Below, in pieces: positions 1 through 64,000 of a stretch of DNA of 64,000 nucleotides. Each line of letters begins with the position of its first letter. Within the stretch, counting starts at the first letter, position 1. The stretch comes from a virus (lineage: Duplodnaviria > Caudoviricetes), in the IMG/VR virus record IMGVR_UViG_3300014203_000012, positions 64,001-128,000 of that record, one strand, 5' to 3'. The notes under the pieces were generated by a model, which saw only the letters and a program-made list of their open reading frames with translations, ran no database searches and had not been told where the DNA came from. The position numbers and the translations under genes were made by a program.

Positions 1-57
1 TTTTTTAAAGTAGATGAGAAGAATCATATATTAAACGTAGGTAAGATATATCGCAAT

Positions 58-273
58 GTGCGCATAACTGCACAAATTTATAGCCAATCTAAAGAAGAGC
101 ATAGCGCATCTTTCTTTATTGGTAGTAATGGGATTGGAACTATCGATGGGTCTGGTGCGCTAGATAACTTTGTAGAAGGTATTGTTAAACCTGCAATAAT
201 AGAAATACTAAAAAATGCGAAAGAAAATATAGATTCTATAGATGAAGATATTACTAAATTAAGAAAGGGTTGA
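58..273 (+). CDS. hypothetical protein
   Basis: 71 aa ORF with GTG start, early-promoter-like ATATATTA upstream, co-oriented with next ORF. Confidence 0.5.
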   Translation: MRITAQIYSQSKEEHSASFFIGSNGIGTIDGSGALDNFVEGIVKPAIIEILKNAKENIDSIDEDITKLRKG

Positions 274-277
274 AAGA

Positions 278-544
278 ATGAAAATATTATTTGAGTATAG
301 AGATGGTGTTCATATTTGGAACCATCAATTTTGTAGTATGAGAGTAACGATTATTATAGCACCAAGATTATCTGGGGGGTGCGATATAACAGTTTATATA
401 GACGATGTACAATCTGCGTATTATCTATATAAAACTAAGACAATGAATGAACTAGTTGAACATATCAAAATACTGATTAATGATATACCAGGAATGAAAC
501 ATATAATCCCAGAGAACTCATTTTATAACATTTTATTCGAATAA
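278..544 (+). CDS. hypothetical protein
   Basis: 88 aa ORF ending at convergent palindrome. Confidence 0.65.
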   Translation: MKILFEYRDGVHIWNHQFCSMRVTIIIAPRLSGGCDITVYIDDVQSAYYLYKTKTMNELVEHIKILINDIPGMKHIIPENSFYNILFE

Positions 545-580
545 ATAAAGAGAGTATGCAATTGCATACTCTCTTTATTT
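543..580. terminator. bidirectional terminator, perfect 38-bp palindrome
   Basis: aaataaagagagtatgcaa/ttgcatactctctttattt between convergent genes. Confidence 0.85.
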
Positions 581-1426
581 TTATTTTTTATAACAAAAAT
601 CCATAATCTCATTTTGAATATGCCGTTCAACCGATACTACGATTCTGTCATAGTTCTTATCAATCAATGTAACTTCTTTACCACTTTCTGATACAGTAAT
701 ACTTTCATAGAAAGTATCAAAGTTATTGATGATGGTATTAAGATTAGCAGATTCGGATAAGATATAATCTCTGACAGATGCATTTGTAACAGGAGTTATA
801 ATTTGGAACCCCTCTTCAACCAGTTGAATATTCCCATTCTCTGTAACTTTTTCAGGAACATAGATATATTTCTTACCTTGTCGTGTTGTTCCTTCACTAA
901 TAATCTTAGTTGTATAAGCCTTCGGATGAGAAGGATAATAAACCCTATCATAAGTAATAATTTTAAGATTGCGTACATATGCTTTACCTGCACTTTGTAT
1001 AATAGTACCTAATGCTCTAAGAGAGAAAGAAGGTTTCTGCCCATCTATCAAATCATCATTGAATGATTTACCTAATTCATTATTAGTACCACGGAAATTT
1101 GCTTTTACTAAATTACCTTCCATCCATAGTTTAGTATACCAAACTTGTTCAGTTGTAGGATCGATTTTTTGTTGTCGTGCTAAATCATTAGCAGACGGAT
1201 GACCAGCTTCGCCTTTGAAATTACCGCTCGAAACAAGTTCCTGTTGTTTAGAACTAGTAATTTCTTTATATAGATCATCATGTCCATAACATCGTCTATT
1301 ACGATTCTCTTCTTCAGCTTCCTGAATAATGCCTTCTGCAATGACGAAATTTCTATTTTGATTTACTATATTAAATTCTACATCTTTAGCAGACGATTCG
1401 CATATAATATACGCTAATGCATTCAT
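581..1426 (-). CDS. prohead core protease (T4 gp21 / phiKZ gp175-like)
   Basis: Motifs NRNRRCY, GEAGHP (catalytic His), FSLRALG (catalytic Ser), TYDRVYYPS; RBS AAGGAGG. Confidence 0.9.
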   Translation of the reverse strand: MNALAYIICESSAKDVEFNIVNQNRNFVIAEGIIQEAEEENRNRRCYGHDDLYKEITSSKQQELVSSGNFKGEAGHPSANDLARQQKIDPTTEQVWYTKLWMEGNLVKANFRGTNNELGKSFNDDLIDGQKPSFSLRALGTIIQSAGKAYVRNLKIITYDRVYYPSHPKAYTTKIISEGTTRQGKKYIYVPEKVTENGNIQLVEEGFQIITPVTNASVRDYILSESANLNTIINNFDTFYESITVSESGKEVTLIDKNYDRIVVSVERHIQNEIMDFCYKK

Positions 1427-1445
1427 TCGATTACCTCCTTTACGT

Positions 1446-1457
1446 TATATTTATGTT
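1446..1457 (-). promoter_or_regulatory. late promoter AACA-N6-TA
   Basis: AACA TAAATA TA upstream of protease; AR9 nvRNAP-type consensus. Confidence 0.75.
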
Positions 1458-1510
1458 TAAAGCATGTATTGCTAGTAGAACCCAATTAAGTAATAGTTTA
1501 CATTATCAAT

Positions 1511-1521
1511 TATATATTATA
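1511..1521 (+). promoter_or_regulatory. early promoter TATATATTATA
   Basis: Recurrent motif upstream of non-structural genes. Confidence 0.7.
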
Positions 1522-1552
1522 TAGGTGAGTAATAATAAAATTATATGAAAGG

Positions 1553-1840
1553 TTGTTGATTAGTATGTATAGTGTTACATTTATAGTAGAAAGAGGAGGT
1601 AAAGCTGGAGAGTTTAATATGGAAGTAGATATAGGAGTGTTTCCAAGTAATGTAAATGAAAATATAGAAGAGAAAAATTTGATTTCTGATAATCCAAATA
1701 CAACTATTACCAAATATCATATTACTTCAGATATGAAATTCTCTGTTGTAATTGCAAAGCATTTTAATGATTTTAATAAAATATTTAAAACAACCGCACG
1801 AGTAATACATGCCACTGAAGGTAAAAATGATAAATTATAA
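1553..1840 (+). CDS. hypothetical early protein (start uncertain)
   Basis: ORF after early promoter; several alternative RBS/ATG pairs. Confidence 0.6.
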   Translation: MLISMYSVTFIVERGGKAGEFNMEVDIGVFPSNVNENIEEKNLISDNPNTTITKYHITSDMKFSVVIAKHFNDFNKIFKTTARVIHATEGKNDKL

Positions 1841-1922
1841 TAGCCGCTATTTTATAAAAGAACGGAGGCTATTAAAATGGATAACGAAACTGTAGGAAAA
1901 GAAAACTAATAAAAAATAATAG

Positions 1923-1956
1923 ATATACCCGTGAATGAATTCATTCACGGGTATAT
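1923..1956. terminator. bidirectional terminator palindrome
   Basis: atatacccgtgaatgaattcattcacgggtatat between convergent genes. Confidence 0.85.
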
Positions 1957-1984
1957 TTTATTAATACATATGATTTATTTTTTA

Positions 1985-2467
1985 TTAATTTCTTTTGTAT
2001 TTGTTGTATACAGGAGCTTTGACTTCGGCTTCAACAGTATCGATTGCAGCATCAACTTTAACTTCTTCATCGGCAATTTTATCAGCTTCTACTGTTTCTG
2101 TTGGAGGTAATACTTCTTGTACTGGCTCGGGAACTATCGCTTTTACTGCCGGAGTGGTATCTACTGGCTCGGTGGCAGCTTCAATAATCAGTTTACCGCC
2201 TACTTCTTTAACGTTCATAATTTTAGCAGGTTCAATTTCTGCGACTATTTCTTGAATGCTATTGTTTTTATCATAGTTTGCAAAATCAAGAGGAACTGTT
2301 TTATTGAATCCGATAACCTCTTCGACCTTTGCGTTACCACGAATACAAACAAGAATCTCATCTAGTGTAAGGCTAATACCATTTGCCACTCCTGCAATTG
2401 GGTATTTAAGATTGGTAATTGGAGTGTGCGCTCTTACGTTTACTTTCTTTTTAATTACATTAACCAT
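1985..2467 (-). CDS. hypothetical late protein with Pro/Ala/Glu-rich C-terminus
   Basis: 160 aa, RBS AGGAGG. Confidence 0.8.
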   Translation of the reverse strand: MVNVIKKKVNVRAHTPITNLKYPIAGVANGISLTLDEILVCIRGNAKVEEVIGFNKTVPLDFANYDKNNSIQEIVAEIEPAKIMNVKEVGGKLIIEAATEPVDTTPAVKAIVPEPVQEVLPPTETVEADKIADEEVKVDAAIDTVEAEVKAPVYNKYKRN

Positions 2468-2482
2468 TTTAAAAATTCCTCC

Positions 2483-2668
2483 TTAAATATTCGAATCTAC
2501 TAGATCCATTGGGTCTTCTTCACCCATTACAATATCAATAGCATCGCTATCAGAAATGCTATCGTTTAGTAAATCTTCTTCTGCATCGACTTCATCGTCA
2601 ATGTCTCCATCAATTACTGACATAACAAGATCATCATCAAGAAATTCTTCATCAATAAGGCTCATCAT
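2483..2668 (-). CDS. small, very acidic protein (possible head peptide)
   Basis: 61 aa D/E-rich, RBS GGAGG. Confidence 0.7.
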   Translation of the reverse strand: MMSLIDEEFLDDDLVMSVIDGDIDDEVDAEEDLLNDSISDSDAIDIVMGEEDPMDLVDSNI

Positions 2669-2838
2669 TATACCTCCATGTATTTTTCTTCAGGTGGAAA
2701 AATGTCTGACAATTCTTCTTTAATAGACATACTTTCCATCATACTATCAAGAAGATCATCATCATCCATAAGCATTAGGTCATCCTCATCTTCTTTAACC
2801 ATTTCATTGAGTAAAAGTGTATCGAAAGGTTTAGACAA
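2668..2838 (-). CDS. small acidic protein (likely TTG start at 2838)
   Basis: RBS AAAGGAG before TTG; late promoter at 2865-2876. Confidence 0.65.
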   Translation of the reverse strand: MSKPFDTLLLNEMVKEDEDDLMLMDDDDLLDSMMESMSIKEELSDIFPPEEKYMEV

Positions 2839-2864
2839 AGTAATCGCTCCTTTCATAGCAATCT

Positions 2865-2876
2865 TATTTATATGTT
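2865..2876 (-). promoter_or_regulatory. late promoter AACA-N6-TA
   Basis: AACA TATAAA TA. Confidence 0.7.
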
Positions 2877-4092
2877 AAGCTAAGGTCATTTTATCCGTTT
2901 TTAACAAGTTAATTGCATATTTTTCTAGTATGAATATAATCATTGGAATCGTATAGAATATCTCAACGCCAGGACTGTATTCTATTCTCTCTAACGCATC
3001 TATCATATCTTGAGTTATATCATTACCACTAAAATAACTACTAATAATATTGTAATATTCTTTAGGATCTCCAGCTTCAAAAATTTTACCAACAGTAATA
3101 GCCTCTACAAGATCACTATCAAACAAATCTATAGGATCGGCTAGTACCCCAAGTTTAACTTTATAATCTATCAGATAGTAGTCTTCCATTCTAGTAGTAA
3201 GTAGAGATGTTGGATCGTCGATAAGAATCCCATAAGCTCGTTGAAAATTGATTTTATTATTTTTTTGCTCTAAATATTTAAATACAGTTTTATCGTACTC
3301 AATACAAAATGTCTGCGATAGGTATACTTGTTGGGTAATGTAACTATATTTAGATGAGCCACTATCAAGTATACCATTGCGAATTATAAACTCAATCATA
3401 TAAGGATCATAGAAAAAACAATCCCCATATGCAACTACATATGTTTGTATTCTTTTCTTAAAGAATAGTCCAGTGAAGTATTCTCTAAGAGTAGATGATA
3501 TGTTTTGTATGCTCTCTATAAAAGTATACTCATTGCTAGTAATTACAGATTTATATTTACCGCCTATATTCCCAGCGACCATATCAAACTGACCTACAAC
3601 CTGGGCATCTATCGCTAGATCAAAGTTATCTAATCTATATGTGAGCTTATAGAAATTATTGCCATTTTCCAGGGTATCAAGATTAATTCCAATTACTCTA
3701 AAAAAAATATTCTTTCCTAGATGATTAATTGAGAAATATCCTTCTTGATATGGAACGAATGTATTAGGAGGAAGCATAACTTCTCCCTCTATTGGGCTAG
3801 ATTCTGTGCCCCACTCACTCATATCGATATCTAATGCAATTTTTTCGAATCCATATAAGAATACATTATTTATTTTGTTGAATCTTAATCCGCTTTGAGG
3901 TCCGATCGATTCGTATATTTGTTTTGTTCCCTCATCTAATATAGACGCGTCTATATTAGGGTTGTAATATGTTACAATCGTTGGAGGCTTATCTATAAAA
4001 GTATAAAACGGATTATCTAATCTTGATCTTACACCCTCTAGTAAACTATCAATAGTAACTTTCATATCAGTATTTAAAAATTTTCCACCCAA
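2875..4092 (-). CDS. putative virion structural (neck/head-completion-like) protein; likely TTG start at 4092
   Basis: RBS AAAGGAGGT before TTG; late promoter AACA TTCGAT TA at 4113-4124. Confidence 0.6.
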   Translation of the reverse strand: MGGKFLNTDMKVTIDSLLEGVRSRLDNPFYTFIDKPPTIVTYYNPNIDASILDEGTKQIYESIGPQSGLRFNKINNVFLYGFEKIALDIDMSEWGTESSPIEGEVMLPPNTFVPYQEGYFSINHLGKNIFFRVIGINLDTLENGNNFYKLTYRLDNFDLAIDAQVVGQFDMVAGNIGGKYKSVITSNEYTFIESIQNISSTLREYFTGLFFKKRIQTYVVAYGDCFFYDPYMIEFIIRNGILDSGSSKYSYITQQVYLSQTFCIEYDKTVFKYLEQKNNKINFQRAYGILIDDPTSLLTTRMEDYYLIDYKVKLGVLADPIDLFDSDLVEAITVGKIFEAGDPKEYYNIISSYFSGNDITQDMIDALERIEYSPGVEIFYTIPMIIFILEKYAINLLKTDKMTLA

Positions 4093-4136
4093 TTGTATTA
4101 CCTCCTTTCTTTTAATCGAATGTTTAACAAAAAATA

Positions 4137-4162
4137 AAGCACATTGGTTTCCCAATGTGCTT
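4137..4162 (-). terminator. hairpin after primase (GAAA loop on minus strand)
   Basis: gcacattgg-GAAA-ccaatgtgc. Confidence 0.7.
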
Positions 4163-5207
4163 ATATGCGTATAATCTGATCTTTTATTTTTTCTGATTTA
4201 ACCCCAAAATCCTTTTCCCCTGGGAATATATTGCGGTGCATATAGATTTGTATCCCTATAGGAGAAAGCAAATTTGAGATAGCTTTTATTTCCGAATCTG
4301 ATACGTCATTGTCGACGTATAAATGAAACACGCAATTCATTATTCCAAACCCAGATAGAAATAGTTTTATGACGTTTAGATAAGATTTACCTCCAATGGA
4401 AGTATAAATGTTCTGTTGTCTATTTCCATTGTTTAGATTATAGAATATTGATAGTATATCGAATGGGCCTTCAGCTATATGGATCTTAATAGGTTCAGGT
4501 GATACTATATTGCATCTTGTTGGTATATTATAATGCCGTCTAGTATTATCTTCACCTTCAAAAATACTATAGTTTGTATATCTACGGTCAATATACTTAT
4601 TAACCACTCCTGGTTTGTGGAGATTCTTAAGATTAATAAATCCATTATCCATAGATAAGAATCCTATGAAGCTATCGTCTAATTCTTTAACGATATTATC
4701 ATATCTAGTATACTTTTCTATTCTATTACCATTTAATAAATCTAATAAATTTAAAACTATTTTATTTTGTAACAAGTCAGCATATGTAAGATTAAGACCC
4801 AAGCGTCTATTTATATAAAGGAGCTTAGCCTTACTTAACTCATCATCTCTTAAATATTTATTTGAAATTTTATATGTCTTATTGGATCTGAGTCTGTTCT
4901 TGGAAGTCTTAATTGTTTTAGCATTGTATGATTTGAGCTCATGTATGAGATCTCCATCTTGGTTGCAATCTACTAGTGATCTTAGTATATCTGGTGTTAA
5001 TATGCCACATTGATTGCATTTGAAGCAATTATACATAGGCGGTTTATCATCATCATTACCAAGATAAATATATAAATGTGTATCCTTTAGATTAGTAGAA
5101 CTATCTCCACAGAATCTGCACCGAAGTGCAACCTCTTTATTCCCAGACGCATTATGAGCATCTGGGAACTTACCTAATAAAAATGCTCTTAATTTGTCTT
5201 GGAACAT
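4161..5207 (-). CDS. DNA primase (Zn finger + TOPRIM)
   Basis: CRFC...CFKC zinc-binding domain; TOPRIM AEGPFD and VDND. Confidence 0.85.
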   Translation of the reverse strand: MFQDKLRAFLLGKFPDAHNASGNKEVALRCRFCGDSSTNLKDTHLYIYLGNDDDKPPMYNCFKCNQCGILTPDILRSLVDCNQDGDLIHELKSYNAKTIKTSKNRLRSNKTYKISNKYLRDDELSKAKLLYINRRLGLNLTYADLLQNKIVLNLLDLLNGNRIEKYTRYDNIVKELDDSFIGFLSMDNGFINLKNLHKPGVVNKYIDRRYTNYSIFEGEDNTRRHYNIPTRCNIVSPEPIKIHIAEGPFDILSIFYNLNNGNRQQNIYTSIGGKSYLNVIKLFLSGFGIMNCVFHLYVDNDVSDSEIKAISNLLSPIGIQIYMHRNIFPGEKDFGVKSEKIKDQIIRI

Positions 5208-5217
5208 AGAATCTAAC

Positions 5218-5409
5218 CTACTTTCTTAAAAGTTTACTGCATATCATATATACACATGTGATTGATACGCATATCAAAAAATCTGCATTACTTAATTTAG
5301 ACGTACCCCCAGTTACAATATTGATGATAGATGCCACTGCCAAACACACCGTTAATATAGAAAGTAATCTCTTTACACCTTTATACATTTGGCTTCTCTC
5401 CTTTAGCAC
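5218..5409 (-). CDS. small two-TM membrane protein
   Basis: Two hydrophobic segments; RBS AAGGAG suggests start at MYKG. Confidence 0.6.
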   Translation of the reverse strand: MLKERSQMYKGVKRLLSILTVCLAVASIINIVTGGTSKLSNADFLICVSITCVYMICSKLLRK

Positions 5410-5509
5410 TATTATGTGCAGAATGTAGTAATATGTGATTTATCAAATATATACTTACCACTATTAATATATATTCAATCCACATTTTCATCCCCCCTCC
5501 AAAAAATAT

Positions 5510-5533
5510 AGGAGTATGCTAATGCATACTCCT
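5510..5533 (-). terminator. terminator hairpin
   Basis: aggagtatgc-taat-gcatactcct. Confidence 0.75.
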
Positions 5534-5543
5534 GTGTATTGGT

Positions 5544-7121
5544 TTAAATTAGTAACGTAAGTACTAGCATTTCTTCACATATTATTTCTGGCGTATGTGA
5601 ATAATCGACAGTAATGCCATTTAGATCTTCGTTGTAATAATCGATATTCTTAAACTCAGATGCTAAAATCTGAGCGATGTTTTTGAGTAGAATCTGGTCT
5701 TGAATCTTTTCGTTACGATACTTATCAACAACTTTAGGGAAATTATCAGAGATCATCATTCGCTGTAAGATTTTCTTATTTACCGTCTTCCTTGTAACAA
5801 AACGACTAATTCTGCCACCAAGAATAAATGGAAGCATAGTTTGTCCTTCACGTATTAGTTTCCGTTTAGCTGCTATCATAAGCACTAGATAGTCTCTATT
5901 GTTTATGAGTTTTACAGCTTGAGTATCACAGAAATTTCTTAAGAATAAATATGATATAAGATTGCACTGGAATTCATTCTTTAGTGGTTTCCCATCAATG
6001 GTAAGTTCTTTCCTATAGAACTCAATCTCATCTTCTGAAAACGGACCAAACTCTTGAATGATATTCCGCATTGTGGTTTCACAGTTTACATTAGTCTGAA
6101 TAAGCATAGCCTCATCTTGTTTAGCCATATGCGCTTCAAACTTATCGCTTTCACTATTGTTATCATCATCCCTGCTAGATGATGATACAGTTATCAATGC
6201 AAATTCATATGGAATATCAGTAATTTTATACTTAATATCTCGCATGATTGCATCATAATTAAAATGAATAATATTCTTGGAATATGTATATTTTGGAATT
6301 ATCTGCATGATAAGATCTTCTAAGGTATACATAGAATGTACGGTCGCGTTTCTTCCCCGTATATCTTGCATATCAAAAAGTATCATATTGTTATTGCGGC
6401 TTTTGTTTACATTTGTTGTTGTTGTTTCAAAGAGTTTAGATATCATATCTATACCATGTTTGTGTACAATCATAACAAAGATACGATCAAATGCCCTAAG
6501 TAGGATTCTTTTGATTTCAGGGGCGGGTACTTTTCTAGTATAAATATAATGTGATACCAAAGGTATAATTATATTTTGTAGCATTGATATTTCCATCAGT
6601 ATAGTTGCATGGAAATCTGTATACTCTAAACATGGATTTTTGTTATTTCGATAGGTTAAATGAATATTGTAGTTGTCCCTATTCATGCATCCTATTTTAT
6701 AATGCAATTCTGGAGACATTGTATTATCAATGATACATCTAACAATATCATTAATAAAATGATCTTCGGTATAGTTTTCTTGATAATCGATAAGATACTT
6801 TAGTTTAGCATATATAAAGAATAATATATGCTCTCTATCATAGAATTTTTCAAAGTAATTTAGATAGGTAGTATTGTGTTCTCTGAAACCAATTACTAGC
6901 TTCTCTTCCTTCATTTTAGTATCACTGTTGTAACACCGTTTAGATGACATCATAAAATAATTGATATCACTATTTTCTGGCATTCCATAGATTGGCGCTA
7001 TGTTTGCAATGATAGCTCCACGCGCATGAGCGAATATGCAATCTTCTGGTTGCATAACCCATTCATCAACTGGTACGAATTTAGGTATGATACTTCTTTC
7101 TACTATAGTTTTCAAGTACAT
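5544..7121 (-). CDS. probable sigma-like promoter-specificity subunit of non-virion RNAP (AR9 gp226 / phiKZ gp68-like)
   Basis: 525 aa helical protein under early promoter; lies just downstream of the chaperonin, as AR9 gp226 lies near gp228; assignment by synteny and size only. Confidence 0.55.
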   Translation of the reverse strand: MYLKTIVERSIIPKFVPVDEWVMQPEDCIFAHARGAIIANIAPIYGMPENSDINYFMMSSKRCYNSDTKMKEEKLVIGFREHNTTYLNYFEKFYDREHILFFIYAKLKYLIDYQENYTEDHFINDIVRCIIDNTMSPELHYKIGCMNRDNYNIHLTYRNNKNPCLEYTDFHATILMEISMLQNIIIPLVSHYIYTRKVPAPEIKRILLRAFDRIFVMIVHKHGIDMISKLFETTTTNVNKSRNNNMILFDMQDIRGRNATVHSMYTLEDLIMQIIPKYTYSKNIIHFNYDAIMRDIKYKITDIPYEFALITVSSSSRDDDNNSESDKFEAHMAKQDEAMLIQTNVNCETTMRNIIQEFGPFSEDEIEFYRKELTIDGKPLKNEFQCNLISYLFLRNFCDTQAVKLINNRDYLVLMIAAKRKLIREGQTMLPFILGGRISRFVTRKTVNKKILQRMMISDNFPKVVDKYRNEKIQDQILLKNIAQILASEFKNIDYYNEDLNGITVDYSHTPEIICEEMLVLTLLI

Positions 7122-7173
7122 TTCCCCCTAATCTCCATCAAAAATTATTATATTATATATTTCACCTCATAGA

Positions 7174-7184
7174 TATAATATATA
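7174..7184 (-). promoter_or_regulatory. early promoter TATATATTATA
   Basis: Motif upstream of 7121. Confidence 0.7.
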
Positions 7185-7186
7185 AT

Positions 7187-7975
7187 CTACTTTCTTTTTG
7201 TCGTTTTAGTATGAGCAACAGTTTTATTAGTAGTTGTTTTCTTTACCATACTATGTGTGTTGACAACAGTAGTTTTTGATATGCCCTTAGTACTCCGGTT
7301 CCCACCAATTGATGGAATATTAGGTTTATAACCAGTAGGATTTTTTTTCTTCTTTTCTTCTTTAGCTTTCTGTTCTCCCTGTAATTGTCGAGCTTCTACC
7401 TTTTTATCTGCATCTTCAACGAAAGCCAATAGGTCTTTCTTTACATATGGGACACTTTCTGCTAACCATACAACCTTTTTGTCTAAACCTTTTAGTTGTA
7501 TAAATATGTATGCGAAATAGATCGTTTTTACATAACCTATAACGTTTTTAGGATTTCTAATATCCGCCTTTTCAGTTAATGCCCTTTTACTCATCTTAGG
7601 CATTAAGTCTTCTATAAATAATTTATTCTTGGCAAATGAATATGCATGGGTAAATACGAAAGCTGGATCGTTAGAGAAGAATTTAACTTCGTAGTTTTTT
7701 AAAGTATTCTCAGCTTCAATCGCTATATTGCTTGCTGTGAATTCAATAACGACGTCATAGTAAAATTTGGCAATTATTTCCGAAGGAATTTTAAAGTGCA
7801 TGATATATCTTCTGTCGGTATCTTTATATAATCGATAGTTGATCTTACCTGCATCTCTCACTATCAGAGCATCAAACTTCTTTGTATAAACTTCTTTAAA
7901 TATACTTCTTTGGCTAAACACCGCATTGTTTTTACCCATAGGGTTTTTGATATATTCATCTAAAGTCATTACCAT
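7187..7975 (-). CDS. conserved hypothetical protein with basic C-terminal tail
   Basis: 262 aa ORF. Confidence 0.8.
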   Translation of the reverse strand: MVMTLDEYIKNPMGKNNAVFSQRSIFKEVYTKKFDALIVRDAGKINYRLYKDTDRRYIMHFKIPSEIIAKFYYDVVIEFTASNIAIEAENTLKNYEVKFFSNDPAFVFTHAYSFAKNKLFIEDLMPKMSKRALTEKADIRNPKNVIGYVKTIYFAYIFIQLKGLDKKVVWLAESVPYVKKDLLAFVEDADKKVEARQLQGEQKAKEEKKKKNPTGYKPNIPSIGGNRSTKGISKTTVVNTHSMVKKTTTNKTVAHTKTTKRK

Positions 7976-8121
7976 ATCCGTCGCCTCACATGGTATGGTT
8001 TAATTTTCCTCGATTTACCATTTTTTTTACCATCATCATACTTGGCAAGGGTTATACCTATAATTATAGATATAACCATAGCTATTATAAATACAATCAA
8101 AAATATAATTTTCCCACCCAT
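7969..8121 (-). CDS. small single-TM membrane protein (50 aa, not in ORF track)
   Basis: RBS AAAGGAG, MGGKIIFLIVFIIAMVISIIIGITLAK..., stop overlaps next start. Confidence 0.7.
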   Translation of the reverse strand: MGGKIIFLIVFIIAMVISIIIGITLAKYDDGKKNGKSRKIKPYHVRRRIW

Positions 8122-8154
8122 TCTCTATTCTCCTTTTTAAGTAAAATAGACAAA

Positions 8155-8188
8155 ATATTAAGGCTACGGAACTCCGTAGCCTTAATAT
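8155..8188 (-). terminator. hairpin after chaperonin
   Basis: atattaaggctacgga..tccgtagccttaatat. Confidence 0.7.
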
Positions 8189-8225
8189 AATTCTTTTATT
8201 AAAATGTAGTAGATTATATAACTTT

Positions 8226-9977
8226 TTATTCCGGTGTGATATAAACATTATATTCTGGAGCTTCACACAGGTATTGGTTTGTACTAAAAACCATACCGAT
8301 GATCGTAGCGATAGCATCTAAAATAATCTGTTCAGATTTGATGGAACTTAAAACATCACCATCAAATTTTTCAGTTCTGATATTGAATGGGCAGCCATTC
8401 AATAGGCATTGCAATGCCAAATCAATAGACACTGCTTTATTTCCATTACAATGTACCAAGTATAACTGAGAAATAAGTTCAACGTATGCTTGATTAAGAA
8501 CTGAATATATATTGAATACTTCTCCACTTTTTAATTTCTCAAGATCCTCTTCTGTATAATCTTTAGTGGCTTCTCTTTCAAGTTGATTAAATGCTCTGAA
8601 CCCTTCAAAGTTGGCACCAAAACCATAACCATCTACAGCCGAGCTTCGGCAATTTAAAACTGCATCTTCGACAAGATCTTTTACTGCATCACGATCCGTC
8701 ATAGAAATACCACCAACAAGATAATCAACCATATTAGCTTTAAGAGAATTAATACGTCTCTTTAGGACGCCAATCTTTGTGATCTCTTCTTTGGTTTGTT
8801 CATAATTTTCCAAAGTTGCATTAAGACCGTCAAGAAGAGAATTATAAATATCACTTTTAGTCCCATCTTCATTATTCATGAGTTTTGGATTGACAACTTT
8901 AGTTTTCATGTTGTCAGACTCGATAAGTTCAGCAGAACCTGCGAAATCATGAATGTTTTCAGGTGTAGCAGCTAATCCTGTAGCTACATCCATTGCTTGG
9001 ATTTTAGGATCTATGTATTTCTTGATTAGTTTTGCTCCGCTTAGTTTAGCTAAATCCATAAGTAGATCACCTTTATTGATATTAGTAACAATAGAAACAG
9101 GTGGACGGTTTTCTGGAGCTGTAGCCGATAATTGTTTAATCATTTCATCGATTGTTGCATCCATGTCATTACTTATCATAGGGCAGAAAATAACGGTAGG
9201 AACGACTGCTTCATATTGTTTTTGTTGCCGTTGCAGTGGTTCGAAAATATTGTCATACATGATTTTATCCAAGAACATACGCATTTCTGGAGTATCGATA
9301 GGATGCTCGAAGACGTATATTTTTGGATTGCGGATAGAAGATACTTTTCTTTTACCGTCATTGATAAAGGCAGGGTCTGAATACCCGCTATCGAATGTTA
9401 AACCATCATAAATCTTTAGGATATTATTAACGGAATTTGAAATACCGACATCGATAAATACATCCATGCCATGATCGGCATAAATATTTTTAATATTGGT
9501 AGATACTTCTTCATTCCCATTAGTGGAGATCATAGCAATACGATAAATATCATCAAGAGTTGTTTCTTTCTTATTGCTCTGGATAATAACGATTGCTTCA
9601 GCAATTGCCTTTTTAAGATGTTTAATCAGCTCATTATCCGAAATACCATATCGTTTACTAGCATCTACTAGCATATTAAAGACTAGAAACGAAAGAATAA
9701 TAGCAGATGTTGTTCCGTCACCAACAGTAGTAACAATTCTACGGGTAATATCTTCAAGATCGTCCCGCATTGTAAATTCGATAGGCTTGTTGAATTTAAT
9801 TGCGCTTAGAATAGTATGTCCATCCTTAGAATACCGTGTCAGTCTATCCTTATCACGAATAGCAGTGACAGAACCAGTTGGACCGTACGAGCACAATAGG
9901 GCATTTGCGATAATTGATAGTGCGTTACTTTGAGCTTCTCTTACCTTTTCTTTTGGAACGATATTTGTATAAACCAT
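8226..9977 (-). CDS. groEL: phage chaperonin (GroEL/Cpn60-like)
   Basis: SYGPTG, SKDGHTIL, VGDGTTSA ATP-binding motifs, VEDAV. Confidence 0.92.
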   Translation of the reverse strand: MVYTNIVPKEKVREAQSNALSIIANALLCSYGPTGSVTAIRDKDRLTRYSKDGHTILSAIKFNKPIEFTMRDDLEDITRRIVTTVGDGTTSAIILSFLVFNMLVDASKRYGISDNELIKHLKKAIAEAIVIIQSNKKETTLDDIYRIAMISTNGNEEVSTNIKNIYADHGMDVFIDVGISNSVNNILKIYDGLTFDSGYSDPAFINDGKRKVSSIRNPKIYVFEHPIDTPEMRMFLDKIMYDNIFEPLQRQQKQYEAVVPTVIFCPMISNDMDATIDEMIKQLSATAPENRPPVSIVTNINKGDLLMDLAKLSGAKLIKKYIDPKIQAMDVATGLAATPENIHDFAGSAELIESDNMKTKVVNPKLMNNEDGTKSDIYNSLLDGLNATLENYEQTKEEITKIGVLKRRINSLKANMVDYLVGGISMTDRDAVKDLVEDAVLNCRSSAVDGYGFGANFEGFRAFNQLEREATKDYTEEDLEKLKSGEVFNIYSVLNQAYVELISQLYLVHCNGNKAVSIDLALQCLLNGCPFNIRTEKFDGDVLSSIKSEQIILDAIATIIGMVFSTNQYLCEAPEYNVYITPE

Positions 9978-9980
9978 TTT

Positions 9981-10628
9981 TCATTCTCCCCCTATTTTTG
10001 CTAATGTTATTCCTACATATGGATCTACAGTACGTATCTTATTAGAACCTGAAACGACTAATATAATTTTCTTTGGCAAACCAGTAGCAATATCAATATT
10101 ATGCATATAATTTGATAAGAAGATATATTTTCCGCCCATATTCTTATATCGTAGTACGTCATCCACATATTTTAAAAATAAACAATCATAGTTAGACATA
10201 TCGGTTTCATCTATTAAAACCGTAATTGAACTATCCAGTTTATTAATATATTGTTTTTGCAATTGATTTTTACAACTAATATTGCAGTTAATAATCCCAT
10301 CTGATGATTGCAACGTCTTGATAAACTTTAAGATATCATTAGGCTTGGAATGGGTTAAAACTTCTTCCATATAATTCTTCTCTATATCTTTTAGCATATC
10401 ATCCGCACTACCAAGATATTCTTCTTTAAGTAATATTGTAATAGGATTGTTATCAACTCTAGCCAATAATAAATTCTTTTTTACATTCTCACTACTGGCA
10501 TTGACCACGTACTGATTGAAATAAACTGATTTTTTATACTTATCAATCATATAGTTTATAATACCAAGTTCAATATCGACTACAGTTTCAAACGTTAATA
10601 GATTAGAGTAAGAGTACGTTGCATCCAT
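9981..10628 (-). CDS. hypothetical protein (possible degenerate HAD-like fold)
   Basis: 215 aa ORF in ssb-chaperonin operon. Confidence 0.7.
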   Translation of the reverse strand: MDATYSYSNLLTFETVVDIELGIINYMIDKYKKSVYFNQYVVNASSENVKKNLLLARVDNNPITILLKEEYLGSADDMLKDIEKNYMEEVLTHSKPNDILKFIKTLQSSDGIINCNISCKNQLQKQYINKLDSSITVLIDETDMSNYDCLFLKYVDDVLRYKNMGGKYIFLSNYMHNIDIATGLPKKIILVVSGSNKIRTVDPYVGITLAKIGGE

Positions 10629-10656
10629 TTGCGCATCCCCCTTTAATTTAAAAGTA

Positions 10657-10683
10657 TGGACGTATCTGTTTAAGATACGTCCA
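10657..10683 (-). terminator. hairpin
   Basis: tggacgtatct..agatacgtcca. Confidence 0.7.
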
Positions 10684-10694
10684 CATATTTTCCA

Positions 10695-11474
10695 TTAATC
10701 TTCTGAGTCGTTCATAATTGAGTCAATAGTATTTGTTTTACTATTATTACTAGCTCCTGATTTGTTAGCGAAATAACTAGAACCGCCACTCTTAGCAGCT
10801 TTTTGGCTATATAACTCAACACCAACACCAGATGCGATTTTATTTAAAGATTCATCAATACGATTCTGTGACCATGACATATTATCAACAACACTGAATG
10901 CCACAGCTCCAGTCATTGCATTGTAATAACTTTCAAGCATTGTGATAAATTGTAATAACTCAAGATTTTTAAACGAATCATAATCACTTGAAAACTCTCC
11001 TGTTTTTTCATCAAACTTTTCAATAGCGCAATGATAGTTACGTTTGAATTCATATGCATATGAACTTTCTACCTGTCCAGCTTCATTAATTTTGCGAATA
11101 ACAATGCATGGAGCAGATTTACCGAATTCCTCACCAGTTGAAATTGTGATTAGACCCTGACCTGCATTTGTACCACGCTGGTTGAAGGTCTTGGGTGATT
11201 TTAAGAATCCTTTAAGAGTTTCAGCAAAAATACGAGCTTTAGAATGATTCAAATAGATTAATGCTGCACCTTTACGGTCCCAACTAGGATTTTCACTTTT
11301 ATCATTTTCAATTCTAGGGGCTATAGCAATTTTAAGTGTGCCTTTCCACATTGAGAATGATAGATTTGTTACATCAATTTCACTTTCTGTATTACTCATT
11401 GAATATCCATAAACTGATGGACGATATACCTCTTTTTCGTTATTATTATTATAAGTATTTTGCCCTAATGCCAT
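10695..11474 (-). CDS. putative single-stranded DNA-binding protein
   Basis: 259 aa, beta-rich core, flexible S/G/N tail ending acidic (DSED), replication context. Confidence 0.45.
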   Translation of the reverse strand: MALGQNTYNNNNEKEVYRPSVYGYSMSNTESEIDVTNLSFSMWKGTLKIAIAPRIENDKSENPSWDRKGAALIYLNHSKARIFAETLKGFLKSPKTFNQRGTNAGQGLITISTGEEFGKSAPCIVIRKINEAGQVESSYAYEFKRNYHCAIEKFDEKTGEFSSDYDSFKNLELLQFITMLESYYNAMTGAVAFSVVDNMSWSQNRIDESLNKIASGVGVELYSQKAAKSGGSSYFANKSGASNNSKTNTIDSIMNDSED

Positions 11475-11541
11475 TATGACATCCCCCTTTTTATATTTTA
11501 TTTATATTGATTATAGAAATGTATGCGTCTGAATCAAAAGC

Positions 11542-11575
11542 TATATGGAGCATAGCCTCAGCTATGCTCCATATA
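11542..11575 (-). terminator. terminator hairpin
   Basis: tatatggagcatagc..gctatgctccatata. Confidence 0.8.
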
Positions 11576-11577
11576 AG

Positions 11578-12735
11578 TTAATTATCAAAGCCATAATTTA
11601 CGTAAAGGCGAGTCTTATTTTGATAGATTTTATTTTTGGAGATAGTGCCGCGAAGAACATTGTATTTATTATATAAGTCAGCCCATCTTTTATAAGTTAC
11701 CTTATCCATTTCTTCAGAAGATAGATAATCGTCAATTACTGACATACGAGAATTAATTTGATGAAGCAGTAATACTGCATCTTCTTGAGTTTCCATATTA
11801 TTCACATTAAACTCAATTTCAAAATAATCATCATCATATTTAGAAATACCATTAATCTTCATCTGTTTTGCATTACGCTTAAATACCTGAATGATATCAT
11901 CGACAAAACTTTCTGTTAATAAAACATCATCATCGATTCTTTCTAATCGGCGAATGATATTGGTAAACTCTTTACGTTCAAGAACTGACGCGGTAATTTC
12001 AATACCTCTAGTCAGAGAATGTATCGCTGCAATACGATTACTTAGAACGTCTTTATATAACCGCATTACCCAAGATAATACAACAATCTTATTATCGATG
12101 GAATGATTTACATTATATCCATTGCTTGCTATTTTACTCATTGCACTAGTTAGAAGATCAGAATTACCACAATCAATATCAAACTGATCTATGATCTTAT
12201 CTTCCTCTGCTTCAAATATAGAAGTTACTTTTCTTAAAGCGTCTCTAATACCGTATGAAAGAATTTCTATATAATGAATAGATTCGGTTAGTTTAATAGT
12301 TTCATTACGTTGCAGAAGATAATCATCAATATTATTTTTTACAATTTCCATAGGATTGGCATCGGTAATTAAATGACCAACTTCATGCATGATAATAGCT
12401 GCAATTTCACTATAACTTAAAGCCATCGCCTCGTCAAATAGTTTAGAGTCTAGTTCAAGATAATACTCAGTAATCATATATTTATCATCATTTTGAACTA
12501 TTCCAATAATGCTTTTTGCAGGTATGATAGGCATAACACATACACCGAAAAACATTTTATCAGTATTTTCGGTATATATTACTTGCTTACACCCTCCAGA
12601 TCCAAATAATCTATTTATTGAATCTCTAACTTCAATAAAAGTATATGAATCTTTCTTTGCGATAAGAGTTCGTATTGCTGCCTGGAAATCAAGAATATCA
12701 TTTTCTAATTTTTCACTAAGAGCCATTAATTGCAC
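11578..12735 (-). CDS. virion head-associated protein with HExxH motif
   Basis: MHEVGH; immediately downstream of capsid gene. Confidence 0.6.
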   Translation of the reverse strand: MQLMALSEKLENDILDFQAAIRTLIAKKDSYTFIEVRDSINRLFGSGGCKQVIYTENTDKMFFGVCVMPIIPAKSIIGIVQNDDKYMITEYYLELDSKLFDEAMALSYSEIAAIIMHEVGHLITDANPMEIVKNNIDDYLLQRNETIKLTESIHYIEILSYGIRDALRKVTSIFEAEEDKIIDQFDIDCGNSDLLTSAMSKIASNGYNVNHSIDNKIVVLSWVMRLYKDVLSNRIAAIHSLTRGIEITASVLERKEFTNIIRRLERIDDDVLLTESFVDDIIQVFKRNAKQMKINGISKYDDDYFEIEFNVNNMETQEDAVLLLHQINSRMSVIDDYLSSEEMDKVTYKRWADLYNKYNVLRGTISKNKIYQNKTRLYVNYGFDN

Positions 12736-12753
12736 CTCCTATTTAAATATAAA

Positions 12754-12790
12754 AGATATAGACCTACAGATATACTGTAGGTCTATATCT
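12754..12790 (-). terminator. terminator after major capsid gene
   Basis: agatatagacctacag..ctgtaggtctatatct. Confidence 0.85.
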
Positions 12791-12797
12791 ATTTTAA

Positions 12798-14606
12798 TTA
12801 TACGTGTGGATAAGTTACACCGTTTGCAGTGTAATCATTTGCAGCATTAACACCAATTGGATCTGGGTTAGTGATATCTTCCCGAAGACCAGTTGGGTTC
12901 ATGATTTGGATACGCCCTTGTACAGCTTGATACTGTAAGAACATCCAGCGTTCGAAGCAAGTAATACCAGGAAGCTGGTAATTAACTGTGTCACGAATTT
13001 CATTGGAAATATACATTTGATAATCAATGATTTTGTACATAATCCTTTGAGTATTACGTGGGCAGAGAATTACAATCAGATTGTTATTATCGCGCATCTT
13101 CTGACTGGAGATGAATTGATAGATACGTTTCTCGCCAGTAACAATGGTCTTTTTGTAGTCAAGCTCAATAGGACCAATGCTTGATGGAGTAGAATAAGTA
13201 TATTCGCGAGGAGTGATTTTCTTAATCAATTCAGGACGACCGAATACTGTAATTGACATGTTCTCATCATTCAAGACTTGTAGCATGTACGTTACTTGAG
13301 TATCAAGATAATCCATGAAAGTTTCTTGTCTCCATGATACATGGGAAGCCATGTAAGAACCTTGAGGAGGCACGAAGTCAAATGCTCCAGCAACCTTTTG
13401 ATTTGAAGGTAAGCCCAAGAATGATTTGTCCAATTCATCATGAATTGTATCATCTTTGTAATGCATTAATGCCAAACGCATCTGGCTCATAATTTTTGTG
13501 ATTTGATTTACATTATAAAGTGCAGTAACATCTTTTACTTCTTCAGGGGACACAGTCGTAGTGATATGTGGAGCCTCTGGAATTTCAAACATGTCTGTAC
13601 GTGCACTCCATTTAGTACGGCAAGTCTTGAATGCAGCAGATGATACATCAACTACAGCATGAAGTCTTACAGCCTTTACGTCAGCTGCATTCATACAAGT
13701 AATCATGAATTTATTTTTCTTCATGTAACCGCTGATGATACCCTTAACTGTTTTGTTGGTGGTAGCGTCAGTTTTTGCAATAACTGTAAATGAAGCCATG
13801 ATAGAACGATCAAATTCGCCATAAGATGGAACGAATTTCATTTCGCCTACATTGAATAATACTGGTTTAACACCGGCTGTTTCAGCAGGAATTATTGCTT
13901 TAGTGGTTGTATCATAATAGCTTGCGCCGATAGCAACATAACTATCAACAAGAATTCCAGTAATACAAGTCTTAATACTTAACGCAGCATCAACAGAATT
14001 GACTCCGAATTCAGTGCTAAGAATATCAAGAGTTTCGTTTTCTGGAAGAGTAATAATAAGATCTTTTGAAGGTACGCTATTTTTGATAGCATCCTTAATC
14101 TTATATTGCTCCAAATACATATCGATCTCTTCGCCGTCTGGAGTGACAAGTGTACGAGTTTCCATAGTCAAAGTGAACTTAGGAGAACGGGCAACGTCCT
14201 TAGGCATTGATTGATCGAACACCGCATTCATCAATAAATTTTTATGCATTGGAAAAGTGATACCAATCATTGGATTGAACGCTCCAAGTGAAGCGGACTC
14301 CATTACACCTTTACGGTCATTGGTATATAATTCAGACATATCTTCTTCGAGTTGTGCAACGTCTTCGATGTCTTGATACCGAGGATCGGCAGGATCATAG
14401 GATTCCTTAAGGAAAAGTTTTCTCATTTCATCATTTGTGGAATTCTTTTGGAAAAACTGGGATGGAGCATCATATACACTAATCCCCGATTCCGTAACAC
14501 AACTTTTTGCAAGATCAAGGAACTGTTCTGCTAATTTATGCATTGGGTCTTTTCTATAACCTCTGGATGTAGCCAAAGGATTTTCGCGCGTACCTACAGC
14601 TGGCAT
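12798..14606 (-). CDS. major capsid protein precursor
   Basis: 602 aa, strong RBS, late promoter, probable propeptide ending VME|S, high-expression codon usage, jumbo-phage MCP-like C-terminus (QAVQGRIQI). Confidence 0.75.
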   Translation of the reverse strand: MPAVGTRENPLATSRGYRKDPMHKLAEQFLDLAKSCVTESGISVYDAPSQFFQKNSTNDEMRKLFLKESYDPADPRYQDIEDVAQLEEDMSELYTNDRKGVMESASLGAFNPMIGITFPMHKNLLMNAVFDQSMPKDVARSPKFTLTMETRTLVTPDGEEIDMYLEQYKIKDAIKNSVPSKDLIITLPENETLDILSTEFGVNSVDAALSIKTCITGILVDSYVAIGASYYDTTTKAIIPAETAGVKPVLFNVGEMKFVPSYGEFDRSIMASFTVIAKTDATTNKTVKGIISGYMKKNKFMITCMNAADVKAVRLHAVVDVSSAAFKTCRTKWSARTDMFEIPEAPHITTTVSPEEVKDVTALYNVNQITKIMSQMRLALMHYKDDTIHDELDKSFLGLPSNQKVAGAFDFVPPQGSYMASHVSWRQETFMDYLDTQVTYMLQVLNDENMSITVFGRPELIKKITPREYTYSTPSSIGPIELDYKKTIVTGEKRIYQFISSQKMRDNNNLIVILCPRNTQRIMYKIIDYQMYISNEIRDTVNYQLPGITCFERWMFLQYQAVQGRIQIMNPTGLREDITNPDPIGVNAANDYTANGVTYPHV

Positions 14607-14675
14607 AATTTATTTCCTCCTTAATGAAAATTATTATTTAACTTATTATATTTAACCTAATCAGGTTTAAATATT

Positions 14676-14687
14676 TACTATATTGTT
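14676..14687 (-). promoter_or_regulatory. late promoter AACA-N6-TA with 5' leader hairpin
   Basis: AACA ATATAG TA; AACCT-GATT-AGGTT hairpin follows. Confidence 0.75.
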
Positions 14688-14716
14688 GTATTTGGCAAAT
14701 ACTATTCAATTAAAAA

Positions 14717-15727
14717 TTATTTCTTGTTTTTACCCAATTCCTCCATAATATTGGTAAGGGTAGCGAAGATTGCCATATGCCTTTGAAGTATTATTTGATT
14801 CTCCACGTAGCTTCTAGTGTCATATGACTGAATAAGAGAGTCTCTTACTAGGTCCTTTAACTCCAAAAGCTTGCGTGTAACAAATTCGATGGGTCTGATA
14901 TTGTCTTCGATTCTATTTACTTTAGAGAGACGATCTATCACTTTTTCTACATTTCCATAGAGAGTAACAAACTGAGTTTTCAAATCGGTTTGTTTAATAG
15001 CTATCTGTTCTGGAGACATATCAGAGAATAAATCCGTTTCTAATTGTTTTATTTCGTCATCGGTCATACTTCCGGCAGAAGCATCATCCCCATCAGTTGC
15101 GTCGGTTCCATCGCCAGTTGCATCGTCGTCTTCGGGGGAGTCGGAAGTATAATCTGGAGATGAGCCATCATCATCTTCTGCTCCATCACCAGCAGCATCT
15201 GCATCGTCTCCAGTATCTGCCCCATCGGTTGCCCCATTATTAGTATCTGCTGCGGCTGGAGCTGTGTCAGCGGTCGTATCAGTATCATCATTTGCTTCTG
15301 GAGCGTCTGCAGTATAATCTGGCGTGGCATCGTCGTCTTCAGTTGATGTATCATCTGTTCCAGTATCAGGTGTTGTATCTTCTGGTGTGGCGCCGTCATC
15401 TGGAACGTCGTCGGTATCATCTGGTTTGTCTGCAGTATAATCTGGCGTGTCATCACCATCGTCCGGTGGAGTATTATCGTCGGATGCTGTTGCAGTTGGC
15501 TCTGTATCTTCAGGATCTGGGTTATCATCTGTGTAATTTGGAGCTGGATCATTATCCACAGTATCCACCGCAGCAGGTGGCGTTTCAACATCGTCTGCAG
15601 GCTTGGTATCTTCAGGATCTGGTTTGTCCGCAGTATAATCAGTTGCATTCTTTTTATCATCATCGTCATCTAATGATTTTCCATTAGCGATAATTTCTTC
15701 ATTTAATATAAACCTATTAAAATCCAT
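14717..15727 (-). CDS. acidic low-complexity head protein, possible scaffold
   Basis: D/T/A/P-rich with repeated PDYTAD units, helical C-terminal domain, directly upstream of MCP. Confidence 0.6.
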   Translation of the reverse strand: MDFNRFILNEEIIANGKSLDDDDDKKNATDYTADKPDPEDTKPADDVETPPAAVDTVDNDPAPNYTDDNPDPEDTEPTATASDDNTPPDDGDDTPDYTADKPDDTDDVPDDGATPEDTTPDTGTDDTSTEDDDATPDYTADAPEANDDTDTTADTAPAAADTNNGATDGADTGDDADAAGDGAEDDDGSSPDYTSDSPEDDDATGDGTDATDGDDASAGSMTDDEIKQLETDLFSDMSPEQIAIKQTDLKTQFVTLYGNVEKVIDRLSKVNRIEDNIRPIEFVTRKLLELKDLVRDSLIQSYDTRSYVENQIILQRHMAIFATLTNIMEELGKNKK

Positions 15728-15743
15728 GTTGTATTCCTCCCCT

Positions 15744-18011
15744 CTAGTCGTTATTATCTTCTTTACTACCTAATGATTTAACGTTTTTGTCATTCCACTC
15801 GACTTTAATCTTATATCTTAGTCTTGAATCTTGAGCTTGCAATTTTTTCTTAATAAGAAGAAGTTCTCTAATACGTTTCATATCTTTCTTATCTTCAGCC
15901 ATTGTAATATATTTATCTATCATAACAAGTTCAACTTCTAATTCATCTAATACTAATTGGCGCTCTTTTGTTCTTATCTTAGAATTCATAGCAAACCTAC
16001 CAAGTAGCATAATAAGAGCAACCGCTGGATGTATCAACCAAGCGACACCTGCAGTAGTTATAGCCATTTTAATAACCTTAGAAGCAGATGGTAAAATATC
16101 GCCACGAATAACAGCCTCTCTATTTTCCATAGTCATAGCTTTTTCAATACTTCTTGAAACCATAGTACATGCAGAATCTATACCTCTAGACATAATCTTT
16201 TCTTTATCTGAAAGATTGCTCACAACATTAGCTAGTTTTTGAGTAACTAGTTTGAGATTACTGGTAATGCTTAATTCATTTATACACTTTACGTATAAAT
16301 TTATAGATTCGGTGTAACTGTAAAGATCATTCAATCCTGCAAATAATCCCTCATCATCGTCTGCTAAAATATTATCACCAAGATCAATTCCTTTTAAGTC
16401 GATGGAGTTAAGTTTAGAAATGCTTTCAGCATAACAATTAATCTTATTATAATTAATAAGATCTTTAGAAGCCATCTTATCTGCAAACTCTAATGCTTCT
16501 ACAAATTTATCTCTATTTAACATATCTGGATATTTGACACAGAATTCTGTAAGGAAATCTACATCTTCAAGTTGCATATTAAGAATAGTTTCGCTGGCAA
16601 ATAGAGTATTCTCATTAGCGATTTGATCCCATTTAATTGAAGCGATCGCAGATTCTATAACAACTATATCAGTTGCTATACTTTTAGTTTCTTCGTCGAA
16701 GTTCATATTAAAATCAAATTCATCATTTTTATTAGAATACCCAGAAGGTCTGCTATCCCAGCTTTTCTTTTCATCGTCACCACGAAGACCATCAGAATGA
16801 CTCTCTAAACTATCAATACTTTTATCTAATTGTTTTAGATACTCTTCAAGTCTAGCTTTTTTCTTTTCATCCTTACATTTATCTATCTTCCTAGCGACAG
16901 AATCTCTGTTCTTATACCATACTTTAATAACGTCGTTCATGTATTTACGCTCAGCTATAAAGTTTATAGTTTTTGCAACAACTGCTGCAAATATACCAGC
17001 ATACACTCCAACCGATATACCTCCAACTATACACAAAAAATAAAAAGCTATTGATAGAAGGTTCTTAGTCCCATCTACTATATTATTATCCTTATTAACT
17101 ACAAGAATATTAATAAGTAATTGTCTAAAAACTTCTGGACTTTTTGAAGGGATCATCTTGAACTTATCTATCATTTCTTTAGTTCTGTCTTTGATAGAAG
17201 CTTCCAATATAGAATCAAATGTTTCTTCATTAACTGGTTCTGTTGTTGATTTATGTAGTTGGTCGATGTAACATGCATCTTCATTAGTAAAGAATCTATT
17301 CTGTTTAACAGTTTCTCCTAGAATGCATAATAACTCTTTAGATGAATCTTCTCGGTTCATATGAGTATTAAGAAAATAATCAGTTACAGTTTCCACTATT
17401 GTTTCGGATGTAGCTTTAACGTTATTCTTAGAAAAAGTAAATAGTACTTCTTCTAGTGCTACGCTATATTTAGAATTTACGCCCATTTTATAAGTATCTA
17501 CAAAAGAGCAAAGTTCGTAGATAGTATCAACGATACTATCACCATATGCGTGTTCTCTTACATAAGAATCAATATTAAATCTTTTGGAAATCATAATATG
17601 ATTCTTAATCATCCTATCACAATGAGTAGATTCTTCTATCCTACTTAAAATCGAATATAAGCAAGACTTTTTACCTTTAGTTGCTTCTTTAATTTTAGTA
17701 ATAATACTTGGTTTAAGCAATGCTGGTTCGTCTAATGAAAAAATAATATTTTCATTAATTCTATTGGCAATCATATCAAGGTGCTGAGACGTTCCTTTTT
17801 TCGAAACGATATCAACTAGTTCTAAAACCTTATTTAGTGATTTTCCAATATCTTCTGAATATGCTGCCCACCGTTCTACAGACTCCCTTATATTCTCAAA
17901 ATTATAATTTTCTTTATAAGATTGATATAAAGGGTACGGTATAGATCCCCTAAATGGTTTTGTTCGGCGATAACGTTTAGTCAAATCTAATGTAGAAATG
18001 CATTGCTTCAT
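15744..18011 (-). CDS. large virion (head) protein
   Basis: 755 aa; AACT-N6-TA promoter at 18039-18050; multiple hydrophobic-x-E sites. Confidence 0.6.
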   Translation of the reverse strand: MKQCISTLDLTKRYRRTKPFRGSIPYPLYQSYKENYNFENIRESVERWAAYSEDIGKSLNKVLELVDIVSKKGTSQHLDMIANRINENIIFSLDEPALLKPSIITKIKEATKGKKSCLYSILSRIEESTHCDRMIKNHIMISKRFNIDSYVREHAYGDSIVDTIYELCSFVDTYKMGVNSKYSVALEEVLFTFSKNNVKATSETIVETVTDYFLNTHMNREDSSKELLCILGETVKQNRFFTNEDACYIDQLHKSTTEPVNEETFDSILEASIKDRTKEMIDKFKMIPSKSPEVFRQLLINILVVNKDNNIVDGTKNLLSIAFYFLCIVGGISVGVYAGIFAAVVAKTINFIAERKYMNDVIKVWYKNRDSVARKIDKCKDEKKKARLEEYLKQLDKSIDSLESHSDGLRGDDEKKSWDSRPSGYSNKNDEFDFNMNFDEETKSIATDIVVIESAIASIKWDQIANENTLFASETILNMQLEDVDFLTEFCVKYPDMLNRDKFVEALEFADKMASKDLINYNKINCYAESISKLNSIDLKGIDLGDNILADDDEGLFAGLNDLYSYTESINLYVKCINELSITSNLKLVTQKLANVVSNLSDKEKIMSRGIDSACTMVSRSIEKAMTMENREAVIRGDILPSASKVIKMAITTAGVAWLIHPAVALIMLLGRFAMNSKIRTKERQLVLDELEVELVMIDKYITMAEDKKDMKRIRELLLIKKKLQAQDSRLRYKIKVEWNDKNVKSLGSKEDNND

Positions 18012-18089
18012 TATACGATCCTCTCCTTTTAATTCGTTTAATATAAAGTTTGATGTTTCTTTATTGCATTAGGTACAATACAAAAAATA

Positions 18090-18113
18090 AAGGCATCTCA
18101 TATGAGATGCCTT
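18090..18113 (-). terminator. perfect palindrome terminator
   Basis: aaggcatctcatatgagatgcctt. Confidence 0.8.
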
Positions 18114-18120
18114 ATATTAA

Positions 18121-18288
18121 TTATGCGTATCGCTTATAAATTTCTTCATACTCGCTTGTAACTTCTTTAAATCCAAGAGTTTCAAGTAATTCGCAAAGAA
18201 TCCCATCAGCTTCTAGATGATTATCTTCTGGTTCTTCACCATTTGTTTGTAACTCTTTTAATTTAACAATAGCTTCTTCTTTTGTCAT
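18121..18288 (-). CDS. small phage protein (55 aa, not in ORF track)
   Basis: RBS AAGGAG; MTKEEAIVKLKELQ...HLEADGILCELL...KRYA. Confidence 0.75.
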   Translation of the reverse strand: MTKEEAIVKLKELQTNGEEPEDNHLEADGILCELLETLGFKEVTSEYEEIYKRYA

Positions 18289-18293
18289 TATAA

Positions 18294-19349
18294 TTACTCC
18301 TTATTTTTTACAAATTTTATATTCTCACCCAAACCTTTAGTTCTAATAGCTTCAGGTTCTGGATATCCTCCAGAATTTTTAAATTTATCAGATAATATTT
18401 TTTGGGTGCGATCCTTCTCTTCTTGGGTCGTATTTTCAGTTCTTGCTCTTATTTCATCACCAGAATCGTTTTCGAACGGGATCTCAGTCGTGGATATTTC
18501 ATTGCCTTCTTTATCTACAACTTTAAGCCCAAATGGAGCAGTACCATTTACAATACTATACCAATGTGATAATAGGCATTTAGTAATAGGGCCATTACAA
18601 TATTCTATTTGAAGTTTGGCTTCGTACTGTAGCCATTTCCACGCATCTTCTTTAAGTTCAAGGAAACGATTACAATCTTTAGATACCCAATCTGGATCTA
18701 AAAGTTCTTTCAATATAATATCACTTATGCTTGAAAGAATACAGGGGTTTGGGACACATTGATCGAATGCTCGTGATATGCGTAACCCATCTAATCCATC
18801 TGGATTTGGCCCTTTATACTTTTTTAATTTTGTGGATTTGTGTAGGTTTGTTTGTACAGGTTTATCATCTTTATCTACAACTTTAAGACCAAACGGAACA
18901 ACTCCATTAACAATAGATCGCATATGTGTCGCGACATCATCACTCATCATACCAGGATTGTCTAGTTCTTTTACAGCTTCTTTTTTCAACCAATTCCAAG
19001 TATCCTCGCTGATAGTATTAAACCTGGATTCGTATTGAGGGTATAGAAGATCACTAAACTTAATTATCTTAGCAGGTCCCGTTAATCCATTCCAATTTTT
19101 AATAAATTCCCATCCAATATAACCAGCTTGAAATCCAGTAATACCACCTTGTTTAGAATTATCCATAGCAGTTGCAGCACCAATCGCAGCTGCAGTTAAA
19201 GCGTGACAAATCGTTCCGTAATCATGCGAATATCCATTTGCCAATTTATCACAAAATTCTGGTAAGGTTTCAAGTGTTTGAATCTTTGCTTCGACATACC
19301 ATTTTTCTTGAACATTGTCTTCTTCCTTAATATCAATTTTTTCAGTCAT
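18294..19349 (-). CDS. hypothetical early protein with internal duplication (likely start 19349)
   Basis: RBS AGGAGG before MTEKID; SIVNGxxPFGLKVVDK occurs twice. Confidence 0.75.
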   Translation of the reverse strand: MTEKIDIKEEDNVQEKWYVEAKIQTLETLPEFCDKLANGYSHDYGTICHALTAAAIGAATAMDNSKQGGITGFQAGYIGWEFIKNWNGLTGPAKIIKFSDLLYPQYESRFNTISEDTWNWLKKEAVKELDNPGMMSDDVATHMRSIVNGVVPFGLKVVDKDDKPVQTNLHKSTKLKKYKGPNPDGLDGLRISRAFDQCVPNPCILSSISDIILKELLDPDWVSKDCNRFLELKEDAWKWLQYEAKLQIEYCNGPITKCLLSHWYSIVNGTAPFGLKVVDKEGNEISTTEIPFENDSGDEIRARTENTTQEEKDRTQKILSDKFKNSGGYPEPEAIRTKGLGENIKFVKNKE

Positions 19350-19374
19350 ATTAATTCCTCCTAATATTTTTATT

Positions 19375-19767
19375 TTATAGACTAATATTAAAATCTTTGA
19401 TATTTTTTCCATCAGATCTATGTGATCTAGGAATTTTATCATTTTTATGAAATTCAAGAAGTTTTATTATAAATGACGCATCTTTACCTTTATATTTACT
19501 ATCATATGGACAAACCTGTTTTACTACAATTTCTCGATCTGTAATACTAATTTCCGCACCTATGTATATGTGAGAAAATCCAGATTGTTTATATAAAATA
19601 TCTATACCTCTTATAGTTGTTTTATAAATAGTACCGATAACTACTTCCCATATAATACGGATAGTAGGCTCGTTTTGGCATAGACTTGGTAGCCCTTCAA
19701 AATTTTTCAATACTTTAACGGTATCCTCTAAATTCTCATCGGTTAAAATAATAGTTCTGTTTTCCAT
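19375..19767 (-). CDS. hypothetical early protein (likely start 19767)
   Basis: RBS GGGGGA before MENRT. Confidence 0.7.
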   Translation of the reverse strand: MENRTIILTDENLEDTVKVLKNFEGLPSLCQNEPTIRIIWEVVIGTIYKTTIRGIDILYKQSGFSHIYIGAEISITDREIVVKQVCPYDSKYKGKDASFIIKLLEFHKNDKIPRSHRSDGKNIKDFNISL

Positions 19768-19786
19768 AATAATTCCCCCTAATATT

Positions 19787-19912
19787 TTATAAATTTTCAT
19801 TCCAATTTTCAAGAGCTTCTAATTGTGCAATAGTAAATGAATCTTTATTGCTGTCACTCAAACATACTTGGATCATTAATTTAATAAGAACTTTTTCTTC
19901 TTCGGTATACAT
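19787..19912 (-). CDS. small early protein (41 aa, not in ORF track)
   Basis: RBS AAGGAGG, first ORF after early promoter; MYTEEEKVLIKLMIQVC... Confidence 0.65.
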   Translation of the reverse strand: MYTEEEKVLIKLMIQVCLSDSNKDSFTIAQLEALENWNENL

Positions 19913-19975
19913 TATATATTTCCTCCTTAAGATGCAATTATATTATTGCTCATCTTTATAATATATAACTCAAAG
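19910..19975 (-). repeat. early promoter + RBS cassette, copy 1 (near-identical to 58966-59030)
   Basis: cattatatat(t)tcctccttaagatgcaatt.tattattgctcatct.tataatatataactcaaa. Confidence 0.85.
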
Positions 19976-19980
19976 AAGAT

Positions 19981-20005
19981 TACGGTATAACTTAGTTATA
20001 CCGTA
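19981..20005 (-). terminator. terminator hairpin (ACGGTATA family)
   Basis: tacggtataac..gttataccgta. Confidence 0.8.
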
Positions 20006-20009
20006 TATA

Positions 20010-21149
20010 TTATTTACAAGCATAAGTAGATTTAGTATCAGCCAAATACATTATAAATCTTTTTCTTAGAATAATATTATCCCATAATAAAGATATATTA
20101 CTTAAACTAGATATTAAAGTAAGAGTAGTATATGGCGCAGATGATGTAAATCCTAATTGACCATTATAATTATTACCAAATGACTTTACGGTACTATCAT
20201 TTAATAATACTAAAGAATGCCCCATACCACATGATATTTGTTTTATATTAGTTAAACTAGAGATTAGTATAGGAGTAGATTGCGGAGTAACTTTATTACC
20301 TAATCCTAATTCACCGTATTGATTATCACCAAATCCCATTAATGTACTATCATTTAGTAATACTAAACAATGAGATTGACCACATGCTATTTGGTTTACG
20401 TTAGTCAAACTAGGTATTAACGTAGGAGCGAGATATGTCGTAGTATTTCCTAAACCTAATTGGCCATAACCATTCTGCCCACATGATTTTACAGTACCAT
20501 CGTTTAGTAATACTAAAGAATGATTACCACCACATGCTATTTGTTTTACGTTACTTAGACTAGATATTAAAGTAGGAGTAGTATATGGAGTAGTGATGTT
20601 ACCTAAGCCTAATTGCCCATTAGTATTCATACCAAATGATTTTACTGTACCATCATTTAGTAATGCTAAAGAATGACTACCACCACATGATATTTGTTTT
20701 ACGTTAGATAGACTAGGTATTAATGTAGGAGTAGTATATCCTACATTAGTATTGCCCAATCCCAATTGACCATATGTATTCTGCCCACATGCTTTTACTG
20801 TACCATCATTTAATAAAACTAAAGAATGATAACCGCCGCATGCTATTTGTTTTATGCTACTCAGCCCAGATATTAACGTAGGAGTATTATATGGTGATGT
20901 AGTATTACCTAAACCTAATTGACCATTATAATTATTACCAAATGACTTTACGGTACTATCATTTAATAATACTAAAGAATGTTGGGCTCCACATGATATT
21001 TGTTTTACGTTAGATAAATTAGGTATTAATGTAGGAGTACTAATTGGGTTGACTACATTACCTAAACCTAATTGTCCTTGATCGTTACTACCAAATGCTT
21101 TTATTGTTCCATCATTTAATAAAACTAAAGACTGAGTATTATTTGACAT
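20010..21149 (-). CDS. RCC1/BLIP-II repeat 7-bladed beta-propeller protein
   Basis: Seven ~51 aa repeats QIxCGxxHSLVLLNDGTVKxFGxNxxGQLGLG; RBS GAGGTG; late promoter AACA TCTAAG TA at 21182-21193. Confidence 0.92.
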   Translation of the reverse strand: MSNNTQSLVLLNDGTIKAFGSNDQGQLGLGNVVNPISTPTLIPNLSNVKQISCGAQHSLVLLNDSTVKSFGNNYNGQLGLGNTTSPYNTPTLISGLSSIKQIACGGYHSLVLLNDGTVKACGQNTYGQLGLGNTNVGYTTPTLIPSLSNVKQISCGGSHSLALLNDGTVKSFGMNTNGQLGLGNITTPYTTPTLISSLSNVKQIACGGNHSLVLLNDGTVKSCGQNGYGQLGLGNTTTYLAPTLIPSLTNVNQIACGQSHCLVLLNDSTLMGFGDNQYGELGLGNKVTPQSTPILISSLTNIKQISCGMGHSLVLLNDSTVKSFGNNYNGQLGFTSSAPYTTLTLISSLSNISLLWDNIILRKRFIMYLADTKSTYACK

Positions 21150-21219
21150 TGCAATCACCTCTTATTTGTTTCTTTTATACTTACTTAGATGTTGGGGTAT
21201 ATTGATATTACAATAAAAA

Positions 21220-21246
21220 ATAAGGCACTTTATACAAGTGCCTTAT
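21220..21246 (-). terminator. terminator hairpin
   Basis: ataaggcactt..aagtgccttat. Confidence 0.75.
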
Positions 21247-21253
21247 ATATTAA

Positions 21254-21604
21254 TTATTTCATTTTATGCATAAGAGCAGTCTGTTCAGCTAATGATAGGA
21301 ACATAGGTCTAAACCATGCTTCAGGGCAATTATCGTCAATATATTTTAACGCAATTGGTTTTGCAGCAAGTTGAATCATTGCTACTATTGGAGCTAGACC
21401 GTAATCTTTAGCTTTGTCATCCCATCTACATCTAAACTCCTTCATAGATTCGTCTGCTACAATTAGTTTAAATACATCATTGACTTGGGTTTCAAACATC
21501 CCGTTTTTATGTAAGAAGAGCTGTAGCTCTTCCCCTAACGTTAAGTTCTCACCTATCGCTTTTAATTTAATCGTGGTTTGTTTTAATACATTACTTTCAT
21601 TCAT
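21254..21604 (-). CDS. hypothetical protein
   Basis: 116 aa, RBS GGGAGG inside end of ATPase gene. Confidence 0.75.
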   Translation of the reverse strand: MNESNVLKQTTIKLKAIGENLTLGEELQLFLHKNGMFETQVNDVFKLIVADESMKEFRCRWDDKAKDYGLAPIVAMIQLAAKPIALKYIDDNCPEAWFRPMFLSLAEQTALMHKMK

Positions 21605-21606
21605 AA

Positions 21607-23604
21607 TTAATCCCTCCCAAATCCTATTTTTATTTTATCTAAAGCTTTATTCATATCAGATATATCATCGGAACTTATAGTAAATATTTCATCTGCAGTC
21701 ATATCAATATATTTATTATCTTCTGATAATCTAGTGGCTTGACGCATAATCGCTTGTTCTAACAAAGTACGTACAAATCTACCATTGCCAAAATCTTTAG
21801 TGCTCATCGCAGTAGATATTTGTATTTCTGCAAAAGCTAACGCCTCTTTGGTAAGGGTAAACTTTTCTTTCTTTGCCATATACGATAATAAATGCATAAG
21901 CTCAGTTTTACTATAATTATCAAATTTAATATGAAACCCTATTCTACTCCTAAGACCAGGATTTGTATCTAGAAACTTTTCCATTTTATCTGGATAACCG
22001 GCTAGGATAATTATAGTATCATCTTTAACTTTATCCATTTCTTCTACTAGAGTATTTATTGCTTCATCTCCAAACATACCAGCTTTATAATCGACCAATG
22101 CATATGCTTCATCTATGAATAGAATTCCTCCTTTGGCAGATTTTATAGCAGCTTTAGTTTTTACTGCAGTATGCCCAACATACTCACCTACTAAACTAGA
22201 TCTTCCGACTTCTACGATTTTACCATTTGTTATAATATCACTTTCTTTAAGAATATTTGCTAATAACCTAGCTACTGTTGTTTTAGCAGTTCCTGGATTG
22301 CCATAGAATACCATATGTCTACATAGGGTAGACGTGGATATTCCTTTTTCTAAATATACTTTTTGCATCTTAACGTATGATAGAATTTGATTAACTGTAT
22401 CTTTGACATTACCAAGCCCTATCATACTATTTAATCTTGCCATAGGGTCGAATGATAATCCTTTCTTAATATCAAGGCTATTTATTTTGTTATATCCCAT
22501 AGACATGATAAGATGATTTGTCTTCCATTTAGTATATAGAACTTCTAAATCTGTGGGTGTGTAAACAAGTTCTTTTAATGATTCACCTCCGTACTTTTTA
22601 AATCCATCAGATTTGGCTTTTGTATTTAAAAATTTCATAGCAATTTCAGTATTAACATTCTTAGGTAGTAAAGGAACATATATAATATTATTGTCTTTTG
22701 CAATTCCTAATATATTATCTTTATCATGAAAGTCTTTTACTGAAATAATAGTTAATACAGATGAGGAATATTCTGCACTTAATTGTATTATTTTTTGAAT
22801 AGTGGCTTCTGAAGTTGTTCCTCTAAATCTATTAAGTTCAGGAGTATTTGCATCTTCTATTTTATTAATTTCAAATATTATCGTATTTCCTGTACCTATA
22901 CGATATGCCATATTAAGATCTTTGCTACTAATATCAGAAGCGTCAACAAAATTAACACATACTGATACTCCTCTATTATTTTTATGAAGTGAATGGACTA
23001 ATGCCATTGGAATAGTATGTCTCTCTTCATGTCTTATAACATAATGAACTGGATGACCATGAAACGATTTAAATTTATTAGCCTTTATTCGATTAAGCTC
23101 ATCTGTAAAATCTCCTAATAAATCTATATTATATATAGAATTAATATTTATATCTTCCACTTCAGTGGTCGATGAGTTGTTATTCCCTCTAACTCTTCGC
23201 ATAATAGTTTGTACTGAAGATGAATAATCGTCAATGCCGATTAATTTATTAACCATATCAGAGCCTATAATTTTTATATTATACGAATCGGGATGAACAG
23301 AAAAGGTTGAAAATATGAATTCATCTATATATTTATATACATTTTTATACATAATACTGTATGATGGAGTTGTTTTGTTGTCTATTGTATAAAACGCATA
23401 TACATTAAATTCAGTATTAGTAAAATTGACAGATGATAATATAGGTAGGATATATGCATTCTTATTATACATAGAAATAGAAAGTGCGTCATTGGTAATT
23501 TCTACGACCTCAGGTATATAATTTTTATCAGTAGACCCGTCCTCTTCTAATAATGGGTGTTTGACTGGTTCATTAAATTTTACATGTACTTCAAATAATA
23601 ACAT
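21607..23604 (-). CDS. AAA+ ATPase, SpoVK/CbbX/EccA family
   Basis: HMVFYGNPGTAKTT Walker A, LFIDEAY Walker B, NPGLRSR, FGNGRFVR, C-terminal IGF; early promoter at 23647-23657. Confidence 0.9.
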   Translation of the reverse strand: MLLFEVHVKFNEPVKHPLLEEDGSTDKNYIPEVVEITNDALSISMYNKNAYILPILSSVNFTNTEFNVYAFYTIDNKTTPSYSIMYKNVYKYIDEFIFSTFSVHPDSYNIKIIGSDMVNKLIGIDDYSSSVQTIMRRVRGNNNSSTTEVEDININSIYNIDLLGDFTDELNRIKANKFKSFHGHPVHYVIRHEERHTIPMALVHSLHKNNRGVSVCVNFVDASDISSKDLNMAYRIGTGNTIIFEINKIEDANTPELNRFRGTTSEATIQKIIQLSAEYSSSVLTIISVKDFHDKDNILGIAKDNNIIYVPLLPKNVNTEIAMKFLNTKAKSDGFKKYGGESLKELVYTPTDLEVLYTKWKTNHLIMSMGYNKINSLDIKKGLSFDPMARLNSMIGLGNVKDTVNQILSYVKMQKVYLEKGISTSTLCRHMVFYGNPGTAKTTVARLLANILKESDIITNGKIVEVGRSSLVGEYVGHTAVKTKAAIKSAKGGILFIDEAYALVDYKAGMFGDEAINTLVEEMDKVKDDTIIILAGYPDKMEKFLDTNPGLRSRIGFHIKFDNYSKTELMHLLSYMAKKEKFTLTKEALAFAEIQISTAMSTKDFGNGRFVRTLLEQAIMRQATRLSEDNKYIDMTADEIFTISSDDISDMNKALDKIKIGFGRD

Positions 23605-23662
23605 AATTCATTTCTCCTTTAGTTTTTATTTTATATTGCTCATTTATATAATATATAACTAA

Positions 23663-23713
23663 AAGAAAAGAATATAACGGTATAGCATAATGCTATACCG
23701 TTTATTTTATTTA
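23663..23713. repeat. 51-bp perfect direct repeat, copy 1 (contains terminator hairpin)
   Basis: aagaaaagaatataacggtatagcataatgctataccgtttattttattta, identical to 24938-24988. Confidence 0.92.
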
Positions 23714-24858
23714 ATAGCATATACCGATTTAGTATCAGTTCTAAACATTACAAATATATTTCTTAGGATAACTAATAATGTATAATTATCCCATAATAAA
23801 GTTACATTACTTAGATTAGGTATTAAAGTAGGAGTGGTATATGGGGTTACTACGTTACCTAAACCTAATTGTCCATAAGTATTATAACCAAATGCTTTTA
23901 CTGTACCATCATTTAGTAATGCTAATGAATGGAGACTACCACATACTATTTGGTTTACGTTACTTAGACTAGGTATTAAAGTAGGAGTAGTATATGATAT
24001 TGTAGTATTACCTAAACCTAATTCACCATCACTATTATATCCAAATGCTTTTACAGTACCATCGTTTAATAAAACTAAAGAATAATATACCCCTCCTGCT
24101 ATTTGTTTTACATTACTTAGATTAGGTATTAATGTAGGAATGGTACTGTTAGCAGTATTACCTAAACCTAATTGTCCATAATCATTCCTGCCAAATCCTT
24201 TTACTGTACCATCATTTAGTAAAACTAAAGAATGAGCATTACCACATGATATTTGGTTTACGTTAGTTATATTAGGTATTAATGTAGGACTCATATATGG
24301 AGTAGTTACGTTACCTAAACCTAATTGACCTTGAGCATTATAACCAAACGACTTTACTGTACCATTATTTAATAATACTAAAGAATGACTACTACCGCAT
24401 GATATTTGTTTTACGTTAGTTAGACTAGGTATTAGCGTAGGACTAGTAATTGGAGTAGTTACATTACCTAAACCTAATTGACCATTAATATTATAACCAA
24501 ATCCTTTTACTGTACCATCATTAAGTAAAACTAAAGAATGACTATCACCACATACTACTTGTTTTACGTTACTTAGACTAGGTATTAACGTAGGACTATT
24601 TTGTTGTGTGGTATTACCTAAACCTAATTGTCCATTACCATTATAACCAAATACTTTTACTGTACCGTCATTTAGTAAAATTAAAGAATGATTACCTCCA
24701 CATGATATTTGTTTTGCATTACTTAGATTAGGTATTAAAGTAGGAGTAGTAATTGGTGTTGTAGTATTACCTAAACCTAATTGACCTTGAGTATTCATAC
24801 CAAATCCTTTTACTGTACCATCGTTTAGTAAAACTAAAGAATGATAATTTAATCCCAT
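23707..24858 (-). CDS. RCC1/BLIP-II repeat 7-bladed beta-propeller protein (paralog)
   Basis: Seven RCC1 repeats; RBS GAGGTG; late promoter AACA CCTAGA TA at 24894-24905. Confidence 0.92.
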   Translation of the reverse strand: MGLNYHSLVLLNDGTVKGFGMNTQGQLGLGNTTTPITTPTLIPNLSNAKQISCGGNHSLILLNDGTVKVFGYNGNGQLGLGNTTQQNSPTLIPSLSNVKQVVCGDSHSLVLLNDGTVKGFGYNINGQLGLGNVTTPITSPTLIPSLTNVKQISCGSSHSLVLLNNGTVKSFGYNAQGQLGLGNVTTPYMSPTLIPNITNVNQISCGNAHSLVLLNDGTVKGFGRNDYGQLGLGNTANSTIPTLIPNLSNVKQIAGGVYYSLVLLNDGTVKAFGYNSDGELGLGNTTISYTTPTLIPSLSNVNQIVCGSLHSLALLNDGTVKAFGYNTYGQLGLGNVVTPYTTPTLIPNLSNVTLLWDNYTLLVILRNIFVMFRTDTKSVYAIK

Positions 24859-24937
24859 TATAAAACACCTCGTATTCTTTTATATTTAATACTTATCTAG
24901 GTGTTGATATATATATATATTTAATACAACAAAATAT

Positions 24938-24988
24938 AAGAAAAGAATATAACGGTATAGCATAATGCTATACCGTTTATTTTATTTA
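24938..24988. repeat. 51-bp perfect direct repeat, copy 2
   Basis: Identical to 23663-23713. Confidence 0.92.
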
Positions 24989-25417
24989 CTCAAAACATTC
25001 ATCGTATATTTCACGGCATCTGGTAATATAAGTTTCTAAAGAATCTGTAAAGTAATCTCCATGATACAGCGCAATAACATACTCCTCTAAAGTAGTTGCT
25101 TGGTCGATACCATTCTCGATATAATATCCTAGGTATCTACCAAAATAGCTTGCATAATCTTCAGGTGATTCGAATACTTGATATGGATTACCTTCTGGAC
25201 TCATATCATCTCCAGTAAACCATTCTGGCTGTGGTTTAAATTGTTTTAATCCACCGAAATTATTAGCAACAGTTGCACCCCAATTAGTAAAGTTTCCAGT
25301 CTCGTGTTGCCATTGGGCACGCAACCACCGAGGATCAATATTTGTTAACCCTTTCTTTTCAACTGCTTCTTGAACTGCCATTTTAGCAAGTTCAAAAAAT
25401 TTATCATCTATTGCCAT
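24986..25417 (-). CDS. glucosaminidase (GH73/FlgJ-like) peptidoglycan hydrolase, possible endolysin
   Basis: AQWQHETG (catalytic Glu), NNFGGLK, YFTD motifs. Confidence 0.75.
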   Translation of the reverse strand: MAIDDKFFELAKMAVQEAVEKKGLTNIDPRWLRAQWQHETGNFTNWGATVANNFGGLKQFKPQPEWFTGDDMSPEGNPYQVFESPEDYASYFGRYLGYYIENGIDQATTLEEYVIALYHGDYFTDSLETYITRCREIYDECFE

Positions 25418-25525
25418 TGTATTTTCACCCTTTCATTATTATTAGGAGTTCTCCCCCTATCTTAAAGTTAATAATAAAATTATAAAAAATAAAAGAGGAG
25501 TATAGAAACTCCTCATATTAACCTA

Positions 25526-25939
25526 TTATTTTTTCATTATAAAAGTAGCATTCATTTCTTTTCCTTTGGAAGTAATTATAATATTGAGATCTATACTTTC
25601 AATATTATTAAAATCTTTCCATTCTCTATTAACTCCGAATAAATTAGGATTTAACATATAAGTTCCAGAACTTTGTTTTTGAAATATATTATTTTTATTC
25701 AAATCTGCTATACAATTTCCGATATGCCCCATAGAACAATTTAAAGATTTTGATATTTCTTGCTTCATCCCAGCATTAATATATATTACCTGACCATTTT
25801 CTGTTAGTGTAATTCTTTTAGTTAGCTCTTTAAATACAGGAACGTATCCTTTTGCAAGATTATTAAATCTAAATATATTTTCTAAATACTCGTTTATTCT
25901 CTCTTCTATAATATTAATCTCCCCCTTATTATTGCTCAT
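25526..25939 (-). CDS. RepL-like (Firmicute plasmid replication) winged-helix protein
   Basis: KQEISKSLNCS HTH and GTYMLNPNLF wing; early promoter at 25943-25953. Confidence 0.6.
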   Translation of the reverse strand: MSNNKGEINIIEERINEYLENIFRFNNLAKGYVPVFKELTKRITLTENGQVIYINAGMKQEISKSLNCSMGHIGNCIADLNKNNIFQKQSSGTYMLNPNLFGVNREWKDFNNIESIDLNIIITSKGKEMNATFIMKK

Positions 25940-25964
25940 CTATATAATATATAACCAAAAAATA

Positions 25965-25989
25965 AAGGTAAGACGTAATGTCTTACCTT
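25965..25989. terminator. palindrome, reverse complement of 26497-26521
   Basis: aaggtaagac-gtaat-gtcttacctt. Confidence 0.8.
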
Positions 25990-26000
25990 TATATAGTGGT

Positions 26001-26405
26001 TTAGTCAAACACTCCCAATGCAGCAAAAGCACAAGTTACATTGAAATTAATTCTATCTTGCATGTCTATAACTGGTATATACATTCTAAAAAGTGTATCA
26101 CCATCTTCTTGTACACATTCTATCAGATCCTGTATAGTATTACCCTTTAAAGTTATAACCCCTTCCCAACTATGAGTATTATCACTTTTTACTAATGACA
26201 TAGGTGTATCTGAATATACTCCATTATAAAATTCCACTTTAAATCCTGGTTTGAATGAAACTACACATCTATTTGGGGATATGTAATCTATATCAATACA
26301 ATCGCGTAAATATTTAGCATGTTCTCCAGTTACATACACTATTGCATGACTGTCAAATAAGATAGTCGGAGAGTATGCCTTAAAAGTACAATTAATTTGT
26401 TCCAT
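26001..26405 (-). CDS. hypothetical protein
   Basis: RBS GAGGTG before MEQIN; GACA-N6-TA at 26429-26440. Confidence 0.7.
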   Translation of the reverse strand: MEQINCTFKAYSPTILFDSHAIVYVTGEHAKYLRDCIDIDYISPNRCVVSFKPGFKVEFYNGVYSDTPMSLVKSDNTHSWEGVITLKGNTIQDLIECVQEDGDTLFRMYIPVIDMQDRINFNVTCAFAALGVFD

Positions 26406-26496
26406 TTTTATCACCTCATAAATATTTTTACTAGGTTGTCTGGAGAAATTTATTTTCTGACTAGTTCTAATACGTCCAACTAGTATTAAAAAATAT

Positions 26497-26521
26497 AAGG
26501 TAAGACATTACGTCTTACCTT
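26497..26521. terminator. palindrome, reverse complement of 25965-25989
   Basis: aaggtaagac-attac-gtcttacctt. Confidence 0.8.
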
Positions 26522-26691
26522 ATTATATCTAATTCCTCATCTATTTTACTTTCAAGCCATTCTGTTTTAGTTTTACCTAATTTAGTAAGCTTAGCCTCAA
26601 AGCTTTCAATTTTAGTTTTATCGAGATATACGCTAAAGTTTTTCTTACTTTCTCGTCTCTTTTTAAAATATACTGCTCTGCTATCTGCCAT
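26515..26691 (-). CDS. small ribbon-helix-helix-like DNA-binding protein (58 aa, not in ORF track)
   Basis: MADSRAVYFKKRRESKKNFSVYLDK...GKTKTEWLESKIDEEL; RBS AAAGGA. Confidence 0.7.
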   Translation of the reverse strand: MADSRAVYFKKRRESKKNFSVYLDKTKIESFEAKLTKLGKTKTEWLESKIDEELDIIR

Positions 26692-26707
26692 AATATCACA
26701 GTCCTTT

Positions 26708-27028
26708 TTATATGATTTCTATAGTGCAATCTGGTACTTTAGAAATCTTTAGAAATTCAGTTAACTCCGCTAAAGATGGAGTATGTATCGCTACAGTTGC
26801 ATCAAAATTAAGTTTTGTGTAATCATAATTAAAAGTAAAGCTTTTATTAATAAATATAGAATCGGTAAAATTTAGCTTTTCTCCATCCCTATTAAATATT
26901 ATACTCATGAAATGACATCCATCCTCTAAAGTATAATCCTGGTCAAGTAAAAGTATATATTCACTTGCGTTTAATACTTTAAGTAACAATTCTGGGTCTT
27001 CTATTGTTATCTTACATTGAATTTCCAT
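26708..27028 (-). CDS. hypothetical protein
   Basis: 106 aa, RBS AAGGAG. Confidence 0.7.
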   Translation of the reverse strand: MEIQCKITIEDPELLLKVLNASEYILLLDQDYTLEDGCHFMSIIFNRDGEKLNFTDSIFINKSFTFNYDYTKLNFDATVAIHTPSLAELTEFLKISKVPDCTIEII

Positions 27029-27042
27029 ATTAATCTCTCCTT

Positions 27043-27876
27043 TTACTTTGCTATAGGAACTCGTTCTACTATTGTTCTTTGAGCTACTGGGATGGTATTA
27101 CCATTTTTAAAGAAGGCTTGTTCTGGTAACTGATTTAATCTTCCTAGTCTGTCATATAATATTCTAGGAGTTATAGATAATAGTCTAGCCCATTGAGATA
27201 TAGTAATACTTATCCCATTACATTCAACGAATATATTATCTCTACGATTATTTGCTTGGGTGTAATCATCAGCCCATCTGCAATTTGAAGGACAATAATT
27301 GCCATTAACATCTTTCCTATCAATAGACATATGATCTGGTTTGTCTCCCATATCTGAATAGAAATTTTCAAATGATTCTACCCACGAATTGCATACAGTT
27401 ATACCTCGCCCACCATAGTCATTATAACTATTACATTTATCAGAAGAACATCGTCGAATCATTTCTTTCCATATTTTATATTCATGATAATGATTAACGG
27501 AAAATCTTTCGTATCTGCACCCACAGTTTATCGTTCTACCATTCTTTAAAGACCCACCAAGTACTGATATTAATTTACCACATTTAAGACATTTACAGAC
27601 CCATTTACGATTTAATGTTTTTCTTTCTAGATCTTCTTTAATAACAATTAATGTACCAAATTTCTGATCTACTAGATTATCTTTCTTTTCATGTCCGCAA
27701 GATTGAGATGTACCGCTTCGTAATGCACTAGATGAAACAGATCTTATTTGTTTGCATTCGCATTTACAAATCCATCTAGCGCTTATGCCACTTCCTGCAC
27801 TAGCTACTTTATCAAGTTTAATAACTTTCCATTTTCCAAATATTTGTCCTGTCAAATCAATAACTCTTTTACCCAT
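27043..27876 (-). CDS. free-standing HNH homing endonuclease with Zn-finger repeats
   Basis: DLTGQIFG/CxC repeats; YGGRGITVC, SIDRKDVNGNYCPSNCRWA; early promoter at 27936-27946. Confidence 0.88.
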   Translation of the reverse strand: MGKRVIDLTGQIFGKWKVIKLDKVASAGSGISARWICKCECKQIRSVSSSALRSGTSQSCGHEKKDNLVDQKFGTLIVIKEDLERKTLNRKWVCKCLKCGKLISVLGGSLKNGRTINCGCRYERFSVNHYHEYKIWKEMIRRCSSDKCNSYNDYGGRGITVCNSWVESFENFYSDMGDKPDHMSIDRKDVNGNYCPSNCRWADDYTQANNRRDNIFVECNGISITISQWARLLSITPRILYDRLGRLNQLPEQAFFKNGNTIPVAQRTIVERVPIAK

Positions 27877-27903
27877 AATACACCTTCTTAAATCATACAA
27901 AAT

Positions 27904-27932
27904 AAGAGTAATACCAATATGGTATTACTCTT
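27904..27932 (-). terminator. hairpin between RNAP gene and HNH gene
   Basis: aagagtaatacca..tggtattactctt. Confidence 0.65.
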
Positions 27933-27960
27933 TATTATAATATATACTTAAGAATTATAA

Positions 27961-29601
27961 TTAAAATACTGGGTTGGTGATACGTTTTTCATCATCAGGA
28001 AGGATTAATGTAAGGTTATATAATGCCATCATTCCTTCATTTGTAGTCTGCATGATATTTTCTCCACCCAAAGAAATATAATGTGCTTTTGAGTTTAGTT
28101 GATTTCTAAGTTCCTCATTCGCTTCCACACTATAAACCGATTTGCATGAAATCTGGTCGCCATCATAATCACCACCTATACTCCCGAGATATGCGTTGCA
28201 TATCTGAGCTGTATCTATGAAAGTATTAGATGTATTCTTACCAATATCCTCTTGTCTAATCTTAGGATAGTGTGGATAAAATGTATTGTTTATAACCATA
28301 GGCTCTATTGACTTTGATGAACTTACTCTTATCTTTGTAGGGAATTGATTGTAATAACTATCAATAGGATATCTTGTAATAAGAACCATCTTATCTTTCG
28401 TCACTTCTACCGCTGCCATATAGATAAGATCGCACCAAGTGAAATCTCTATCCATGATTGGAAATTTAAGAATATCGTCTCCGTCTTTATATTGCTTTTC
28501 TGTTATACCTTTGCCCTTAAATCGAAGAGTTATATCTTTCTTCTCATCTTCTAATGGAAGTACAATTGGACGGAATCTATTTGAATATCCATGCATGAAT
28601 CTATCAAGTTCTTCTTTTAATATTGTATCAGAAAAAGAGATTTGATAGTCCTTCATTTTATATTGCTTAGTAGATCCATCTTTCATAATTACTTTTCTTA
28701 ATGGATCATTGGCAAATTCATTTTCAAAGAATCTGCGCATGTAAAAGATAATATAAGGAAAAAAGTTAGATACGACAGATGCTAATGGTACTGCCGTGTG
28801 GTCTAGATCGGTAATCATATCTTCCATACGCTCAACTTTAAGGTTAGGAGCTGACAGTACCAAGCGAGACGAGTAATCTGTTGTTTTGCTAAGATTGGCT
28901 CGTCTAAGTGTACCTCTCTTGCCTGGTATATTAGGTTCTGATGTGAGCCAATCATATATACTAACTAAGATCTCTTGTATTCTTCCTCTAACAGAATCTG
29001 CAAGAGTTAATCCATATTCAGCAGATTCTTTTAAAGAGTTAGTTGCTATGATTAGTGCGTTGTATAACTTATTTACATCTCCGACACCCACATATCCACC
29101 ATCACTATTTACATCGCGATAGTATGCTGGAATAACTATCATATCTTCGATAAACATTAAGTCTTTATATTTCTTCAAAAACTTAATATTGTTTTCTCGC
29201 TTAGAAGATTCAGTAGACTTGATTTTAATCTTATCAATATTCTTCTTTAAGAAGATTAATCCATTTTCCCCATCTTCATCTTCTACTAGTTCTCCAGCTG
29301 AGTTAATTTTAAAGCTACTTGTTCCGTGGACACATGCTCGAAAACGACTATCCATTTTACATAGTATTTTATACATCAGTGGATGTATAAAAGGAGTTTT
29401 GCCTAAAGAGATTGTAGCAAAGGTATTAGCCCTCTGTTCTTTTGATATACCAAATATCTCATTAGATAGGAGCCCGTCAGACGTAGGGGCGTTGTTTTTT
29501 GTGAAGAAGACGGCATTCGAAATTGATTGTACCTTATTAACTTTAATAAAATTAGACACGTTGAGTGGTTTTAATGAGAAGTATTTTTGTTCATCCGGCA
29601 T
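27961..29601 (-). CDS. rpoC: multisubunit RNA polymerase beta-prime-like catalytic subunit (probably virion RNAP)
   Basis: DGLLSNEIFG, VIPAYYRD, KTTDYSSRLV, ITRYP and catalytic GGDYDGD (DxDGD). Confidence 0.9.
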   Translation of the reverse strand: MPDEQKYFSLKPLNVSNFIKVNKVQSISNAVFFTKNNAPTSDGLLSNEIFGISKEQRANTFATISLGKTPFIHPLMYKILCKMDSRFRACVHGTSSFKINSAGELVEDEDGENGLIFLKKNIDKIKIKSTESSKRENNIKFLKKYKDLMFIEDMIVIPAYYRDVNSDGGYVGVGDVNKLYNALIIATNSLKESAEYGLTLADSVRGRIQEILVSIYDWLTSEPNIPGKRGTLRRANLSKTTDYSSRLVLSAPNLKVERMEDMITDLDHTAVPLASVVSNFFPYIIFYMRRFFENEFANDPLRKVIMKDGSTKQYKMKDYQISFSDTILKEELDRFMHGYSNRFRPIVLPLEDEKKDITLRFKGKGITEKQYKDGDDILKFPIMDRDFTWCDLIYMAAVEVTKDKMVLITRYPIDSYYNQFPTKIRVSSSKSIEPMVINNTFYPHYPKIRQEDIGKNTSNTFIDTAQICNAYLGSIGGDYDGDQISCKSVYSVEANEELRNQLNSKAHYISLGGENIMQTTNEGMMALYNLTLILPDDEKRITNPVF

Positions 29602-29671
29602 AATATATTGCTCCTTTTATATTATTATACATTATACTTATTAATAATAAGTAGGATTGGAGATGTTTAAA

Positions 29672-30718
29672 TTGGGTAGAAATATTATAGATTTGACTGG
29701 GCAGATGTTTGGCTCTTGGGAAGTATTAGAGTATGATAAATCTAGTTATGGTGCCTCATCAAGATGGAAATGCCAATGCATTAATTGTAAAAAAATAAAA
29801 AGTCTAGCATCTGGGGATTTAAGAAGTGGTAAAACTAGTACTTGCAGTTGTTCACGTAGATTAGATTTGACTGGGCAAATATTTGGAAATTGGGAAGTAA
29901 TTGGATTTGATAATACAAAATGCAAAAGAATAGTAAAATGCACAAAATGTGGAGGAGTTACTGAAATTTCAACTAATAGTGTGATATATGAAAATATTCG
30001 TTGTGTTGTATGCAATTATATAGATACCAAAATCATCGATAAAGATAAACACCACCGTACTTATTCTTTTGAAGATTTGACTGGGCAAATATTTGGAAAT
30101 TGGGAGGTTATGGGGCGCTCGTCCACTAGTACTGCAAATAGAATAGTAAAATGCACAAAATGTGGAGGGGTTAAAGAAGCAGATCTACATAGAATATCTA
30201 AGAAACCAGATACTATTTTTTGTGATTCTTGCGGAGTAAGAAATACTGCATGGGGAGGTAATTGTGCGGAATATATATCAGAATATAGAACGTGGAGTTC
30301 TATGAAACAAAGATGCTATAACCCAACTGATATAAGTTATCATAATTATGGAGCAAGAGATATAACAGTTTGCGATGAATGGATAGATGATTTCAATACA
30401 TTTTTAAATGATATGGGACCGAAGCCATCTAAAGAGTATTCTATAGATAGAATAGATGTGAATGATAACTATTGTAAATTGAATTGTAAATGGTCGGATA
30501 GGACTACTCAAGGAAATAATAGAAGAAATAATGCATATGAAACTATCAATGATACAACTCTAACTAGAGTTCAATGGTATAGACTAACCAATCAGCAGAG
30601 AACATCAGTCATATATAGAATGGAAATGAATGGTATGAATTTCGAGGATGCTTTATTTAAAACATCAAGGCTATTACAAATAGTAAAACGAGTAGATATA
30701 AATAATCCCCATTCGTAG
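29672..30718 (+). CDS. free-standing HNH homing endonuclease with duplicated Zn-finger modules
   Basis: Three DLTGQxFG modules; WSSMKQRC, YGARDITVC, SIDRIDVNDNYCKLNCKW; likely TTG start 29672. Confidence 0.88.
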   Translation: MGRNIIDLTGQMFGSWEVLEYDKSSYGASSRWKCQCINCKKIKSLASGDLRSGKTSTCSCSRRLDLTGQIFGNWEVIGFDNTKCKRIVKCTKCGGVTEISTNSVIYENIRCVVCNYIDTKIIDKDKHHRTYSFEDLTGQIFGNWEVMGRSSTSTANRIVKCTKCGGVKEADLHRISKKPDTIFCDSCGVRNTAWGGNCAEYISEYRTWSSMKQRCYNPTDISYHNYGARDITVCDEWIDDFNTFLNDMGPKPSKEYSIDRIDVNDNYCKLNCKWSDRTTQGNNRRNNAYETINDTTLTRVQWYRLTNQQRTSVIYRMEMNGMNFEDALFKTSRLLQIVKRVDINNPHS

Positions 30719-30729
30719 TATATATTATA

Positions 30730-30756
30730 TCACCCCCTTTCAATTATATCGATGTT
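30730..30756 (-). promoter_or_regulatory. late promoter plus orphan RBS pointing toward RNAP gene
   Basis: AACA TCGATA TA (30745-30756), then AAAGGGGTGA with no start codon at SD distance. Confidence 0.6.
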
Positions 30757-30770
30757 TAAGATAACAAAAT

Positions 30771-30798
30771 AAAAGGATATGCTAATGCATATCCTTTT
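30771..30798. terminator. bidirectional terminator
   Basis: aaaaggatatgc-taat-gcatatcctttt. Confidence 0.8.
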
Positions 30799-31096
30799 TA
30801 TCTATAAATCTAATATAAATATTATTTTTATGCATAGTAGCTTCTACCGTAAACTTATGAGAAAATAAGTTTACTCTTATTTTATCGTAAAATGCTTCCA
30901 TGTAAGAAATATCTGCAGTTTTATTAGGATGGAGCACATAATAACACCCACATTCATCTTCTTTCAGATCTATATTAATATCACTGAAAGTCCTGGCTAA
31001 CAGAGAGTATAGTGCGCAGTGTTCATCGAAATATTTGTACATTTCCTGTTCTTGATCTTTATGGCTAACTAATTTAGAAAAATCGTTTAGATTCAT
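30782..31096 (-). CDS. hypothetical protein
   Basis: 104 aa, RBS AGGAG. Confidence 0.75.
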   Translation of the reverse strand: MNLNDFSKLVSHKDQEQEMYKYFDEHCALYSLLARTFSDINIDLKEDECGCYYVLHPNKTADISYMEAFYDKIRVNLFSHKFTVEATMHKNNIYIRFIDKKDMH

Positions 31097-31148
31097 GGTT
31101 ATGCTCCTATCGCATCAGTTACTGCTTTATTTAAAGATAAATTATTAT

Positions 31149-31178
31149 ATAACGGGATACAAAACTGTATCCCGTTAT
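31149..31178 (-). terminator. terminator hairpin
   Basis: ataacgggataca..tgtatcccgttat. Confidence 0.75.
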
Positions 31179-31180
31179 TA

Positions 31181-31345
31181 TTATATACCCAGTGCTTCCT
31201 CATCAGCTTGAGCCTGGGCATTGGCTTTTCCAACATCAGTTTTAGCTTCTTGTATTGCTGAATAATATAGATAATGCAAGAACCCCATCGGCTGTTCTAG
31301 AGCTTCTATGAAACTAATTCTACCTTTGTAGTATTTAGTTATCAT
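31181..31345 (-). CDS. short ORF (54 aa), probable -1 frameshift extension of the upstream chaperone
   Basis: MITKYYKGRISFIEALEQPMGFLHYLY...; no RBS; frame open back to U9 run at 31392-31400. Confidence 0.7.
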   Translation of the reverse strand: MITKYYKGRISFIEALEQPMGFLHYLYYSAIQEAKTDVGKANAQAQADEEALGI

Positions 31346-31356
31346 ATTTATTCGGT

Positions 31357-32973
31357 CTAGTAGCTGCCTATAGTTAGCAACTGATGCCGTGAAAAAAAAA
31401 TTTGTAAAGGCGTTCTAGGATCTGCTGGGAAATGATGTGTGCATTTAGCTCCATTTTTAAGAGTACCATTACAATCAGCTTCAGGGATCTGATAACTGAT
31501 ATCATCTTTAAGAGTCTGTGCAATTTTAGTAACTTCAGCACCAACCAAACTGTATTGATCGGAATTAAGTTGTTTGATGATATTGTAATATGCAATAACT
31601 TTGCGGCGAACAGTTTTAGTAACATTTGTTGGATCTGGATTGGTATCGATTGGAACGATAGTATTCGATTCTTTATCAATAAGGTATACGTTTTCGATAT
31701 AAGCAAGAACACTAAGAATATCAGCATATTTAGTGCTAAACTCTTCGTCAAGTGCGCTAGTTTCGAAAATTAACCCATATACATTTGGTGCTCTGAATGC
31801 AATTGCATATTCATCTGAAATTTGCACAAGTTTTGGCTCAAGAATAGAAGGGCTAGTATCCTCACCAGTAGCTAAAAGATGTTCAAACTTAGTTTTAGCT
31901 TCATCATTCGGATATTTAATCATGCTGTCGATTTTAGTTTCTTGTAAATCTAGATTTGAACATACTGGGCAATTATACGTTACAAAATTAGATTTATCAA
32001 ACGTTGCTTTATACAAACAGAAGTACAAATGGTCGATATCAAATCCGCAAATAGTTTTTAACCATGTATCCATATTTTGTGGTTTGTTGGCATCAACAAG
32101 ATGGTTAAACATGATTGAATATGCGGTTCTAAATGCCTGCATACGATTCTTAAAGTTTTCTGGATTTAGATTTGTGATTTCTTCACCGCTTAACGCAGAG
32201 AACGTAATAAGACGTTTAGTGTTAGGAAGCGCCCACTGTGCGGTGTTTAGTTGCTTAGTGCTGTTTCTGAGAGCCTTTGTCAAAGAAATGGGTTTAGTTG
32301 AAACTCTGAATTCTTTGAGATCAACAGTGGAAGATGTAGCTTTAATTGTTTCACGAATTTGTGATTGATATGTTTTGAATATTCCTTCTTGGCGGGTATG
32401 CTCTTCCTCTTTTAGTTTCTTTTCTTCCTCAGTTTCTTTCTTATCTTCAGCAGGGTCTTCTTCCACTTCAGTTTCTTCTTCCAATTCATCGTCGCCCATA
32501 AGTTCTTTAAGATCGCTATCATCAATAGAGAACCTATTGCTATCTTCCAATGCACCAAGATCTATACTATTAAGGATTTTACTTTCAACTGATTCCATTT
32601 TTGCCGTCTGAGGTGCAGCAACTTTTATGTCGTCACCACGAGTAGGAGCTTCAGCTTCAGCTTCAATTCTTGCAGAAACCACTTTGTCTTTTAATGGATT
32701 AATAACATTTTGCAATAAGTCTTGTTTAACCCTATCCATATTATCATCGATGAGTTTCATTTCGTTTTCCTCAAACTTTTTTTGAGGTTCTACTTTTAAT
32801 ACGAAAGGAGCTATTTCTCCGATTTCCGCTTTTTCAGCGTTAGCATCTACACCACCAACCTGGGTTGGTGTAATAATTTCAGCTTTTGCTGTTGTAATTT
32901 CAGGTTCTTTTACCGTAGTACTCTTGACCCCAAGGTCTGCTAATGTAATTTTTTTCTCTTTGTCTTTTCTCAT
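31357..32973 (-). CDS. tail/baseplate assembly chaperone (T4 gp26-like core, acidic N-terminal extension)
   Basis: YNCPVC and C-terminal C..C, ends LQIFF with slippery run; next to gp25-like gene. Confidence 0.65.
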   Translation of the reverse strand: MRKDKEKKITLADLGVKSTTVKEPEITTAKAEIITPTQVGGVDANAEKAEIGEIAPFVLKVEPQKKFEENEMKLIDDNMDRVKQDLLQNVINPLKDKVVSARIEAEAEAPTRGDDIKVAAPQTAKMESVESKILNSIDLGALEDSNRFSIDDSDLKELMGDDELEEETEVEEDPAEDKKETEEEKKLKEEEHTRQEGIFKTYQSQIRETIKATSSTVDLKEFRVSTKPISLTKALRNSTKQLNTAQWALPNTKRLITFSALSGEEITNLNPENFKNRMQAFRTAYSIMFNHLVDANKPQNMDTWLKTICGFDIDHLYFCLYKATFDKSNFVTYNCPVCSNLDLQETKIDSMIKYPNDEAKTKFEHLLATGEDTSPSILEPKLVQISDEYAIAFRAPNVYGLIFETSALDEEFSTKYADILSVLAYIENVYLIDKESNTIVPIDTNPDPTNVTKTVRRKVIAYYNIIKQLNSDQYSLVGAEVTKIAQTLKDDISYQIPEADCNGTLKNGAKCTHHFPADPRTPLQIFFSRHQLLTIGSY

Positions 32974-32990
32974 TTAAATTACCCCCTATT

Positions 32991-33359
32991 TTATAATGAA
33001 TCTAATGTTTTTGTTTCTTTATCAAAGGTTAGGTTGTACACAATTTCATCTACCACGATAGCTATTTTAACTGCCTTATCTGATTCTGATATAGCAACTT
33101 CAGTGGCAATCAATTCTGGTAGGTATGTAGTCATCTGTTCTTCGATATCAGCTTTAAGCTGTTCTAAATCTTCACTAGACGAATAGCGATATCTAGACAC
33201 AATGCCAATACCCATATCAGGTCTAGTTGGAAATGTTCCCTTTTCTAATAGTATCAATTCTACAAGTTTGACGCATGTAGCATCTTGATCTTCTAAAACT
33301 TTGGGTCTGTTGAATTCATTCAACGAAAGAGTGTATTCTCTCAAAGTAACAACACTCAT
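32991..33359 (-). CDS. baseplate wedge protein, gp25/GPW-like
   Basis: LILLEKGTFPTRPDMGIGI...YLPE; AACT-N6-TA at 33387-33398. Confidence 0.8.
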   Translation of the reverse strand: MSVVTLREYTLSLNEFNRPKVLEDQDATCVKLVELILLEKGTFPTRPDMGIGIVSRYRYSSSEDLEQLKADIEEQMTTYLPELIATEVAISESDKAVKIAIVVDEIVYNLTFDKETKTLDSL

Positions 33360-33442
33360 TTAGTCACCACATCCCCTTTATAAATTTACTATTAAGTTAC
33401 TAGCGTAAAATCGTACATCATACACAAATTAATAAAACCAGA

Positions 33443-33454
33443 AACATACCAATA
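33443..33454 (+). promoter_or_regulatory. late promoter AACA-N6-TA
   Basis: AACA TACCAA TA then RBS AGGGAGG. Confidence 0.75.
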
Positions 33455-33476
33455 ATTAAAAAGGGAGGCGTACGAT

Positions 33477-33839
33477 ATGGCTAAAAGAATTGGCAGATCG
33501 AATTTAGTGGGAAAAACTTTTGGATATCGTGAAGTTCTTGAATATGATGAAAAATCTAGAGATACTGGGGCGTCTAGATGTGTATGTGGAAAAATATCCA
33601 GTGTTAGTAGCGGGTCTTTACGAGAGGCAACAAATTGTGGATGCCTAAAAATAAAAGATCTTACAGATCGAAGATTTGGAAAATTGGTAGCGATTAAGAG
33701 AGTATATACTGATAATGCATATGGTGTACATTGGTTATGTCACTGCGATTGTGGTAATGATAAAATTCAAATAGTTGAAAGGGTTCCTATATTAACCCAA
33801 ATAATAAATAGAGTTGATATAAATAATAAGGAGAGCTGA
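33477..33839 (+). pseudogene. internally deleted HNH endonuclease derivative (Zn-finger modules, no nuclease domain)
   Basis: NLVGKTFG, DLTDRRFG, WLCHCDCG then directly the C-terminal tail motifs; HNH core missing. Confidence 0.7.
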
Positions 33840-33846
33840 AAGGATT

Positions 33847-36135
33847 ATGAAAAAATATAATTGCCCATATTGCTCTAAACGTTTTTCTAGAGATGAGTTA
33901 AGTTCACACTTGGATACTGAGCATATTGAAATGATTCCAGACGGTATAACTGCTATTCAACTTGTATTTAATCTGGTAAACAAACGTGATCATGGAATAT
34001 GTGTTGTTTGTAAAAGAGCTACTGAATGGCAGGAAAATAATGGAAAATACGGTAGGTTATGTGGACGTACACAATGCGCAGACGCGTTAAGAGACGCATA
34101 TAAAAAGAATATGATTAAAGTACACGGTAAGACTACTCTATTAAATGACCCTGAAATACAAAAGCGTATGTTAGCAAATAGAGGCATCTCTGGTAAGTAT
34201 AAGTTTACTGATGGTGGATATCATGTATATACTGGCAGTTACGAACATCGTGCGCTTGAATTCATAGATAAAGTGCTAGGATTTAGCTCCAGTGAGATAA
34301 TGTGTCCAGGCCCGATATTTGAGTATGAATATAACGGGGATAAACATCAGTGGATTACCGATATGCTGATTATTCCTTTCAATCTAGTCATCGAAGTTAA
34401 AGATGGTGGTAATTCGCCAAATAATCGTACTATGACTAGTTACAGAGAAAAGCAAGTTGCTAAAGAGAAACTCATATCTGAAATTGGGACGTTTAATTAT
34501 TTGAGATTGACTGATAATGATTTCTCTCAACTGTTATTCAGTATTGCCGAGCTTAAAGCTCAAATGATTGATGATAGTGAAGATAATAAGAAAGTTATTA
34601 TCAATATCAACGAAGAGGTAGAAGCTTTACAAGAGGGTATAAATTATAAAATGATTAAAGATAAACTTATAGGATCTAAGCCTAAGAATTATAATATTAG
34701 GTTAGAGTCTTATACCAAAGCTAAAGAAGCAATATATAACTCTGCAGATGCATATGGGTTTAAAAAATATATGAGAGTATTTCCATACGATCAAAATAAT
34801 AACCAATTAACTTATTATGTATATGAAGAATCTAAAACTTGTTTATTATTTGCAGTGGATCTAAAAAGTATATCTAAAGAAGAAGATCGTAGAAATATTG
34901 TGTCGAAGATAAAAAAGTTTCTTAATGAGATAAATATTGAATGGCAAAAGATTAGCAAATTTAAAGATTTTGAAATAAAACTACATTTAGACACAGATAA
35001 ATATAAATATGGAGAATTTGCTATATATCATTATAATAAAATAAATGAAGGTATGGAATTTCTAGAAGAAATGTCTGTAGAAAGTAAATTAGATAAAGAT
35101 CATACACAAAAAGGAAATAAATCTTTATCTTCATTCAAAAAAGTTTCTATTAATTATACCGAGATTCAGAGATATAAATCGAATATGAAATCTCTATCTC
35201 ATATAAGAACCACTAGAGAATACAAAGGAACTATATTCTTAGATAAAGACAAACCAGTTTGTTATGTAAACGTAAATATTGATACTGGAATGGTGCAAGC
35301 TTTAGAAATATCTAAGGATTATCAAGGGTATGGATTATCATCCCAGTTGGTATCGTATGCAATGAATGCACTACATGCTACTTCTCTTACTGTAAATAAA
35401 AATAACGAAGTAGCAATAAAAGTATATAAACAAATGGGATTCAAGATTATTAAAAGTAGCGATACTATGATAACTATGTCTACTAAAAAGAATATACAAG
35501 AATTCATGGGATGCGCTGGTCCTGGTGGTATGCCAGGTGCTGGTCAAGGTATATACATGACGCAGTATGGACCTAAGAGTACCTTTGGAGATGATAACGT
35601 TGAAGGTTATGCAATCCATAATGATATTATTACTGATAGGATATTACTTGTTGACAAACGAGGGAATCTTACTGTAAAAGAATCTTCTTTTTTACAAGGA
35701 AGAAAGCTTAGAATATTTAAGTACGTAGGCGAGAATGCGCTTGGTTATGCAAATATCATAAGCTCAGTAAACAAAAGAGCATATAGAGAATATCTGTATG
35801 AAGCATTAACCGGAAAGAGATTATTATCTGACGATCAAGTTATTTGCGATGACTGCTTTACCGAAGTATCAGCCGCTAAAATATTTTCAGAATATAGTTC
35901 CGTTGCTCAAACTATCGTAGACCAATATAAGAAGATAATGGGAGAAGAAGTAATAAGACTTCCACTAATGAGTAAAGCTGCTATAAAAGAAGCGTCTAAG
36001 CTTCTAGGGAATAATAGGAGTATAAACGTATTTGAGAATATGAATGGATACTTTGCTGAGAACGCAGTAACTCGTGAAAGAACTGCATATTTTAAAAGGA
36101 TATGCGATATTCAGATTGAGGTGATAAAATGTTAG
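33847..36135 (+). CDS. multidomain late protein: Zn fingers + PD-(D/E)xK nuclease-like + unknown domain + GNAT acetyltransferase + C-terminal domain
   Basis: CPYC..H..H, CVVC..C..C, TD..LVIEVKDG; ALEISKDYQGYGLSSQL..NNEVAIKVYKQMGF. Confidence 0.8.
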   Translation: MKKYNCPYCSKRFSRDELSSHLDTEHIEMIPDGITAIQLVFNLVNKRDHGICVVCKRATEWQENNGKYGRLCGRTQCADALRDAYKKNMIKVHGKTTLLNDPEIQKRMLANRGISGKYKFTDGGYHVYTGSYEHRALEFIDKVLGFSSSEIMCPGPIFEYEYNGDKHQWITDMLIIPFNLVIEVKDGGNSPNNRTMTSYREKQVAKEKLISEIGTFNYLRLTDNDFSQLLFSIAELKAQMIDDSEDNKKVIININEEVEALQEGINYKMIKDKLIGSKPKNYNIRLESYTKAKEAIYNSADAYGFKKYMRVFPYDQNNNQLTYYVYEESKTCLLFAVDLKSISKEEDRRNIVSKIKKFLNEINIEWQKISKFKDFEIKLHLDTDKYKYGEFAIYHYNKINEGMEFLEEMSVESKLDKDHTQKGNKSLSSFKKVSINYTEIQRYKSNMKSLSHIRTTREYKGTIFLDKDKPVCYVNVNIDTGMVQALEISKDYQGYGLSSQLVSYAMNALHATSLTVNKNNEVAIKVYKQMGFKIIKSSDTMITMSTKKNIQEFMGCAGPGGMPGAGQGIYMTQYGPKSTFGDDNVEGYAIHNDIITDRILLVDKRGNLTVKESSFLQGRKLRIFKYVGENALGYANIISSVNKRAYREYLYEALTGKRLLSDDQVICDDCFTEVSAAKIFSEYSSVAQTIVDQYKKIMGEEVIRLPLMSKAAIKEASKLLGNNRSINVFENMNGYFAENAVTRERTAYFKRICDIQIEVIKC

Positions 36136-38363
36136 GATTAGACTACGAGGTTGTCAAACATGTTTGTTTAGATGATAGAGAGATAGCTGATTGGCGTGTG
36201 GCGCATAATAAGATCCTTTTATACAGTAAGTATGAAACAGAGAAAAAGTTAAAAGAAGACTGGGGATCATTTACCGATATGCAAATAGGGGATAGACGGG
36301 AAAGCGATTGGAAGTCTATAGATCTGTTTGGTCTTAGTAACACTGCTAGATACGAAGATATGCTATCAGAATTTCTTAAGAGCGATATTGAGGATGAATT
36401 GTATGATAATTTGTATGTTCCTGTAAAAGAATCTGCATATTCTCAAGCAGATGAATGGAACAAGAATAATATTAATAAAATTATTACCAAAGCAACGTCT
36501 TTAGAAGACTTAGAGGATCAATGGGATGCATATAATAGAATCCCAATTGACCGTAGATTCGAAGTAAATGATGCATCCAATGATCTATTTAAAATGGATA
36601 ATACCCAACATTATTCAATGCAAAAAAGTGAATTTCTTAAACAGGATATAGATGATGTGGAACCTACTTTACTCTATAGCCCAGTTAAAGAAGAAGCATT
36701 AAGATTATACGCATCAAAGATAGATACTATTGGGGCTGCGGAAACTTGTATGAAAATACAAGAATCTACTTTAGGGATAGCAACTAATATTATATTTGAA
36801 AGTGCAGTAAAGAATATTAGTGATAAAATAGATATGGATAATATGATGGCTCTATCTATTACCCCATTCTATTCTCCGTATGAAATGGAAAAGCTAGGTA
36901 TATCTGATATAGATACTGGTATATATAGCGGCGACCCTGATAATCTTCTTATTGGATCTATTACAACCAAACAATGGTTCCAAGAATATAAGAATAAGTT
37001 TAATGGGTTTAATGACGAAGACTATACTAGCCAATCTACATGGGCTGAAACTGTACGAAAGCTATACTCTAATTATAAAGATATAAAGGAATCTGGAGAT
37101 ACCTTTGCTATTAATAATAGAAAGCAATCTATTCTTGATCTTGGATGGAATCCAGAAATAGAGTTCAATGAAAGTAATAGAATATATGCAGATAACCGTA
37201 TAAATTCTATACTCAAAGAACAATATTCTCGATATAGAATTATTGATGTGGAGGAAAGCATATCTTTATTTAAAGAAGAAGCTAATGAAGATTATCTTGG
37301 AGCTCTTAGACAGGTTGCTGTTCGCCCAGTCTACATTGTATTCTTTAACTCTAAAACTATATTCAATAAATTAGTAAGAACTATGACTAAAAGTGTGTAC
37401 AGCCACGTTGCTATATCATTTACACCTTCTTTAAAAACTATGTATAGTTTCGATGCTAAGCGTGGTGGTTTCTCAGCCGAATATATGAAGGACTATATAA
37501 AATCTGGAGAAGTTAAAGCTATTCAGGTATTTTGCACTTTCATAGATGCAGATAAATATGAAATATTGCAATCTAGGATACATGAATACTCTAGAAATAA
37601 AAAGAAATTAGGGTATTCGTTTATCAATCTAATTACTATACCATTTAAAATAAATTATATTGATAGCTCTAAACAAGTTTGCTCTCAATTTGTAGATGGT
37701 ATGCTTAAATTAATAGACTTGGATATTACTCATCGTAATTCTAACATGATATCTCCAGGTCAACTTAATAAAAGTCTTAAAAAATACAAAGGTGATATGT
37801 ATAAAATATACACTGGTGCACCAGCAAAGTATAATCCAGATAGAATAATTGCGTTTATGAATAGAATAGCTAGCACAGTTATTAATGTAGAATCTGAAGT
37901 GCTAAGACCATTCCTTACCATATCTGCAATCAAAGAAGCTAAAGAATTCCCAGTACAGTTTACAGATGATGGTGATCTTCTTATATCTAAAGGTAAAGAC
38001 TTAGACTTCGAGGGAGAGTATTCTAGATGTCATATGGCATTAGTTCAATACGATAAGGCTAAAAATGCAGAAGCTATGAAGTATTGTTTATGTAAGTTAT
38101 GGTATATGAATATTGTTTTGGAAGAAAAGATCCATGATGATAAATCTGATAAGGATAAGATTAAAGAATACCATAAAGCTAGAGCTAAGATATTGAATGA
38201 TCTTAATGGATATATGACTAAAGTACAGAAGTTAGATAAAGACTTCGATATGCTTAAGGTATATAAAGAAAGTCCATTTGATAATAGCGAGATTAAAATA
38301 AGAAGATCTACACTAATTTACACTATCGATTTATTCAAAAGACTTATTGGTGCTACCAAATAA
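36129..38363 (+). CDS. multidomain late/virion protein with permuted papain-like (YaeF/YiiX, C92) domain
   Basis: YSHVAISF (His) precedes VCSQFV (Cys); N-terminal duplicated modules ending PVKE. Confidence 0.75.
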   Translation: MLGLDYEVVKHVCLDDREIADWRVAHNKILLYSKYETEKKLKEDWGSFTDMQIGDRRESDWKSIDLFGLSNTARYEDMLSEFLKSDIEDELYDNLYVPVKESAYSQADEWNKNNINKIITKATSLEDLEDQWDAYNRIPIDRRFEVNDASNDLFKMDNTQHYSMQKSEFLKQDIDDVEPTLLYSPVKEEALRLYASKIDTIGAAETCMKIQESTLGIATNIIFESAVKNISDKIDMDNMMALSITPFYSPYEMEKLGISDIDTGIYSGDPDNLLIGSITTKQWFQEYKNKFNGFNDEDYTSQSTWAETVRKLYSNYKDIKESGDTFAINNRKQSILDLGWNPEIEFNESNRIYADNRINSILKEQYSRYRIIDVEESISLFKEEANEDYLGALRQVAVRPVYIVFFNSKTIFNKLVRTMTKSVYSHVAISFTPSLKTMYSFDAKRGGFSAEYMKDYIKSGEVKAIQVFCTFIDADKYEILQSRIHEYSRNKKKLGYSFINLITIPFKINYIDSSKQVCSQFVDGMLKLIDLDITHRNSNMISPGQLNKSLKKYKGDMYKIYTGAPAKYNPDRIIAFMNRIASTVINVESEVLRPFLTISAIKEAKEFPVQFTDDGDLLISKGKDLDFEGEYSRCHMALVQYDKAKNAEAMKYCLCKLWYMNIVLEEKIHDDKSDKDKIKEYHKARAKILNDLNGYMTKVQKLDKDFDMLKVYKESPFDNSEIKIRRSTLIYTIDLFKRLIGATK

Positions 38364-38368
38364 TATAT

Positions 38369-38393
38369 GTAGGATAGTATTATGCTATCCTAC
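38369..38393 (+). terminator. terminator hairpin
   Basis: gtaggatagt-attat-gctatcctac then U-rich tail. Confidence 0.75.
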
Positions 38394-38406
38394 TTTATTT
38401 TTTGAT

Positions 38407-38417
38407 TATATATTATA
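38407..38417 (+). promoter_or_regulatory. early promoter TATATATTATA
   Basis: Motif then RBS AGGAGG. Confidence 0.7.
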
Positions 38418-38439
38418 TCAATGATAATATATTAGGAGG

Positions 38440-38835
38440 GTGATAATATTGAAGAGTATTAATGTGACAGACAATAATATCGAAGAGGTTATCAACATTT
38501 TAAACGAAGCATTTAAAGAAAAAGTGTTTAATATTTATTTTGGTAAGGTATCCAATATATACAACGCGCCGGAAACATTTTTTACTAATATTCCATACGA
38601 TAGAATTGGTGGTATGCGTATACCGCAAAAGGTGGAAGCTAACAAATCAAGTGATAAAATAAGAGAAATATGTGGATGTATTATAGATTTCCGTACACGC
38701 GGTGATTTTTATCATGTGTATGCAAATAGAAGTATTATTGTTATTGCAGATAATGGGAATATATATCTTATAACATTAGACAAAAATCTAGAAGAACAAC
38801 AAACTACATATGAATTTAAAATAGCGGCGGCATAG
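38440..38835 (+). CDS. hypothetical early protein
   Basis: 131 aa; N-terminus resembles 19375 protein (xTDxNxExxxxxL). Confidence 0.7.
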   Translation: MIILKSINVTDNNIEEVINILNEAFKEKVFNIYFGKVSNIYNAPETFFTNIPYDRIGGMRIPQKVEANKSSDKIREICGCIIDFRTRGDFYHVYANRSIIVIADNGNIYLITLDKNLEEQQTTYEFKIAAA

Positions 38836-38909
38836 AGCACTATAATGTGCTCTTTTCAATTTCTAATACATTTGTTACAATAAGATAAAAGAGAATAGGG
38901 GGTTTTATA

Positions 38910-39812
38910 ATGAGTAATAAAACTAATATATTTATAGGAGCGAAGTTCTATAAATATAAAGAAGATGGAAGTTTAGAAGTAATTAGGGTGATTAGAGTTA
39001 AAAGTGAGAAAATGTACGTTGTAATCAAAGATAACGATACTAGTCTCAAATATATTAAAACGGCAGATGAATTGCACGAATATGGTTTACTTAGATCAGA
39101 TGCTATATATACATTCAGCATTGTAGTCAATGCTGAAGATAATGTACAGCTTCGTGATATAATAGTAACAATGAGTAGAAAGAAAGATAAGAATGAGCCA
39201 TACGTCGTATGTCGCCAAATGATGCACAATATGTATTCTCATATGGTGACAACTGATACGGTTCTAGGCTGTTGCGTATCACAAGATTCATGCCCAGCTG
39301 ATGTGAATTTCAAATCTACTCTTATATGCAACCAATTAGTTAAAACCGTTTCAGTTCATGGATATTTTGAAGATATGCCAGAGGTTATACTTAAGCTTGC
39401 AGAAAAGCTTATTAGACAAGGAGATAAGATTCTTGCAGAACAGCGCTCTATATTAGGGGATGCATATAAAGGATTATGCAGTTCTGTTAAAGAATTATTA
39501 GAGGAAAACTTATTTTGGGAAGAGGTAAATAAAGGTTTAAAAATCACTAAACTAAATGATAAAATAGAAAATTGTTCACTCAATCTTGAGCAACTAACTT
39601 ACCTTGAAGAAGACATTTCATATCTAATGGATAAGGTGCATGTAGTCGAATATGGGCCCGATATTGATTTCAGTCAACTTAAGTCTGATTATATGCTTAT
39701 CCGAGATTCTGAAAATAAACTTTATTTTGTAAGCTTTTTGCGTGGTAGTTTTATAAAACAAGAACATTTGAGTGAAGAAGAACTTGAGAAATTTAACTCT
39801 ATAAAAATATAA
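38910..39812 (+). CDS. conserved hypothetical protein
   Basis: 300 aa, RBS AGGGGG, TACA-N6-TA at 38876-38887. Confidence 0.8.
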   Translation: MSNKTNIFIGAKFYKYKEDGSLEVIRVIRVKSEKMYVVIKDNDTSLKYIKTADELHEYGLLRSDAIYTFSIVVNAEDNVQLRDIIVTMSRKKDKNEPYVVCRQMMHNMYSHMVTTDTVLGCCVSQDSCPADVNFKSTLICNQLVKTVSVHGYFEDMPEVILKLAEKLIRQGDKILAEQRSILGDAYKGLCSSVKELLEENLFWEEVNKGLKITKLNDKIENCSLNLEQLTYLEEDISYLMDKVHVVEYGPDIDFSQLKSDYMLIRDSENKLYFVSFLRGSFIKQEHLSEEELEKFNSIKI

Positions 39813-39817
39813 TTGAT

Positions 39818-39828
39818 TATATATTATA
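39818..39828 (+). promoter_or_regulatory. early promoter TATATATTATA
   Basis: Motif followed by structured leader. Confidence 0.7.
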
Positions 39829-39896
39829 GAGATGAATTAATAAGCTGGTAACTACATATGTGGGTAACAGCAATAAAAATTAAAGGGGTAATTAGA

Positions 39897-40709
39897 ATGA
39901 ACTTTGAAGACAGAAACAACCGATCCAGAGGAAATGCACAACCACAGCAGGAAGCAGTGGAAGAAAAGGTTAATGAAAAAGGCGAAAAAAGAATTCCTGC
40001 TCGCATCCAAATCAAGTCAATTGAAATGGAAGGCACCTTCAAATCAAAACTTGTCACTTCAACTAAATTGTGTGCTATGATTAATAAAATCATGCGCGGT
40101 GTAAGTCCAGATTTTGATGGTTCCCGTATTCAAGTGCTTGGGGCAAATGTCGTATGCGAATTGTTCTTTTGTGAGAATCCACATGTGCCACTTCGTGAAG
40201 GTCAAATTCAAGTAATTGATCGTCGCGATAATATTTATGGTACTAATGGTAAAGTGAAAAATGCTGCTAGTGTTATTGAACGATTCAATCGCAGAAATGC
40301 GGTTGCCACTCAATACGAAGTAACTCAAGAAGGTAAAGAAGCATTTGGTGAATTCGTTCCATCTCACCTTATCACTAATCGTGAAAAGAAGATTATTGAT
40401 TGGGGTCGCGCCGCTGCAGAAGATTGCGAATCTGCATACAACGGTCGTAATAAAATCTATGTAAAAGTGCAATTTGACTTGCATAAATTCTTACGCAAAG
40501 TCTATGGCGGTAAAGCTGCAGATGGGTCTGATTACATCTATGAGCTTTCAGTATTGAAACCATTGGATGCAATCAAATTACCAGGCGGCAATATTGTAGC
40601 CACAAAATGGCTAGTAAATGTTCTTCAGGTTGATGAAGCTAGTGTTCGTACAACCTATGAAGAGAGCGGTTTCAGCCCTCTCCAGAACACACTGAATATC
40701 ATTCGCTAA
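39897..40709 (+). CDS. abundant early protein of unknown function (likely start 39897)
   Basis: RBS AAAGGGG; CGT/CGC-rich codon usage as in the capsid gene. Confidence 0.8.
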   Translation: MNFEDRNNRSRGNAQPQQEAVEEKVNEKGEKRIPARIQIKSIEMEGTFKSKLVTSTKLCAMINKIMRGVSPDFDGSRIQVLGANVVCELFFCENPHVPLREGQIQVIDRRDNIYGTNGKVKNAASVIERFNRRNAVATQYEVTQEGKEAFGEFVPSHLITNREKKIIDWGRAAAEDCESAYNGRNKIYVKVQFDLHKFLRKVYGGKAADGSDYIYELSVLKPLDAIKLPGGNIVATKWLVNVLQVDEASVRTTYEESGFSPLQNTLNIIR

Positions 40710-40714
40710 CATAC

Positions 40715-40748
40715 ATATACAGGAGTAGAGAAATCTACTCCTGTATAT
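40715..40748 (+). terminator. terminator hairpin with GAAA loop
   Basis: atatacaggagtaga-gaaa-tctactcctgtatat. Confidence 0.85.
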
Positions 40749-40782
40749 ATTATTATTATTTTTTATTTGGAGGTAATACAAA

Positions 40783-41025
40783 ATGGATTGCGGAGATGCA
40801 GATAAAGATACCCCAAATATAGTAGATTTGATAGAATATACAAAACATATTTTATCAAATTTTAAATTTAAAGAGGGAAAAGAACCTACAGATAATGAGA
40901 TTTCTGAACTGTCTACTTCGATATCAAAAGATTATTTTGATGCGTTTACTAAAGTATATCATTATTTTAAATGGGACGAGAGAATAGAAAAAGGACCCTT
41001 CCCGGGCACTAAATCATTTTATTAG
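40783..41025 (+). CDS. hypothetical protein
   Basis: 80 aa, RBS GGAGGT. Confidence 0.7.
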   Translation: MDCGDADKDTPNIVDLIEYTKHILSNFKFKEGKEPTDNEISELSTSISKDYFDAFTKVYHYFKWDERIEKGPFPGTKSFY

Positions 41026-41037
41026 GGGGTATAAGAA

Positions 41038-41427
41038 ATGGCTGCTATTTTTGAATATCATGTTAATGACGAGGTTGATGAAGTTATTGATGAAAAAGGT
41101 AATACCGTTATCCTATTTAGAAAACTAGCATGGGGTAAAGGTGCAGAGAAACTTGAATTAAGAAAATGGTTTGTTGATATAAATAAAGAAACACCTTCTA
41201 AGGGAGTCACTTTCCTAACAGAAGAAGGCCCACATAATCTAGTGCATACCTTTATTAAGAAGGGGTTTGGCGATACTGAAAAGATTTTAACAGAACTAAA
41301 AGCCAGAGATGGATTTGAAGATGCTCTTTCTAGTGTAATTGGTAAGAAAAAGGTAAAAGAAATTAAGGAACAAGATGCCGTTGAAGGTGAAGCGGTTTAC
41401 TACGATCCTAAAGAAATGCTGGGGTGA
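41038..41427 (+). CDS. PC4/YdbC-like ssDNA-binding protein
   Basis: KLAWG..KLELRKW..TPSKGVTF. Confidence 0.7.
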   Translation: MAAIFEYHVNDEVDEVIDEKGNTVILFRKLAWGKGAEKLELRKWFVDINKETPSKGVTFLTEEGPHNLVHTFIKKGFGDTEKILTELKARDGFEDALSSVIGKKKVKEIKEQDAVEGEAVYYDPKEMLG

Positions 41428-41432
41428 TTTAA

Positions 41433-41837
41433 ATGGCAATCGAAAATGAAGTTCAAGGTGGAATAGCAGAAGGGCCATTTGAGCAGTTTGAAATATGCAC
41501 CTATGATACAAATTGCAAGTTTAAAGACACCGATGGGTATTGTATCTTTGAAGTGTGCATTATTCAACACACCCTACCGCCACTTACAATGCTATGGTAC
41601 TTTGAATGTGTAATATGTAAAACTATAGATTGTATAAGACCAAACGATATGAAGATGCATATTTGCTCAAAATGTATTGAAAGAATACATGCAGTAGAGG
41701 CTCTTCCTGTTACTTGTCGATGGTGTGGTGCCACTATAACCTCTCCACCATCATGGGTATTTTCAGGATTGTGCCCAGACTGTTTGGGCAGATTAAAGAA
41801 AGCTGCATGGGAGCATGATTTTAATGATTTACGATGA
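41433..41837 (+). CDS. Cys-rich zinc-binding protein
   Basis: Multiple CxxC pairs (CVIC, CSKC, CRWC, CPDC). Confidence 0.7.
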   Translation: MAIENEVQGGIAEGPFEQFEICTYDTNCKFKDTDGYCIFEVCIIQHTLPPLTMLWYFECVICKTIDCIRPNDMKMHICSKCIERIHAVEALPVTCRWCGATITSPPSWVFSGLCPDCLGRLKKAAWEHDFNDLR

Positions 41838-42876
41838 TAATACTCCAATAGAATATGTATTATACGGCCAATTTATAAAGTATGAATCATTAAAGAATAT
41901 GGTTGCACTAGAGTTTGCAAACTCTAATGCGGAAGAAGTTAATATCTTTATAGATCTTAATCAAATGCTTTTACCAGCATTTAGATATCTTAAGATTCAA
42001 GATTATAATGTCATCAGCTCTACGATTATAAACTATTGCGCCCATATGAGAGCGTACTTCAGAACTAGACATGGGGTACAATCTAATATTATTCTAGTAT
42101 TTACACGCAATATGTCTAGTAACAACACAAAGTTTTGCGCGGAATATAACAGCCATTATAGACTGAGAATGCAATCAAATGAAAAGATTATGGAAGCAGT
42201 CTATTATAATTTAGATATTCTAAAAACCCTATGCCCATATTTACCAGATATATATCTGAAGATCGGCACTGTAGAACCTGCTGTTATGATACATGATCTT
42301 ATAACTAAAACGTTTACCGATAAGCCTAATATAGTTATATCATCATCTCAGTATGCATACCAACTACCTGCAACTACACCAAATACTGTTGTGTTTAGAA
42401 AGAAGACAACCACTAAAATGGATACTTCTTACTCATACAACATGGTTAATGCAATGAATGCTTTTATATACGAGACAAAAGGAGCAGTTGTAAATGAAGT
42501 ACTTAATACTAAAGCTATTAGTTTGCTTATGGTATTAAGTGGATTACCTAAACGTAATATAAAAAGTATATTCGATATCAGGAAAGCTATGAATATTATT
42601 CAAAGCATACCAGATACATGTTTAGGTGACATTGATGCTATGTATAGCTATATAACAACATATCTAGCTTCAACAAAAGTTAAGAGAGCTCTTTCATATG
42701 AAGAGTTTGTTAATAGATTCAAAGCTATAGATCTTTTGTATCAGCATAAGCTATATGAACTATTGCCTGAGTCTAAAGAACAATCTTACTTACAACGATT
42801 CAGAGATCCAGCTACTGTAAAGGATATAAATGATAAATATTTTAAAACAGTTCCACTGGATTTAGAAAGATTATAA
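41815..42876 (+). CDS. 5'-3' exonuclease/FEN (T4 RNase H-like) fold, catalytic motifs degenerate
   Basis: IFIDLN, GTVEPA, IVISSSQYAYQL, LSGLPKRNI spaced like FEN motifs. Confidence 0.5.
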   Translation: MILMIYDDNTPIEYVLYGQFIKYESLKNMVALEFANSNAEEVNIFIDLNQMLLPAFRYLKIQDYNVISSTIINYCAHMRAYFRTRHGVQSNIILVFTRNMSSNNTKFCAEYNSHYRLRMQSNEKIMEAVYYNLDILKTLCPYLPDIYLKIGTVEPAVMIHDLITKTFTDKPNIVISSSQYAYQLPATTPNTVVFRKKTTTKMDTSYSYNMVNAMNAFIYETKGAVVNEVLNTKAISLLMVLSGLPKRNIKSIFDIRKAMNIIQSIPDTCLGDIDAMYSYITTYLASTKVKRALSYEEFVNRFKAIDLLYQHKLYELLPESKEQSYLQRFRDPATVKDINDKYFKTVPLDLERL

Positions 42877-42895
42877 TCTAAAGGAGATACTATAC

Positions 42896-43360
42896 ATGGA
42901 CTATGAAGAATTTACTAAAACTGCATTCAAGTTTATTGTAAAGAGTGGAAATTATAAGAAACTTAAATATATTAGACTAAAAATTCATAAAGGTAATGCA
43001 AATATGCATGGTTTATGTTTTCGATGCACAATTATGATATTCATAGATAAGATATTGTTAGCTAAAGTTAACGATTCAGAAGATGATATAAAAGCTTATA
43101 TCATCTTCGTAATAGCTCATGAATTATCGCATTCGCTTCAAATTATAAATTCTGTACGATATGGTGATGATATGAAATATCGATATTTCATAGAAGCTTC
43201 AGCTGATCTGGATGCTTCAACTTATATAAAAGAAAATTATGAAATTCTTGAAAAGAGACTAGGGTATTTTTCTTTAGATACTATAGAAAGTATAGAAGAT
43301 AAAGCTATAGAATATTTGAAGAAATCTACTGTGAAGTACAGGATCAAACATATTAGGTAA
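42896..43360 (+). CDS. small zincin-like metallopeptidase
   Basis: VIAHELSH plus downstream EASAD. Confidence 0.6.
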   Translation: MDYEEFTKTAFKFIVKSGNYKKLKYIRLKIHKGNANMHGLCFRCTIMIFIDKILLAKVNDSEDDIKAYIIFVIAHELSHSLQIINSVRYGDDMKYRYFIEASADLDASTYIKENYEILEKRLGYFSLDTIESIEDKAIEYLKKSTVKYRIKHIR

Positions 43361-43405
43361 TAGGGCAACCTATTACCTTTTATTTTTTGTAAGGAGGAGA
43401 TAATT

Positions 43406-45760
43406 TTGGCTCAATACAAATATTATATTGAAATGAACTATATAAATGAAAAAACTAATCTAGCAATAAAACCAGAGAATATAAAGCATTTTTTTATAGA
43501 TAGTGATTATGAAAATGCACATATCGCAATGATGTATGCCGTATTGAATATCGATAAAAGCTTTTATGATGAGATTATAACTAATGCTAAAACCGCTACC
43601 ATAATCACTAATATATATAAGATTTTAACCGATGATGCAACTGAAACTAAGATACTGACCAGTTACAAAGGAGAATGCTCCTATTTCATATCTGGCGATA
43701 TTAACTACAATAAAGAGATTGATTATGCTACAACCAGTGATGATACAGCTAAGAAAGAAGACATATATAAGCAGGTTCAGATAGGTCTTATGTATAAAGA
43801 GTGTATCGACAATAATAAGCAAACAAATAACACTACTATCAAAGATACCACGATGATAAATGCAGTTGCATCATATTTAACAAAGGTTCCTCTTCTTATA
43901 GAGAACTTTACGTATAACGATAATATATCACAACTAGTAGTGCCACCTCAAGATTCTCTATTCAAAACAATAAATTTCTTCAATTCAATTAAAGTATTCT
44001 ATGACACACCATATAGGTTCTTTATAGAGCCAGGATGTACCTATCTTATAAGCAGTTCAGGTAAAGCTGTACAAAAAGCTAGTGAAAAGTATAATACGAT
44101 TATACTTAGCATCCATTCTATAATAGATGACGATGCTAATATATTAGGAATGGAAGAAGACGATACTAATAAATGTTATAGAGTTGATGTGAATGTATTA
44201 GATACTCATTATACAATAGACAATGATACTTGCAAAACTGTTAATAATATCAGCTCTATCATAAATCCTAGTAAAGAAAATTCTCTTATTGCTTTAGGTG
44301 ATATTCAAAAGGCAATGGCATCTGTAGAAAAAATACGAACTAATATACTCAACTCTATAACTGGAAAGCTGAATGTGCTAAAAACTATACCAAGTGCTAT
44401 AAACAATTCTAAAATACAAATTAATGCAAGCACAAGTAATGTATCTAAAGATACCGATGGCAGCGTAGCTTTAGTATCCCAAGCTATAGAAATAATACAA
44501 GCCATACCAGAAGAACAGCCAACACCAGTAGAAGGAGAACCAACACCAACTCCAATAAAAACAATGTCTGCTCTTGAAAAGGGTACAGTGATAGCTAAAC
44601 TAAATATAGATAAACAGAGTTTGATTACTAATACGACTAAGTTTAATAATCTTAATACGAGTTTTGCTGAATCTTCAAATAGTATGATGAATTGTATGGG
44701 GAAAACAACAACTGTAGTTCCAAGTCTACTCAATGCTATTACCGCTATAAATATTACAGATAATACTGCACAGATAAAAAGTACTGCAACCGCAACTAAA
44801 GTAGCAAATATTGCTAACCAACTTTTTACTACAACCACACTACTTCCTCATATAGATAATGGGACTGCGTTGATAACGTCAACGCAAAACATAATAGCAG
44901 ATCTAACGGCAGTTGGAGTTCCTGAATTAACTGAGACTGTAACTTCACTTCAAACTAATCTAGCTAGCACAGTATCTGAGGTGGCAAATGTAACTACTCA
45001 CCTTAATGCGTATAAAGCATTCCCAGTAGAAATGGGTTCGGTCTACGCTAATATTAGCCCATACATTAATAAATTTGATGGTCTTACTGTAAATCTTAAA
45101 CGGCAATTTACGAATCTTACAACGGATATTCAAGATACTAATACAGAGTCTAGTACTCTAAGCAGTATAATAAATGATAGCACTAGTATTTTAAACTCAT
45201 TAAAGACTAAAGGTATTAGTCTAAGCTCATTGGCTGACATATCTAAAGATATAAATTCGGTTAAAGATATATCGCAGATAGGTAAAGTTGGTGTAAGTAA
45301 ATTTAATGTAGGGTTGAATTTTAATGGTACTTCTACGATTAATGATGGTGGAACTAGAGTAATAAGAATAAACAATGATAATTCAAATAAAATAAAAAAT
45401 ATTAAAGCTAATATGGAGAATAAATCTAATAAACTTACTCTAAATAAGAACGATTTAGATACTTCAGTATTTACCATTAATAAAGAATATGTTGTAAAAA
45501 ACTATGATGCTCATTCTAATAAAGATGGTAGATTCTTATTGAATAGAAAAGTAGAAATCTTTCTTAGAGAAGATACTAAGTTTCTTCTAAATACAATGCT
45601 TGAGTTTGATAAACTTGCAGATGATAATATAGGGGCGACTAAAGCTGCTGAATTGGGGAAGAAAATTATAATCGATAAACTTAATACAATTCCAACGGCT
45701 AGCCAAATAATTAGCAATGCTACTGATATTATCAATACTATTAAAAACGCGACCAAATGA
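43406..45760 (+). CDS. putative tail/baseplate structural protein with long central helical insertion
   Basis: 784 aa, TTG start after AAGGAGG; beta-rich ends, T/S/N-rich amphipathic middle, PT linker. Confidence 0.5.
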   Translation: MAQYKYYIEMNYINEKTNLAIKPENIKHFFIDSDYENAHIAMMYAVLNIDKSFYDEIITNAKTATIITNIYKILTDDATETKILTSYKGECSYFISGDINYNKEIDYATTSDDTAKKEDIYKQVQIGLMYKECIDNNKQTNNTTIKDTTMINAVASYLTKVPLLIENFTYNDNISQLVVPPQDSLFKTINFFNSIKVFYDTPYRFFIEPGCTYLISSSGKAVQKASEKYNTIILSIHSIIDDDANILGMEEDDTNKCYRVDVNVLDTHYTIDNDTCKTVNNISSIINPSKENSLIALGDIQKAMASVEKIRTNILNSITGKLNVLKTIPSAINNSKIQINASTSNVSKDTDGSVALVSQAIEIIQAIPEEQPTPVEGEPTPTPIKTMSALEKGTVIAKLNIDKQSLITNTTKFNNLNTSFAESSNSMMNCMGKTTTVVPSLLNAITAINITDNTAQIKSTATATKVANIANQLFTTTTLLPHIDNGTALITSTQNIIADLTAVGVPELTETVTSLQTNLASTVSEVANVTTHLNAYKAFPVEMGSVYANISPYINKFDGLTVNLKRQFTNLTTDIQDTNTESSTLSSIINDSTSILNSLKTKGISLSSLADISKDINSVKDISQIGKVGVSKFNVGLNFNGTSTINDGGTRVIRINNDNSNKIKNIKANMENKSNKLTLNKNDLDTSVFTINKEYVVKNYDAHSNKDGRFLLNRKVEIFLREDTKFLLNTMLEFDKLADDNIGATKAAELGKKIIIDKLNTIPTASQIISNATDIINTIKNATK

Positions 45761-45806
45761 CACATTATACCCCAGTATACAAAGCGTATACTGGGGTATA
45801 ATGTGT
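45760..45806. terminator. bidirectional terminator
   Basis: acacattataccccagtatac..gtatactggggtataatgtgt between convergent genes. Confidence 0.88.
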
Positions 45807-47204
45807 TTATGCTTTAGGAGTGGTAGCGGTTGCAGCAGCTTTAATAGCGTCTATTCCGCCTGGAAAATTAGGATTTGCCGCAATAACTTTAGTGTTAAGC
45901 TCTGAAGTTAATTTGCTCTTTGTATTAGCATCAGTTTTAGGATCTTCTATCTGCGCAATAGTCTTCAATATTCCAGCAGGATCGTCTAATTTAAGAGCGA
46001 TTCTATGGTCAGTTCCAGTTTGAGCAACCTGAGTATCTCCGTCCTTGCCCACATGCGCACCTACATGCAATTTAATGAGTTTCATATAATCTTTATAAAT
46101 TACATGAGATGATGTCATCTTAGCAGTAACAACTGCACTTGCCGCACCATTATAAGATCCAATCTTTTTAGTAAGAACATCAAGATCTTCGGTTGCGGTT
46201 GGAACTACAGCTGGTTCTGTAGAAGTTTGAACAGATGCCATATTGCTAGATGCTTTTGTACCGCCAGTTGTTGCTGTTGTATTGGCAGCTGCATTAGGAT
46301 CGGATTTAGTCCCAATAGTCATATTTCCTCCTCCAGCCGCATCTACTTCAGAGAAGTAAGAACCAATATAATTATCTAAAGAGTATGATGCATGTATAGG
46401 TTTTCCATCAGGGCCTAATATAGGTTTTGGTGTAGTTATTTGTTGTTGATTTACAGGTTTTCCATCAGGGCCTAGCATAGGTTTTGGTGTAGTTGTGGTA
46501 TCAGTTACATTCGGTTTAACTTCTGGTTTAACTGGTGGGTTCTGAGCATCGCTTTTAGATTTCTGGATAATCGCTTGAGCATCATTAAACGTTTTACTGA
46601 GTGTATTCTTATCTTTTTCAATTGTTACTTTAATCTTATCAAAATCATGGCAGAAATTATACAGATCGGTCATGTTCAGATTGGTAAGATTAGTAGACTT
46701 CTTATCTTCTCCACCTTGGAAATATGCTACCGCAAATCCAGCGAAATCTTTTGTTGCATCTTTGTAGTCAGGAATCAATTTGCTCTTAAATGTAATATCA
46801 GCTTCATCCACAGGAATAGTATCTTTTACTGTATTGAATGGTGGAACTGATACTGAAGTCATTCGATGTATACCTGCAGCATAATCGCGCATTTCAAGAT
46901 CAACATCTTCTGGTTTCTTATTAAGAATAATATCCTTATACTGCTCAAGATATCCTTTATCTGAGTTGACTATTTTCTGGGTAAATTCAACAAACTTAGC
47001 CCATACACGGTTTAAGAATGCAATGAATTTATCCCATAGCGCTCTGATTTTATCTCCCACATCTTCATGAACCGTCCAAAGCTTTTTAGGGGAGGCAGAC
47101 TCGGATACACCGACAATACTTTTTACAAAACCATTAATCTTTTCAGTTTCAATAGCTGATTCTACCATAAACTGAAAGTATCTAGCATCTTCAGTATATG
47201 TCAT
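45807..47204 (-). CDS. internal head protein, paralog family member 4
   Basis: DKIRALWDKFIAFLNRVWAKF motif; tandem PKPxLGPDGKP repeat. Confidence 0.7.
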   Translation of the reverse strand: MTYTEDARYFQFMVESAIETEKINGFVKSIVGVSESASPKKLWTVHEDVGDKIRALWDKFIAFLNRVWAKFVEFTQKIVNSDKGYLEQYKDIILNKKPEDVDLEMRDYAAGIHRMTSVSVPPFNTVKDTIPVDEADITFKSKLIPDYKDATKDFAGFAVAYFQGGEDKKSTNLTNLNMTDLYNFCHDFDKIKVTIEKDKNTLSKTFNDAQAIIQKSKSDAQNPPVKPEVKPNVTDTTTTPKPMLGPDGKPVNQQQITTPKPILGPDGKPIHASYSLDNYIGSYFSEVDAAGGGNMTIGTKSDPNAAANTTATTGGTKASSNMASVQTSTEPAVVPTATEDLDVLTKKIGSYNGAASAVVTAKMTSSHVIYKDYMKLIKLHVGAHVGKDGDTQVAQTGTDHRIALKLDDPAGILKTIAQIEDPKTDANTKSKLTSELNTKVIAANPNFPGGIDAIKAAATATTPKA

Positions 47205-48346
47205 ATCAAATCCCCCTCCCCATTTAATATATCATCGTCTAATATATCATCATCCATATCTGATACATACTCATCTGGTATATTAGAAAGATCTACTTCT
47301 TCATTCTTAGCAAGAAGTTTCTTGAATGCCCCATACATAATTTGCTTATCTTGTGTAAAGCAATCTTTAAGAGCATCCAGTTTAGCAGAGAAAGCAATAA
47401 GATGCATATTAGAAATTTCTTGAATCTCTTGAGACTTTGCTTTCATGAATAAGTCATAAATCGCAATTTTATTTGATGAAGTATCACCATCGACAATATC
47501 TTCGATACTAACTTGTTCTTTTCCATCAACAGTTTCTTTTGTAACAGTATCGAGATTTTTCTTAATGCCATTATAAAGCTTTTCAACATTATCAGCATGA
47601 CGCTGTGTCGAAGTTTTCATCTTATCATACCCAGTAAAAAATGCTAATGCTTCATTAACAATAGCAGTAGTTACTGTGATTTTAACTTTAGATGAATCAC
47701 CATCTCTAAATACTTTAAAGAGTTCATCTTTAAAGTCGGACTCATCAATATTTGACTTAGCTCCAATACATCGTTTTCTAGTTGTATCTAAATAAGAATT
47801 TGAATTCTTCTTATCTAAAAATGTATTATATGAAGCTTGTAGATCTTTTGCAGATTTAGCACTATCTGTTTTATCAATCTTAAAATCTGCAATAGAATCA
47901 CTAAAAGTCTGTAATATTTCTAAAGCAGGAACACCTTCTACAAATTTGTAATTGAATCCAGAAATATCAAATTCATGAGTAGATGTGAATTTACTTAATT
48001 CCTCTTTATGCTGTTCAATATACTTGTCTCGCATAAAAAGAGAATTGATCCTTACCCAAAACTTAGCAAGAAGTTTTTTAATAAATGTAATGATCTTACC
48101 AATAAAAGCTTTAATCCCATCGAAGAATTCAGAGAATGATTCTCTTACTACAATAGGGTCGTTGCAAGATTCATTAATATTATTATACAATCCAGCATTT
48201 AATAATGTAAAGCTTTTAGTTTGTTCAGTTAAGAAGTTCAATGTTTCAATAAAGAAAGAATCATCATTGTACGAATCTGTACTTCCAACTGGCATAATAG
48301 AAGTATGCTCATCTAATAGTGATAATGGACTAAACAGTTTACTCAT
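47201..48346 (-). CDS. internal head protein, paralog family member 3
   Basis: VRES-FSEFFDGIKAFIGKIITFIKK motif. Confidence 0.7.
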   Translation of the reverse strand: MSKLFSPLSLLDEHTSIMPVGSTDSYNDDSFFIETLNFLTEQTKSFTLLNAGLYNNINESCNDPIVVRESFSEFFDGIKAFIGKIITFIKKLLAKFWVRINSLFMRDKYIEQHKEELSKFTSTHEFDISGFNYKFVEGVPALEILQTFSDSIADFKIDKTDSAKSAKDLQASYNTFLDKKNSNSYLDTTRKRCIGAKSNIDESDFKDELFKVFRDGDSSKVKITVTTAIVNEALAFFTGYDKMKTSTQRHADNVEKLYNGIKKNLDTVTKETVDGKEQVSIEDIVDGDTSSNKIAIYDLFMKAKSQEIQEISNMHLIAFSAKLDALKDCFTQDKQIMYGAFKKLLAKNEEVDLSNIPDEYVSDMDDDILDDDILNGEGDLI

Positions 48347-48372
48347 TTAACTTTCCTCCTTATATAATAAAA

Positions 48373-48398
48373 CAGGGAATACCATTTGGTATTCCCTG
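48373..48398 (-). terminator. terminator hairpin
   Basis: cagggaatacca..tggtattccctg. Confidence 0.75.
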
Positions 48399-48409
48399 CG
48401 TTATATAGA

Positions 48410-49453
48410 TTACTTGAAGTTGACAGCGCCTAAGAAATCATCTGAAGCGTTTTCATCATAATTAGTTGTCCAGCTTCCTGATTCTTTAACAGAAGCGCGG
48501 ATTACCTGAGCGGCAAATCCTTTAGCTTGGCTAACTTCATTAGAGATTGCTTGCATTTGAGCACCAACATAAGTTTGTTTAATGGCAATCATGCCTTTAA
48601 GCTGGCTTACGATAATAGGATATGCTGCAGTTTTCTTTGAAGCTGAAGATTTTTCACCTTCAGTACCAGAACCTGTTTGAGTGTCGATTGAAGTTTTGCT
48701 AGCTGCATCACAAGCTTTGATAGCAGCTTCAATACTTTTCTCTAACGCTTTATAGCTATCGGTAATAGTTTTGGAAAGTTTATCACTTCCAAGAACTTTA
48801 GCGAAATATGCTAAATCAATACCATCAACTTCAGATTTGGCACTTTCGCCATTACGGAAATATTGGAATAGCTCTTTACTGAATTCGCTTGCGGTAAAAG
48901 ATCCACCGCCAATTAATACACCACGAGCAGTTTCCATTGCCTCATCAGCTTTATCTCTACCGGCGACCAAAGCTTCAGCTTCAGCATCAGTAATATTAAC
49001 TTTTGGTAATGTATCAGTCACAAGTTTAGAATTTGAAACGTCATGGTGAGTAAACTTGTATCCAGTAAACTTGAGTTTATCTTTATCAACTTTACTGAGT
49101 TTTTCAGCTATTTCTTTCTTGTATTTATCGAAGAAAGATTTGCCGCCTTTGAATTGAGCATCGAACCGGCTCATAAAGCTATGGAAAATACCTTTAATTT
49201 TAGCGATGATACTCACGAAGAATTTCTTCACTTTTTCCCAGAAGTTGCCCATAGCACCTTCATTATAAACACATTCACCGGATTCACGAATCATTTTGTT
49301 TTCATGCAAACCAATAGCTTGCATAAGACTATTATAATTGCTTTCGCTTTCTGCTACAGCGGAAAGTGCAGCTTCATGATAATTTGAAATATATGTTGGA
49401 ACGGATTCAACTGCCAATGCAGTTGTGCTTGATCCCTCTTCAAAAAAAGCCAT
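48410..49453 (-). CDS. internal head protein, paralog family member 2
   Basis: YNEG-AMGNFWEKVKKFFVSIIAKIKGIF. Confidence 0.75.
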   Translation of the reverse strand: MAFFEEGSSTTALAVESVPTYISNYHEAALSAVAESESNYNSLMQAIGLHENKMIRESGECVYNEGAMGNFWEKVKKFFVSIIAKIKGIFHSFMSRFDAQFKGGKSFFDKYKKEIAEKLSKVDKDKLKFTGYKFTHHDVSNSKLVTDTLPKVNITDAEAEALVAGRDKADEAMETARGVLIGGGSFTASEFSKELFQYFRNGESAKSEVDGIDLAYFAKVLGSDKLSKTITDSYKALEKSIEAAIKACDAASKTSIDTQTGSGTEGEKSSASKKTAAYPIIVSQLKGMIAIKQTYVGAQMQAISNEVSQAKGFAAQVIRASVKESGSWTTNYDENASDDFLGAVNFK

Positions 49454-49476
49454 TATGTTTTCCTCCTCTTTTTATA

Positions 49477-50592
49477 TTAGTTTACTGCTTCTAGAGCAGA
49501 GAGAACTTCGTATTCAGCTGCTTCCTGTTCAACTTCGATCAATGAAGTATCTTCATGTTTCTTAGGGTTGAACGCAACAATAGCTGCAGCGATACGGCGT
49601 GACTGGGCAACTGCAAATTTAATTTCAGTCAATGCAGCACTGTTTGCAATACCGAGAGCTTCTTGCATAGCAGAAACCTGTTTCTGCATACTAGTTGCAG
49701 TCTTTTGATGAGCGCCTGCATCACCAGTAAGTTTACCATTACCAGTAGGAGTTGATCCGTCAGCTCTGGTCCCGCTCATACGAGTACCAACATCATTGGC
49801 ATCATTCTTACTAGAATCGACTGCATAATCTGTAGTCTGTTTCTGGAATTTTTCAACTTGTTTTAAGCATACGCCTAATGCTTTTTCTTGAGCTGTAGCC
49901 ATCTTTCTAACTTTTTCAATAGGATCATCTTTGCCAGAAATGAAAGATACATAACTAGCAATGGAACTGCCGTTAACTTCATGACCTTGCTCTAAATCAT
50001 CAAAGCATTTTTCATGAAACTCTTTACGGAATTCTTTAGCAGAAGCTTTAACTGATGGAGTTGACATAACGCCAAGATATTGTTCTACTAAATCTGAAGT
50101 GTCAACCTCGGTTGAATTTAATGCACCTTTAAGCGCAACTTTAGCCACATCGATATTGATGTTACTAACACCAGTTGGTTTTGAGTATGATACTTTCAAG
50201 CCGGTTAGATCTTTACCGGAGAAGATTTCTTTCTTATACTTGTTATAGAAAGCGCGACCGTCTTTGTTCATCCAAGCTTCAAATTTAGCAATAAATCCAG
50301 TAAAAATACCTTTAATTTTAGCGATAATTTTTCTGATAAATGCTTTAATTTTTTCCCAGAAGCTACCTAAAGCACCTTCTTGAACTGCAAGAATTTCTGA
50401 TTCTCCGGCACCTTCACGCACCATACGGTTTTCTCTAATATCTGTTTTTAGAGCAGCTGTGAACATAGCCATGTCATTTTGAAAACCTTCAACCATTGCT
50501 AATTGAGCACCAATGGTTCCACTGTATCCCTCAGCAGCTTCTACATGTACTGTACCGAGGCTACCGATTTCGTTATCATCGAAAAAACTCAT
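49477..50592 (-). CDS. internal head protein, paralog family member 1
   Basis: VQEG-ALGSFWEKIKAFIRKIIAKIKGIF; late promoter AACA TATTAA TA at 50654-50665. Confidence 0.75.
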   Translation of the reverse strand: MSFFDDNEIGSLGTVHVEAAEGYSGTIGAQLAMVEGFQNDMAMFTAALKTDIRENRMVREGAGESEILAVQEGALGSFWEKIKAFIRKIIAKIKGIFTGFIAKFEAWMNKDGRAFYNKYKKEIFSGKDLTGLKVSYSKPTGVSNINIDVAKVALKGALNSTEVDTSDLVEQYLGVMSTPSVKASAKEFRKEFHEKCFDDLEQGHEVNGSSIASYVSFISGKDDPIEKVRKMATAQEKALGVCLKQVEKFQKQTTDYAVDSSKNDANDVGTRMSGTRADGSTPTGNGKLTGDAGAHQKTATSMQKQVSAMQEALGIANSAALTEIKFAVAQSRRIAAAIVAFNPKKHEDTSLIEVEQEAAEYEVLSALEAVN

Positions 50593-50713
50593 TATATATT
50601 CCTCCTTAAATAATACTCATACTTTAATATATGGATAATTATCTCCATAGATTTATTAATATGTTTATATCTTCATTTATGCCATTTATTCTTATGCAAT
50701 AAAAAGTATAAGA

Positions 50714-53314
50714 TCAAGATACTATATCGTAGGTTATATCTGGTTCGTTGTTTGTTAGAGTATTTACATTCAGAAATTCAGGCACTGTACTAGATTCGAC
50801 AAACGAATCAATATCTTGTTTATATATGCTTTGTTTGATTGGGCCGTACCCATTCAGGTCTATAAACTTAAAATATACCACCTGCAATCTATATTTTGTG
50901 GTAATATAGGTAATAAGATTTGGCATATGCAAATCTGTTATAGTATTAATATCTTCTAAGTAGTCTTTAATATCTGAATCGATGTCATCCAGAATATAGC
51001 TGTCTTGTGCCATAACAAATTTAACTTCAAATCTGAGAGACATATTTACTTTATTAAGTAAAGATTCATTGTCTATATTGTATAGCAAAGATGGTCCATA
51101 TGTGTTAAAGAACTTAAAGTCAACCCCAAACGAATCTTGTAATAGCACTAAACATGATTCTATCCAAATACGCCTATAATCTACAGCTTTGATAAAAGCT
51201 TTCATTCTATCTTCCGTATTCAAATATGTGTATCTAACTAGAGGCATCTTTTTTATAAAGTAATCGTACGTTGCATCTGCATTCTTCTTAAGAGTAATAT
51301 ACGACGTAACGATATTAGTATAATCATAGTATAAGTCTAGACCAGAATTGAGAATGCCATAGACATTGCATAAACTATATCCATCCAACCCAGGGATAAT
51401 GGAATCTATACCTTTTTCTCTTCCATATTCCTCATCAAATTTACCAAGCATATATAATTTTATATCTATATTAGCGGGTAAGTATGCAATAGTTTCAGTG
51501 TCTGTGTTTATATCTTTCATTCCGTGTTCTATAGCAATTTTATCATTTTTGTCAATGATATCCTTAGTCGCAAATTCTATTTGGAATGTATAAGTAAAGT
51601 CTTTATCATTGTAGTCTATTAGTGTAGCAGTAGTATATCTATAAGCTTCACCATCTAAATATACAATACCAAATACCTTAATATTACATTCTGTTATATT
51701 CCCATTATCATCAGTATTAATTAAACCGAAATCGGTATTAATATTTTGAGTAGTTTCGATAGTTAATTTATAGGTATCTCTATCTGTATAGAATAGTCTC
51801 TTGCATATTATCTCAGTAGCAACAAATTGCAATTGAGACTTAGCATTTATATACTCAAACGTTAATGTTCTAGTATAATCTAAGATATTTAAGTAGTATG
51901 ATACAAAGAATGGGGATTTATTTATCACTGTTAAGAATGGATTCATATATAGGAATCCACTTTTATCATATGCAGCTATCTCAGTCGGTGTTGCGCCAGG
52001 AATACCAACGGTTTTATCTCCGTTATAATACATAATAGCGCCAGGCTGCATTACATAGTTGATAGCATTTATGTTTTGATACATGGATTTACTGATCTCT
52101 ATATCTAAAGTATTTGTAGGAACTATATTACCGTCGGTTTTAAGAAGTAGATATGAATAGTATAGTCGTTCTATTTGATTATGAACCTTTTCTAAGAAGT
52201 ATAAGCGGCAATCTGTTGAGTTTATAGAGTTAAAGTAGTTATTAATATCGCTATATGTCGTAACTACGCCTCTAGATAAAGCCTCCTTAGGAATAGCTTC
52301 TTTTAATTCTTCTATAGTTTTCTTATCTGTACCAGATTCGGAATCGGATATAGGTTTCGTCACTATAAATATATTATCATATGCGTAGGTATCTGATGTG
52401 AGATCTTGTATTACATTGTCAGTATACGAAAAATTACATTCAGATCCGTTAGTAGTATAAACATTTATGGTGACTTCACAATTTGCTCTGGGTTGATAAG
52501 AATCTCTATTAAACTTGATACGTATAGTCTTGGAATCTATATACATGTAATTGCAAAATTCTTTACCGCTAGTATAATCGTATAATCCATCATATACACA
52601 ATTCAAATAGTGAATAGTTCCACCCTCTGCAACCTCAACGTTGAAATACGCCAATTGATCGTCAAAGCTAAAGTTGATAATCTTATTTTCCAATGGATTA
52701 TTTACAATTATTTTCTTATAGATAGTACTATGGTTGATCTGTCTTATATCGGTATTAATCATTATAAGATTAGTGCCACTCATAGTAATATTACCGAGAG
52801 TTGGCAGATATGGATTCACAATATCAGTTATTTCATTACGATCATTAATATCATACATTGCAGTGTATACATAAGTTCCATTAGGAAGAAGACTGCGCTC
52901 TATAATAATATTAAAATCAGTATGATACTCATACTTACCAATTTTAATAGCAAACTCCCGATCAAGAACAAATTTATCATCTTGCATATTGGATAATAGA
53001 TTGGTTTCTGGTATACAAATAAATACATTCATATTTGCTGGTATTGCACGTATTTTATTAATACCAAGCGATAGTGCATGGCATATTACATTACGTTCAA
53101 ATTTGGCTTTTGTAGGTATCGCTTCATTAGAATATTCGGATGCCATAATTGTAGCATTCTCAATTATATTCGAATGAATTTCAGATAAATACCCATAAAT
53201 ACCCATGGTAAGAGTATCTTCTGGTATATCTATAAACTTAGCCTTTATACTATCTACAAAAGTAGCTATCTGATACAAATCAGTAGACGTTGTAGTTGAA
53301 GTTGAATCAGCCAT
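50714..53314 (-). CDS. baseplate wedge protein (T4 gp6-like)
   Basis: NEAIPTKAK..VYTTNGSECN..SGTDKKTIEELKEAIP..VVTTYSD pattern. Confidence 0.7.
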   Translation of the reverse strand: MADSTSTTTSTDLYQIATFVDSIKAKFIDIPEDTLTMGIYGYLSEIHSNIIENATIMASEYSNEAIPTKAKFERNVICHALSLGINKIRAIPANMNVFICIPETNLLSNMQDDKFVLDREFAIKIGKYEYHTDFNIIIERSLLPNGTYVYTAMYDINDRNEITDIVNPYLPTLGNITMSGTNLIMINTDIRQINHSTIYKKIIVNNPLENKIINFSFDDQLAYFNVEVAEGGTIHYLNCVYDGLYDYTSGKEFCNYMYIDSKTIRIKFNRDSYQPRANCEVTINVYTTNGSECNFSYTDNVIQDLTSDTYAYDNIFIVTKPISDSESGTDKKTIEELKEAIPKEALSRGVVTTYSDINNYFNSINSTDCRLYFLEKVHNQIERLYYSYLLLKTDGNIVPTNTLDIEISKSMYQNINAINYVMQPGAIMYYNGDKTVGIPGATPTEIAAYDKSGFLYMNPFLTVINKSPFFVSYYLNILDYTRTLTFEYINAKSQLQFVATEIICKRLFYTDRDTYKLTIETTQNINTDFGLINTDDNGNITECNIKVFGIVYLDGEAYRYTTATLIDYNDKDFTYTFQIEFATKDIIDKNDKIAIEHGMKDINTDTETIAYLPANIDIKLYMLGKFDEEYGREKGIDSIIPGLDGYSLCNVYGILNSGLDLYYDYTNIVTSYITLKKNADATYDYFIKKMPLVRYTYLNTEDRMKAFIKAVDYRRIWIESCLVLLQDSFGVDFKFFNTYGPSLLYNIDNESLLNKVNMSLRFEVKFVMAQDSYILDDIDSDIKDYLEDINTITDLHMPNLITYITTKYRLQVVYFKFIDLNGYGPIKQSIYKQDIDSFVESSTVPEFLNVNTLTNNEPDITYDIVS

Positions 53315-53321
53315 TTAAATA

Positions 53322-54329
53322 TCACACCTTCCATTTAAGTTTATATTGTTTATATTTACTAAGACTACTAGTATCTAAAGATATGAATGGCACTAATACA
53401 TTTTCTCCACTAATTGCATTAATAGATGGATCATATATGCTTATTTCAGTACCAGAATTACTAGATATACTAGCTAAGTAATTGAAATCTGATATAGTAT
53501 TAGGATGCATATCATCCTGAAATGTACATTTAAATTGTACTGTAAATTTGAGATGTCCATCTGCAGATAAATCAGAAAAGGCTTCTCTCGGAACTGTTTT
53601 TGGATAGCACCCAAACATTTGAGCCCAATGTATTATAGTCTCTCCATCTTCTCCTACTATAAACTTATATAAAGTCATTTGGTCGTGTAAAACTTTCTTT
53701 TTACGATATAATTCACTAGGAGGTGTAACCTTACCAATATATTTTTTCTTACTATACTCATCAAATGCTTTAAACCAAAGATACACGTCTAAATACTTAG
53801 TATCTTCAAATTCTATTGAGAACTCTGCTTCTTCATCAGAATGATCTGAAGCTTTTCTATAGAACAGTTTTGTTCCATAAAGATTAGACGCTGTCTCAAC
53901 GTCCTCCACACTAATAGAAGATAGATCTAAATTAGACGTTTTCTGGTTACTCAATATTCTAACAAATGGGGTAGATCCATCTGCACTATATTGTAGATCT
54001 CTTAAGACGGTATTGTTATACCCTCTACGTGCTAAATCATAGAAGAAAGGCACATTAGCTAATTCTTTATTAAGTGTGCATATATCACCATTATTAAATA
54101 TATGCAAATCTGGTTTTGTGAAGAATACGTACTCTCTAGTACTAGATACCATACTATATGGGTCTAATCTAGGAAACCTATAGAATACATTAAATCGGTC
54201 TAGTTCTCCTCTGGTATATATTCCATTAGATCTTATAAACTTTTTGTATTCATCGCTAGATGTTGTCAGCAATGAATTAAATGCCTCATTATTAACTGAT
54301 GATGTTTTTGTTTGAAATTCATCTGCCAC
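53322..54329 (-). CDS. tail tube / baseplate tube-initiator-like protein (gp19/gp48/gp54 fold)
   Basis: YVFFTKPDL, FSIEFED, GCYPKTVP, FTVQF; late promoter AACA TCAGAT TA at 54356-54367. Confidence 0.6.
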   Translation of the reverse strand: MADEFQTKTSSVNNEAFNSLLTTSSDEYKKFIRSNGIYTRGELDRFNVFYRFPRLDPYSMVSSTREYVFFTKPDLHIFNNGDICTLNKELANVPFFYDLARRGYNNTVLRDLQYSADGSTPFVRILSNQKTSNLDLSSISVEDVETASNLYGTKLFYRKASDHSDEEAEFSIEFEDTKYLDVYLWFKAFDEYSKKKYIGKVTPPSELYRKKKVLHDQMTLYKFIVGEDGETIIHWAQMFGCYPKTVPREAFSDLSADGHLKFTVQFKCTFQDDMHPNTISDFNYLASISSNSGTEISIYDPSINAISGENVLVPFISLDTSSLSKYKQYKLKWKV

Positions 54330-54402
54330 GTTAAATCCCCTCCGTTCCTTTGGTTTAATCTGATGTTGTCATATATAGTTTTAGCCTAAAATTTATTACA
54401 CT

Positions 54403-54413
54403 TATATATTATA
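54403..54413 (+). promoter_or_regulatory. early promoter TATATATTATA
   Basis: Same flanks as 1511 copy (TTATATATTATATAGGTGA). Confidence 0.7.
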
Positions 54414-54553
54414 TAGGTGACAACAAAATAAAAAAGGTTTACACATTACAGTTTGTGTAATTGTGTAGGCATCAATTAATATATTATTTCCCCCATGACA
54501 CGATGAAGTTTATGCGAAAGTGTAAAAAAATAAAAATTTGGGGGTATTATTAT

Positions 54554-54814
54554 ATGATGAATTGGGGAGATCCTTACGAGTCTGTTATTAATCAACAAAT
54601 CAGTAGACAAATGAGGGAAGATGACTTATGCGAATCTCAAGTTCAATTGAATCGTAAATTAACATCATCTTTGGAATTATGTACTGAGAGAGATAACAAG
54701 ACTGTAATCCACAACCATTTTAACATAATTATCAATGTTGCTCCGAATACGACTGACGACAAAATAACTTCTATCGTACAACAGCTAATTTGTATAGTTG
54801 ATAGAGTTAATTGA
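54554..54814 (+). CDS. hypothetical early protein (likely start 54554)
   Basis: RBS GGGGG before MMNWG. Confidence 0.55.
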   Translation: MMNWGDPYESVINQQISRQMREDDLCESQVQLNRKLTSSLELCTERDNKTVIHNHFNIIINVAPNTTDDKITSIVQQLICIVDRVN

Positions 54815-54907
54815 TCTAATCTGTATTTAATTGCACTCATTGTAATTTGTATAACCTTTTTATTTTTTGGACATATGAGTAAAATATACATAGGAGGTAT
54901 AATCGGT

Positions 54908-56164
54908 ATGGATAATAGTGCAACACATATTCACGAGACTGTAATTAGAGACATAGTTTCTGTGATAAGTGATATCTCTTCAGAAACTGAATTGGCTGGT
55001 ATGTTTAGTGGTACTAGCTTCAGGAGCATAGCAAAAGGTTCTTCTAATTTAACTCTTGTATTCCCTGTTATAGCTACAGAAAATACACCAATAGACTCGT
55101 CTAGAATGATCTGCCGAGCAATTGAAAGGAAAGCTGTAGCTATGTTACAAATGCTCTTTTCTGCAATTTGCATTTCAGACAAGAAAAATGCCATGGAACA
55201 TATAAAACAGTTCCATAACAATATCGATATGGGTGATGATTTAACAGTAGACGAATTTATCGGTATAGTAGATAAGATGGCAACTCAAGAATCCTCTGGT
55301 ATCGATATCATAAACAAAGGAAAATATGATATGGTTATGGAAGACTTAAAAAACAATACAACTAAATTCTTAGATGAAAGTGTAAACCCAAGAAGCATAA
55401 ATGAATATCAGGTTGACACTAGCAGAGCAGAAGGTATTATTGTTGAAGCCACTCCAACTGCACCAGAAGATAGATTAAAAACTGCGGTTGGGATTGCAAA
55501 AGATCAAGTATTTTCAACCGATATTAAGAAGGCTAATGAATTAGTCCCATCAATGATGGTCATTAATTTTATTAGATCTAATGACGCAGGGCAATCTATC
55601 CCTACTACTGCAGTTATTGGTGTTAAAGCTAAGCTACAGTACGTATCTTCAACTGATATGATTAATCGTATCGTTATAAAAAATAAAGATAAGAATGGGT
55701 TATTCAATCTCTTAAAAGCAACTACTAGAGAGATCTCTTTTTGGAAGGATTTTGTTTTTGCTGTTGATAGTGCTAAATTAGATGCACTATCTACATCAGG
55801 TCGTGGCTCTTCCTCTAAGATTTGGAAATTACTTGAACGTAGAGGCATTAAAAGTAGAATACGCAGAGTCACTGGTACAACCAATGATGCTAGTGCTATC
55901 AGTACTTTAATATTAGCTAAAGAAGAAGCGGAAACTCTTAAAAAAGAGTATAACGTTGACGTTAGCCGTCCAGGTGTTGCTGGTAATATAATGGAAGCAT
56001 ATAACCTTATGGGGTTTGTTATTAACGATCAAGTATTGGAAAAGGTCGACTTCTTATTTGATGATGGCTCTAACGAATATGAAATTATTTCGTTTACCCA
56101 CCTTGAGAGAGAAGAAAGCGGAAACTATAAAAAGGTAATTAACCTTTTAGCTAAATCAAGATAA
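54908..56164 (+). CDS. virion head protein (likely start 54908)
   Basis: RBS AGGAGGT; GACA-N6-TA at 54870-54881; IHET, TQES, LDES, IVEA sites. Confidence 0.65.
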   Translation: MDNSATHIHETVIRDIVSVISDISSETELAGMFSGTSFRSIAKGSSNLTLVFPVIATENTPIDSSRMICRAIERKAVAMLQMLFSAICISDKKNAMEHIKQFHNNIDMGDDLTVDEFIGIVDKMATQESSGIDIINKGKYDMVMEDLKNNTTKFLDESVNPRSINEYQVDTSRAEGIIVEATPTAPEDRLKTAVGIAKDQVFSTDIKKANELVPSMMVINFIRSNDAGQSIPTTAVIGVKAKLQYVSSTDMINRIVIKNKDKNGLFNLLKATTREISFWKDFVFAVDSAKLDALSTSGRGSSSKIWKLLERRGIKSRIRRVTGTTNDASAISTLILAKEEAETLKKEYNVDVSRPGVAGNIMEAYNLMGFVINDQVLEKVDFLFDDGSNEYEIISFTHLEREESGNYKKVINLLAKSR

Positions 56165-56177
56165 GGAGGAAACCAAA

Positions 56178-57185
56178 TTGAAAAGTTATTTCAGAGCAGC
56201 AGTAAATGAACATATGGACATAACTGACCAAAAAACAAGAAGTACAGTCCTCTCTATTAATGAGCAGGATCAAGATACTGTGTTATTGTCTTTAACCGGA
56301 AAACTATATGAAATGATTGTTGAAAAAGTAGACGATATAGATTTTGGAGATATTCCTGATACTAAAGGGGATATTACTCAATTGCCAGCATATACTAAAA
56401 TCACTTCTAGTATTGATACTCTTACCGCTATACTAGAGCAGTATAAACAACCTACCGATACAATAGATACTATCCAAAATGCGTTATCTAATTTGGTAAA
56501 TCATAAAGAGTTATTTAAAAGAGGGTACGCAGCTAATATTGAAATCATTATGGTTACTTATAGTGAAATGGCTTTAGGCATAGTTAATAGTATTTCATAT
56601 ATGATCGCAGCTACAATTGAATTCATTAAAAATCCTAGTGATGAAGGATTTAAGATCTCTTTAGATAAAACTGGGCTAGCCAGAACAAAAGATTCTTTGA
56701 TCTATTCTAATCTAGGCAGATTTAATGAAGCCTGCAAACAGAACCAGTTAGAAAACGCATTTGAGCCTCTTATCAAGGCACGAGTAAAGAATTTCACTGG
56801 AATTGAAATTGGTGTTGTTGCCGGTGGTATTGCCATTGCTGGTATACTACTTAACATCCTTCCAATCTTACGCGAAATGACTTTCTTTTTTTATTCAACT
56901 CGTACAAGAATAAGTCAATACTTCGATCTTCAGGCAGATTTACTTGAGATGAACTCTAATGCTATTCGTATGAATGAAATAGATACATTAGATGAAAAAA
57001 ATAAAGTTGCCAAACGTCAAGCTTCTATAGCTGGTGCTTTCCGTACATTATCAAACAAAATTTGTATAAATAATGTTGCTGCGGAAAAAGACACACCAAA
57101 ATCTATGAAATCAGAAGATAAAAAAATGAAGATTGATGATATTGTTGATTCTTTACCGGATTCAGCGGCACAATCATTATTCTAA
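56178..57185 (+). CDS. virion protein with hydrophobic segment
   Basis: 335 aa, TTG start after AAGGAGG. Confidence 0.65.
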   Translation: MKSYFRAAVNEHMDITDQKTRSTVLSINEQDQDTVLLSLTGKLYEMIVEKVDDIDFGDIPDTKGDITQLPAYTKITSSIDTLTAILEQYKQPTDTIDTIQNALSNLVNHKELFKRGYAANIEIIMVTYSEMALGIVNSISYMIAATIEFIKNPSDEGFKISLDKTGLARTKDSLIYSNLGRFNEACKQNQLENAFEPLIKARVKNFTGIEIGVVAGGIAIAGILLNILPILREMTFFFYSTRTRISQYFDLQADLLEMNSNAIRMNEIDTLDEKNKVAKRQASIAGAFRTLSNKICINNVAAEKDTPKSMKSEDKKMKIDDIVDSLPDSAAQSLF

Positions 57186-57201
57186 GAAAGGAGTGATATA
57201 A

Positions 57202-58164
57202 GTGTTTACAGTTGATAAGATAATGACTCATGGACAGTTTGCTCAAGAAATGTTAGAGCAAATGAATTCAGAAGTTTCACCATATAATGCTAAGTCATAT
57301 AATGAACATTTAAAAACTATGGAAAATAAAAAGAACCGCAATGAAACTGACTTTATGTATGAAGGTGTTGAAAAGGTAGCTAATGCTAAAATGAGAATGT
57401 CTAAGTTCTCTGAAGCTCTATCTGCTCATCTTCTAAAAGAATGTTTCTGTGTGGTATTTGATAAGATCATGGAAGCTGAAAGGTGCACTCAGCATGAACA
57501 ATCAATTGGTCGTTCTATGATTTCCAAACTTATTAAAGAAGAAGGCACGTCAGCACTTTTAACGAGATTTGAAAATAAAAGCATGATACTTTCTGAGTTT
57601 GCTAGGTATACTGAAAAGTATCATAGGCTTGCAATGGAATCAGTAGCGACTAAAACTATTGCCGCTCCTGAAGACGATACATGTTATGTCTTAGATAAAG
57701 AAATTGCTGAGAAATTCATGGATGATGTAAAAGACTTAGTTCCAGATAAAACTATAGATCTCATCAGAGATAGAGTCGAAGATGCAATGCAAGAATTTAT
57801 TGATCAAAACACTGAAAATAAAATTGCTATTAAGGATATATACCTTAACGCAAAAATGTCAGTAGAGAAAGCTTCTAGCGATGCAGTGAAAGAAGAATTT
57901 ACTTCTAGAGCTAAGGGGTTAGCTGCTAGGGTTTATGAGAAACCTACTAAAGTATTTGGGGCTATGGTTACTGCTGTTGGGGAGGCTGTTATGAAAACAG
58001 ACGCTCTTAAAGCTGAGTATGTGGACGGTAGTAAACTAAAACTAGAGCATTTATGCAATGATGTAAGAGTTATGTATACTGTGCTTGAAATGGCTAACAC
58101 TTTAAATGTAGTAAACGTAGACTCTACTTACATTAAACAAGCCATCACTGATCTAAAAGGATAA
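57202..58164 (+). CDS. helical virion/head protein
   Basis: 320 aa, GTG start after AAAGGAG. Confidence 0.65.
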   Translation: MFTVDKIMTHGQFAQEMLEQMNSEVSPYNAKSYNEHLKTMENKKNRNETDFMYEGVEKVANAKMRMSKFSEALSAHLLKECFCVVFDKIMEAERCTQHEQSIGRSMISKLIKEEGTSALLTRFENKSMILSEFARYTEKYHRLAMESVATKTIAAPEDDTCYVLDKEIAEKFMDDVKDLVPDKTIDLIRDRVEDAMQEFIDQNTENKIAIKDIYLNAKMSVEKASSDAVKEEFTSRAKGLAARVYEKPTKVFGAMVTAVGEAVMKTDALKAEYVDGSKLKLEHLCNDVRVMYTVLEMANTLNVVNVDSTYIKQAITDLKG

Positions 58165-58165
58165 A

Positions 58166-58204
58166 AAATAAACCCCATACACATAATGTGTATGGGGTTT
58201 ATTT
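58166..58204. terminator. bidirectional terminator
   Basis: aaataaaccccatacaca-taa-tgtgtatggggtttattt. Confidence 0.88.
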
Positions 58205-58209
58205 ATTTT

Positions 58210-58363
58210 TTATTTATGCTTAATACTGGTTAATGGATTAATATTTTTTAATCCGCATTTAGGACATTCGCTATCACACATAGATTCCCAATCTTCTGAC
58301 CATACTGTGTTACAATCAGGGCAATCATAATTATTTGTGTAGTTCCCTTAAAGTCTTTTTCAT
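58210..58363 (-). pseudogene. frameshifted small zinc-ribbon gene
   Basis: AGGAGG+ATG frame stops after 10 codons; +1 frame reads YDCPDCNTVWSEDWESMCDSECPKCG. Confidence 0.55.
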
Positions 58364-58365
58364 TT

Positions 58366-58968
58366 CTATTCTGACCTCCTAATATTATTCGTTATATCCA
58401 ATGGTGGATATTGCGGGTTCATCAGAGCAGATAGCAGATTAAATCCAAAAGGCGCGGGACAATTCCTAATTGCACTTTCAGTTAGTTTATCAAATTCAAG
58501 TATTGACGTTTCACGCAATTTAGATAGTTGTGGGATAAATGCAATGATAGAACGAAGCATTTTAGCGTCTTCCTTTTTAATAGTATTCCCATGCATAACA
58601 ATTATCGATTGAACTAAATCATTTAAGTTTAAGCAAATATCTGCAATAACGTCACTCTTAAATTTCTCAGGTTCTAATATACTAAATGTTTCCCCACAAA
58701 TGGCGCATGTATGTGAGCCATCTGTATTTTGCTTAAGAGATATATTACCATTTTCGCATCTATGTGTGCAATCTTTTTTCTCTTCCATATCACATCCAAT
58801 TTCATTGGTAGGTATACCTTGAAATTTTACAACGTCTGCCTTTATATTATAACTCCCCAAACGTTGTAAAATCTCTTTGTTAAATGGCATAAGACTTACC
58901 AAATTAGATGCCAAGTCTATATCCTTATTCTCTACAGTTATCTCGATATTAATATTGATCTTCTTCAT
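58366..58968 (-). CDS. hypothetical early Zn-finger protein (likely start 58968)
   Basis: CTH..CAIC; RBS AAGGAGG. Confidence 0.7.
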   Translation of the reverse strand: MKKININIEITVENKDIDLASNLVSLMPFNKEILQRLGSYNIKADVVKFQGIPTNEIGCDMEEKKDCTHRCENGNISLKQNTDGSHTCAICGETFSILEPEKFKSDVIADICLNLNDLVQSIIVMHGNTIKKEDAKMLRSIIAFIPQLSKLRETSILEFDKLTESAIRNCPAPFGFNLLSALMNPQYPPLDITNNIRRSE

Positions 58969-59030
58969 TATATATTCCTCCTTAAGATGCAATTTTATTA
59001 TTGCTCATCTATATAATATATAACTCAAAA
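58966..59030 (-). repeat. early promoter + RBS cassette, copy 2
   Basis: Near-identical to 19910-19975. Confidence 0.85.
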
Positions 59031-59043
59031 GATATAACTTAGC

Positions 59044-59078
59044 ATATCCCCGTAATACATAATGTATTACGGGGATAT
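59044..59078 (-). terminator. terminator hairpin
   Basis: atatccccgtaataca-taa-tgtattacggggatat. Confidence 0.85.
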
Positions 59079-59080
59079 AT

Positions 59081-59488
59081 TTATAATGTAATGATTACAG
59101 TATTCTCGCCAATACGAGAAATATAATAGAATAAGTTCTCTGGAAGGCTATAGAATTTCAATACTTCTTCCATGCTCATGTGGGAATAAATATCAGTCTT
59201 ATACCGATCAAAGAATTTTTTCATTGCTGCATCGATAGCTTCATAAAATACAATTGAGTTGTATCTATCACCTTCAAACTTTTTCATGAATGCCTTACGG
59301 AATTGAATTTGAATAGATTTGTTAACATAATCAATGCTATAGCTAGAGATATAGCTAGAGATATTGCCTTTTTCATTTCTAATGATCTCCAGTAATGTGT
59401 CCAATTTATCAGTACTATAAAATTGGCTTTTACATAATTTCTGTCTTACGTCACCTGCGAATGTAATAATTTCATCTTGTTGTCTCAT
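59081..59488 (-). CDS. hypothetical protein
   Basis: 135 aa, RBS AGGAG. Confidence 0.75.
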   Translation of the reverse strand: MRQQDEIITFAGDVRQKLCKSQFYSTDKLDTLLEIIRNEKGNISSYISSYSIDYVNKSIQIQFRKAFMKKFEGDRYNSIVFYEAIDAAMKKFFDRYKTDIYSHMSMEEVLKFYSLPENLFYYISRIGENTVIITL

Positions 59489-59505
59489 TTTAATTTCTCC
59501 TATTC

Positions 59506-60210
59506 CTATTTAAAATATTTAACTTCTCCGTCATATCGTTTTGATATTGTTTTGAATTGATGCCTATTAAATAACATATTTAGATACCGTAGTCGTATTT
59601 CCACTCTCGGTAAAACCGAATAATGTTTCTCTACAGTTCCTTTTATAACTAAAGCATCATCTAGCCAGATATTACTATTGGACATATCGCTATATTTCTT
59701 TCCTATATTGTCCCAGTCTGGTTTATACAAATGTCGATCCATACCTATTTCTGCTAAATAGGTTTCTACCGCATTATAATAACTTGGAGTTTTAAAAAAT
59801 GTAGTATATAATATATCGCACGGGGTATATATTATAGAATTTAAATTAACGAAATCTTGTTCAGTTAGAAGCCTATCCATAAACCTATTATCTTCTGCAC
59901 CATTTATAGAATACACATGGACAAAACTAGGATTAGATAATGCTGCATTTGCTAGATTATTTCTATTTATAAGTCTGAATCTAGGTCTAGGTGATCCTTC
60001 TGGTATTTCATAAAGTACTATAAATATTTCAGTATAGTATAATTCATTAAGCATTCTTTCATGTTTATCGATTATTTCATCGGCTTTCTTATCAGTTATT
60101 TTTAATTTATCATATAACCAATTTAATCTCTGGAGATAATCCTTTGGAATGTCTCCATATTTGTTTTCATACTCTAAAGCTTTTATTTCTCTTTTTTTAT
60201 TAGTTGTCAT
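59506..60210 (-). CDS. rusA: RusA-family Holliday junction resolvase
   Basis: PRPR, KPDWDNIGKKYSD, WLDDALV, PRVEI. Confidence 0.85.
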   Translation of the reverse strand: MTTNKKREIKALEYENKYGDIPKDYLQRLNWLYDKLKITDKKADEIIDKHERMLNELYYTEIFIVLYEIPEGSPRPRFRLINRNNLANAALSNPSFVHVYSINGAEDNRFMDRLLTEQDFVNLNSIIYTPCDILYTTFFKTPSYYNAVETYLAEIGMDRHLYKPDWDNIGKKYSDMSNSNIWLDDALVIKGTVEKHYSVLPRVEIRLRYLNMLFNRHQFKTISKRYDGEVKYFK

Positions 60211-60227
60211 TTTAACACCGCCAATTT

Positions 60228-60262
60228 ATAAAGCTAAAGCCGTCTATTGGCTTTAGCTTTAT
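60228..60262 (-). terminator. hairpin after tail gene
   Basis: ataaagctaaagcc..ggctttagctttat. Confidence 0.7.
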
Positions 60263-60275
60263 GTAATTGAACGCA

Positions 60276-62126
60276 TTAATTTTTATTAAATAGATTTAGC
60301 ATTTTATTCGTTGCCCACTGGTCTAATCCGCCCGCAACGTCAGTGTATATCTTATCCATATATTTATCCCTAAAATATTGCGAGTAGTATAAATATAACG
60401 TTCGTTTTAAGTCTGGTTCGTTTATATTAATACCGCACAGATTAGCTACATAATCCATAAGCGTAATATTACTTAACAAACCTTTCTTAATATCATCATT
60501 TGTAGTAATAGCCATAGCACCATATAATTCCTTAATGGTAAAATGTACGTCTACAGATGTAGGCAATCCACTAGGAGTCCAGCTTCCTTCTTGCCCTTTA
60601 GTGATACTCATATTAGTTATTATACCCATATCACAATTAAATAGACCTTTATAGAAAGCTCTAACAAGAAATGGAGATACATATCCATTCGGCCCAACAG
60701 ATCTTGGAGATACATATCCGACTAAGTGTAGTATAGGAACTATAATATTTAGATATATACTATAATTATCACAATCAGGAGAGGTTAATTTAATGCTTAT
60801 ATCATAATCTCTAGAGAATTGCGAATCGTTCCATATCTCTGGAAATATAAGTTTACCACCAGCTATTACAGTCTTAAGTCCATTCGTAATACCGCCAATA
60901 AGACCATTACTATTTGCCATTTTAGAAACCATATCTTGTTTATTTTGTTCAGTTTTTGCAATTTGTTTATCCGCACTAAATGCATCTAACTCCATACCGG
61001 TCAAAGCTCCAGCTCCACCAAGTATAAAATTCATTTCTCTACCTATATCAGAGATACCATTTACTTTCCCTGCTATCATTGATTGCCCTGTACTATTTGA
61101 GAATGAATCAGATATTTGATTTTCTGAATTTATATAAAATGCTACCCCTCCTCGGTAGTTTAACATGCTATGAAGAGTTTCATTAGAATTGCTTTGCCAA
61201 TCATAGTTTCCTAGTGTTTTATCACCATAATATGTTTCATCTTGTAAATTAAGCAATTTTGCCGCTGCTCTACACATTGGATTTACATGTTTAAAATATG
61301 AGGTCCAATTCACATTTAATCCATAATATCTACCTGGATTGTTTATGAGAGAATCTAAATCAGTCTTGCTTGATCCATCTCCAGTAAATGTCGTAACTAC
61401 ATACTCTAAAATATTTTCCTTTTCTTTTTTACTATAACCGGATAAGAATTCTGGACTTCCAGGAACCATAACGAGTAAAGGTAATTTTGAAACTATTTTT
61501 TCTGCATATTTACGACCAAACGAATCAGAATTGTTGGGATCTATGCGCCTATCTGCGATTTCCATATATTGATATGGCATACCATATACTCCACGCAATG
61601 ACGTTATACGCAATCCATCTAATATAGAATCTGTATTTTTTGTAGTTCCAACAGTAGATTCTGTAGTACTAGAAGTGACATCTCTAGGTGGAGGGGTTGG
61701 AGTTATTGCTATCTCTGGTGGAACCATAATTGTGCCATTTGCGGTTACACTTATATCTGAAATATTTACCCAATATTGATTTTCCCCATTTGATATTTGT
61801 GCCGTAGTCCCTTTTATTGCAACTACTCCAAATGTAACACTAGTTACAGATATTGGTAGGAATCCACCATCTGTAGTTTTTACTTTATCTGTAGAATTAA
61901 ATTTTATATAAGATCCAACTTTTACATCAGTCTTGGTGGTTTCACCAACTTTTTCAACTGATCCGTCAGCGTTGAGTACCCACCCCACACTTGTATGATA
62001 CCAACTATTTGTTACTTCACTAACAACTAAACAACTTCCAGCGATTATACTGTCTAGTATAGGAGAGGTTATTGTACAATCTGAATGTGCATCTACTGTA
62101 TTATTAAATTTATATATATCTGCCAT
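60276..62126 (-). CDS. baseplate hub/tail protein with N-terminal SH3-like domains
   Basis: FPEIWNDS, GIITNMSITKG..W...GLPTSVDV; late promoter AACA CTATAT TA at 62155-62166. Confidence 0.65.
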   Translation of the reverse strand: MADIYKFNNTVDAHSDCTITSPILDSIIAGSCLVVSEVTNSWYHTSVGWVLNADGSVEKVGETTKTDVKVGSYIKFNSTDKVKTTDGGFLPISVTSVTFGVVAIKGTTAQISNGENQYWVNISDISVTANGTIMVPPEIAITPTPPPRDVTSSTTESTVGTTKNTDSILDGLRITSLRGVYGMPYQYMEIADRRIDPNNSDSFGRKYAEKIVSKLPLLVMVPGSPEFLSGYSKKEKENILEYVVTTFTGDGSSKTDLDSLINNPGRYYGLNVNWTSYFKHVNPMCRAAAKLLNLQDETYYGDKTLGNYDWQSNSNETLHSMLNYRGGVAFYINSENQISDSFSNSTGQSMIAGKVNGISDIGREMNFILGGAGALTGMELDAFSADKQIAKTEQNKQDMVSKMANSNGLIGGITNGLKTVIAGGKLIFPEIWNDSQFSRDYDISIKLTSPDCDNYSIYLNIIVPILHLVGYVSPRSVGPNGYVSPFLVRAFYKGLFNCDMGIITNMSITKGQEGSWTPSGLPTSVDVHFTIKELYGAMAITTNDDIKKGLLSNITLMDYVANLCGININEPDLKRTLYLYYSQYFRDKYMDKIYTDVAGGLDQWATNKMLNLFNKN

Positions 62127-62164
62127 TTTAATCCCACCTCATAAGGTATAATTTTAATATAGTG

Positions 62165-62192
62165 TTGGGAAGGTCAATTATGACCTTCCCAA
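62165..62192 (-). terminator. terminator hairpin
   Basis: ttgggaaggtca..tgaccttcccaa. Confidence 0.75.
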
Positions 62193-62203
62193 GTATATAG
62201 TTT

Positions 62204-64000
62204 TTATGAAATAGCTATGGCTCTCATAGCACTTATAATACTTTGAGTGTCTTTAGTCGCCATTATATCACCAAATCCATTATTACTTCCATTACCCATT
62301 GAGGATAATTTAGATAATATTGAAGCTGGAGATAGACTAGATTTTTGGTTAGATGCGGTAGTAGTGTTTGTTTGAGCTTGAGTTGATGGTGTCTGCCCAG
62401 TAAGAGCTCCAGCGATAGAAGCTAGTAATGAAATAATCATATCTAATTTAGGACTATAATCAGGAGCGCAAGCTTGTGATATTTGCGATTTATCTTGTTG
62501 TGCTTGAGCTACTGATACAGGATTTGAACTATTTGCTTTGATAATATTAGGGTCTATAATATTTTTATCTATAGAATCGGTTATAGACTCTATATTAGTT
62601 TGGTCAGTTCCTCTACCCCAAATGGGACTACCAGTACCTACCCCACCATTAAGATGTTTTAGAGCAAAGTTTTTTCTGGCTTGTTTTAATTGAGATAATA
62701 GTTCTTGACCTCTACTATTTTTAGTTTTAATAATAGAATTATCCTGAGATGAGGATTCTTGGGTATCCGTTTTATTATTAAAACCATCAATGAAATTAGT
62801 TGAGATACCATTTAATGGATTATCTGTATTTTTAGTAGCCTCTTTTACAAGAGCATTTGCATAACTAGGATTAACTTCACTTATAGGTTGTTTACCACTT
62901 AGTGTTTTAGCAGTTAAATCAGATTGAGCTATCCCTTCAGGTGAAGGAAGATTAATTGCAGGGCTAGTACTATTTGGTTTGAGTTGAGCTTGTGCCGCAT
63001 CCCACATTTCTTTTATTTTCTGGGCTTTAGCTTTAGCCACATCCATTGAATCGTCGTCTGTAATTTTATTATAGTCTTGTATAAAGTCTTCTGGTACAGC
63101 TTTAATGGAATCTTTAATCTGATCTAGCATAGTACCAGTTCCAAATTTACGAGGACCTGTTTTACCAGTTCCAAATTTGTTTAGTCCAGATTTACCACTA
63201 GCGCTTCCAGGACCCGCTTCGGCTGCAGTATCTACACCGTTTGTTTTATTGCCAGTTACTACAGAACCATCACCAGCCCCAGTTGCAACGTATCCAAATA
63301 TATTTTTATCTCCCCATGTATCCGCCATAGGTCCGTGTTTTACTTTTAGTGTACTAGACGAGTTACCGAAATAACCACCTTTACCATCAGCAATAACAAC
63401 ATGATCTGGATCGCTAGGATCGCTATCAGTATTTATAAGACCAATATCACCCTCAGCTCCACCTTTAGATGCATCTTTCCATAACCCAGATGCTTTAGCT
63501 TGTTCCATAAGGGTTGGTGTCCAAAGAGGCATACTATTAGCGAATTCATTTCCAGAGTGTTCTATATAGTCTTTAGCAAATGCAGTACAGCCATTAGGAC
63601 CATAGCCTTGCGGTTGATCTGATTCGACTAAACCTTCAGCCCAAGTAGAAGCTTTTTGTATTCCAGCATTTGTACTATTTGATACGAATTTTTCTCCAGT
63701 GTATCCGTCGGATTGTTTCTTATCTTTCTTATCCTTAGAACCAAATATACTGCTAAATGGATTATCATCACCAAATATCATTTTAAGTTTATCAGCGCCA
63801 AAGAAACTTCCAGCTTGAGATGTAATAGCCCCAGCTAAAGGTCCAAGAGCCTGTTGCATTTTACCAGTCATTGATTTAGCCGCGCTTAGAACCCCACCTA
63901 ACATTCCATCACTACTTGCGGTTTGAGCTGCAGCCGCAACTTTATTACTATTATTAATTGGAGTAGCTCCAGGAGCGGATTCTCCAGAAAGCGAAACTCC
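62204..64000 (-). CDS. C-terminal part of tail tape-measure / tail-associated lysin with NlpC/P60-CHAP-like domain (5' end outside window)
   Basis: Frame open to window edge; GPNGCTAF (Cys) ... DHVVIADGKGGYFGNSSS (His). Confidence 0.75.
   Translation of the reverse strand, partial: GVSLSGESAPGATPINNSNKVAAAAQTASSDGMLGGVLSAAKSMTGKMQQALGPLAGAITSQAGSFFGADKLKMIFGDDNPFSSIFGSKDKKDKKQSDGYTGEKFVSNSTNAGIQKASTWAEGLVESDQPQGYGPNGCTAFAKDYIEHSGNEFANSMPLWTPTLMEQAKASGLWKDASKGGAEGDIGLINTDSDPSDPDHVVIADGKGGYFGNSSSTLKVKHGPMADTWGDKNIFGYVATGAGDGSVVTGNKTNGVDTAAEAGPGSASGKSGLNKFGTGKTGPRKFGTGTMLDQIKDSIKAVPEDFIQDYNKITDDDSMDVAKAKAQKIKEMWDAAQAQLKPNSTSPAINLPSPEGIAQSDLTAKTLSGKQPISEVNPSYANALVKEATKNTDNPLNGISTNFIDGFNNKTDTQESSSQDNSIIKTKNSRGQELLSQLKQARKNFALKHLNGGVGTGSPIWGRGTDQTNIESITDSIDKNIIDPNIIKANSSNPVSVAQAQQDKSQISQACAPDYSPKLDMIISLLASIAGALTGQTPSTQAQTNTTTASNQKSSLSPASILSKLSSMGNGSNNGFGDIMATKDTQSIISAMRAIAIS

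Follow-up and report, generated by a model that had tools for sequence, protein, structure and literature searches.

Seven stand-alone RCC1-like propeller genes, with 43 blades between them, are present in a 184-kb metagenome-assembled record of an AR9-like jumbo phage (IMGVR_UViG_3300014203_000012, about 75% complete), including genes A and B of the window, which is the 64,000-nucleotide stretch from position 64,001 to 128,000 of that record. Our best explanation, to which we give a probability of about one half taken as a whole, is that these genes were gained and multiplied in this phage lineage, that the blade scaffold is under concerted evolution and one face of the propellers under diversifying selection, that this is the work of ordinary evolution by recombination and selection and not of a dedicated mutagenic machine, and that the products would be made late and act as virion-associated binders. 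The family is thus larger than the two genes and 14 blades from which the earlier note on this DNA had started.

RCC1-like genes of the window and of the phage record

20010..21149, minus strand: RCC1-like propeller gene A (genome paralog R3), 379 aa, seven blades and a conserved C-terminal tail
21607..23604, minus strand: AAA+ ATPase, 665 aa, between both RCC1 genes (Pfam AAA, E 2.9e-17; AAA_lid_6, E 5.9e-14)
23707..24858, minus strand: RCC1-like propeller gene B (genome paralog R4), 383 aa, seven blades and a conserved C-terminal tail

Genes A and B had been claimed to encode RCC1 propellers, and this was confirmed for both by Pfam matches to PF00415 (E 4.6e-86 for A and 6.1e-84 for B) and PF25390 (E 3.2e-91 and 3.9e-105), each propeller having seven blades. 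The open reading frame of gene A (20010-21158, minus strand, 382 aa) begins with GTG, and the ATG at 21149, which has the ribosome-binding site AAGAGGTG ahead of it, is the likely start. An AF2 model of the gene B product (pLDDT 94.2, pTM 0.90) has 28 strands forming seven four-stranded blades, with a poorly modelled C-terminal tail (pLDDT 42-57), and Foldseek matched it to UVR8 (TM 0.87), HERC, RPGR, RCC1 and BLIP-II. The closest solved structure is that of the plant UV-B receptor UVR8, which has the same seven-bladed RCC1 fold (rmsd 1.4-1.6 Å, 31-32% identity), but the phage proteins lack its tryptophan cluster and a photoreceptor role is not implied. The AAA+ ATPase was rejected as part of the RCC1 family, as a 50% identical homologue is found in relative G003, which has no RCC1 gene.

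Across the 184-kb record, 41 RCC1 matches fell in seven open frames, which are all intact, carry 3, 5 or 7 blades with regular periods of 48-51 residues, and are dispersed over 146 kb. Median blade identity within a gene ranges from 0.61 to 0.75 (protein) over all seven. None of four related phage records, of which one has terminal repeats and is complete, contains RCC1, and relative G003, with which synteny is otherwise kept, has a single hairpin in a 137-bp spacer and no RCC1 gene at the gene B site. The RCC1 genes are lineage-specific cassettes absent from these four records. The RCC1 proteins known from isolated phages are less than 41% identical to these, and when the 43 blades were compared with the blades of seven outside proteins, the nearest neighbour of every one lay inside its own genome.

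Scaffold homogeneity and recombination between blades

The framework of the 14 blades of A and B has a mean nucleotide identity of 0.866 (range 0.75-0.95), compared to 0.762 for all columns and 0.445 for the tips; the description of the framework codons as near-identical was therefore overstated, although homogenisation of the scaffold itself is supported. Framework codon choice is column-specific and much more uniform than the codon usage of the phage predicts: isoleucine is ATA in 42 of 43 cases (40% genome usage) and valine is GTA in 39 of 39 (42%), and proline is CCT in 41 of 42 cases in one column yet CCA in 22 of 25 in another. Over 32 columns, synonymous codon diversity is 0.47 of its codon-usage equilibrium. 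Four-fold sites as variable as the tips do occur (pi of at least 0.5 at 7 of 15), and DNA identity across the 43 blades is only about 75%.

The exact duplication that had been reported within gene A is real, with complete identity between its copies.

20152..20219: 68-nt exact repeat, copy 1, in blade 7 of A, covering HSLVLLNDSTVKSFGNNYNGQLG including one tip
20914..20981: second copy of this 68-nt repeat, in blade 2 of A

Among all seven paralogs there are 136 exact matches of at least 24 nt, of which this is the longest; it spans 52 concordant polymorphic sites, a length reached in none of 300 site permutations (mean permuted maximum 31, largest 47). A second tract has 42 concordant polymorphic sites, above the 34 that mark the 95th percentile of second-longest runs in the permutations. 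Of the 43 blades, 5 have their nearest neighbour at the matching position, the number expected by chance, and 12 have it in their own gene, a slight excess; blades at the same position are 0.748 identical and those at other positions 0.742 (0.844 against 0.846 for the framework only). Positional homology between the paralogs is almost gone. Codon uniformity, the permutation test and the paralog comparison together support the earlier claim of gene conversion, in that they show a homogenised scaffold that carries recombination tracts. Gene conversion and unequal recombination among blades, within and between the seven genes, would keep the scaffold DNA alike, and such exchange may also create and remove blades, giving paralogs with 3, 5 or 7.

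Variation at the blade tips

The tip residues listed previously were all present, with pairs in CGxxH including AQ, GY, GS, GN, QS, MG, DS, SS, NA and SL, and strings in GxNxxG including SNDQ, NNYN, QNTY, MNTN, QNGY, DNQY, YNGN, YNIN, YNAQ, RNDY and YNSD. Five-residue tip signatures, rich in Y, N and S, are distinct in all 43 blades. By DSSP on the AF2 model, CGxxH falls between strands B and C while GxNxxG follows strand D, so that two tip columns lie in the B-C loop and three at the start of the D-A loop, and therefore on one predicted face. In an alignment with UVR8, these columns coincide with W and R of the GWRHT motifs and with W of the GW(G/S/N) motifs, residues which form the dimer and partner-binding face of UVR8. 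Modelled strand topology and the UVR8 alignment thus agree with the expectation of the earlier note, with variability concentrated in the loops of a single face.

A rate test by neighbour-joining tree and parsimony, carried out on recombining sequences and with tip columns that were chosen because they are variable, gave dN over global dS of 1.55, 1.54, 1.56, 1.78 and 1.25 for the five tip columns, compared to 0.61 or less for all framework columns, most of which were below 0.45. Pooled NG86 estimates were 1.13 for tip dN and 0.50 for framework dS. The nonsynonymous excess that had been proposed is therefore present, but it is modest (1.25-1.78 times the global synonymous rate) and passes Bonferroni correction in only one of the five columns (column 21, P = 0.00097). 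For the third variable loop, LGNxxxPxxTP, the rate is close to neutral (0.79-1.30 in six of the seven columns). Synonymous diversity is flat towards the tips (rho 0.06, P = 0.75) and thus gives no sign of hitch-hiking. According to a consensus of 44 sequences, the tip columns are also the variable ones in RCC1 repeats at large, so that much of the pattern can be put down to a lack of constraint.

This bears on the possibility, which we consider unlikely, that the genes arose recently from one blade and were then duplicated, with relaxed loops and neither continuing conversion nor positive selection. Highly symmetric propellers, with median blade identity above 60%, are reported to be common, with RCC1/BLIP-II the third largest group at about 10% (Pereira and Lupas 2022, PMC9218822), and all seven phage genes reach this threshold; the unconserved loop columns across the 44 family members and the near-neutral third loop would also fit. 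However, duplication of a seven-bladed gene should leave blade-by-blade orthology, whereas same-position identity equals other-position identity; both tracts beat the permutations; and the tip rates, at about 1.5-1.8 times the synonymous rate in four columns and 1.25 in the fifth, are not 1. The published set resembles the phage family in its RCC1/BLIP-II and viral members and in its paralogs with differing blade numbers, but its symmetry is explained there by amplification, while here the loss of positional homology and the tracts point to continuing blade exchange.

The closest known way of working to concerted evolution of the phage blades is that of the WD40 repeats of fungal NLRs, such as Podospora anserina het-d, het-e and HNWD, for which recombination-driven concerted evolution, changes in repeat number, and diversifying selection at a few hypervariable positions per repeat on the interaction surface are described (PMC11761791). 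Those repeats belong to cellular immune receptors with NOD architecture and are 80-100% identical, compared to single-domain RCC1 phage proteins with 61-75% protein identity between blades.

Cassette layout and possible role of the products

Each RCC1 gene appears to form its own cassette of late-type promoter, strong ribosome-binding site, open reading frame and terminator hairpin.

19951..19967, minus strand: early-promoter-like motif TATATATTAT-N6-G, past the gene A terminator and facing the next gene
19981..20005, minus strand: terminator-like hairpin with an 11-pair stem, directly after the gene A stop codon
21182..21193, minus strand: late-promoter match AACATCTAAGTA, AR9-type AACA-N6-TA, 44 nt upstream of the gene A ATG
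23641..23657, minus strand: early-promoter-like motif, past the gene B terminator and ahead of the AAA+ ATPase gene
23657..23706: 50-nt direct repeat downstream of gene B, holding the terminator hairpin 23676-23702
24894..24905, minus strand: late-promoter-like motif AACACCTAGATA, 47 nt upstream of the gene B ATG
24932..24981: 50-nt direct repeat upstream of the gene B cassette, holding the terminator hairpin (24951-24977) of the preceding gene

The two 50-nt copies are identical at 48 of 50 positions, and so gene B is flanked by copies of a single terminator. AACA-N6-TA is given as the AR9 late promoter consensus and AAATATATATTAT-(6N)-G as the early one (PMC5312081). The late promoters that had been assigned to both genes are thus present as consensus motifs at -44 and -47, and are putative promoters by motif match only. 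The late-type motif precedes six of the seven RCC1 paralogs and also the genes for the major head protein, the head protease and further PHROGs-annotated virion structural proteins.

Genes A and B match phrog_4219 (E 2.4e-63 and 2.3e-59), the family of the RCC1 proteins found by mass spectrometry in virions of phage W70 (PMC11370258), and the RCC1 protein gp1 of GAP32 was likewise detected in virions (PMC5259590). By analogy with these proteins, the late-promoter motifs suggest that the products are virion-associated binders, most likely made late and carried on or in the virion, perhaps binding host-surface structures, with the common C-terminal tail as a possible shared attachment piece. One scaffold and one tail with seven different putative binding faces is suggestive of binders that differ in their targets.

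It is rather doubtful, though of some weight, that the same mode of evolution serves products that act within the host cell during infection, perhaps decoying or inhibiting its defences or other proteins of the host, and that are not part of the virion. Counter-defence genes are often accessory, lineage-specific cassettes, as are these genes, which are absent from relatives; no signal peptide or fusion to a structural domain was seen in the RCC1 genes, and RCC1-like propellers are general protein binders, as in BLIP-II with beta-lactamase (PDB 1jtd, a Foldseek match). Counter-defence genes are also usually early, however, and the promoter motif here is of the late type common to head genes; furthermore, the W70 and GAP32 homologues are in virions and the C-terminal extensions of outside relatives match phage PHROGs (of no assigned function). 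Virion proteomics of these other phages, together with an RCC1 protein gene lying between tail-fibre genes in C. difficile phage LIBA2945, argue by analogy for a role in the virion rather than inside the cell.

Multi-copy RCC1 genes are also reported in phAPEC6 (11 copies), 121Q (13), PBEC04 (6), GAP32 (gp1) and W70 (W70_237-239), again as stand-alone RCC1/BLIP-II propellers of about 40 kDa from jumbo or large phages (PMC7247149, PMC5259590, PMC11370258). The available text of these reports assigns them no function and makes no mention of blade-level concerted evolution with tip variability. Their hosts are Gram-negative, the phages being Rak2-like or Vequintavirinae, identity to the present proteins is below 30% (tblastn), and their copies are mostly clustered, unlike the dispersed cassettes here.

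Stability of the tips and mode of diversification

Three near-identical copies in other assemblies carry two substitutions in total, one each in two copies and both off the five tip columns; the third, on a 1228-bp contig, is a 330-aa variant without exactly one blade, which may be an assembly collapse. The active generator of a binder library envisaged in the earlier note was thus not borne out. Its proposal of diversification without a reverse transcriptase is supported, as a search of the 184-kb record, which is about 75% complete, gave no match with an E value of 1 or less.

Diversity-generating retroelements (DGRs) likewise focus variation in phages on a small number of surface codons in a binding protein, and it could be argued that the tips are rewritten during the lifetime of a population, by DGR-like adenine mutagenesis or by frequent shuffling of the 43 blade cassettes. 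AAT and TAT are the modal tip codons, with variation mainly at positions 1 and 2, third-position T in 27-35 of 41-43 blades superficially resembles the AAY codons of DGRs, and there are 43 potential donors, proven tracts and the variant short of one blade. We regard such programmed diversification as very improbable: third-position T matches phage codon usage for N, Y, D and H (80-82%), 20 framework nucleotide columns that adenine-directed mutagenesis would hit are adenine in at least 95% of blades, the tips are stable in the near-identical copies, no reverse transcriptase was found and no DGR-type template repeat is known.

Least probable of all, to the point of being negligible, is that short-read metagenome assembly scrambled or collapsed the repeats and that the mosaic is not biological, for although Illumina assemblies are reported to fail on highly conserved fungal NLR WD40 repeats (PMC11761791), contigs of run X1 are broken up over repeats and the 330-aa variant may be such a collapse, the blade DNA is too diverged (about 75% identity), the longest exact repeat of 68 nt is shorter than usual reads, the seven reading frames are intact and regular, and of six paralog proteins compared between JGI/IMG and ENA, five are identical letter for letter, the sixth (376 aa) being present in JGI/IMG and differing by one residue in its ENA copy on a 66.7-kb contig.

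A family of seven RCC1-like genes

The viral record is a linear sequence of 183,919 bases, approximately 75% complete and with a GC content of about 31%, of which the window makes up bases 64001 to 128000. PHROG matches for 53 window ORFs point to a jumbo phage that encodes a multisubunit RNA polymerase of its own (phrog_2986, E = 6.3e-82; phrog_25005) and also include a GroEL-like chaperonin, a major head protein and a head maturation protease. The RCC1-like genes A and B (the probable start of A being the ATG at 21149, preceded by AAGAGGTG) are separated by a 116-aa ORF and a 665-aa AAA+ ATPase gene. Both products match PF00415 (A, E = 4.6e-86, 283.7 bits; B, E = 6.1e-84, 276.9 bits; cut-off 21.7) and PF25390 (A, E = 3.2e-91, 306.8 bits; B, E = 3.9e-105, 352.6 bits; cut-off 150), which places them, on profile matches, in the RCC1/BLIP-II beta-propeller superfamily (Pfam PF00415, PF13540, PF25390). 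The name "regulator of chromosome condensation" is not to be taken as the function of A or B, since RCC1 proper acts in guanine-nucleotide exchange on Ran, and Ran is not known from bacteria.

The two genes and their 14 blades (a blade being one RCC1 repeat) are present as the earlier note described them, but the family proved larger: 41 RCC1 repeat matches were found across the whole record, in seven open frames that hold 43 blades in all.

RCC1-like genes of the viral record (genome positions in kb; nucleotide coordinates of genes A and B are those of the window)
about 36.3 kb, 36307-37155, + strand: five-blade paralog, outside the window
about 57.9 kb: seven-blade paralog
about 84.0 kb, 20010-21158, - strand: gene A, ORF of 382 aa, seven blades
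about 87.7 kb, 23707-24858, - strand: gene B, ORF of 383 aa, seven blades
about 138.5 kb: seven-blade paralog
about 151.1 kb, 151149-151685, + strand: three-blade paralog, outside the window
about 181.0 kb: seven-blade paralog

All seven proteins begin with a blade right from the N-terminus (MGxNxHSLVLLNDGTVK) and share a C-terminal tail of approximately 25-30 residues (LLWDN...RFVMF.TDTKS.Y..K), the three-blade and five-blade paralogs having kept both the usual start and the tail. Alone, these two shorter products could not close a seven-blade ring; they may form oligomers, be decaying genes or be products of unequal recombination.

Variable positions and their predicted placement

Five columns per blade, two in CGxxH and three in GxNxxG, have an amino-acid entropy of about 3 bits and are referred to as tips, the rest of the blade scaffold being the framework. 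Every tip residue that had been listed for A and B was found again, and across the family the five-residue signatures of all 43 blades are distinct, with a composition led by Y (20%), N (19%) and S (14%), followed by G, Q, T and D.

An AF2 model of B, built from a 44-sequence alignment (pLDDT 94.2, pTM 0.90), has 28 strands in seven blades and is confident over residues 1-355, with the tail (356-383) at pLDDT 42-57. In its last blade, strands from the N-terminus (6-11 and 16-20) are paired with strands from the C-terminus (340-345 and 352-355), so that B is predicted to have seven blades of four antiparallel strands in a ring closed by both termini. The nearest solved fold found by Foldseek was UVR8 (E = 4e-40, TM 0.87, rmsd 1.4-1.6 Å), followed by the RCC1-like domains of HERC1 and HERC2, then RPGR, then RCC1 itself (TM 0.78-0.80) and BLIP-II (TM 0.56 by query length). 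The DSSP string of the model assigns CGxxH to a three-residue loop between strands B and C, and GxNxxGQLGLGNxxxxxx to the long loop that joins strand D to strand A of the following blade; with four antiparallel strands per blade, both loops would lie on one face, in line with the one-face arrangement that the earlier note had asked to be checked. By the same blade topology the NDG turn and the PxLxN loop would be on the opposite face. In phmmer alignments, the xx of the phage CGxxH stands opposite W and R of the UVR8 GWRHT motifs, and the first x of GxNxxG opposite the W of GWG, GWS and GWN; these UVR8 residues we take to be its dimer and partner interface. The placement thus derives from strand topology and homology to UVR8 rather than from a measured surface; by the same topology the tail would emerge on the variable face, at the place where the closing blade has its B-C loop.

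Pooled Nei-Gojobori estimates gave a framework dS of 0.50 and dN of 0.08, compared to a dN of 1.13 at the tips. Column rates were obtained from parsimony (Fitch) change counts on a neighbour-joining tree, relative to global dS, for 51 columns, and all five tip columns exceeded 1 (1.55, 1.54, 1.56, 1.78 and 1.25; Poisson P = 0.013, 0.010, 0.011, 0.00097 and 0.14), only one of them surviving Bonferroni correction over the 51 columns. These tip rates are to be read with the columns having been picked as variable, with parsimony undercounting saturated sites and with the tree ignoring recombination. Framework columns were all at or below 0.61 and most were below 0.45; in the third loop (LGNxxxPxxTP) six of seven columns lay at 0.79-1.30, and the conserved proline column at 0.45. 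The nonsynonymous excess that had been anticipated at the tips appears real but modest. Hitch-hiking was considered and rejected, as synonymous diversity is not raised beside the tips (Spearman rho 0.06, P = 0.75, and -0.09, P = 0.63).

Scaffold homogeneity and probable exchange between blades

"Near-identical", as the framework of A and B had been described, is too strong for a mean framework DNA identity of 0.866 over their 14 blades (among all 43 blades the mean is 0.852 in the framework and 0.745 overall), but the homogenisation itself is supported by codon choice, which, compared to 40,567 codons from 93 other long ORFs, is strikingly uniform and column-specific. In framework columns Ile is ATA in 42/43 and 33/33 cases (40% in the genome), Val is GTA in 39/39 and 34/35 (42% in the genome) and Gln is CAA in 33/33 and 35/35; Pro is CCT in 41/42 and 30/32 in two columns and CCA in 22/25 in a third, Leu is TTA in most columns and CTA in 27/41 and 27/38 in two, and Ser is AGT, TCT or TCA according to the column. 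Synonymous codon diversity over 32 conserved columns averages 0.47 of the codon-usage equilibrium, and mean pi at four-fold sites is 0.355, with a bimodal distribution, against 0.655 expected. Translational preference cannot be column-specific, so this uniformity must reflect identity by descent or by conversion; the window, searched for tRNA genes as a source of the codon choice, contains none. Median protein identity between blades is 0.69, 0.63, 0.63, 0.72, 0.62, 0.61 and 0.75 in the seven genes. Highly symmetric propellers have been defined by a median blade identity above 60%, in a set that includes RCC1/BLIP-II propellers and viruses (Pereira and Lupas 2022, PMC9218822), and with medians of 0.61-0.75 all seven genes fall among them.

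The 68-nt repeat noted within gene A (20152-20219 in blade 7, 20914-20981 in blade 2) is indeed exact, and it is the longest of 136 exact matches of at least 24 nt among the paralogs, the next being 52, 45 and 41 nt. A Sawyer-type test on 122 polymorphic sites with 300 permutations scored it as 52 concordant sites, a value reached in none of the permutations (permuted maximum, mean 31, sd 4.5, largest 47), and scored a second tract of 42 concordant sites between blades 3 and 5 of the five-blade paralog. Both of these top tracts take in hypervariable columns, while shorter tracts within the conserved HSLVLLNDGTVK stretch mean little because the test ignores the clustering of slow sites. As a side observation, the last blade of A (20090-20160, blade 7) has GQLGFTSSAPYTTLTL in place of the GQLGLGNTTSPYTTPTL of other blades, this loop being degenerate directly after the 68-nt tract.

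Concerted evolution through blade exchange fits the data better than a single burst of amplification. All 43 blades have their nearest neighbour within their own genome when compared with blades of seven outside proteins, and a different large contig behaves alike, the 14 blades of two paralogs on it clustering with each other; framework dS is alike within genes (0.47) and between genes (0.50). Synonymous sites that are not saturated, equidistant blades, a consensus particular to each lineage and the tracts together argue for concerted evolution by exchange, which we infer, from this pattern rather than from any observed exchange event, to have acted both within and between loci.

Plain duplication of seven-blade genes would make blade n closest to blade n elsewhere, and this was not seen: the nearest neighbour of a blade occupies the same position in 5 of 43 cases and the same gene in 12 of 43. 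Among the five seven-blade genes, identity at the same position was 0.748 (70 pairs) compared to 0.742 at other positions (420 pairs), a difference reached by 35 of 1000 permutations; for the framework only the values were 0.844 and 0.846 (730 of 1000), and for the variable columns 0.578 and 0.563 (18 of 1000).

A search of public runs for the stretch gave one DNA run, a landfill metagenome, and listed no RNA run. The landfill contigs (share 0.51) are short, of depth 3-5, and cross-map between paralogs, and joints with sides of 21-33 letters are not interpretable in them.

Possible programmed diversification and variants from other assemblies

A search of the 183,919-base record (about 75% complete) with PF00078 returned nothing at E up to 1, in agreement with the earlier statement that a reverse transcriptase is lacking. 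The NNT codons at the tips might be read as the mark of a diversity-generating retroelement (DGR), but T in the third position is what the genome's own usage gives for N, Y, D and H (80-82%), and the record gave no reverse transcriptase match. Blades also differ at bases other than adenine, and 20 framework nucleotide columns are invariant adenine; A and B are thus unlikely to be DGR targets.

Three near-identical copies of paralogs were found in other assemblies. The first has one framework substitution (L to V) and the second one substitution in the third loop (M to I), while the third is short by exactly one blade of 51 residues, missing where two very similar blades meet; this third copy is on a 1228-bp contig, so assembler collapse is as likely as true deletion. 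None of the three carries a tip change, and as far as can be seen there appears to be no programmed mutator.

Putative cassettes and related phages

In the database, B is matched best by its own paralogs (62-74% identity); among outside proteins the closest four reach 63%, 57%, 54% and 52%. These four, from other metagenome contigs of up to 236 kb (P0007, P0012, P0033 and P0035), have the same N-terminal seven-blade propeller and an LWD motif, followed by extra C-terminal domains; for two of the three proteins scanned, these domains hit only PHROGs without known function (phrog_21039, phrog_15809). The blades of the outside proteins follow a uniform consensus of their own, e.g. GQCGTG compared to GQLGLG, and the tail shared by the seven phage proteins looks like the stump of the linker to such domains.

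Four related phage records were found via the major head protein (84, 84, 73 and 57% identity). RCC1 repeats were found in none of the four, of which one is complete (245.7 kb with terminal repeats) and another 91% complete, and gene order near the window genes is otherwise kept. In the complete relative (G003), the 137 bp that separate the ATPase gene from a glucosaminidase-like gene contain a single terminator hairpin and a single early-type promoter; here the same spacer contains a terminator, a late-type motif, gene B, the terminator again (48/50 identical) and an early-type promoter. Direct repeats with a terminator hairpin inside surround B and one other paralog.

Direct repeats of 50 nt around RCC1-like genes (window coordinates for B, genome coordinates for the paralog)
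23657-23706 and 24932-24981: around the B cassette, 48/50 identical, terminator hairpin inside
138421-138470 and 139683-139732: around the 138.5-kb paralog, 43/50 identical, terminator hairpin inside

These repeats hint that cassettes are gained or lost via recombination at terminators, and the spacer comparison suggests that each RCC1 gene is a self-contained cassette with the ATPase between A and B a neighbour by accident. A functional RCC1-ATPase link found no support: the AAA+ ATPase (21607-23604; AAA + AAA_lid_6) has a 50% identical homologue in G003, which lacks RCC1, and has its own early-type promoter, and when viral contigs were scanned with the ATPase, a single weak locus came up. 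The ATPase is missing at the syntenic place in G002, a closer relative by head protein, and so is probably an accessory gene too.

Promoter motifs

Late promoters of phage AR9 have been described as AACA-(6N)-TA/G and early ones as AAATATATATTAT-(6N)-G (PMC5312081). The late promoters ascribed earlier to A and B are present as motifs, and it is at the motif level that they are supported: AACA-N6-TA occurs 39-64 nt before the ATG in six of the seven paralogs, these six not being independent because their upstream regions are homologous. The five-blade gene keeps a late-type motif and the three-blade gene has TACA for AACA. Copies also immediately precede the genes for the major head protein (14676-14687) and the head protease (1446-1457), as well as further genes annotated as virion structural by PHROGs; the motif is found within 80 nt upstream of 28 of the 173 ORFs of at least 100 aa. 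It is rarer than expected in the window (48 matches compared to 75.6 +/- 9.4 in shuffles), and this depletion, with the copies at head and virion genes, is what would be expected of a real promoter avoided elsewhere.

The early-type motif (T)TATATATTATATAgATGAGcAATAA has 31 genome sites with a long shared consensus, which agrees with that of the early (virion RNA polymerase) promoters of AR9; the motif probably marks the early genes of this phage. Two of its copies (19951-19967 and 23641-23657) follow the terminators of A and B, and 29 are elsewhere. Sigma-70-type promoters were not enriched (22 found compared to 37.1 expected).

Likely role

RCC1-like genes number from 6 to 13 in several large phages, and part of their products occur in virions. 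In phage W70, three adjacent RCC1 proteins of 40-43 kDa (phrog_4219) were shown by mass spectrometry to belong to the virion (PMC11370258), gp1 of GAP32 is a virion protein whose homologues number 13 in 121Q and 6 in PBEC04 (PMC5259590), and phAPEC6 has 11 RCC1-like copies (PMC7247149). The role put forward in these reports is DNA condensation, a guess from the family name (PMC7247149, PMC5259590, PMC11370258). A and B match phrog_4219 (E = 2.4e-63 and 2.3e-59), the family of the W70 virion proteins, to which they would thus belong, their best match being phrog_7220 (E = 2.6e-79 and 1.2e-103). The second-best tblastn match, C. difficile phage LIBA2945, has an RCC1 domain in a 1627-aa protein encoded between two tail-fibre genes. 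By analogy, the most likely role of A and B would be that of virion-associated binders with the variable face as the binding site; for their own presence in the virion, the late-promoter-like motif shared with the head genes is the one indication. A common scaffold and tail with different five-residue-per-blade faces, arising via concerted evolution and diversifying selection, is a testable alternative to DNA condensation. If this is right, these proteins would be adaptable binders that could bear on host recognition, the repeat-shuffling mode of fungal immune receptors would operate in phage genomes too, and a scaffold so regular, with its variable positions defined, would also deserve attention as a naturally occurring framework for binders.

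The closest way of working known to us is that of the fungal NLR WD40 repeats (HNWD), which are described as evolving in concert, as changing in repeat number and as having a small number of hypervariable positions at their interaction face (PMC11761791). As to repeat number, the phage paralogs have 3, 5 or 7 blades, and the variant without one blade (on the 1228-bp contig) may be an assembly collapse. HNWD repeats, however, are 80-100% identical within a gene, compared to protein medians of 0.61-0.75 here, and because of this lower identity and a different architecture the phage family is not a member of HNWD. Large phages with several RCC1 genes have been described before, and the novelty lies in the evolutionary mode documented here, in where the variable sites are placed, in the cassette structure and in a gain specific to this lineage; no description of phage RCC1 families with blade-level evolution was found in the literature covered, subscription journals lying outside it. 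One apparent RCC1 lead, PMC12906663, was discarded, as "RCC1..." there denotes culture-collection strain numbers.

Taken furthest, the seven genes would form a recombination-driven repertoire free of reverse transcriptase, in which conversion among dispersed loci of 43 exchangeable blade cassettes would produce ever-new binding faces in populations while the common tail docks the variants at one place in the virion or on one cellular partner. Such a system would parallel, in a phage, the repeat shuffling of fungal NLRs or antigenic-variation cassettes, and would serve host range or counter-defence. We consider this reading unlikely as a whole (rough probability 0.15).

Two further features of the window were observed. 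The GroEL-like chaperonin gene (8226-9977, - strand; phrog_5725, E = 3.1e-57) lies within the head-gene region, as in some other jumbo phages, and three HNH endonuclease-like ORFs (phrog_374; 27043-27900, - strand; 29657-30718, + strand; 33477-33839, + strand) flank the RNA polymerase beta-like gene at 27961-29601.

Follow-up and report, generated by a model that had tools for sequence, protein, structure and literature searches.

An AR9-like jumbo phage gene built of exchangeable modules with conserved glutamate motifs at their joints

What is the product of a phage gene that places a nuclease, an orphan segment and an acetyltransferase in a single reading frame, and are the glutamate motifs at the boundaries places where the chain would be cut? 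The gene lies in the window, by which is meant the whole 64,000-nucleotide stretch analysed (positions 64,001 to 128,000 of IMG/VR virus record IMGVR_UViG_3300014203_000012). The window phage is an AR9-like jumbo phage, and the same stretch encodes its capsid protein and S77 protease, subunits of a virion-type RNA polymerase and a baseplate wedge. The gene belongs to a large family found in such phages. The reading towards which we lean is that a conserved N and a conserved C module bracket hypervariable cargo, and that the chain is cut at its Glu joints by the S77 protease, packaged and injected.

Four modules in one reading frame

The modular gene is a single ORF which, judged from profile and homologue searches, holds four modules. 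The first is a Zn-finger nuclease (N); an AT-rich orphan module and a GNAT follow, and a conserved C module comes last. Its parts and the gene that follows are given below, a slash marking the end of a motif after its candidate P1 Glu.

33847-36135, plus strand: whole modular gene, 762 aa (ORF, Pfam, PHROG and homologue searches)
33847-34557, plus strand: N module, aa 1-237, with a C2H2 zinc finger, a second Cys4 cluster and a putative PD-(D/E)xK nuclease (PHROG 15137, tblastn, alignment)
34558-34635, plus strand: variable linker and joint 1, the tandem ININE/E (Glu256) and LQE/G (Glu263) (motif conservation, HSP ends, DNA homology break)
34636-35049, plus strand: orphan middle module, aa 264-401, rich in Lys, Ile, Tyr and Asn, GC 0.238 (homologue search; replaced in relatives)
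35038-35085, plus strand: joint 2, KINE/G (Glu401), FLEE (Glu407/408) and SVE/S (Glu412) (HSP starts, resumption of homology)
35083-35502, plus strand: GNAT module, aa 413-552, with a conserved basic N-terminal extension and a Pfam core at aa 448-536 (Pfam, PDB profile search)
35491-35505, plus strand: joint 3, NIQE/F (Glu552, 35500-35502) (HSP clusters, alignment column)
35503-36132, plus strand: conserved C module, aa 553-762 (BLAST to homologues)
36129-38363, plus strand: downstream gene of 744 aa, in the same module train and overlapping the stop by 7 nt (homologues after N...C)

A sequence-only reading of the window had described this ORF as a late, multi-domain gene. The zinc finger, nuclease and GNAT profiles and the three boundary motifs confirm its multi-domain build, and the motif residues (Glu256/263, Glu401/407/408/412 and Glu552) were located where it had placed them; YQGYGLSS and NEVAIKVYKQMGF both occur in the translation. 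The insert that it had judged AT-rich by eye is so by computed GC content, with the middle module at 0.238 and the GNAT at 0.281 versus 0.354 for N and 0.360 for C (whole window, 0.326).

The zinc finger, of the C2H2/Di19 type (aa 3-27), scores above the Pfam gathering threshold, and the 'endonuclease' profile PHROG 15137 matches aa 1-232 over profile positions 1-230 of 236 (E 7e-45). Matches by tblastn to 25 phage records are confined to aa 1-243. Residues invariant in an alignment of 39 sequences include C9, H21, H26, C52, C55, C77, D172 and K185. The alignment reveals a putative catalytic pattern, D172...(E/D)183-x-K185, with D172 and K185 invariant and either acid at position 183, from which the putative PD-(D/E)xK assignment is drawn; the nuclease core has no Pfam or NCBIfam match, and a PDB sequence search gave only zinc-finger and GNAT matches. 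The zinc finger stands at the very start of the protein (MKKYNCPYC), with no capsid-targeting N-terminal leader of the T4 type. In phages AR9 (g233) and phiR1-37 (g237) the N module is the entire protein, homologous over aa 1-237 at 32-39% identity, encoded at the corresponding place and divergently from the baseplate-wedge gene, and labelled 'endonuclease fused to N-terminal Zn finger domain'. These stand-alone proteins of about 237 aa lack the joint motif, cargo and C module, and since they end before the motif, the nuclease fold does not need it. The phiR1-37 record annotates g237 as 'phage structural protein'.

The middle module has no homologue besides itself among 1.84 billion representatives, except for one weak, repetitive match of 4463 aa. 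The GNAT identity proposed for the next module is borne out by Pfam, since Acetyltransf_10, _1 and _7 match aa 448-536 above their gathering scores (PF13673, 36.8 bits against a cut-off of 23.6; PF00583, 28.3 against 20.7; PF13508, 27.3 against 27). In the PDB the family profile picks out chains of the SpeG, Naa50 and RimI types, the rimI-like NCBIfam matches are all sub-threshold, and the Q-G-Y-G-L-S stretch is kept as YxGYGL in the alignment; the earlier reading had drawn an analogy to the anti-CRISPR GNAT AcrVA5. The C module has no Pfam, NCBIfam or PDB match, but BLAST matches it in 62 of 120 homologues, where it directly follows INE in the forms of roughly 470 aa. It ends with IQIE/V (Glu758, 36118-36120), a terminal Glu site that is not universal among relatives. 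A search that depends on shared words returned no stand-alone protein of 119-380 aa near the window's C module at E <= 0.001, and an HMM built from 46 C segments revealed no separate C gene at either the AR9 g233 or the phiR1-37 g237 locus. Homologues of the 744-aa downstream gene come after the N...C unit in 31 loci, and in four of the loci examined (L026, L027, L033 and L045) the match lies inside the same ORF as N and C.

Exchange and fission at the joints

All three joints named in the sequence-only reading are, by homologue comparison, breakpoints of homology beyond chance. BLAST alignments to 119 family members start or stop in clusters at aa ~260, ~395 and 547-549: 65 HSP ends gather at aa 260, HSP starts cluster at aa 395, and 31 ends at aa 549 are accompanied by 11 starts at aa 547. 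The same borders appear in DNA. Homology to the closest relatives, L003 and L004, ends at nt 783-790 of the gene. The closest relative, a protein of 60% identity with an unrelated middle cassette within the same joints, becomes homologous again at joint 2, in DNA as well as in protein; over nt 1-790 and 1209-2280 its DNA is about 72% identical, and between them it is unrelated. P0002/L004 carries an unrelated segment in place of the middle module, and where relatives lack an insert between N and GNAT, INE/S leads directly into the conserved GNAT leader.

The family comprises at least 734 homologues at E <= 0.001 and occurs in 161 IMG/VR stretches. Its members join N directly to C, place another cargo between N and C, or carry cargo behind C. 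This is the outcome that the earlier reading had predicted, with N and C conserved and the inserts different or absent at the Glu sites. The opposite outcome, a GNAT in every orthologue, did not appear, as only 47 of 120 homologues carry the module, and its position in them varies. Cargo matches in Pfam, several of them below Pfam's own cut-offs, include GNAT, Peptidase_M23, NUDIX, P-loop/AAA, nSTAND3, SET, PemK, DUF5662 and transglutaminase-like domains.

The gene also splits at the joints. Among 80 IMG/VR loci, N and C share one ORF in 36 and occupy separate ORFs in 15, N stands alone in 25, and four loci are cut by the contig end. Eight N-only ORFs terminate in RINK followed by the stop codon, exactly at the site position, and the C ORF of L009 begins exactly where the module does. 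Leaders ending in INE or NE were found only on second ORFs of split relatives (L008, L013-L016 and L056); they are short in L008, L014 and L015, and L013, L014 and L016 share one conserved leader ending in INE that leads into three different continuations. Such fusion in some phages and splitting in others of the same modules may explain why gene calls vary at this locus.

The motif itself is found, and conserved, at all of the joints. At joint 1 the Glu256 codon (ININE/E) lies at 34612-34614 and the Glu263 codon (VEALQE/G) at 34633-34635. Glu256 is invariant in the 39-sequence alignment. The anchor motif could be located in 118 of 120 homologues, and all 118 have a hydrophobic-x-Glu after the N module and the variable linker ([IV]-[NH]-E in 115, I-Y-E in three), 20-28 aa past the end of the nuclease domain, with the sequences diverging directly after it. 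At joint 2 the codons of Glu401 and Glu412 occupy 35047-35049 and 35080-35082. A Glu-terminated motif follows the GNAT in one aligned column in 21 of 26 GNAT-bearing rows of alignment A1 (manual count); in at least three members (P0019, P0028 and P0099) that column precedes C and does not directly follow the first GNAT, which is followed by another hydrophobic-x-E. Of 90 distinct contexts of the C module, 81 have the motif ahead of it, compared with about 48% of random positions that have one within 10 aa.

As a tripeptide, hydrophobic-x-E occurs commonly. Past joint 1 it is modestly enriched at breakpoints (34% against 21% within 3 aa), with z-scores inflated because the sequences are related; a control motif, [IV][NH]K, is also somewhat enriched (1.5-fold). 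The strict form [IVL]x[IV][NH]E gave three matches over 54 ORFs of the window, against about four by chance on a rough estimate with no computed control, and is therefore not a genome-wide signal. Microhomology of the DNA at the joints, considered as a cause of the common motif, is ruled out by the codons, which are unlike between joints (ATCAACGAA, ATAAATGAA and ATACAAGAA), so that conservation is at the level of the protein. The best explanation of these patterns is that N is a virion-type Zn-finger nuclease and that the modules behind it are autonomous units between hydrophobic-x-E motifs, typically I-N-E and often in tandem.

A Glu-specific type of protease and the proposed fate of the chain

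The motif at the joints of the cargo protein resembles a site in the phage's capsid protein, and the window encodes a protease of a family known to cut after Glu:

581-1426, minus strand: prohead protease of the T4 gp21 family (Pfam Peptidase_S77; PHROG 207 and 3014, 'head maturation protease')
12798-14606, minus strand: major capsid protein (PHROG 20655) with a predicted maturation site VME/S (Glu103, 14298-14300)

Both had been proposed in the earlier reading and both hold up. The protease matches PF03420 (Peptidase_S77) at E 3.2e-10 and 40.3 bits against a cut-off of 27, and scores only weakly as S80 (18.8 bits, below the cut-off of that family). The capsid propeptide motif is present and conserved as hydrophobic-x-E followed by S or A among relatives; 90 non-identical capsid N-termini have hydrophobic-x-E and then S/A-A ahead of the conserved core. 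In the available parts of two published accounts, T4 gp21, phiKZ gp175 and SPN3US gp245 cut after Glu, propeptides often contain several redundant cleavage sites, SPN3US gp245 also removes a C-terminal propeptide of its own, and processed proteins such as the internal proteins and Alt are ejected into the host (PMC9026906, PMC7411985).

In the mechanism that we prefer, the cargo chain would be made late in infection and incorporated into the prohead, where the S77 protease would cut after the joint Glu residues to yield N (aa ~1-256), middle (~264-401), GNAT (~413-552) and C (~553-758) pieces. The released cargo would stay in the head and enter the host together with the DNA, and the GNAT would acetylate a host target. 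The sequences themselves show the modular build, the exchange of cassettes and splitting of the gene at the joints, the conserved Glu motif and an S77 protease; head incorporation, cleavage, injection and the target of the GNAT are what we infer. The comparison upholds two parts of the earlier interpretation, the conserved N and C modules with boundary-linked inserts and the S77 protease, and a link to the virion is hinted at by the annotation of phiR1-37 g237 and by the late-promoter-like motif shared with L004. Its 'head-targeted carrier' is made uncertain by the lack of a T4-like N-terminal leader and by the position of the gene beside a baseplate-wedge gene. The homologue in Staphylococcus phage DC4, UFVDC4_00081, is not among the protein names in the available part of a shallow virion proteome of that phage (15 proteins, 26 peptides).

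Should the joints be cut, uncultured AR9-like jumbo phages would package customisable enzymes whose action precedes all phage gene expression. Family members would then make up a list of candidate effectors for host takeover or anti-defence in the first minute, with a natural rule for where effectors begin and end, and might offer a tag to load foreign proteins into large capsids, as engineered in T4. A bolder proposal, which we put forward tentatively, is that stop codons and prohead-protease sites are interchangeable punctuation, so that any insert between N and C, whether fused or encoded in its own ORF behind an INE leader, would be loaded into the capsid, released and injected. If so, acetyltransferases, NUDIX hydrolases, peptidases, P-loop enzymes, MazF-like toxins and a SET domain would all be pre-made effectors open to rapid exchange, and the leader plus site would serve as a portable tag for capsid loading.

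The closest known systems are the polyvalent proteins and the T4 ejection proteins processed through a capsid-targeting sequence (CTS) and gp21. Polyvalent proteins, in the part of Iyer et al. 2017 available (PMC5512222), likewise combine several unrelated enzymatic domains in one phage polypeptide, including RimI-like GNATs, peptidases and nucleases; they have a late or virion gene context and widely varying domain combinations, and are predicted to be delivered with the DNA. The window protein has at least two unrelated domains, its combinations vary in relatives, and its gene context is of the same late or virion kind. It differs in its fixed N and C brackets, in a conserved Glu joint motif of the prohead-protease class and in fission at the joints, whereas polyvalent domains are considered in that paper to be freed mainly by peptidase domains (MPTase) built into the protein. 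In its text 'jumbo' and 'AR9' do not appear and 'prohead protease' occurs in a reference only.

It is conceivable, although we rate it as unlikely, that the chain is an uncleaved polyvalent protein shuffled by recombination and kept as one polypeptide in virion or cell, with the Glu motifs acting as linker or docking elements or marking module ends. Many phage polyvalent proteins are known and some are packaged unprocessed, such as the N4 virion RNA polymerase (PMC5512222, available part), and the statistically modest enrichment past joint 1 would fit such a chain. Against it, the 15 of 80 loci with separate ORFs indicate that N, cargo and C need no covalent link, N-only ORFs end exactly at the motif, and separate downstream ORFs retain the INE-ending leader, which a mere linker does not explain. 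P1 is moreover invariantly Glu in the 118 anchored proteins, and the window phage has a Glu-specific type of protease.

The T4 internal proteins and Alt, as described in the available parts of PMC9026906 and PMC7411985, are variable, non-essential cargo loaded into the head and ejected, and can carry foreign proteins as fusions; the window phage shares with T4 an S77-family prohead protease, of which the T4 type cuts after Glu. T4 cargo is encoded in separate genes, each with a 10-20-aa N-terminal leader (the capsid-targeting sequence) that gp21 removes, whereas in the window protein several cargoes follow a 237-aa nuclease in a single chain that has no such leader. In the jumbo phages phiKZ, 201phi2-1 and SPN3US many head proteins are cut after Glu by gp175 or gp245, often at redundant sites, and then delivered, according to the same parts of these sources. 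Those substrates lose long propeptides and are not described there as chains of exchangeable enzyme modules, and the window protease scores as S77 and only weakly as S80.

Neighbouring genes and the operon

In the window the gene lies beside a baseplate-wedge gene and not beside the head genes, and the locus has the same wedge neighbour in AR9, in DC4 and in 55 IMG/VR loci. This position, together with the fluid ORF boundaries and a cargo that is AT-richer than its flanking modules, as expected for acquired DNA, would suit a moron-like accessory hot spot between two conserved late genes, whose products serve in the tail or baseplate or in the cytoplasm, fusions being tolerated accidents and the parts separated by another protease or not at all. 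We consider this quite improbable. Accidental fusions would not retain an invariant Glu motif where N modules are only 33-70% identical, the motif agrees with the predicted capsid site and with the specificity expected of the class to which the phage's own prohead protease belongs, and the record of the phiR1-37 homologue labels it a virion protein. A Mom-like nuclease and acetyltransferase pair that modifies and restricts DNA, suggested by group 2 jumbo phages in which Mom-type GNATs are joined to endonucleases of the REase fold (PMC7824862, available part), is rejected as very improbable, because the GNAT is present in only 47 of 120 family members and many have unrelated cargo instead, at profile level it comes closest to acetyltransferases of proteins or polyamines (SpeG, Naa50, RimI) and has no Mom match, and an unrelated orphan module separates nuclease and GNAT in the window protein.

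In the preferred mechanism the chain would be expressed late, and two features lie upstream of the gene:

33443-33454, plus strand: AR9-type late-promoter-like motif AACA-N6-TA, sequence AACATACCAATA, at the head of the operon (consensus match, conserved with L004)
33477-33839, plus strand: 120-aa HNH-endonuclease remnant ORF between promoter/RBS and cargo gene (PHROG 374 'HNH endonuclease', aa 58-97 only)

The AR9 late-promoter consensus was taken from the available part of PMC5312081. The late motif reported earlier is present, but it stands upstream of the preceding 120-aa ORF, the first of the operon, and not directly before position 33847. Over the whole window AACA-N6-TA is rarer than in shuffled sequence (48 matches against 75.6 +/- 9.4), so that the motif is not evidence alone and only its position and its conservation in L004 count. 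It also precedes the protease and capsid genes, lying at 1446-1457, just upstream of the protease. L003 and L004, the closest relatives, have no HNH remnant here, and about 110 nt separate their wedge gene from their N gene; L004 has the same promoter element and RBS 33 nt before the orthologous gene.

A chain of exchangeable modules between conserved ends

The cargo gene of the window is a bracketed, cassette-like train of four modules (N, middle, GNAT and C) with a conserved Glu-terminated motif at its joints, and an S77 prohead protease is encoded in the same genome. The sequence-only reading had taken the gene for a late cargo polyprotein divided by putative prohead-protease sites, and translation together with coordinates places its three boundary strings exactly where it had put them.

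33847-36135, + strand: cargo gene, ORF of 762 aa
34612-14 and 34633-35, + strand: P1 Glu codons (cut predicted after) of joint 1, behind N
35047-49 and 35080-82, + strand: P1 Glu codons of joint 2, ahead of GNAT
35500-02, + strand: P1 Glu codon of joint 3, between GNAT and C
581-1426, - strand: Peptidase_S77 (T4 gp21-type) prohead protease

Pfam matches above gathering scores place a C2H2/Di19-type zinc finger at aa 3-27 and the GNAT domain at aa 448-536, and aa 1-232 match PHROG 15137 'endonuclease' almost end to end (E 7e-45). The best profile matches of the GNAT module are SpeG, N-terminal acetyltransferases and RimI, and a 39-sequence alignment reveals a conserved basic N-terminal extension on it. 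The C module gave no family match and no PDB match in Pfam, NCBIfam and PDB searches. The middle module is an orphan with no homologue among 1.84 billion representatives, save one weak repetitive match, and its reading frame is open over 144 codons despite DNA of 24% GC. Along 34500-35300 the GC drops from about 0.35 to 0.22-0.28; by module it is 0.354 (N), 0.238 (middle), 0.281 (GNAT) and 0.360 (C), compared to 0.326 for the window.

At least 734 homologues of 419-1334 aa are present in a collection of 5.8 billion proteins, as counted by scoring the 8000 candidates with most shared words. Among the 120 homologues listed, most share about 34% of the query, i.e. the N module, at 33-70% identity, and lengths and Pfam content vary widely. 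When the four window segments were compared to these 120 proteins by BLAST, N matched 119 (itself included), C 62 and GNAT 47, and the middle module matched only itself. In homologues of about 470 aa, N is followed directly by C; in others, cargo sits between the two or behind C. The Pfam matches of this cargo, several of them below the cut-offs, comprise GNAT, Peptidase_M23, NUDIX, AAA/P-loop, nSTAND3, NB-ARC, SET, PemK, DUF5662 and transglutaminase-like domains. Cargo can also precede N, as in P0067 (726 aa), with SET and GNAT in front of the zinc finger. The homologue P0114 (486 aa) has PemK/MazF-like, GNAT and C modules and no N, and lies on a short contig, perhaps truncated.

Exchange and fission at the joints

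Joint 1 was located via a conserved RLT(D/N)N anchor, present in 118 of the 120 homologues. The motif xxx[NH]E follows 20-28 aa past the anchor in 115 of these (P3 Ile 87, Val 28; P2 Asn 91, His 24; P1 Glu 115), and the remaining three have I-Y-E. Right past this motif the sequences diverge, and a second hydrophobic-x-E lies within 12 aa beyond it in 73 of the 115. All 39 aligned sequences have Glu at position 256, and one column of this alignment holds a Glu-terminated motif in 21 of the 26 rows with a GNAT. For at least P0019, P0028 and P0099 the column is situated immediately ahead of C rather than right behind the first GNAT; here a further hydrophobic-x-E separates the first GNAT from the module behind it, which is another GNAT or a P-loop module. 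The C module has hydrophobic-x-E ahead of it as well, in 81 of the 90 distinct contexts; another three contexts are ORF starts. The joint codons are unlike each other across joints, and selection thus acts on the peptide.

Module exchange occurs at these joints. HSPs of the window protein have clustered ends at aa 260 (65) and 549 (31) and clustered starts at aa 395 (12) and 547 (11). The alignment to the closest relative (P0002, 733 aa, 60% identity, encoded at locus L004) runs through EEVEALxE, gives way to a segment of unrelated sequence that includes a hydrophobic stretch, and resumes at EEMS; the two genes are about 72% identical in DNA over nt 1-790 and 1209-2280, with no match in between. 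Past their first joint, 158 proteins together comprise 79,040 aa; [IV][NH]E was counted 135 times there versus 71.5 in shuffles, compared to 84 versus 70.7 for an Asp control, 156 versus 103 for a Lys control and 53 versus 71.3 for the reversed motif. Hydrophobic-x-E falls within 3 aa of 34% of the 409 breakpoints beyond the first joint (21% of random positions), and [IV][NHQ]E within 6 aa of 11% (versus 2%). Relatedness among the proteins and imprecise BLAST ends make these enrichments supportive, not decisive.

Natural fission likewise occurs at the joints. An IMG/VR scan gave 161 confirmed stretches, and the best 80 loci, many on contigs of 200-290 kb, were analysed with HMMs for N, GNAT and C over all ORFs.

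Arrangement of N and C in the best 80 loci
Single ORF with both N and C: 36
Separate same-strand ORFs for N and C: 15
N alone: 25
Gene truncated at a contig end: 4

Eight N-only ORFs (254-255 aa) end in RINK, the stop being at the joint position with Lys for Glu. At L008 the N ORF stops shortly past the tandem site and the ORF that follows begins MNTNES-MGLA, and at L009 the start of the C ORF is the module start. The C ORFs of L014 and L015 carry a 13-14-aa leader ending in KINE, and a small ORF of L056 starts MNSINE. At L013, L014 and L016 the second ORF (start near 8248) opens with one conserved leader, MGKVGEK...INE, ahead of either of two different cargoes or of C itself, and this leader looks like a portable tag for targeting or processing.

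Genomic setting and relatives of the N nuclease

Gene order is kept among the loci: wedge homologues lie upstream of the gene in 55 of the 80, and the 744-aa gene that follows in the window has homologues downstream in 31.

32991-33359, - strand: gp25-like baseplate wedge
33443-33454, + strand: AACA-N6-TA, before the 120-aa ORF
33477-33839: 120-aa HNH-remnant ORF (PHROG 374, fragment only, aa 58-97)
36129-38363: 744-aa gene, 7-nt overlap with the cargo gene stop
12798-14606, - strand: major capsid protein
14676-14687, - strand: AACA-N6-TA, just upstream of the capsid gene
1446-1457, - strand: AACA-N6-TA, just upstream of the protease gene

The 744-aa product matches PHROG 1128 at aa 396-581. 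A single ORF holds both N-C and the downstream-gene match at L026, L027, L033 and L045, and the module train thus seems not to end at the gene boundary. The HNH-remnant ORF separates the cargo gene from a conserved late-promoter/RBS element, and no ORF occupies its position in the closest relatives, L003 and L004. In L004 the same AACA-N6-TA and RBS stand directly ahead of the orthologous gene. AACA-N6-TA is described as the AR9 late consensus (PMC5312081); the window holds 48 copies, fewer than the shuffle mean of 75.6.

The window also encodes GroEL and split RNA-polymerase subunits, and DNA comparison found no phage record close to it. In phage records, tblastn relatives are matched by aa 1-243 of the window protein only, and are stand-alone proteins of about 237 aa from AR9/PBS1, Staphylococcus jumbo phages, Listeria LPJP1, phiR1-37 and Fusobacterium phages. 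The records annotate AR9/PBS1 g233 as 'endonuclease fused to N-terminal Zn finger domain' and phiR1-37 g237 as 'phage structural protein'. The ends of AR9 g233 and phiR1-37 g237 align with aa 237 of the window protein, and a search of both neighbourhoods found no C module beside them. The nuclease gene is a divergent neighbour of the wedge gene in AR9 and DC4 as well. Among cultured carriers of stand-alone N, AR9/PBS1, S6-like Staphylococcus phages and phiR1-37 have DNA in which uracil replaces thymine, and N may be a virion nuclease that spares uracil-containing DNA.

Protease specificity and the probable processing of the chain

The cleavage motif of T4 gp21 is L/I-x-E. Comparison of 90 non-identical N-termini from capsid-protein homologues reveals a conserved hydrophobic-x-E, with S/A-A-P-L-G behind it, immediately ahead of the conserved core, and the window capsid protein has VME|SA at this predicted site (Glu103). 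T4 gp21, phiKZ gp175 and SPN3US gp245 are described as cleaving C-terminal to Glu past a short motif, with Asp at P1 blocking the processing of IPIII and several redundant sites often present within propeptides (PMC9026906, PMC7411985). The same sources describe a short targeting leader, processing and ejection into the host for the T4 internal proteins and Alt, and the carriage of foreign proteins, nucleases included, into heads by fusions (PMC9026906, PMC7411985).

By analogy, the cargo chain would be loaded into the prohead and cleaved at its joints, the pieces would be retained in the head and injected, and the GNAT may then acetylate a host target. We regard such processing as the probable, although far from assured, fate of the 762-aa protein. 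Conceptually the chain is nearest to polyvalent proteins (PMC5512222) and to the T4 CTS system, and the literature titles and abstract openings listed contain no description of the N...C family or of protease-site-jointed cargo chains in AR9-like phages, which may be described elsewhere. An uncleaved polyvalent protein is less probable, given the fission at the joints. A non-head accessory island, which the position beside the wedge gene would suit, is unlikely in view of the conserved Glu motif. A Mom-like pair is barely credible, as only 47 of the 120 homologues match the GNAT module.

Processing by the S77 protease may reach beyond the cargo chain. Across 54 ORFs of the window, the strict motif [IVL]x[IV][NH]E is limited to the cargo gene and two ORFs classed by PHROG as 'virion structural protein', compared to about four occurrences expected by chance on a rough estimate.

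56178-57185, + strand: 'virion structural protein', strict motif at aa 25-29
60276-62126, - strand: 'virion structural protein', strict motif at aa 566-570

On the basis of this motif both products may be further substrates; in the latter, the PHROG alignments stop at 569-570, exactly at the motif, leaving a tail of 45 aa.
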